Shown: positions 1 through 17,603 of the stretch, piece by piece
How positions within the stretch are numbered: position 1 is the stretch's first letter
How the letters are laid out: the number at the start of each line of letters is the position of its first letter
NCBI GenBank assembly: GCA_964636085.1
Contig: CAZWPQ010000010.1
Span: forward strand, 36,151-53,753
Source of the DNA: an uncultured Nitrososphaerota archaeon
GTDB taxonomy: Archaea > Asgardarchaeota > Njordarchaeia > Njordarchaeales > Panguiarchaeaceae
Direction of reading: 5' to 3'
Length of the DNA stretch: 17,603 bases
Program-made: the position numbers and the translations under genes
The notes under the pieces: generated by a model
Told to the model about the DNA's origin: nothing
Databases searched by the model: none
Seen by the model: the letters and a program-made list of their open reading frames with translations, nothing else

Positions 1-309
1 ATACGCATGCATAACGTTTGATAGTAATGAAACAAGTTCACGAATGAGGGGTTCACGCTCTGTATTCAGGTAGAAAATCCTGGCCTGGGACTGTAGCCAT
101 CTAACCAGCACTTGGGCATCTGCTACAAGACCCGAAATAGTGATAGCGATCTTATCAGTTATCTTATGGATTTTCTTGGCGCGTTTTGACACTATTAGTG
201 AACCTGCAGATGCTCTCTTATCTGCCGCTATAACGACTCCATTTTTAAAACATAAGCCAACAGTAGTGGTTCCATGGACAATTTTTTTATCGAGATCAAA
301 TTTCAACAT
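1..309 (-). CDS. psmB: 20S proteasome beta subunit, N-terminal part (runs off the window start; not in the ORF track)
   Basis: Manual translation from ATG at 309 gives MLKFDLDKKIVHG|TTTVGLCFKNGVVIAADKRASAGSLIVSKRAKKIHKITDKIAITISGLVADAQ. This has a 13-aa propeptide, the G|TTT autoprocessing site with catalytic Thr1, and the AADKR, KI and SG-x-x-AD motifs. The ATG overlaps the psmA stop (TAATG). Confidence 0.95.
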   Translation of the reverse strand, partial: MLKFDLDKKIVHGTTTVGLCFKNGVVIAADKRASAGSLIVSKRAKKIHKITDKIAITISGLVADAQVLVRWLQSQARIFYLNTEREPLIRELVSLLSNVMHAY

Positions 310-1127
310 TATTCACCTTCTTCTTCCTCTTCGCTTTCCTCCTCTTCTTCGCTTTCACCATGTTTCTTATACTTTGCTTTCCATTCATTAAACAAGTTTA
401 TTCCCTCCTCATAGAGAGTCTTAATATTAGAGGCATCGGCTGTTGTTATCACAGCTGGTTTATCCACCATGACATATCCCACTTCAATTTCTTCGGGACT
501 TGGAGGGCTACCAGATGATATGGATATAGCTGCAATAGCATATTTTATTGCATCTTCGAATGATATGCTGTTCTGCTTCTTTTCCTTAAATATAGACATT
601 AGAAACTCCTCTCCCGCAGGCGCGTTTCTTCCAATAATTCCAGCTCTCCAAGCTACCGTCGATCCGCCAGGATCATTGAAATAAAGTTTCGGCCCCGATA
701 AATCACTCCCTGCTATTATAATGGACACGCCTAGTGGCCGAAGTCCAGCGTAGAGCGTAGCCTGATGCATTATCGAGCTTACGTATCTTGCAATAAGGTA
801 TACATCCGGTTTCTCGCTTCCATAGACAAATCTTAACGTGGCGGCCTGATCACGTGCGAGTTCGACAAGAAAGATTCCATCGCTGCTATATCCTGCAAAC
901 GTCGCGACTATGTATTCATCTATTTGAAAAACTTTCCTATTTGGCATCAATAATGCAGTCATTTTTCTCTTCCCAGCAACCAGTGCACCATCCTTGAATA
1001 ATATTCCGCAACTAGGTGTTCCCTGCGATACGGCTCTTCGTGCATACAAAATCTGGAGGATTCTACCCCTTGGGTCGTACATAACTGGGGTTCTGTCATA
1101 TCCAGCACGTTCGGGTGGAACAAACAT
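309..1127 (-). CDS. psmA: 20S proteasome alpha subunit, divergent, with acidic C-terminal tail
   Basis: Gate motif YDR...P.GR..Q..YA, KVFQIDE, RPLGVS and DPGG are present. ATG 1127 is preferred over the track's GTG 1136 because AGGTG then acts as a Shine-Dalgarno (SD) site. Confidence 0.93.
   Translation of the reverse strand: MFVPPERAGYDRTPVMYDPRGRILQILYARRAVSQGTPSCGILFKDGALVAGKRKMTALLMPNRKVFQIDEYIVATFAGYSSDGIFLVELARDQAATLRFVYGSEKPDVYLIARYVSSIMHQATLYAGLRPLGVSIIIAGSDLSGPKLYFNDPGGSTVAWRAGIIGRNAPAGEEFLMSIFKEKKQNSISFEDAIKYAIAAISISSGSPPSPEEIEVGYVMVDKPAVITTADASNIKTLYEEGINLFNEWKAKYKKHGESEEEEESEEEEEGE
312..359 (-). repeat. Low-complexity Glu-rich coding repeat (GESEEEEESEEEEGE)
   Basis: TCTTCGCTTTC occurs at 328-338 and 346-356, an 18-nt period encoding ESEEEE. 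Confidence 0.7.
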
Positions 1128-1343
1128 TATGGACACCTGATTGTATAGTGTTGTTATTAATTACTTTGATACACCACACACTATCATAATTCTCCAAAAA
1201 CCTTTTTTAAAGCAGAGAGATTAAAGCTACTATGACCCTCAAAACTTATGGGATGTGTTTGTCTCAGAAAAATTGTGGATAGGAAAGTTTCTAGAGATAA
1301 ACCTTGTACTTTATACCCACAAGAGGATGCAGAAAGATAAATC

Positions 1344-1354
1344 AAAAAAAGAAA
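1344..1354 (-). terminator. Oligo-U terminator candidate for the 1362-3227 gene
   Basis: The minus strand reads TTTCTTTTTTT about 8-18 nt after the stop codon. Confidence 0.45.
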
Positions 1355-1361
1355 CTAAAGT

Positions 1362-3227
1362 TTATTCCTCATAGACGGCATAAAGATCTGCAATTCTTGC
1401 CTCTGGAACCCTGGCCTTAACTTTATATGAAACAACTTTGGATTCTCCTGGCGCAAAGCTCAATTTCCAACGCACTAGTACTCCACCCTCAGGCAAGATC
1501 TCAATAGATTCAGCTGGCGGGTTGATTGATCGTTCGTCGAGTTCAAAAGTCTCAGGAATTCTGTCCGTAAAGATATGTTGCGGGACGCCTATCTGTGATT
1601 CATTTATTATGGTTGCACGAACTTCGAACCATTCTTCCTCGACCTGCTCGACCTCCTTCTCGACGCTTATGAGGCGCTTTGCTAGTATTCCAGTTACTCT
1701 AGGTACTTCCTCGAGAGAGATTATTCTGGCTTTTCCACCAGGCACTTTTCTGAGTTCCGCGGTGGATCCAAAGTCATACTCTTTGCCCTCCTTAGGATCT
1801 ATTGATGTCATGCTATACTTGAGCCATACTCTCTCACCATTGACTAGTGGTTCGTCGAAGAAGTAACTAATGTTTGTTATTTTAACGACGAGGGTATTTT
1901 GCTCCTCTGGGATGCTGCCCTCTGGCTCTATCGTAATCTCGAGTATTTCGTCTGGAACTCTTGTTTCGCCTCGCTTGGATATGTAAACTTCAACTGCACC
2001 GGGTGGTGGTGGAGCTATATCCTCTGGTATGATATCGCGGATAACAATTTCATCAAGTCCAGCCGACCCTCCGCATTGAACCTCTGTGATGTTGGTAAGT
2101 CTCTCTTCGGCGTGAGCAGCTATTTGGTTAGGAGTTAATCCTGCATAGAATTCCTCATGGGCGACTTCGACCTTTCTAGTGATTGTACCCCAGACTACTG
2201 GAATTGGTATATCGCCAATCTTGCCTTTAGAAACTATTTTATAAGACACTTTTGGATGAATCGTGAATTTGAGTTCTTCTCTTATTTTTGGTTGTGCAGG
2301 ATTGCGTATGGTTATGGGTCCGAGTGTGCCTGTTTCCCCAGGCTGAATTGTTATTGGATCCAGCTTCACAATGTCATAAACTCTTATTCCCGGTGCTCGG
2401 CGTTCTATGGATCCCTTAATGGGTTTACCTCCCTCCACCTCCGTTAGGAGATCTCCTTCTCTTATCTCAATTAGTGCACCAACACTAATAGTTTCTTTCG
2501 AGTTATTGGTAACAATTATTGACACGTCCCAAATTCCTGGTGTTTCCAATCGCTCCTCCCTAACAATTCTCTTTGAGTGTTTTGGTATCCCAGTAATTGT
2601 TCCAAATTTTAGTCCGCTTAGGGTAGCATCTTCTGCGCTCCAAGAGTACTCAATGATTCCAGAGTTAAATGTCTCGACATCCTCGGGATGTACCGTTATA
2701 TCCACAGTCATTTTTGTTTCGCTTCCTCCATCCACGGATCCGTCTTTCCATGCGATTTTGTTATCTTCTTTAGCGAAAGATCCACTAGGGGCGGAGGGCT
2801 CAGTGGCGACTTTGAATGGTGCGGGCATTGTCTTGTTTATTGTGAAGGTAGCGGGAACCTCCATCTCGTTGGACACGCTGAATAGGATTTTCATAGAGAT
2901 AGGATCGCACTTGAGGGCAAAAGGCTCGGGTACTTCAGGAGGAAATTGAAGTTCTTCTACTATTTTGACGCCTAGAAATTCTTTTGTAACATCATATTCA
3001 ATTACTCTATCTTCTCCATCCTTTATGAAACCCAGAAATAGTTTAGGTTCAAGGTTTGTTCCTTCGAACCCTTTCAACTCAAGCTCGATGTCACTTAGAA
3101 CGCCTCCGGTCCTATTTTTGATTATTATTTTGCCCTTGGTTGCGACTCTAGGATTCTTAAATCCGTATTCAGCTTCGACCTCTTGTTCTTCGATAAACTC
3201 GATAAATAAACCTTCCTCAGCCGACAT
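1362..3227 (-). CDS. Acidic hypothetical protein with about five tandem Ig-like beta-sandwich (CARDB/DUF11-like) units and no signal peptide
   Basis: Long ORF rich in E/V/I/P, with repeated I-x-N and x-x-G-E-x5-Y motifs. ATG 3227 is preceded by an AGGTG SD (the track starts at GTG 3236). Confidence 0.75.
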   Translation of the reverse strand: MSAEEGLFIEFIEEQEVEAEYGFKNPRVATKGKIIIKNRTGGVLSDIELELKGFEGTNLEPKLFLGFIKDGEDRVIEYDVTKEFLGVKIVEELQFPPEVPEPFALKCDPISMKILFSVSNEMEVPATFTINKTMPAPFKVATEPSAPSGSFAKEDNKIAWKDGSVDGGSETKMTVDITVHPEDVETFNSGIIEYSWSAEDATLSGLKFGTITGIPKHSKRIVREERLETPGIWDVSIIVTNNSKETISVGALIEIREGDLLTEVEGGKPIKGSIERRAPGIRVYDIVKLDPITIQPGETGTLGPITIRNPAQPKIREELKFTIHPKVSYKIVSKGKIGDIPIPVVWGTITRKVEVAHEEFYAGLTPNQIAAHAEERLTNITEVQCGGSAGLDEIVIRDIIPEDIAPPPPGAVEVYISKRGETRVPDEILEITIEPEGSIPEEQNTLVVKITNISYFFDEPLVNGERVWLKYSMTSIDPKEGKEYDFGSTAELRKVPGGKARIISLEEVPRVTGILAKRLISVEKEVEQVEEEWFEVRATIINESQIGVPQHIFTDRIPETFELDERSINPPAESIEILPEGGVLVRWKLSFAPGESKVVSYKVKARVPEARIADLYAVYEE

Positions 3228-3267
3228 GGAATACACCTTTTATGTCAGACAATATTATAAATTATCT

Positions 3268-3275
3268 TTTATAAA
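3268..3275 (-). promoter_or_regulatory. TATA box candidate (TTTATAAA) for the Ig-repeat gene
   Basis: Matches the archaeal TTTAWAWA consensus 41-48 nt upstream of ATG 3227, leaving room for a short SD-containing leader. Confidence 0.5.
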
Positions 3276-3381
3276 TGGGGGCTTGCATGAAGTTGTAGTC
3301 GAATCAGCTTGCCAGAAACGATGTGTGAGTTTGTTAAAAATATATGATTTTTTAGCGGATTACTATAGTACGATATTGATA

Positions 3382-3435
3382 TCGATGATGATTAAACAGT
3401 CGACTGATCTGTGATGACCGCTGGAACTGCTGAGA
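3382..3435 (+). ncRNA. Archaeal C/D-box sRNA (2'-O-methylation guide)
   Basis: Box C ATGATGA (3385-3391), 12-nt guide TTAAACAGTCGA, box D' CTGA (3404-3407), TCT, box C' GTGATGA (3411-3417), 12-nt guide CCGCTGGAACTG, box D CTGA (3430-3433), and a short TC/GA terminal stem. All four boxes are perfect with canonical spacing, in an intergenic gap. Confidence 0.92.
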
Positions 3436-3443
3436 AAAAAATA

Positions 3444-4043
3444 CTATAATCCGATCGAAAGTTTAAATTCGTTCTTGATCTTGTCAATGAATTCTCGGAG
3501 GGCCTCTATATTTATCCATATGGGTTCAAGGGTTTCGCCACAAATGGGGCACTTGTATTCGGTTGTGTCGATTTCGGTTTCGAAAAAAAGTGCAACATCT
3601 TTTTTACAGTAGTACGCCATTTGTTCTATCTCGGCATGATCATATATGGCTTTCATAAGTGATAAAACATTAGAGAGTAGTTCCCTAAGGACCCTCTGTG
3701 CAGCAACCTCATCAACGGAGAATATGATCTCTATATACCGCCGTCTGTTTTTCATCCTTAATTGTTTTTCGCCAACGATATGAAGAAGCCCTGACGAGAG
3801 AAGTGATGATATTACGGCTCTACTATTGAGTAATGAAAGTCCGGTGAGTGAGGCAGCCGAGCTTTCAGAGATTCTGCCCCTAGAAAGTAATAAGGCCATG
3901 ATTGATTTTCCATAATTCCTTGCCTTTAAGTAGGCCAGTAGAAGAAATAGTCTTCTAAGCTTGTTTTTGGAGCGTATCTGGGAAATATCTTCTGACAAAA
4001 AAGGCACCAATGACTCAAAATTATTTCTTGGATTTCTCAACAC
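3444..4043 (-). CDS. tfe: Transcription factor E alpha (TFE/TFIIE-alpha)-like, divergent
   Basis: Winged-helix-like region (LLSRGRISESSAASLTGLSLLNSRAVISSLLSSGLL), then a helix, then the Zn ribbon YYCKKD...YKCPICGETL and a C-terminal amphipathic helix. This is the TFE architecture. The start is uncertain and overlaps the uS17 gene by 23 nt. Confidence 0.7.
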   Translation of the reverse strand: MLRNPRNNFESLVPFLSEDISQIRSKNKLRRLFLLLAYLKARNYGKSIMALLLSRGRISESSAASLTGLSLLNSRAVISSLLSSGLLHIVGEKQLRMKNRRRYIEIIFSVDEVAAQRVLRELLSNVLSLMKAIYDHAEIEQMAYYCKKDVALFFETEIDTTEYKCPICGETLEPIWINIEALREFIDKIKNEFKLSIGL

Positions 4044-4341
4044 TACAAACTACAAAATGCACAGTTTTAGATATTGGTCTGCATTCCCCAATATAGACAA
4101 TATCTCCAACCTTTGCATTTATGCAGGGGGGATTATGCGCATAAATTTTGCTGAATCGTTTTTCATACCTCTTATACTTCCTGTCGTATCTGACATAATC
4201 AATCCTAACAGTAACAGTTCTATGCATTTTATCGCTGATAACCACGCCCTTTAATATCCTTCCCCTAACACGGATCGAGCCGTGAAATGGACAGAGCTTA
4301 TCGTTACATGATTCCTTAGGCTCAGGGAATAGGCCAGCCAT
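4021..4341 (-). CDS. rps17p: 30S ribosomal protein uS17 (S17p)
   Basis: C.D..CPFHG.I.VRGR..G.V.SDKM.RTV.V...YKRYEKR.SKI.AHNPPCI...GD.V.IGECRPISKT matches the archaeal uS17 signature. Confidence 0.97.
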   Translation of the reverse strand: MAGLFPEPKESCNDKLCPFHGSIRVRGRILKGVVISDKMHRTVTVRIDYVRYDRKYKRYEKRFSKIYAHNPPCINAKVGDIVYIGECRPISKTVHFVVCSVEKSKK

Positions 4342-4479
4342 TTTTGCTCACTATTATCAATGCCACGAGATAAATTGTGAATAACCATATTTAAGTATCT
4401 TCATAAGTCATCCATAATCAGTTCTACCTATACATGTATTATTTTTTTATCATATTTATCCAGTAATAGGGGATGTTGA

Positions 4480-5895
4480 ATGCAAACAAAATATGGTCTT
4501 GGATATCAGACAGTATCTAATGTAGAGGGCTCGCTCTTAGTCCTTGAAAAGACGAAACCAGTAGGCTATAACGAACTGGTGGAGGTTACTTTACCTGATG
4601 GAACGGAATATCTCGGTAGTGTCATCGACACTACTCATAAATATGTTCTTGTCCAAGTTTTTGGAAGAAAAGAGGGCTTGGAAAGAAGAGCGAGAGTAAG
4701 GTTTACTGGTGAAACAATATCAATTCCGCTATCTGAGGATGTATTAGGCCGCGTTTTTAGTGGATCCTTTAAACCACGTGATAATCTTCCAGAGATAATA
4801 GGTGATGAGAAAAGAGAAATTTTTTACTCTGTAATAAATCCAGCAGCACGTGATCCTCCCAGCGAATTTATCCAGACGGGAGTGTCAATAATCGATTCTT
4901 GTCTGGCGTTAGTGAGAGGCCAAAAGTTACCAATATTTACCGTGTCTGGACTACCCCACAATATGCTACTAGCACAGATTGCAAGGCAGGCAACAATCCT
5001 AAAGAAGGGGAAAGAAGAGAAGGAAGAATTCGCAGTGGTATTTTGTGCAATGGGTTTAAGGTTTGAGGAGTATGAATTCTTTAGAAGAACATTTGAAGAA
5101 ACAGGTGCACTCCATAGGTCAGTTATGATACTTAATCTCGCAGATGATCCAGAGATAGAAAGAATAATAGCGCCAAGAATAGCATTGACAATAGCCGAAT
5201 ACCTAGCATTCGAACTAGACTATCATATACTTGTAATTTTGGGCGATATGTTATCATATGCGGAAGTATTGAGGATATTGTCAACGGCTAGGAGGGAGAT
5301 CCCTGCAAGGAAGGGATATCCAGGGTACCTTTATACAGATCTAGCAACGATATATGAGAGATGCGGAAAAATAAAAGGTAAAAAGGGCAGTATAACACTT
5401 ATGCCATACCTAACAATGCCAGGTGGCGATATGACGCACCCTGTTGTTGACTTGTCGGGTTATATAACGGAGGGACAGATAATTCTATCGCTTGATCTAA
5501 ATATGAGGGGAGTTTATCCTCCCGTAGATCTTTTGCCCTCACTTTCTCGTTTAGCTAAGGATGGTATAGGGAAAGGAAGAACAAGAGAAGATCATAAATA
5601 TGTTGCGGAACAACTTTATGCTGCCTATGCGGCGGGTGTAGAAGCTCGTGATCTCGCAAAAATAATTGGTGAGGGGGCTCTTAGTGATAGAGAGAGGGCC
5701 TATCTGCGTTTTGCCAATGAGTTTGAATTTAGGTTTGTAAATCAGGGTTACTTGGAGAATAGGCCCTTGGAAAGAACTCTTGAACTGGCGTGGGAATTGT
5801 TATCAATTTTGCCAGAAGGGGAGCTTATGCGAATTCCACCAGAGATCATTAAAAAGTATCATCCTGAATACAGAGGAAAATATCAGGGTACATAG
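4480..5895 (+). CDS. atpB: A/V-type ATP synthase subunit B
   Basis: Motifs [40 protein letters not shown] and PSLSRL (arginine finger). Confidence 0.96.
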
Positions 5896-5927
5896 GAGTT
5901 ATCCAAATTTATTTTTATAGCTTCTAT

Positions 5928-7859
5928 CTACACAAGTGAGATTGTATCACCGTTTCTTGGGATGATAGTATTGACCCTTAATTCATGAAGGCTTCTAGCA
6001 AGCTCATGTATTTTTGGCGGATCTCCATGGACCAATACAACATTTCTAGGTTTGTTAGGTTGCATTTCATTGATGAATTTTACTAGCCCAGCATGGTCAC
6101 TATGTCCCGAGAATCCTCGTATACTGCGTACCTGCATTTTAATTGATAATTCACTAATTTTATCTCCATGGATAAACCTAATCGTTCTAGCACCCCTCTG
6201 TATTTGTCTACCTAGGGTCCCTGCGGCTTGGTAGCTTACAAATAGGAGTACATTATTGGGATCACCTACCAGATACTTGATAAATTCCATTATTGGCCCG
6301 CCTTGGAGCATTCCATTAGTGGAAATTATAATCGCTGGTTCCTTCCTATTGGCAACTTCAATTATTTCTTCTGGAGTCTCTACACTAATAAAATAGTCAG
6401 ACAAGAACGGATTAGTATCCTTGGATAAGATGAGGTGTTGGATCCTCTTGGAAAGGAATGAAGGGGAGGCAAGATGTATGCTGGTCGCCTCTTGTATCAT
6501 CCCAGCAGTATAAACATTTATTGGTTCAACCAGTTTTTTCTCTTCGAATATGTGCCAGAGCGTTATTAATAGCTCTTGTGCTCTCCCCACAGCGAAAGAT
6601 GGGATCAGGAGCTTCCCATCGTTCTTTATAATATGCTTAATAAGTCCAACAAGTTGATTCTCTGCTATATGTCTAGAGGGATGAAGGTCATTTTTTCCTC
6701 CATAGGTAGCTTCAAGAAATACGGTTTCTATTCTAGGAAAAACGTTGACACCAGCGTCGAGTAGTCTTGTGTTTGAGTACTTTATATCTGATGCGAAAGC
6801 AATGTTGTGAATACCCTCAGCAATATGTATATGCACTATAGCGCTCCCCAGTATATGCCCAGCATTATATAGTGTGAGTCTGATATCGGGCGCAATATCA
6901 TAAACCTTATCATAATCTAGAATAACACAATGTTTGAGAAATTCGTCAATATCGGAAATACTGTAGGGAGTTAAGTATCCCGAACGTATGCTTATATTTA
7001 CATAGTCCCTAAGCACCAAAACGGCGAGATATTTCGTCGGTTCTGTGCAATATGTGGGCCCTCTATATCCATACTTATATAAGTAGGGTACAAGTCCAAC
7101 ATGATCCATGTGGGCATGTGTGACAACAATGGCATCTAATTCTGATATGATGGAGCTGTTGAAGAAGTCAAAGTATGGGAAAAATTCATCACTTGAAAAT
7201 CTGAGCCCTGCATCCACCAGGATTTTACTCTCTTTTGTCTCGATAAGAAATGCGTTGCCCCCAACCTCCAAGCCAGAACCAAGTATTGTTACTCTAACCT
7301 TATTTTTCTTGAGGATATAAGTTCTGTATATTCGGTCGCCTACTCGTCTTAGGAACTGTTGGATGTCCTTATAATAAATTTGGTCAAACTTTCTGGAGTA
7401 ATGAATTATCTTTGAGTGTCGCGGTGGTGATCTCTTAATGACGGGTTCCCATCCTGTTCGCAAAATTATTTGTTCCCTAAGTTTGCCGCTCTTACCAATA
7501 ACAAGCCCAGGTTTCTTTGCCTCAATATAGACTTGTCCAGATAAGGGATTGAAAAAAATGTCAGTAAGTCCTGCCTCTTTAGGAATAATGCTCTTGATTA
7601 TTCTTCGTGCTTCTTCTTCGTTTTTTCTAACGTCCTCATCACTGCGAATTACAACCCTCAGCTTGTACTTTTTTGCGATCTCCTTGATTATATCCTTATT
7701 ATGGATAAGTATTTGTGGGTTCTTACAGTAAATTACTATAAATGGCCCCTCAAATTCCATGCGGGATATTATAGCCTCGGGCGGCAACTCTCTGGCAATA
7801 CTCGATAGTAGGTGTCTCCCATATCCAATGATCTTATCTAGCTCGGCCACGTGTGCCAT
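5928..7859 (-). CDS. fttA: aCPSF1/FttA, KH-KH + metallo-beta-lactamase + beta-CASP ribonuclease (transcription termination factor)
   Basis: N-terminal EFEGP and KPGLVIGKSG KH domains; THAHMDH, AGHILGSA, EATYGG, FAVGRAQE, GFSGHSD and LVHGD motifs. A GGAGG SD lies upstream. Confidence 0.96.
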   Translation of the reverse strand: MAHVAELDKIIGYGRHLLSSIARELPPEAIISRMEFEGPFIVIYCKNPQILIHNKDIIKEIAKKYKLRVVIRSDEDVRKNEEEARRIIKSIIPKEAGLTDIFFNPLSGQVYIEAKKPGLVIGKSGKLREQIILRTGWEPVIKRSPPRHSKIIHYSRKFDQIYYKDIQQFLRRVGDRIYRTYILKKNKVRVTILGSGLEVGGNAFLIETKESKILVDAGLRFSSDEFFPYFDFFNSSIISELDAIVVTHAHMDHVGLVPYLYKYGYRGPTYCTEPTKYLAVLVLRDYVNISIRSGYLTPYSISDIDEFLKHCVILDYDKVYDIAPDIRLTLYNAGHILGSAIVHIHIAEGIHNIAFASDIKYSNTRLLDAGVNVFPRIETVFLEATYGGKNDLHPSRHIAENQLVGLIKHIIKNDGKLLIPSFAVGRAQELLITLWHIFEEKKLVEPINVYTAGMIQEATSIHLASPSFLSKRIQHLILSKDTNPFLSDYFISVETPEEIIEVANRKEPAIIISTNGMLQGGPIMEFIKYLVGDPNNVLLFVSYQAAGTLGRQIQRGARTIRFIHGDKISELSIKMQVRSIRGFSGHSDHAGLVKFINEMQPNKPRNVVLVHGDPPKIHELARSLHELRVNTIIPRNGDTISLV

Positions 7860-7949
7860 TTTCTAATTTCTCCTCCCAATTAGAAAGTTAAACCTAGAAT
7901 GGCCATACATAATGCTTATTGACCATCATAAAACATAGCAAAATAGTAG

Positions 7950-7957
7950 TATATAAA
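7950..7957 (-). promoter_or_regulatory. TATA box candidate (TTTATATA) for aCPSF1
   Basis: Consensus archaeal TATA in the gatD-aCPSF1 gap, about 90 nt upstream of the ATG. Confidence 0.4.
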
Positions 7958-7986
7958 GGTTTCTATAGACCTATACATTATTTTAC

Positions 7987-9306
7987 CTAACTTATTGGGT
8001 CATAGAAAAAGCAATCTAGAGGTTCACAAGGGATAAGTTCGTGTCTCAGGTTCTTCATTAGCACATTCTTTAAATCCTCATCGGCTAGACCCTGTCCGAG
8101 GAGCCAACCCAATTTTACATACGCGACGTGTGGAAGCATTGTGTGTAGAGGAATAACCCCCATTTTCTTCAATAATCTTCCAGTCTCGTAGACATTCATA
8201 TAAACGCCACCCCAGATACATTGGGTTGTCATCGCAATTACTACTCCTTCCTCAATAGCTCTTCTTATTGAGGGAAAAATGTATTCGGGCGCATGACCAA
8301 GCCCTGTCCCAGCAATCACTATTCCCCTGAAATGGTGGTCAACTAGTATATCGATTAGTTGGTGAGCTATACCAGGATATACATATAAAAGGGCAGTTTT
8401 TTCCTCGAAGTATGGCCTAACAGTGAGATATTCGCGATCTTTCCTAGGTATATATACGTTTGTCAGTATTTTAACACCGCTATCGACTTTAGCTAAAGGC
8501 TTTACACCAATAGATCTGAATGCATCCCTTCTAGAGCTATGAATCTTAATACATCTAACGCCCCTATAGACCAAACACAAGGTATCGTCGGGCCTACCAT
8601 GCATTAAAACGACGCTTTCAGCGATAGGAGCATTAATTGCGAACTTTACTGAAGCTATCAAATTAACTGCAGAATCTGATGCCGGCCTATCTGAGCTTCT
8701 CATAGCTCCAGTAAATACCACAGGCCCAGGCAAGTTTTCTAGCATGAATGCCATAGCGGCGGCAGAAAAGTGTAATGTGTCAGTCCCGTGTGTTAAGATT
8801 ACGCCTTCGGCACCACCAAGGAATTCCTCCGAAATGGCCTTAGCCATATCGATCCAGTATCGAGGTAAGAAATTTTCGCTGAAGATATTTAGGAGTTCTC
8901 TAAGTGATATTTTCCCTAATTCAAATATTTCTGGGATCGCGTTGGATAACTCTTGGGAAGAAAATGCGGGTGCGACTGCTCCCGTTGAGTATTCAATTCT
9001 CGATGCTATAGTACCACCGCAATGAATGATTGAAACTTGGGGTAAATCCTCTCTGATAGTAACCTTCATTGATGGGAGCGAATATTTGGGCTTTATAGTT
9101 CCTATTTTTTCTAGTTTCTTTATTCTTTTAACGTTATAAGCGATATTGTAGCCATTAGGTAGCTTTAAATAGATATAGCGGTCAGTCTCAGGGCCAGGAA
9201 GCACAACAGCTTCAATCTCTAGATCATCTAGGTATACTCGAATAGAATCCCACTCCTTAATGCCGTGATTATCTAGTAGCTTTTTTGCTTGTCCTTTATA
9301 AGGCAT
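7987..9306 (-). CDS. gatD: Glutamyl-tRNA(Gln) amidotransferase subunit D
   Basis: N-terminal LKLPNGYNI domain plus asparaginase-like GGTIASRIEYSTGAV, HGTDT, RSSDRP, SRRDAF and GTGLGH motifs. Confidence 0.96.
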   Translation of the reverse strand: MPYKGQAKKLLDNHGIKEWDSIRVYLDDLEIEAVVLPGPETDRYIYLKLPNGYNIAYNVKRIKKLEKIGTIKPKYSLPSMKVTIREDLPQVSIIHCGGTIASRIEYSTGAVAPAFSSQELSNAIPEIFELGKISLRELLNIFSENFLPRYWIDMAKAISEEFLGGAEGVILTHGTDTLHFSAAAMAFMLENLPGPVVFTGAMRSSDRPASDSAVNLIASVKFAINAPIAESVVLMHGRPDDTLCLVYRGVRCIKIHSSRRDAFRSIGVKPLAKVDSGVKILTNVYIPRKDREYLTVRPYFEEKTALLYVYPGIAHQLIDILVDHHFRGIVIAGTGLGHAPEYIFPSIRRAIEEGVVIAMTTQCIWGGVYMNVYETGRLLKKMGVIPLHTMLPHVAYVKLGWLLGQGLADEDLKNVLMKNLRHELIPCEPLDCFFYDPIS

Positions 9307-9373
9307 ATTTCATCACATTAGATATAATGTTAAAAAGACTAATAACTAATAAGACTTTTCTTAGGGGTACAAG

Positions 9374-10894
9374 TTGGAAGAGAAGAAAAGGCGGGGCGGG
9401 GTACTCGTAATCACATTATTGATGCTCTCAATAATATTCTTTATCTCCTCCGCATATATCTTTCACTCGGCGGATGTCCCAGAAGAAACATACTATGACC
9501 CCGAATGGTTTATGCAGAATTCCCATGCGAGGGTTCCTCCAAAGCTTCCTATAGTACCGTATTACTGGTATAATGAGGCATGGCCTGGATACTTCTTTGA
9601 GATTGATGGAAAAGCCCCAAATCTGGCTTGGCGATGCATTATTTTGAACAGGTATATTGAGGGGCAAGGATGGGATCTAAGTTTTGATACTGATAATTAT
9701 GTAGTAGATAAGGTAATGGAATCGCTTGGTATAGGAGAATATGGGCAGGTTACAAATTTTGGTACCTTTGAGACTTACTCGGAGAAAACTTTTGGTAATG
9801 AGTCTTTTGTCGTACGTACACCCCCAATTTCCACGAGTTTCATGGATAAGTATCCTCTTATTTCCCTCTGGGATCCAGAAGGAGAAGTATCTTGTAGTGG
9901 ATTTCAAATGTATTTTTCCTCAATTTCTAGGTTTACATATAATGTGTCGATATACAGTCCTGATGACTATCTCTATGTGGATTTCTATACGCCTGAGAGT
10001 GGAACAATGGGGATTATGTATGTAGCATATTACCAGCCGAGGAATTATCTATTGTTAGCGGAATCATCGGCTACTATCGGAGAAACCAAAACTTCCGTAG
10101 AGGGGAACCCTGTATTAGAAAATTATACACTTCTTCCTGATGGTTATGTAGATGATTATCCAGAGCTTCGATGGCTGATAGGTAATGTAACACTCGATGA
10201 TTCAGAATCTGTCTACAACCAAGTGAGCGTTATACTTGCGTTTTTATACTCAAACTTTGAGTTAAGGTACGATCTTAGTGTAGATAGGGACCCCGTGGCT
10301 GACTTCGTGGCTAATGGTGGCGGCCCACCTTTTAGCTTTGTGAGCACGGCTGCTGTGGTGCTGAGGGCCCTAGGGATACCCTGTAGAGTAGTGATTGGTT
10401 TTGTGGGTGGTTCATATGATCCAGATATAGGGAGGACTATAATTGGGCCAGACAATATATATGTATGGCTTGAGGTATGGGATGCGGATAATCATTGGTT
10501 GTCGTATGAAGCTATGCCGGATGTCTCATTGGCAGAGAATTTGGTTCCATATGCGGGGTATACTATCCATGCTCCTAGGCTAATTGAAGGTGTTCCAGCT
10601 GCGTATGAAGATGAGGATATAAGGATTGATTTCTATCTACTTGGTGCTGGTTTTGAGCTTTTTGATGGTACAAGTGTGATATTTTATGATGAAAACGAAT
10701 CTATAGAAATAGGGAGTATAGCACTAACTGAGGCGGGTTTTGATGTATATATAGCTTCAATCTCTTGGAGGTACGAGGATATATTTGCACTGACGGGCAC
10801 GCTGTCCTATGGTGTGCATGTCATAGAAATCCGGTGTGGATCTATTTTCCTTGCTATAAAAGTTTCATTGTTGAGGTATACAAGTATTCGTTAG
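9374..10894 (+). CDS. Membrane-anchored extracellular transglutaminase-like (TgpA/DUF3488-type core) protein, predicted catalytically inactive
   Basis: KKRR followed by a hydrophobic N-terminal anchor. The core reads DPVADF...F...AAVVLRALGIPCRVVIGF.GG...W.EVW....W, with several N-x-S/T sequons. TTG start with GGGG upstream. Confidence 0.8.
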   Translation: MEEKKRRGGVLVITLLMLSIIFFISSAYIFHSADVPEETYYDPEWFMQNSHARVPPKLPIVPYYWYNEAWPGYFFEIDGKAPNLAWRCIILNRYIEGQGWDLSFDTDNYVVDKVMESLGIGEYGQVTNFGTFETYSEKTFGNESFVVRTPPISTSFMDKYPLISLWDPEGEVSCSGFQMYFSSISRFTYNVSIYSPDDYLYVDFYTPESGTMGIMYVAYYQPRNYLLLAESSATIGETKTSVEGNPVLENYTLLPDGYVDDYPELRWLIGNVTLDDSESVYNQVSVILAFLYSNFELRYDLSVDRDPVADFVANGGGPPFSFVSTAAVVLRALGIPCRVVIGFVGGSYDPDIGRTIIGPDNIYVWLEVWDADNHWLSYEAMPDVSLAENLVPYAGYTIHAPRLIEGVPAAYEDEDIRIDFYLLGAGFELFDGTSVIFYDENESIEIGSIALTEAGFDVYIASISWRYEDIFALTGTLSYGVHVIEIRCGSIFLAIKVSLLRYTSIR

Positions 10895-10895
10895 T

Positions 10896-12521
10896 TTATT
10901 TTTTGTTTCTTAGACAGCTCTTCACGAATTCAATGAAGAGTGGGTGGGGGGATAAAGGCCTGGATTTATACTCAGGGTGATATTGTACCCCAATGAAGAA
11001 GGGATGGTCTTTTATTTCGATAGCCGCAACTCTATTCATATCGTCAGTGGCACTAATTATAAGCCCTTTAGTCATCATTTTTTCGACGTAATGTCGTATG
11101 ATATGATATCTGTGTCTAAACCTTTCGCGTGTTTTTGTTGTTCCGTAGATTTTATGTAGTTTTGTATTTGGCACAATATTGATTTCAAGGCCTCCAAGTC
11201 TCATGGTTCCGCCTAGAGTGGCGACATCTTTTTGTTCTGGTAGGAGATCCACTACGGGGTAATCGGTTTTTGGATCTATTTCGGTAGTGTTGGCTGTTTT
11301 CCATCCCATAAATTCTCTAGCGAAAGCGACAACACCAAGTTGTGCTCCAAAGCAGATTCCAAGTAATGGGATTTTGTTATGTAGGGAAAATATTGCCGCC
11401 TGTATCATCCCATCTGTTCCTCTTTCCCCAAATCCTGGGGTTAGGATAATACCATTATAACTCGAAAGTGTTTGAACGTTGATGTTCTCAGAATCAATGA
11501 TTTCTATGGAAGGTTTTATATTTAATTCGGCTGATGCATGTTTTATGGCCTCAATTATGGAGAAATATGTATCCATCATCCTCGTGTATTTTCCAACAAG
11601 TCCAACTCTAATTTTATAAGAAGCATTCTTTAGTCTGGATATGAAGTCTCGCCACTTCTTTAACAAATCTTCGGGCCTTTTCCTGGGCGATAGCCCAAAT
11701 CTCCTGAGTATTATCCTATGAATGCCCTGCTCGTAGAGTAATAATAGTGTCTCGTACGGGGTCTCTAAATTGGGTACCTCAAAGATAGCCTCAGGGGGGA
11801 CATTTGAGTAAAGTGAGAGCTTATTTTTAGCTTGTGGAGATATACCCTCGATCTCAGTTCTTGCAATGATGGAGTCTATTACGAGCCCAGACTCTAAAAG
11901 AAACCTGAAACTTTGTTGGGCTGGTTTTGTCTTATATTCGCCTAAGATCCCAATAAATGGTACCCATACAACATGGATAAGAAGAGTGTCGTTAGGCGAG
12001 AGTTCATTTCTAAGTTGCCTAATTGCCTCAAGGAATATGGCTGCTTCGTAGTCCCCAACTGTTCCACCAACTTCGATTATTGTTATGTCATAATTCTTGG
12101 CAATATCGATTATTCTTTTTTTAATTTCATGCGTAACATGCGGAATTAATTGGACAGTCTTTCCTAAGAATTCTCCCTTTCTCTCCTTTAATATAACTGA
12201 TAGATATATCTGGCCACTTGTAATATTATGTGAAGGATGAAGATCTCTATGTATAAATCTCTCATAGATTCCAAGATCCTGATCAACCTCACAGATTCTG
12301 TATGTGTAGTCATCAACAGGCTTAAATTCCCAAATCTCATCAAGAACGAATACCTCGCCATGTTCATGCGGGTTAAATAAACCAGCATCAATATTGAGAT
12401 AGGGATCAATCTTTGCAATAGTAATATCGAACCCATAGGCTTGAAGTATACCAGCAATGCTACCAGCAATTGTACCTTTGCCTAAACCTGAGAGAGACCC
12501 AGTTATAAAAATTATTTTCAA
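10896..12521 (-). CDS. pyrG: CTP synthase
   Basis: ITG.LSGLGKG, KIDPYLNIDAG, HGEVFV, EVGGTVGD, KTKP.Q, GICFG (catalytic Cys), ERFRHRY and QYHPE motifs. TTG 12521 with a GGTGA SD is preferred over the track's GTG 12530. Confidence 0.97.
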   Translation of the reverse strand: MKIIFITGSLSGLGKGTIAGSIAGILQAYGFDITIAKIDPYLNIDAGLFNPHEHGEVFVLDEIWEFKPVDDYTYRICEVDQDLGIYERFIHRDLHPSHNITSGQIYLSVILKERKGEFLGKTVQLIPHVTHEIKKRIIDIAKNYDITIIEVGGTVGDYEAAIFLEAIRQLRNELSPNDTLLIHVVWVPFIGILGEYKTKPAQQSFRFLLESGLVIDSIIARTEIEGISPQAKNKLSLYSNVPPEAIFEVPNLETPYETLLLLYEQGIHRIILRRFGLSPRKRPEDLLKKWRDFISRLKNASYKIRVGLVGKYTRMMDTYFSIIEAIKHASAELNIKPSIEIIDSENINVQTLSSYNGIILTPGFGERGTDGMIQAAIFSLHNKIPLLGICFGAQLGVVAFAREFMGWKTANTTEIDPKTDYPVVDLLPEQKDVATLGGTMRLGGLEINIVPNTKLHKIYGTTKTRERFRHRYHIIRHYVEKMMTKGLIISATDDMNRVAAIEIKDHPFFIGVQYHPEYKSRPLSPHPLFIEFVKSCLRNKK

Positions 12522-12567
12522 ACAAATCACCTAAATAAAACAATCTAGGATAACTTCGGGATCCAAA

Positions 12568-12793
12568 ATACTAAGGGCCCCAGAACCATACCTACCCTCC
12601 CCTTCAACCAGTCTCCCCCTAGAGCACCGTGAGCTCGCTTAGCGCCGCTCCCTTCCGGGCCCGCACGCGTTCGCGCGCCCATAAATGGGCGGTCGGCACC
12701 CACCGTCCTTCGACGGTGAGAGCCATGACAACCCACGGCCCCTAGGGACTGGTCTTCATTGGGTCGAGTAGGCGGTTCTGGGGCTTTCCTCAT
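12568..12793 (-). other. Bulge-helix-bulge splice motif formed by the SRP RNA flanks
   Basis: The 5' strand AU-GAGG-AAA-GCCCCAGAACC (12793-12774) pairs with the 3' strand GGUUCUGGGGC-CCUU-AGU-AU (12587-12568). This gives a 4-bp central helix with a 3-nt bulge on the 3' side of each strand. Confidence 0.65.
12571..12785 (-). ncRNA. ffs: Signal recognition particle (7S) RNA, ~215 nt, atypical
   Basis: GC-rich island in AT-rich DNA. The minus strand has helix 8 GGGCCC-GGAA-GGGAGC with a GAAC/UAA internal loop (12636-12675) and helix 6 CUCACCGUC-GAAG-GACGGUGGG with a GNAR tetraloop (12692-12729). A long helix 5 is formed by CCGUGGGUU/AGCUCACGG, GACCAGUC/GACUGGUU, GCCUACUC/GGGUAGGU and GCCCCAGAACC/GGUUCUGGGGC. 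Confidence 0.88.
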
Positions 12794-12887
12794 AAATATG
12801 CTTACTGATGAAAAAAGTATAATGCTATTTATTTTTTATTTGTTGTTCATTGATATTTTTGGATATTATTGTCTAGTGGGGAGTTCT

Positions 12888-13406
12888 ATGCCTACATACG
12901 ACGATCATGAGATTAAGGCAAGATTGAGTAAGGCATATAAACCAGTCTTTGATATACTTAAGAAGCTCGTGATGTCTGCTGAGGAAATCTTAACTGAATT
13001 TAAGTCTGATGGCCTAGACAGAGAAACTGTCTCTACATTTATGGCAGACCTATCAGAATTGGAGGGGATATATGATGAGTTCTTAGTTACTGTAGAGGAG
13101 GTATCTCAAGGATTGGAATACGAATCACGAATAGCCAAGGAGATCTTGAATTCCTTTAGAAAGTTGAAGGAGATGTTTGGCGATATAAGGATTCAGGCAG
13201 AAAATTTGTTGGGATTCATAAAACCGGGCCTGGTTCAGCCTAATGAGTTACTTAGTAGCATAATAGTACAACTTAATGACTTAATAAAGAAGCTCAGAAC
13301 AATCATAAGTGAAGAACTAAAGTATAATGTCGAAAGACTGCTTGAAGAACAGAGACAAGTAGAACATCTATTCCCAGACGAGAGAGCCTTAGAGGATCAA
13401 CTCTGA
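12888..13406 (+). CDS. Hypothetical all-alpha acidic protein (172 aa)
   Basis: ATG 12888 is preceded by a GGGGAG SD. The protein is made of amphipathic helices and is followed by a T-tract. The track's start at 12759 runs into the SRP RNA and is unlikely. Confidence 0.7.
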   Translation: MPTYDDHEIKARLSKAYKPVFDILKKLVMSAEEILTEFKSDGLDRETVSTFMADLSELEGIYDEFLVTVEEVSQGLEYESRIAKEILNSFRKLKEMFGDIRIQAENLLGFIKPGLVQPNELLSSIIVQLNDLIKKLRTIISEELKYNVERLLEEQRQVEHLFPDERALEDQL

Positions 13407-13407
13407 G

Positions 13408-13419
13408 TTTTTTATTTTT
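13408..13419 (+). terminator. Oligo-U terminator candidate
   Basis: TTTTTTATTTTT begins 1 nt after the stop at 13406. Confidence 0.5.
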
Positions 13420-13470
13420 AATAGGTGAATGATTATATTCATAATATATGGGTATTCCGAGACATTCGGT

Positions 13471-13555
13471 GCGCCGGTAGTCTAGCGGTAGGATGCCAGC
13501 CTGCCAAGGCATTCGTAGAAAGCTGGTGACGCGGGTTCGAGTCCCGCCCGGCGCA
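13471..13555 (+). tRNA. tRNA-Gly(GCC) with a 14-nt intron at 37/38 (13507-13520); CCA not encoded
   Basis: Acceptor stem GCGCCGG/CCGGCGC plus discriminator A; anticodon stem CCAGC/GCTGG; anticodon GCC at 13503-13505; T-arm GCGGG-TTCGAGT-CCCGC. The intron AGGCATTCGTAGAA forms a BHB (CUGC/GUAG helix, bulges CAA and AAA). The gene is followed by TCA. Confidence 0.96.
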
Positions 13556-13636
13556 TCATTACTTCTAAACATGGAATACTGAGCAGTAGAGGATTTTTTA
13601 GATATCTGTACCGGATCGGATTTTTTCCTGTCACTC

Positions 13637-14842
13637 TCATAGGGACTGTATTTTTCCTAGCATGAACTCTTTCCAGAATCTAGGGAGGGATTCTAGGACT
13701 TCATGAAGTATGTTTTTCATATCGTTTTCTTGATCAACGCTCTTTTGTTCGCTGATATATTGGATATAAGCTAGTTGAGGTTCGGTAATAGGTTTTCCGA
13801 TTGTTGAGACCAATAATATGTATACTTCTTCGACATCAGTTTCCTTATAAATTCTCTCAGCAGCGTATTGTGCAGCGAATTGGTAAATTTTGCCAACATG
13901 AGATACTGGATTTTTTCCAGCATAGGCCTCAATACTCATATATCTTAGGGGTGTTATTAATCCGTTCCATCGATTCCCGCGACCAATTTGTCCATCATCC
14001 CCGCTTTCAGCTGAAGTACCAGTTACTGTTAGGTAGTATGTTCCCCGGCTTGGATTGTCAGCTGTATTTATGGATATATCAAAATCTAGGCTCGTGAACT
14101 GTGATAGGTGTTTAAATAAGAGTTCACGAATATTGTCCTTTATTGACATGTACTCGCTTGGTGTCGCTATTTCTCTATCAACCATGGCGGCCGCAACTGT
14201 TATCTGAGCATTGTTCCCTCTTCGTACACACATGACCTTAATATCTTCGCCTACTGCTGGATATTTTTTCTTAAACTCTTTACTATTGAGGTATCTCTCG
14301 GTTTCTAGGCATAATTTTTCTGTATCGCTAAATGGATAGAACCCAACTCCCATACTTGTATCATTTGCTAATGGAACCTCCCCCTCTTTTATCCTATTAT
14401 AAACCGAGCGGAGATCTACGCTCCCAGGTCTGATCGTATATATAATAGAAACATGTCTGACTGGGTCTAGATACCTAAAATTATCCCTTATCCAATCAAT
14501 TACAGCATCTCGAACAAGTGTTCCTATGGGGACACTTTCTTCACCTTCATCGCCTTTGACATGAAGTGTCGCTCTACCAACAAAATGTAGGATTATGGGT
14601 TCTATTACCTTGCCTCCACCGAACTTTGGAGCGGATCTCCCTCCAGCAAGTACACACTTATCTATGTTGAAATGGAGGGGATATCCAAAATTTTCATAAT
14701 AATACTTCGTGAAATACATAGCGATTCTTTCACCAATCCCATCACAGATCGTGTCTGGATGGCCCAAACCTTTTCTTTCTACAATTTCGATCGGCCTTTC
14801 ATTCATCGGCGGGAAGTTATGTAAGTATTGTATCTCAATCAC
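13637..14842 (-). CDS. mat: Archaeal-type S-adenosylmethionine synthetase (MAT)
   Basis: [56 protein letters not shown] and [12 protein letters not shown] motifs. The start codon is uncertain. Confidence 0.96.
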
Positions 14843-14992
14843 ACCATTGCACCAAGTTAACCAATATTCTGGAGATTATTTTTATAATTAAAAGCAGGGG
14901 GCTGGATTTGAGCATCTTATTTGGGTCTCTTTTAAAATAAAAATAAGGATTAATTCATACTTTTGGATCAGGGATAGTCTATTGGTGATATA

Positions 14993-15451
14993 ATGGCTAA
15001 ACTTTATGCAAGACGTAAAGGAAAGGCAAAATCAAAGAGATTATACAGAACATCGCAACCAACTTTTGTTAAATTGACACCACAAGAGGTTGAGAATTTA
15101 ATTATCGAGCTTGCCAGAAAAGGCGAGCCGCCCACGAAAATAGGCCTAATACTAAGGGATCAGTATGGAATTCCATCAGTAAGGCAAGTCTTGGGTAAAA
15201 AACTTACTCAAGTATTAAAAGAAAATGATCTTCTCTCGGAAATACCAGAAGATTTAATGAATTTAATTAGAAAGGCGATAAGGATTAGAAAGCATCTCAT
15301 AGCTAACAGGAAGGACATGAGGGCGAAGAGAGCACTACAATTGACAGAAAGCAAAATAAACAGATTGATTGACTACTATAGATCAAAAAATCGTCTCCCA
15401 CCGGGTTTTTCATACTACAAGTTTATATCAGGGATACATGTAACAATGTGA
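14993..15451 (+). CDS. rps15p: 30S ribosomal protein uS15 (S15p/S13e)
   Basis: MAKLYARRKGK..S.R, IGLILRDQYGIPSV, PEDL.NLIRKA and L.LTESKI.RL..YY motifs, with a GGTGA SD. Confidence 0.97.
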   Translation: MAKLYARRKGKAKSKRLYRTSQPTFVKLTPQEVENLIIELARKGEPPTKIGLILRDQYGIPSVRQVLGKKLTQVLKENDLLSEIPEDLMNLIRKAIRIRKHLIANRKDMRAKRALQLTESKINRLIDYYRSKNRLPPGFSYYKFISGIHVTM

Positions 15452-15496
15452 AATCTTTGGGCTTGAATTTGGCATTAGCCACGTGGTTATATAATC

Positions 15497-16030
15497 ATGG
15501 CCTCCATAACATGTGAAATATGTGGTAAGCCTGTCTATAAGAAACAGTTTTATAAGTACGAGGGCATCGTCCTTATAATGTGCGAAGTATGTGCGGCCAA
15601 GTTAGGCGCTACAAGGGTTACGAGGCAAGAAGTCGTTAGTATAAAGCATGTCGAGACAAAAAAGAAACGAGTGGGAATGCCCCGCTCTTCAGCGGCAAAG
15701 GTTCCAGAAGAATTAACAGTAGAATTAGTTCCTGGTTATGGTAAAAAAATCAGAGAGGCAAGAGAAGCTAGAGGTCTCGATCGCGACAAATTGGCAAAAG
15801 AATTAGGGATCCCCATATCCACATTAAGGAATATTGAGCGGGAGAGACTTAAGCCAGATATTGTGTTGGCTAAGAGGATAGAAAGGATACTAGGGATAAA
15901 AATTTTAAAGAAAATAGATTTAGAGTTGCTTGATAAGATTTCGGTCGTACATAGAGAGGATCAAAATAAGCTAACTTTGGGCGACATACTAATCATTGAA
16001 AAACCTAAAAAACATAAAAAGGATGAGTAA
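15497..16030 (+). CDS. mbf1: Archaeal multiprotein bridging factor aMBF1 (Zn ribbon + Cro/C1 HTH)
   Basis: CEICG...CEVC Zn ribbon, YGKKIREARE.RGL....LA HTH, and C-terminal LTLGD. Confidence 0.92.
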   Translation: MASITCEICGKPVYKKQFYKYEGIVLIMCEVCAAKLGATRVTRQEVVSIKHVETKKKRVGMPRSSAAKVPEELTVELVPGYGKKIREAREARGLDRDKLAKELGIPISTLRNIERERLKPDIVLAKRIERILGIKILKKIDLELLDKISVVHREDQNKLTLGDILIIEKPKKHKKDE

Positions 16031-16031
16031 A

Positions 16032-16601
16032 ATGCGCGTAGGAATAGGAATCGTAGGTATGCCAGGCAGTGGAAAGTCCATAGTTAGTGATGCTGCTAAG
16101 AGCCTTAAAATTCCCGTTATAGTAATGGGTGATCTTGTCAGGGAAGAAACAATGAAGAGAGGACTCGCCCTGACCACCGAGAATGTACTATGTGTAGCGG
16201 AGGATCTTAGGAAAGAGTATGGCCGGAAGGCCGTCGCTATTTTGGTAATAAAGAAAATTGAGGAAGAGAAAATTTTGGACTCTCATAATGTTGTTGCTAT
16301 TGAGGGCTTAAGATCACCTGAAGAGAGGCAAGTACTTCAAGAATTCTTTGACAGATTTATCCTAATTGCGGTTCATGCATCGCCTAGGACTAGATATGAA
16401 AGGATATTGGGGCGGGGCAGAATAGACGATACTGGGTCTCTAGAGCTTATGAAAAAGCGTGATTTGAAGGAAATATCCTTCGGGATTGGAGAACTTCTAG
16501 CTCTTGCCGATGTTCACATTGTGAATGAGAACAAGACCAAAGAAGAATTTTTTAATGAATGCGTAGAATTATTGCGGAGGTTTTTGGAACAGTTTATTTA
16601 A
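16032..16601 (+). CDS. UPF0200-family P-loop kinase (dephospho-CoA/NMP kinase-like)
   Basis: GMPGSGKS Walker A; MGDLVREE, GLRS.EE, VHASP..RYER...RGR.DD and RD..E..FG motifs. Start is ATG 16032 or 16023. Confidence 0.85.
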   Translation: MRVGIGIVGMPGSGKSIVSDAAKSLKIPVIVMGDLVREETMKRGLALTTENVLCVAEDLRKEYGRKAVAILVIKKIEEEKILDSHNVVAIEGLRSPEERQVLQEFFDRFILIAVHASPRTRYERILGRGRIDDTGSLELMKKRDLKEISFGIGELLALADVHIVNENKTKEEFFNECVELLRRFLEQFI

Positions 16602-17603
16602 ATCCATATGTTTTCTTTACTTTAACAAGCAAATTGTCCGCTGGTGCTCTCAGGAAGCCAAATATTAGATCCTTGGATCTTTTTATCTCCCCCCCTAATT
16701 CTTCAACGGCGGTGCTTACAGTTCTAATAAACTCTTCGGATCCCGATCCAATAAATCTATGTTCTCCCAAGACTGTGCCTACCAGCAATATGTTATCTGC
16801 CATTTTTTGAAGTCTTCTGATGGACTCAAAAAGCACCTTAAAATCGACATCAATTCTTACGAGAAGGTATCTTGTGTTGTTATGCTTTATAATTTTATCC
16901 TGTATAAATTTGTCTAGGTTCTCGGCTATAAATTTCCAGAGTTTGACTAGCTCATCTTTTTGTCGTTTCCAATCGACAAAGAATCGCTCCACAACTTTGG
17001 GAAGACTTTTGGGCTGGACTCTAAGTACGTCACAGGCAGCCTTTAGATATTTCTCTCTCATGTCGATATGTTTAATGGCCTCTAATCCTGCAACAAATTC
17101 TATTCTAACAACACCATCATGGATTTTTTTCGTACCTAAAATCTTAATGGGCCCTGTCATTATGGTTTGTGTTAAGTGAGTACCTCCGCATGCTTCAACA
17201 TCCCAATCTTTTATTTCTACTATTCTGAGAACTGACGCTGGAACAGCTCCACCTTGATATATTCGTACACCATATTTCTTTTCAGCTTCTGTCCGTTTCA
17301 TGAATCTGAGGAATATTGGTCTATTCTCAAGAACAATAGTATTCGCCAATTCCTCGATTTTCTTTATTTCTTCATATGATAAGTTTTTGTAGTGTGATAT
17401 ATCTAGGTGGGCTTTGTCAGGTCTTTTTTCGGCACCCATTTGCCATACATGAGGCCCTAATACCCGCTGGGCTGCCCCATTGATTATGTGTGTAGCTGTA
17501 TGATGTCGCATTAGGGCTAATCTTCTCTCCCAGTCTATCGAGCCAGTGACGGTTTTTATATTGGTTATTTTGATGGGTCTATCAAGTTCGTGGATAACTA
17601 TGT
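16594..17603 (-). CDS. alaS: Alanyl-tRNA synthetase, C-terminal part (editing + C-Ala); continues beyond the window end
   Basis: The frame is open to the window edge (IVIHELDRP...IDWERRLALMRHHTATH). HxxxH and EACGGTH editing motifs, YQGGAVP, and DGVVRIEF are present. Its stop overlaps the convergent kinase gene by 8 nt. Confidence 0.93.
   Translation of the reverse strand, partial: IVIHELDRPIKITNIKTVTGSIDWERRLALMRHHTATHIINGAAQRVLGPHVWQMGAEKRPDKAHLDISHYKNLSYEEIKKIEELANTIVLENRPIFLRFMKRTEAEKKYGVRIYQGGAVPASVLRIVEIKDWDVEACGGTHLTQTIMTGPIKILGTKKIHDGVVRIEFVAGLEAIKHIDMREKYLKAACDVLRVQPKSLPKVVERFFVDWKRQKDELVKLWKFIAENLDKFIQDKIIKHNNTRYLLVRIDVDFKVLFESIRRLQKMADNILLVGTVLGEHRFIGSGSEEFIRTVSTAVEELGGEIKRSKDLIFGFLRAPADNLLVKVKKTYGFK

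What the first reader, a model, noticed from the sequence alone, without database searches (positions are those of the whole stretch)
12568..12793. SRP RNA termini form a BHB motif: predicted intron-like excision and circularisation
Seen: beyond the 11-bp terminal helix, the ends continue as an AAA bulge (12785-12787), a 4-bp GAGG:CCUU helix, an AGU bulge (12570-12572) and a 2-bp AU:AU helix. Both 3-nt bulges lie 3' of the central helix, the same geometry as the tRNA-Gly intron 0.7 kb away. Known: the splicing endonuclease EndA cuts after the 2nd nt of each bulge and RtcB ligates the products; BHB-dependent SRP RNA circularisation has been described in Thermoproteus, where the gene is permuted. 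Inference: a 215-nt circle (12571-12785) with junction ...GGGGCCCUUAG|AGCCCCAG.... Here it would be a non-permuted, Alu-less circular SRP RNA, possibly end-protected for thermostability. Caveat: the outer helix is only 2 bp.
Basis: partly seen in the sequence, partly recalled or inferred. Interest (0 to 1): 0.85.

Follow-up and report, generated by a model that had tools for sequence, protein, structure and literature searches.

The report
Alu-less SRP RNA with splice-type ends
A heat-loving Asgard (Njord-group) archaeon has an unusually short SRP RNA, the RNA core of the protein-export particle, whose two ends carry the cut signal of the tRNA-splicing enzyme, so it is probably cut out and sealed into a 215-base ring, though no RNA data could be checked.

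Summary
On the minus strand (12794-12569) lies the genome's only detectable SRP RNA. It has the S domain only, and the whole Alu domain is missing. Its ends form GAGG:CCUU, an AAA bulge and an AGU bulge, the same geometry as the tRNA-Gly intron nearby. This is not chance. In 11 of the 12 genomes of the order with an SRP RNA hit, plus 4 metagenome contigs, the 4-bp helix always pairs and shows compensatory changes. The 5' bulge is nearly always AAA. The 3' bulge always starts with A, and a closing pair follows after exactly 3 nt in 12 of 15. The motif sits at the ends of both the Alu-less and the full-length (340-360 nt) forms. Another Asgard family carries a full canonical motif with an 11-bp covarying outer stem. 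The genome encodes a two-subunit splicing endonuclease and RtcB, and 27 of its 44 tRNA genes have introns. No RNA reads exist for this organism, so the circle remains a well-supported prediction. It is a new variant of the Thermoproteus circular SRP RNA: unpermuted, Alu-less and in Asgard archaea. This scan has already noted the same thing on other DNA, in a Njord congener and in Heimdall-group genomes.

The parts
12571..12785 (-). Predicted mature SRP RNA (215 nt; a circle if ligated). It holds the S domain with helices 5, 6 and 8 and has no Alu domain.
   Evidence: Rfam RF01857 alignment; cut sites derived from the BHB rule, checked on tRNA-Gly; fold z-score -8.45; 79 consensus pairs, 27 with compensatory changes, in 9 relatives
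12788..12791 (-). 5' strand of the central 4-bp BHB helix (GAGG), released with the leader after cleavage
   Evidence: Pairs with CCUU; paired in 100% of 15 related loci, with A:U<->G:C exchanges at positions 2 and 3; slid controls 37-80%
12785..12787 (-). 5' bulge AAA; predicted cut between 12786 and 12785
   Evidence: AAA in 13 of 15 loci of the order, AGA and AAU once each; left unpaired in the MFE and consensus folds
12773..12784 (-). 5' strand of the terminal (truncated helix 5) stem, the inner helix of the BHB
   Evidence: 12 bp with 12577-12588
12577..12588 (-). 3' strand of the terminal stem
12573..12576 (-). 3' strand of the central helix (CCUU); it would become part of a 7-nt closing loop CCUUAGA in the circle
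12570..12572 (-). 3' bulge AGU; predicted cut between 12571 and 12570
   Evidence: First nt is A in 15 of 15 loci. A closing pair follows after exactly 3 nt in 12 of 15, against 5-7 of 15 for other bulge lengths. The composition matches the 3'-site bulges of this genome's tRNA introns.
12792..12793 (-). 5' strand of the minimal outer helix (AU)
   Evidence: Pairs with 12569-12568; only 2 bp and not formed in the MFE fold
12565..12569 (-). 3' strand of the outer helix (AU, 12569-12568), running into a U4 tract (12568-12565) that may act as a terminator
   Evidence: Sequence; the terminator role is inferred
12814..12841 (-). AT-rich region with TATA-like boxes (AUAAAUAG, AUUAUAC) that would place the start 0-11 nt upstream of GAGG
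   Evidence: Read by eye against 14 related upstream regions anchored on the central helix; not tested
12708..12711 (-). Helix 6 GNAR tetraloop (GAAG)
   Evidence: Rfam alignment
12653..12656 (-). Helix 8 GNAR tetraloop (GGAA)
   Evidence: Rfam alignment
13471..13555 (+). tRNA-Gly(GCC) with a 14-nt BHB intron (13507-13520), the in-window reference substrate of the same enzyme
10896..12521 (-). pyrG (CTP synthase), starting 48 nt downstream of the SRP RNA 3' bulge on the same strand
   Evidence: the same tandem order occurs in 6 of 8 genus-level loci

Best explanation
The gene is transcribed as a precursor with a very short leader and trailer. These pair into a relaxed bulge-helix-bulge motif on top of the truncated helix 5. 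The two-subunit tRNA-splicing endonuclease cuts after the second nucleotide of each 3-nt bulge (between 12786/12785 and 12571/12570). RtcB then joins the 2',3'-cyclic phosphate to the 5'-OH, giving a covalently closed 215-nt SRP RNA made of the S domain alone, in which a 7-nt loop (CCUUAGA) caps helix 5. SRP19 and SRP54 bind helices 6 and 8 as usual. Shown here: the motif, its conservation and covariation, the absence of the Alu domain, and the presence of the enzymes and of many other BHB substrates in the genome. Inferred: cleavage, ligation, and that the circle is the working form.
For: (1) Geometry verified and identical to the neighbouring tRNA-Gly intron. (2) 11 of the 12 genomes of the order with an SRP RNA hit, plus 4 metagenome contigs, carry the motif. 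The central helix pairs in 60 of 60 cells, with compensatory A:U<->G:C changes at two positions. The 5' bulge is AAA in 13 of 15 and the 3' bulge starts with A in 15 of 15. A closing pair follows after exactly 3 nt in 12 of 15, against 5-7 of 15 for other spacings. An unbiased consensus fold recovers the helix and the bulge. (3) The motif follows the termini, not the structure. It caps truncated helix 5 in the 212-215-nt forms and helix 1 in the 339-358-nt forms of sister families, so it is not a leftover of helix 5. (4) In another Asgard family (f7, 13 of 14 genomes) and in f25, the SRP RNA lies inside a canonical hBHBh' with a 10-12-bp outer stem. In 9 f7 genomes, 100% of 162 cells pair, 7 pairs have changes on both sides, and slid controls give 14-46%. 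(5) The genome has EndA alpha (209 aa, both Pfam domains) plus a beta-like subunit (188 aa, Sen15/EndA fold), RtcB, SRP19 and SRP54. Of its 44 tRNA genes, 27 have introns, and their 3'-site bulges (AAA, AGA, AUA) match the SRP bulges. (6) Several relatives have no U-tract within 50 nt of the 3' end, so they need 3' processing anyway. (7) Precedent: T. tenax SRP RNA is cut at a leader/trailer BHB by a heterotetrameric endonuclease and is circular (PMC4731332).
Against: No RNA evidence of any kind: no RNA run holds the sequence. The outer helix is only 2 bp here and 0-5 bp across the order, and the MFE fold does not form the second bulge. The 3' cut therefore depends on the relaxed specificity assumed for two-subunit enzymes. 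One congener (G001) has a deviant outer part, and one genome of the order (G007) shows no motif. Covariation of the central helix alone would also fit an uncut linear RNA. The transcription start is only predicted by eye.
Confidence: 0.63

Rival explanations
1. The endonuclease uses the motif only to make defined ends. The mature SRP RNA is linear, either never ligated or a transient circle that is reopened, as happens with 16S rRNA.
For: The same comparative evidence supports cleavage but says nothing about ligation. Circular pre-rRNAs are reopened in many archaea (PMC12918454).
Against: After the 5' cut the GAGG strand leaves with the leader, so CCUUAG would be a loose 3' tail beside the 5' end. 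That is an ideal RtcB substrate. Known BHB-excised products (tRNA introns, pre-rRNAs, Thermoproteus SRP RNA) are circularised (PMC4731332). No second processing signal is visible.
Confidence: 0.2
2. The primary transcript is not cut. GAGG:CCUU plus the AAA bulge is simply a terminal clamp of a linear, short SRP RNA that starts at GAGG and ends at the U-tract.
For: The MFE fold shows just this. TATA-like boxes are compatible with a start at GAGG. In this locus the U4 tract follows directly.
Against: It does not explain why the same 4-bp/3-nt motif caps a different helix in full-length relatives. It also leaves unexplained the invariant A and the closing pair after exactly 3 nt in an otherwise unalignable trailer, the lack of a nearby U-tract in relatives, and the long outer stems around the same motif in family f7.
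Confidence: 0.1
3. An extension of the best explanation, not an exclusive rival. The SRP RNA is excised as a true intron from a longer transcript that runs on into pyrG, and the short leader is spliced to the pyrG 5' UTR.
For: pyrG starts 48 nt downstream on the same strand with no clear room for its own TATA box. The tandem SRP RNA-pyrG order is kept in 6 of 8 genus-level loci.
Against: A U4 tract follows the motif directly. Two congeners (G002, G003) have pyrG elsewhere. Relatives with longer spacers have TATA-like boxes before pyrG. There are no RNA data.
Confidence: 0.2
4. The motif is a chance pairing of AT-rich flanks.
For: The outer helix is only 2 bp, and loose scans find many spurious 'BHBs'.
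Against: See: conservation, compensatory changes, and offset and shuffle controls.
Confidence: 0.02

Closest known systems
Permuted circular SRP RNA of Thermoproteus tenax / T. uzoniensis (Plagens et al. 2015, PMC4731332)
   Same: A short leader and trailer form a BHB. A heterotetramer-type endonuclease and RtcB are the proposed machinery, and the product is a closed SRP RNA without free helix-1 ends. The host genome is rich in tRNA introns.
   Different: There the gene is permuted, the junction lies in helix 8, the RNA keeps an Alu domain (309 nt), and circularisation is needed to restore the fold. Here the gene is in normal order, the junction caps helix 5, the Alu domain is absent, and the host is an Asgard archaeon. 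The Thermoproteus circle and its cleavage were shown experimentally; this one is not.
BHB processing stems of archaeal 16S/23S pre-rRNA (circular pre-rRNA)
   Same: A stable RNA is excised from its flanks at a BHB and its ends are joined. Family f7 SRP loci have an rRNA-like long outer stem.
   Different: The outer helix here is minimal, and no later reopening step is apparent.
Archaeal tRNA introns (for example tRNA-Gly 13471-13555 in this window)
   Same: Identical 3-4-3 geometry, A-rich bulges and the same predicted enzyme.
   Different: In tRNA the excised piece is discarded and the flanks are the product. Here the excised piece is the product.
Eroded small-domain SRP RNAs of Desulfurococcales and bacterial 4.5S RNA (Zwieb & Bhuiyan 2010, PMC2905702)
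   Same: Reduction or loss of the Alu (small) domain while the S domain stays.
   Different: Here the loss is complete, occurs in an Asgard genus, and is combined with BHB ends.
Low-level circular isoforms of SRP RNA in Sulfolobus, Halobacterium/Haloferax and Thermococcus (PMC3326292, PMC12558985, bioRxiv 10.64898/2026.03.23.713588)
   Same: Circular junctions within or around unpermuted SRP RNA genes.
   Different: Those are segments or minor species with no BHB reported. Here a dedicated, conserved BHB frames the whole RNA.

Membership tests
Archaeal SRP RNA (Rfam RF01857) | S domain: helix 5, helix 6 and helix 8 with GNAR tetraloops and the SRP54-binding region | tested here: met
   Model positions about 83-297 aligned, GAAG and GGAA loops present; 27 covarying pairs in relatives
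Archaeal SRP RNA (Rfam RF01857) | Score at or above the curated gathering threshold (96.5 bits) | tested here: not met
   66 bits, E 3e-14; the shortfall comes from the deleted Alu part
Archaeal SRP RNA (Rfam RF01857) | Alu (small) domain, helices 2-4, and helix 1 | tested here: not met
   About 70 model positions deleted at the 5' end; no separate Alu piece found in the genome at E<=1 (genome 83% complete)
Archaeal SRP RNA (Rfam RF01857) | Partner proteins SRP19 and SRP54 encoded | tested here: met
Bulge-helix-bulge substrate of the archaeal splicing endonuclease | Central helix of exactly 4 bp | tested here: met
   GAGG:CCUU; 60 of 60 cells paired in 15 loci, with compensatory changes
Bulge-helix-bulge substrate of the archaeal splicing endonuclease | Two 3-nt bulges on opposite strands, each 3' of its strand of the central helix | tested here: met
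   The AAA bulge is clear in all folds. The AGU bulge is defined only by a 2-bp outer helix, but 3-nt spacing to a closing pair holds in 12 of 15 relatives.
Bulge-helix-bulge substrate of the archaeal splicing endonuclease | Flanking helices on both sides (strict hBHBh') | tested here: inconclusive
   Inner helix 12 bp; outer helix 2 bp (0-5 bp in the order). This fits only the relaxed form, 'at least one bulge', quoted in PMC4731332.
Bulge-helix-bulge substrate of the archaeal splicing endonuclease | Cleavage by the endonuclease at both bulges | not testable with these tools
   Needs an enzyme assay or RNA ends
Bulge-helix-bulge substrate of the archaeal splicing endonuclease | Endonuclease of the broad-specificity (two-subunit) type in the genome | tested here: met
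   Alpha 209 aa (PF01974+PF02778) and a beta-like 188 aa protein (weak PF01974, Sen15, matching the structural half of A. fulgidus EndA). Subunit stoichiometry is inferred.
BHB-dependent circular SRP RNA (Thermoproteus type) | Permuted gene order | tested here: not met
   Collinear with the Rfam model
BHB-dependent circular SRP RNA (Thermoproteus type) | Leader and trailer form the BHB at the future junction | tested here: met
BHB-dependent circular SRP RNA (Thermoproteus type) | Junction-spanning RNA reads / circular RNA | not testable with these tools
   No RNA run holds the sequence; the runs that were laid are DNA contigs
BHB-dependent circular SRP RNA (Thermoproteus type) | RtcB ligase present | tested here: met
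   494-aa ORF, 563.6 bits to PF01139

The most novel reading that the evidence does not exclude
Closed-ring SRP RNA made by the tRNA-splicing machinery is the normal state in several Asgard lineages (Njord-group order, family f7, f25). In this genus the ring has in addition shed the whole Alu domain and sits as a true BHB intron in the leader of the pyrG mRNA, so one promoter yields both the SRP RNA and a spliced CTP-synthase message.
Probability: 0.15. Interest if true: 0.85.

Novelty: new variant of a known kind. Interest (0 to 1): 0.62.

Why it matters
SRP RNA is one of the few universal RNAs. The only published BHB-made circular SRP RNA found in the library searched is the permuted gene of two Thermoproteus species. 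Here an unpermuted SRP RNA gene carries the same signal in Asgard archaea, the closest prokaryotic relatives of eukaryotes, and the signal is kept across a whole order and at least two further families. This suggests that the splicing endonuclease and RtcB routinely mature stable RNAs in these organisms. It also explains why Rfam-based annotation misses the gene at the curated threshold. Finally, it shows that an archaeon can do without the Alu domain, which means an SRP without the part that in eukaryotes slows translation. The prediction is simple to test with one junction-spanning RT-PCR.

Tried and rejected
(1) RNA evidence: no RNA holder listed for window 12540-12830. The four runs laid are DNA contigs of vent, marine and sediment metagenomes, broken inside the GC-rich gene, with no joints. 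This says nothing for or against expression or circularity.
(2) rRNA processing stems of the same genome as a control: no 16S or 23S is assembled in this MAG.
(3) A loose BHB scan (inner helix of at least 3-5 bp, +/-25-40 nt) gives spurious hits in most loci. Only hits at the Rfam boundaries with long helices or conserved sequence were accepted, and offset and shuffle controls were added.
(4) The short SRP RNAs of family f12 (236-239 nt) looked BHB-like (GGAA/UUUU), but they end in a stem plus U-run, an ordinary terminator. They are not counted.
(5) K-turn reading of the 3-nt bulge: rejected, because no tandem G.A pairs follow either bulge (sequence).
(6) The count of structure pairs on the genus alignment A1 was not used, because MAFFT puts three rows one column out of register at the 5' end. 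An anchored table was computed instead.
(7) A separate Alu-domain gene (split SRP RNA): nothing at E<=1 in the genome. The 83% completeness leaves a small doubt.
(8) Literature: no paper in the library links Asgard SRP RNA to a BHB.

Full report
WHAT IS THERE. The G+C-rich island (63% G+C in flanks of about 33%) at 12569-12794 is an RNA gene on the minus strand. Rfam's archaeal SRP RNA model matches it at 66 bits (E 3e-14), below the curated 96.5 bits. The alignment runs through helices 5, 6 and 8, with GNAR loops GAAG at 12711-12708 and GGAA at 12656-12653. About 70 model positions of the 5' Alu domain are deleted. It is the only SRP RNA hit in the 2.4-Mb, 83%-complete genome, which also encodes SRP54 and SRP19. 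The precursor folds far better than shuffles (-135.7 kcal/mol, z -8.45).

THE ORGANISM. Contigs of genus-mates have the same lengths as GenBank records named 'Candidatus Njordarchaeota archaeon' (B13_G17, GB_136), and one is labelled 'Crenarchaeota archaeon JZ-1.bin_83'. NCBI places that phylum in Promethearchaeati, the Asgard archaea. The only runs holding the stretch are hydrothermal-vent metagenomes.

THE OBSERVATION. Read 5' to 3' on the minus strand, the ends are AU / GAGG / AAA / GCCCCAGAACCG ... Both bulges lie 3' of their strand of the 4-bp helix.
- The tRNA-Gly(GCC) gene at 13471-13555 has the same layout: anticodon stem, CUGC, CAA, 7 nt, GUAG, AAA, anticodon stem.
- Cutting after the second bulge nucleotide removes 13507-13520 and leaves a correct C-U-G-C-C-A-A anticodon loop. 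The cutting rule therefore checks out inside this window.
- Applied to the SRP RNA, it gives 12785..12571, which is 215 nt.
- The MFE fold forms UGAGG:CCUUA and the AAA bulge but not the AGU bulge or the AU:AU helix.

IS IT MORE THAN CHANCE? I collected the SRP RNA loci of all 14 genomes of the same order. I added four further short-form loci from metagenome contigs (L127, L128, L129, L137) and 77 further loci across 23 other families of the phylum.

In the order, 12 genomes have a hit and 11 show the motif. One of these is deviant: G001, with an AGA bulge and an irregular outer part. G007 has none. Across the 15 loci anchored on the motif:
- The central helix pairs in all 60 cells. The variants are GAGG:CCUU, AAGG:CCUU, GGAG:CUCU, GGAG:CUCC, GGGG:CUCU, GGGG:CCCU and GGGG:CCCC.
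- Positions 2 and 3 switch between A:U and G:C by changes on both sides.
- The 5' bulge is AAA in 13, AGA in 1 and AAU in 1.
- The 3' bulge begins with A in 15 of 15, against a trailer A frequency of 0.35.

Sliding the 3' partner by 1-3 nt drops pairing to 37-80%. If the 3' bulge is taken as exactly 3 nt, 12 of 15 loci have a closing base pair. Assumed lengths of 0, 1, 2, 4, 5 or 6 nt give 5-7 of 15, and the chance level is 0.40. Rows are related, so these figures are not probabilities, but leaders and trailers are otherwise unalignable between families.

An RNAalifold consensus on nine short forms, made without any hint, predicts three of the four central pairs, the 3-nt bulge and the terminal helix. 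Across 90 loci with a terminal helix of at least 6 bp, the geometry '3-nt bulge on the 5' strand, none on the 3' strand, then 4 bp' is the commonest of 63 geometries tried, at 12 loci in 5 families. Shuffled flanks give a mean of 2.3.

THE ARGUMENT THAT SEPARATES A PROCESSING SIGNAL FROM A STRUCTURAL LEFTOVER.
- The sister families f2 and f3 have full-length SRP RNAs (predicted excised length 339-358 nt) with an Alu domain. The same motif sits at their ends, capping helix 1 (for example GGAG aaa GUCCGUCCC ... GGGGCGGAC CUCU aaa). In the own genus it caps a truncated helix 5. The motif goes with the termini, whatever helix they close.
- In family f7, 13 of 14 genomes examined have the SRP RNA inside a textbook hBHBh' with an 11-12-bp outer stem, and so does the one f25 genome, with a 10-bp stem. 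On nine f7 genomes of two genera, all 162 cells of 18 pairs are standard pairs. Seven pairs changed on both sides, and slid controls give 14-46%. A leader-trailer stem outside the conserved RNA is the hallmark of a processing stem.
- Three f20 genomes and two f9 genomes have a possible relaxed motif. The other families examined have none that is convincing.

THE MACHINERY. The genome encodes two EndA-fold proteins. One is 209 aa with both Pfam EndA domains (93.9 and 46.9 bits). The other is a 188-aa divergent paralogue that matches Sen15 and the structural repeat of A. fulgidus EndA. This is the two-subunit arrangement that PMC4731332 describes as having the most relaxed BHB recognition. RtcB is present at 563.6 bits.

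Of 44 tRNA genes, 27 have introns by ARAGORN, and 15 show a strict hBHBh' in my scan. Their 3'-site bulges are AAA (5), AGA (4), AUA (3), AAG, CCA and CAA. This is the same flavour as the SRP bulges.

TRANSCRIPT ENDS (inferred). TATA-like boxes lie 26-38 nt upstream of the central helix in nearly all 15 loci. That places the start from 0 to about 11 nt upstream of it, so the GAGG strand should be transcribed and leaders are very short (by eye). Downstream, this locus has a U4 tract right after the motif. G004/L137, G009 and G012 have no U-tract for tens of nucleotides, so a 3' processing step is needed there.

MECHANISM PROPOSED. The precursor folds, and the endonuclease cuts in both bulges. 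The 6-nt-plus leader fragment carrying GAGG leaves. RtcB then joins G12571 to A12785. The product is a 215-nt ring in which CCUUAGA forms a 7-nt loop on a 12-bp stem.

A ring has no ends to fray or to be attacked by exonucleases. That fits a thermophile, but family f7 has only 50% G+C in its SRP RNA, so heat is not the whole story. Loss of helix 1 and of the Alu domain is easier to tolerate once the ends are covalently closed; this last point is inference.

WHAT REMAINS OPEN. No RNA run holds this sequence, and the laid runs are DNA contigs. Cleavage, ligation and the share of circular molecules are therefore untested. I put about 0.9 on the motif being a real processing signal, about 0.75 on a circle being formed, and 0.63 on the circle being the main working form.

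RIVALS.
- Cleavage without lasting ligation: 0.2.
- An uncut linear RNA with a terminal clamp: 0.1.
- Chance: 0.02.
- A compatible extension is that the RNA is excised from a transcript that continues into pyrG. That gene starts 48 nt downstream on the same strand, with no obvious room for its own promoter. The SRP RNA-pyrG order is kept in 6 of 8 genus-level loci.

COMPARISON WITH WHAT IS KNOWN.
- The closest case is the permuted circular SRP RNA of Thermoproteus (PMC4731332). It uses the same machinery and also has a short leader/trailer BHB. However, the gene is permuted, the junction lies in helix 8 and the Alu domain is retained.
- Circular segments or minor circular isoforms of unpermuted SRP RNAs were seen in Sulfolobus, Halobacterium/Haloferax and Thermococcus, with no BHB reported in the passages read (PMC3326292, PMC12558985, bioRxiv 10.64898/2026.03.23.713588).
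- Erosion of the small domain is known in Desulfurococcales (PMC2905702).
- I found no paper in the library on BHB-framed SRP RNA in Asgard archaea.

EARLIER NOTES OF THIS SCAN. These are AI notes and count as leads, not evidence. They report the same Alu-less, BHB-ended RNA in another Njord-group genome. They also report BHB-framed SRP RNAs of 302-304 nt in Heimdall-group genomes, two of them claiming junction reads in environmental RNA. The sizes match my family f7. I verified the f7 motif and its covariation, but not the RNA reads or the group name.

VERDICT. This is a new variant of a known kind.

Noticed in passing
window 10896-12521 (-); loci L128, L129, L137/L142, L078, L058: pyrG (CTP synthase) follows the SRP RNA on the same strand, 48 nt away here and about 50-115 nt away in five other genus-level loci. 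Two congeners (L134, L105) have pyrG elsewhere. Co-transcription is possible.
   Followed up: partly
window 3381-3435 (+): C/D box sRNA matching Rfam sR20 above its gathering score (47.4 vs 44 bits).
   Followed up: no
whole genome G000: 27 of 44 tRNA genes carry introns by ARAGORN, several at non-canonical positions. That is a very intron-rich tRNA set for an Asgard MAG.
   Followed up: partly
L182-L184 (G069, G079, G096) and G113, G131, G134; L201 (G090): Other Asgard families (f12 genus g32, 236-239 nt; f24, 191 nt) also give Alu-less SRP RNA hits. The f12 ones end in a stem plus U-run, not a BHB. Loss of the Alu domain seems to have happened more than once.
   Followed up: partly
L130-L133, L135, L136, L138-L141, L143, L144 (metagenome contigs): In another archaeal lineage a full-length SRP RNA starts directly after the 3' end of a tRNA gene (...CCGCCA|ACGCCUGUGCUAGG...). 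This suggests a tRNA-SRP RNA dicistron processed by tRNA end-maturation enzymes.
   Followed up: no
L030/L036 (G007, same order, family f4): A G+C-rich, short (about 170-230 nt) SRP RNA hit without a recognisable BHB, in a 0.9-Mb, 77%-complete genome. Its ends are unclear.
   Followed up: partly
window 12545-12793 (-) and 12759-13406 (+): Mechanical ORFs (82 aa and 215 aa) overlap the SRP RNA gene. Gene callers may annotate a spurious protein here. The real divergent gene probably starts at ATG 12889.
   Followed up: no
run X1 and X3 contigs laid on 12571-12794: Contig ends that run on into the G002-like and L127-like flanks show that several congeners with their own SRP RNA variants occur in related vent and marine samples (X1 also holds this organism's own sequence).
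   Followed up: no
L204 (G105, family f25): Full-length SRP RNA inside a canonical BHB with a 10-bp outer stem (GGGC uac UACGC ... GCGUA GCCU aga). This is a third Asgard lineage with the feature.
   Followed up: partly

Follow-up and report, generated by a model that had tools for sequence, protein, structure and literature searches.

Reviews credit all archaeal signal recognition particle (SRP) RNAs with an Alu domain and describe no more than its erosion, in a few lineages (PMC2905702). A GC-rich segment in the genome of an uncultured Njord-group Asgard archaeon raises the question of whether this domain can be lost altogether. The segment lies within a stretch of 17,603 nucleotides, the whole of which was analysed and is called the window below. 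Positions are those of the window unless a genome or locus is named. The source genome is a metagenome-assembled genome (MAG) of 2.41 Mb in 102 contigs, with 83% completeness and 39% G+C. Our reading, to which we give a probability of roughly 80%, is that the locus is the single, functional SRP RNA gene of this hyperthermophilic archaeon, and that the Alu half of the RNA has been lost.

The G+C content is 64.5% at 12572-12791; the 200-nt flanks have 34.5% and 31.5%, and the window as a whole has 40.5%. This agrees with a first-pass annotation made from the sequence alone, which had described a GC-rich segment of about 215 nt between AT-rich flanks at 12571-12785. These coordinates cover the core of the gene; the strand had to be corrected to minus, and the 5' end moved by a few bases to 12791. 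A listing of GC-rich islands in the source genome, with its 39% G+C, contained 500 islands at the threshold used, too many to be informative. The minus-strand fold has a free energy of -135.7 kcal/mol (z = -8.8 against shuffles).

A scan of the window against Rfam at gathering thresholds returned only a tRNA and a C/D-box sRNA. It missed the locus, and was set aside as a detector of SRP RNA. A permissive scan of 12450-12900 recovered a match to Archaea_SRP (RF01857) at 12569-12794 (-), with 66 bits and an E-value of 1e-14. The gathering score of this family is 96.5 bits; the match falls under it because it lacks the Alu columns and proximal helix 5. The SRP RNAs of the congeners, at 64.7-75.8 bits, likewise score under the gathering score. 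With RF01857 and E-values up to 10, the source genome contained a single SRP RNA match. Positions 12300-12765 are covered without differences by a contig from an independent DNA sequencing run; the DNA contigs that match the locus are fragmentary and agree with it. An open reading frame of 82 amino acids at 12545-12793 (-) spans the gene and is an artefact of the GC-rich RNA, not a protein.

The 5' end of the RNA was placed at 12791 and the 3' end at 12573/12572, using covariation and per-sequence pairing in eight to ten orthologues. The features of the locus are as follows.

12573-12791, minus strand: SRP RNA gene without Alu domain, 219 nt (Archaea_SRP match; ends set by covariation), followed by an invariant A at 12572
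12788-12791, minus strand: 5' strand of the terminal helix, GAGG, which pairs with CCUU at 12573-12576 and covaries between species
12785-12787, minus strand: 3-nt bulge AAA in the 5' strand, present in all orthologues (AGA in one)
12730-12784, minus strand: helix 5, 5' strand, with a conserved internal loop, AAUGAA, at 12755-12760 (RNAalifold; model columns 87-141)
12692-12729, minus strand: helix 6 with its GNAR loop (GAAG), the expected SRP19 site (model alignment and RNAalifold)
12676-12691, minus strand: extra hairpin of 5-6 bp between helices 6 and 8, which covaries
12636-12675, minus strand: helix 8 with the GGAA tetraloop at 12653-12656 and internal loops, the expected site of the SRP54 M domain (model alignment and RNAalifold)
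12577-12635, minus strand: helix 5, 3' strand (RNAalifold)
12818-12823, minus strand: TATA-like A/T run, candidate promoter, 27-32 nt upstream of the first paired base
10896-12530, minus strand: pyrG (CTP synthase), the next gene downstream and not part of the RNA (Pfam CTP_synth_N and GATase)

Runs of at least six A/T lie about 21-35 nt upstream of the first paired base in four of eight species, and a similar TATA-like element, placed by eye, may be present in two more. The remaining genes of the window are ordinary archaeal housekeeping genes: SAM synthetase, GatD, FttA, A-type ATPase subunit B, a Top6B-like gene, and uS15. The C/D-box sRNA at 3381-3435 (+) matched Rfam sR20 with 47.4 bits, against a gathering score of 44.

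The short form was found in all five genomes of genus g1, that is, in the source genome and the genomes of four other species. Together with a metagenome scan, these genomes provided ten distinct orthologous sequences of 211-225 nt from independent assemblies; the matches from a genus-specific motif search came from Guaymas Basin MAGs labelled Candidatus Njordarchaeota and from one hot-spring MAG labelled Crenarchaeota. In the alignment of the ten sequences the mean column identity is 77%. The RNAalifold consensus contains 81 pairs, 31 of them with double compensatory changes; a pair was counted as compensatory when at least one sequence had both sides changed with the pairing kept. All ten share one fold, in which a 4-bp helix at the termini and a 3-nt bulge lead into the long helix 5, followed by helix 6, the additional hairpin, and helix 8, and in each a single unbranched rod runs from the termini to the junction of helices 5, 6, and 8. 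The unbranched rod that had been noticed in one sequence is thus a feature of the whole set.

At the ends of the rod, the structure is identical in all eight species checked: a 4-bp helix, a bulge in the 5' strand, helix 5, and an invariant A 3' of it. The terminal helix itself varies in sequence (GAGG/CCUU, GGAG/CUCU, GGGG/CCCC, and AAGG/CCUU in a per-sequence check of these species). The terminal pairing extends to the last base, and the AT-rich flanks bear no relation to one another between species. At the other end of the rod, the S-domain columns of RF01857 (helices 6 and 8 and distal helix 5) were aligned at high posterior probability, the GGAA loop of helix 8 and the loops flanking it included, and the pairs of helix 8 are conserved or covary. 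The hairpin of helix 6 is capped by GAAG, in agreement with the GNAR consensus, and its pairs covary as well. The conserved fold, the orthologues, and the independent DNA run together indicate that the short gene is neither an assembly artefact nor a pseudogene.

The extra hairpin shows GC, AU, and GU pairs at alignment columns 117/135. Positioned between helices 6 and 8, it creates a four-way junction. Full-length RNAs of two other families of the order, f2 and f3, are predicted to form it too, which makes it a trait of the order as a whole, without a link to the loss of the Alu domain. The asymmetric loop of helix 8 (12642-12668 (-), columns 149-165 of alignment A4) varies within the genus on its 5' side. 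On its 3' side, the base after AGC is an A in six sequences, a G in three, and a U in one; the G found in the window is a species-level variant and no fixed rewrite.

What the RNA has lost was read from the covariance-model alignment. In the window, model positions 10-64 of RF01857 (helices 2-4) are empty, and more columns of proximal helix 5 are deleted. These Alu columns had been singled out as the ones to inspect, and they are indeed deleted; the matches in three congeners are local and cover model positions 82/89 to 286/292 only. None of the elements of the RF01857 Alu domain (helices 2, 3, and 4, the loop-loop pairing, and the UGUNR turn) was found. Helix 1 is absent too: the paired ends align to columns 82-84/293-295 and not to the columns of helix 1. 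The observation that there is no room for helices 3 and 4 holds, in that the covariance model places neither within or beside the locus, and the flanks are AT-rich and unrelated.

The terminal pairing is a continuation of helix 5 past its conserved A-rich loop. The AAA bulge aligns to Rfam columns 85-86 and is homologous to the A-rich asymmetric loop that full-length relatives have in helix 5; thus, the short form corresponds to a helix 5 cut 4 bp beyond this loop. Judged from the alignment, the whole Alu domain has been lost, with helices 1-4 and the UGUNR turn, and each strand of helix 5 has lost about 20 proximal positions. The idea of a minimal S domain with a long helix 5 and no Alu domain, proposed in the first-pass annotation, is borne out by the model alignment and the comparative fold in the five genomes and ten sequences. 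The mature RNA, its size and ends as predicted from the sequences, probably has no Alu domain.

In families f2 and f3, the SRP RNAs measure 332-350 nt, exceed the gathering score, and possess helices 1-4 and the connecting turn. Full-length SRP RNAs with helices 1-4 were also present in 21 other Asgard genomes inspected. Many of the full-length Asgard RNAs carry an extra stable hairpin between Alu helices 3 and 4 that is absent from the Rfam model (within the 5' 100 nt at loci L010, L011, L013, L016, L007, L008, L009, L012, and L015). When every local or short match among 151 Asgard genomes was inspected, only the five genomes of genus g1 and one other genome, G007, had truly short SRP RNAs. 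The matches in G138, G097, and G068 turned out to be cut by contig ends. The SRP RNAs of families f12 and f24 were rejected as short forms, having divergent yet recognisable Alu domains just upstream of the local match. The loss in genus g1 thus very likely postdates the split of its family from the sister families that keep the full Alu domain.

G007 is the sole genome of family f4; it is genome-reduced, with a size of 0.9 Mb. Its SRP RNA is GC-rich, about 163 nt long (L022:1554-1716 (+)), and folds into helix 5, helix 6, and helix 8; it ends in a clamp of 4 bp that directly follows the conserved GAUGA/UGA loop in helix 5.

Phylogenies were calculated under LG+G4 to place this second short form relative to the family of genus g1 (f1). 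The single-gene FttA tree has f4 outside f1 and f3; in the AU test, a clade of f1 and f4 was not rejected (p = 0.11). The tree from concatenated FttA, SAM synthetase, and CTP synthase (1571 columns) had the topology (f4,(f2,f1,f3)) with support values of 100/99, and with this three-gene alignment the AU test rejected the f1 and f4 clade (p = 0.008). The branch leading to G007 is long (1.18), which makes the inference of two losses model-dependent. Genome-reduced Panguiarchaeaceae have been published as sister to Njordarchaeaceae (PMC12411855). As the Alu domain is retained in f2 and f3, and helix 5 breaks off at a different point in each of the two short forms, the evidence favours two independent losses. 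Judged from these sequences, the deeper truncation in f4, to about 163 nt, most likely was an independent event. In the FttA comparison, the FttA/aCPSF1 homologue of G030 (L101, G030:C16:10192-13266) lies in a 1042-aa open reading frame, and about 1 kb separates the two parts of its match, which suggests an intein or some other insertion.

The alternative that survives best concerns the processing of the ends. The tRNA-splicing endonuclease would excise the short RNA at a relaxed bulge-helix-bulge (BHB) formed by its ends, and RtcB would close the ring; in the circular form, helix 5 would be capped by a loop of about 7 nt derived from the 3' strand of the terminal helix. This is compatible with the Alu-less reading, to which it would add without replacing it, and we consider it possible though rather unlikely. 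The geometry was checked against the tRNA-Gly(GCC) of the window, in which each strand runs through a helix, the central 4 bp, a 3-nt bulge, and a helix; of the ends of the short RNA, the 5' half fits this order, with the 4-bp helix, the bulge, and the inner helix, and only this half of the motif is conserved. The central 4-bp helix is present and covaries in eight of eight species. The 3-nt bulge in the 5' strand follows between central and inner helix in all orthologues (AAA, or AGA in one species), with the invariant A after the 3' strand. The genome encodes RtcB and two separate EndA-family genes, consistent with the heterotetrameric type of endonuclease with relaxed specificity. There is also a precedent in Thermoproteus, where the BHB is described as requiring "at least one" bulge (PMC4731332).

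Against excision, the second 3-nt bulge with its outer helix is missing: after a 3-nt gap, the pairing between leader and trailer is 0-5 bp with a median of 1, and it is unconserved, which rules out a canonical BHB. The AAA bulge is the ancestral loop of helix 5, found in full-length relatives as well, and needs no role in processing. The position of the TATA-like runs, about 22-35 nt upstream in most species, suggests that transcription starts at the terminal helix without a leader. In G007, the 4-bp clamp adjoins a two-sided internal loop, and there is no one-sided bulge. The combined proposal of two independent, complete Alu losses in one order and a rod of about 220 nt closed by endonuclease and RtcB, which would amount to a minimal circular SRP RNA, is a shade more doubtful than circularisation by itself.

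The tRNA-Gly(GCC) used for the comparison (13471-13555 (+)) is interrupted at the canonical position 37/38 by an intron of about 14-16 nt, which forms a textbook bulge-helix-bulge; a near-identical tRNA-Gly in the congener G001 (L027:2616-2686) is intronless. The two EndA-family genes are located at G000:C10:12357-12608 and G000:C1:165730-165990 (95.6 and 43 bits, respectively). Their presence as two separate genes suggests the heterotetrameric, relaxed-specificity type in this Asgard lineage.

The RNA could also be no independent gene at all but a fragment cut from the leader at the 5' end of the pyrG mRNA. In the window, only about 40-60 nt separate the end of the RNA from pyrG, which lies downstream on the same strand, its 3' end is followed by just four Ts, and the arrangement is shared with G001 and G004 (three of the five genomes of the genus). 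In G002 and G003, however, the RNA is not upstream of pyrG, owing to intervening genes or a different orientation; it is located elsewhere in G007 and G009, and candidate promoters lie directly upstream of the RNA. The synteny rules out processing from the pyrG leader as a general rule, and we consider this origin improbable. Transcription may read through into pyrG in some species. The Alu-less RNA as a gene of its own remains the preferred reading.

The Alu domain might instead be encoded at a separate locus, be it in the assembled or the unassembled part of the genome, and join the S-domain RNA in trans or by trans-splicing; the first-pass annotation had offered a separately encoded Alu part as one option. 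The MAG is just 83% complete (75-83% across the MAGs of the genus), and Alu-specific searches have limited sensitivity. A search with RF01857 found no second SRP fragment at E-values up to 10 in the source genome and up to 1 in the congeners. In another Asgard genome, G026, the same search did recover an isolated Alu fragment (20 bits) from the end of a contig. Searching the genome with Bacteria_large_SRP (RF01854) produced a match to helix 8 only and no Alu piece, and Metazoa_SRP (RF00017) produced none. A custom covariance model (R1) was built from ten Asgard Alu domains; it is weak, as true Alu domains of family f3 score just 13-21 bits. Its three matches in the genus (E-values 1.3-8) were dismissed as noise, being located inside long open reading frames with 48-55% G+C and mutually unrelated. 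An nhmmer profile of the Alu domains of the order had no match under an E-value of 24; in a leave-one-out control, this approach detected the within-family Alu domains and missed a cross-family one.

Thus, none of the scans gave a credible candidate for an Alu part elsewhere in the source genome or its congeners, and neither RF01857 nor the custom model found one in any of the five genomes of the genus; the confidence in the absence of a separate piece is moderate, not conclusive. The pairing of the ends is the stronger argument against an Alu domain in trans. The two termini are base-paired down to the last nucleotide, which leaves no free strand at which a second RNA could dock and complete helix 5. 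A contribution in trans is very unlikely, and the Alu-less RNA is again preferred. The reading of the locus as a pseudogene, the decaying remains of a full-length SRP RNA gene, which the score under the Rfam threshold might suggest, is hardly credible, given that it is the sole SRP RNA match in each genome, all S-domain motifs are intact, 31 pairs are compensated at 77% mean column identity over ten sequences, and SRP19 and SRP54 are retained.

The genome of the source organism encodes SRP19 (PF01922, 77.5 bits) and the M domain of SRP54 (PF02978, 57.3 bits, in a frame of 452 aa). In the particle that we envisage, SRP19 would bind helices 6 and 8 and SRP54 would bind helix 8, and the particle would deliver ribosome-nascent-chain complexes to FtsY at the membrane. 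No arm of the RNA would reach the factor-binding site of the ribosome, and hence there would be no Alu-mediated pause in elongation. With nothing reaching this site in the absence of the Alu arm, the particle would act like the Alu-less bacterial 4.5S particle. That elongation does not pause is suggested by analogy to bacterial and eukaryotic work. To our knowledge, a function of the archaeal Alu domain, which is protein-free, has never been established experimentally. For archaeal SRP RNAs whose small domain is eroded, Zwieb and Bhuiyan (2010, PMC2905702) suggested a bacterial-like mode of action. Both short forms retain helix 5 at least as far as the conserved asymmetric loop, which suggests that this loop marks the minimal functional unit.

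The short RNA shares the loops of helix 5, the GNAR loop of helix 6, the GGAA loop of helix 8, and the partners SRP19 and SRP54 with the canonical archaeal SRP (7S) RNA of RF01857. It differs in length, with 219 nt compared to about 300-350 nt, and in having no helices 1-4, no UGUNR turn, and about 20 fewer positions in each strand of helix 5. The bacterial 4.5S RNA (RF00169) is likewise an Alu-less, hairpin-like rod whose ends are paired at the far end of helix 5, and it is likely a functional analogue in targeting without an Alu-mediated pause. The 4.5S RNA is about 110 nt long, has no helix 6, and needs no SRP19. The short RNA, in contrast, retains helix 6, the extra hairpin, and a longer helix 5, and it is archaeal by sequence.

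Two groups of archaeal RNAs are closer comparisons. The SRP RNAs of Desulfurococcales and Nitrosopumilus likewise have a degenerated Alu domain (PMC2905702); in these RNAs, the pairs of helices 1 and 3 are missing, whereas the residues remain and may form an extended helix 4 (PMC2905702). In the short RNA, the Alu domain is gone entirely, together with part of helix 5. In Thermoproteus tenax and T. uzoniensis, which are hyperthermophiles as well, the SRP RNA is permuted and circular (Plagens et al. 2015, PMC4731332), and it also has non-canonical ends. Common to both systems are ends beside a 4-bp helix and a 3-nt bulge, and genes for RtcB and an endonuclease of the relaxed type. The Thermoproteus gene, however, is permuted and keeps its Alu domain (only helix 1 is missing), a leader of 23 nt forms a BHB with the trailer, and the circularity is experimental (PMC4731332). 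In contrast, the gene for the short RNA is collinear and Alu-less and has no conserved leader/trailer helix.

Within the full-text literature, outside which most subscription journals lie, we found no description of a complete loss of the archaeal Alu domain or of the structure of Asgard SRP RNAs. An archaeal SRP RNA cut down to the S domain and helix 5 throughout a genus, with a probable second, independent loss in a sister family, is probably new. Since the short genes score under the Rfam gathering score, they are missed by annotation pipelines that rely on this threshold.

Asgard archaea are the closest relatives of eukaryotes, and the eukaryotic SRP needs its Alu domain for elongation arrest. 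Variation of the Alu domain within Asgard archaea therefore bears on the evolution of elongation arrest. A lineage from which the domain has been cleanly removed, while sister families retain it, amounts to a natural deletion experiment, and it identifies a minimal archaeal SRP RNA consisting of the S domain and helix 5 out to the conserved loops. Hyperthermophily and genome reduction have been described for Njordarchaeia (PMC12411855), and the finding suggests that the Alu domain is dispensable under some conditions, namely these two. If both the two losses and the circular form were true, the archaeal Alu domain would be shown to be dispensable.
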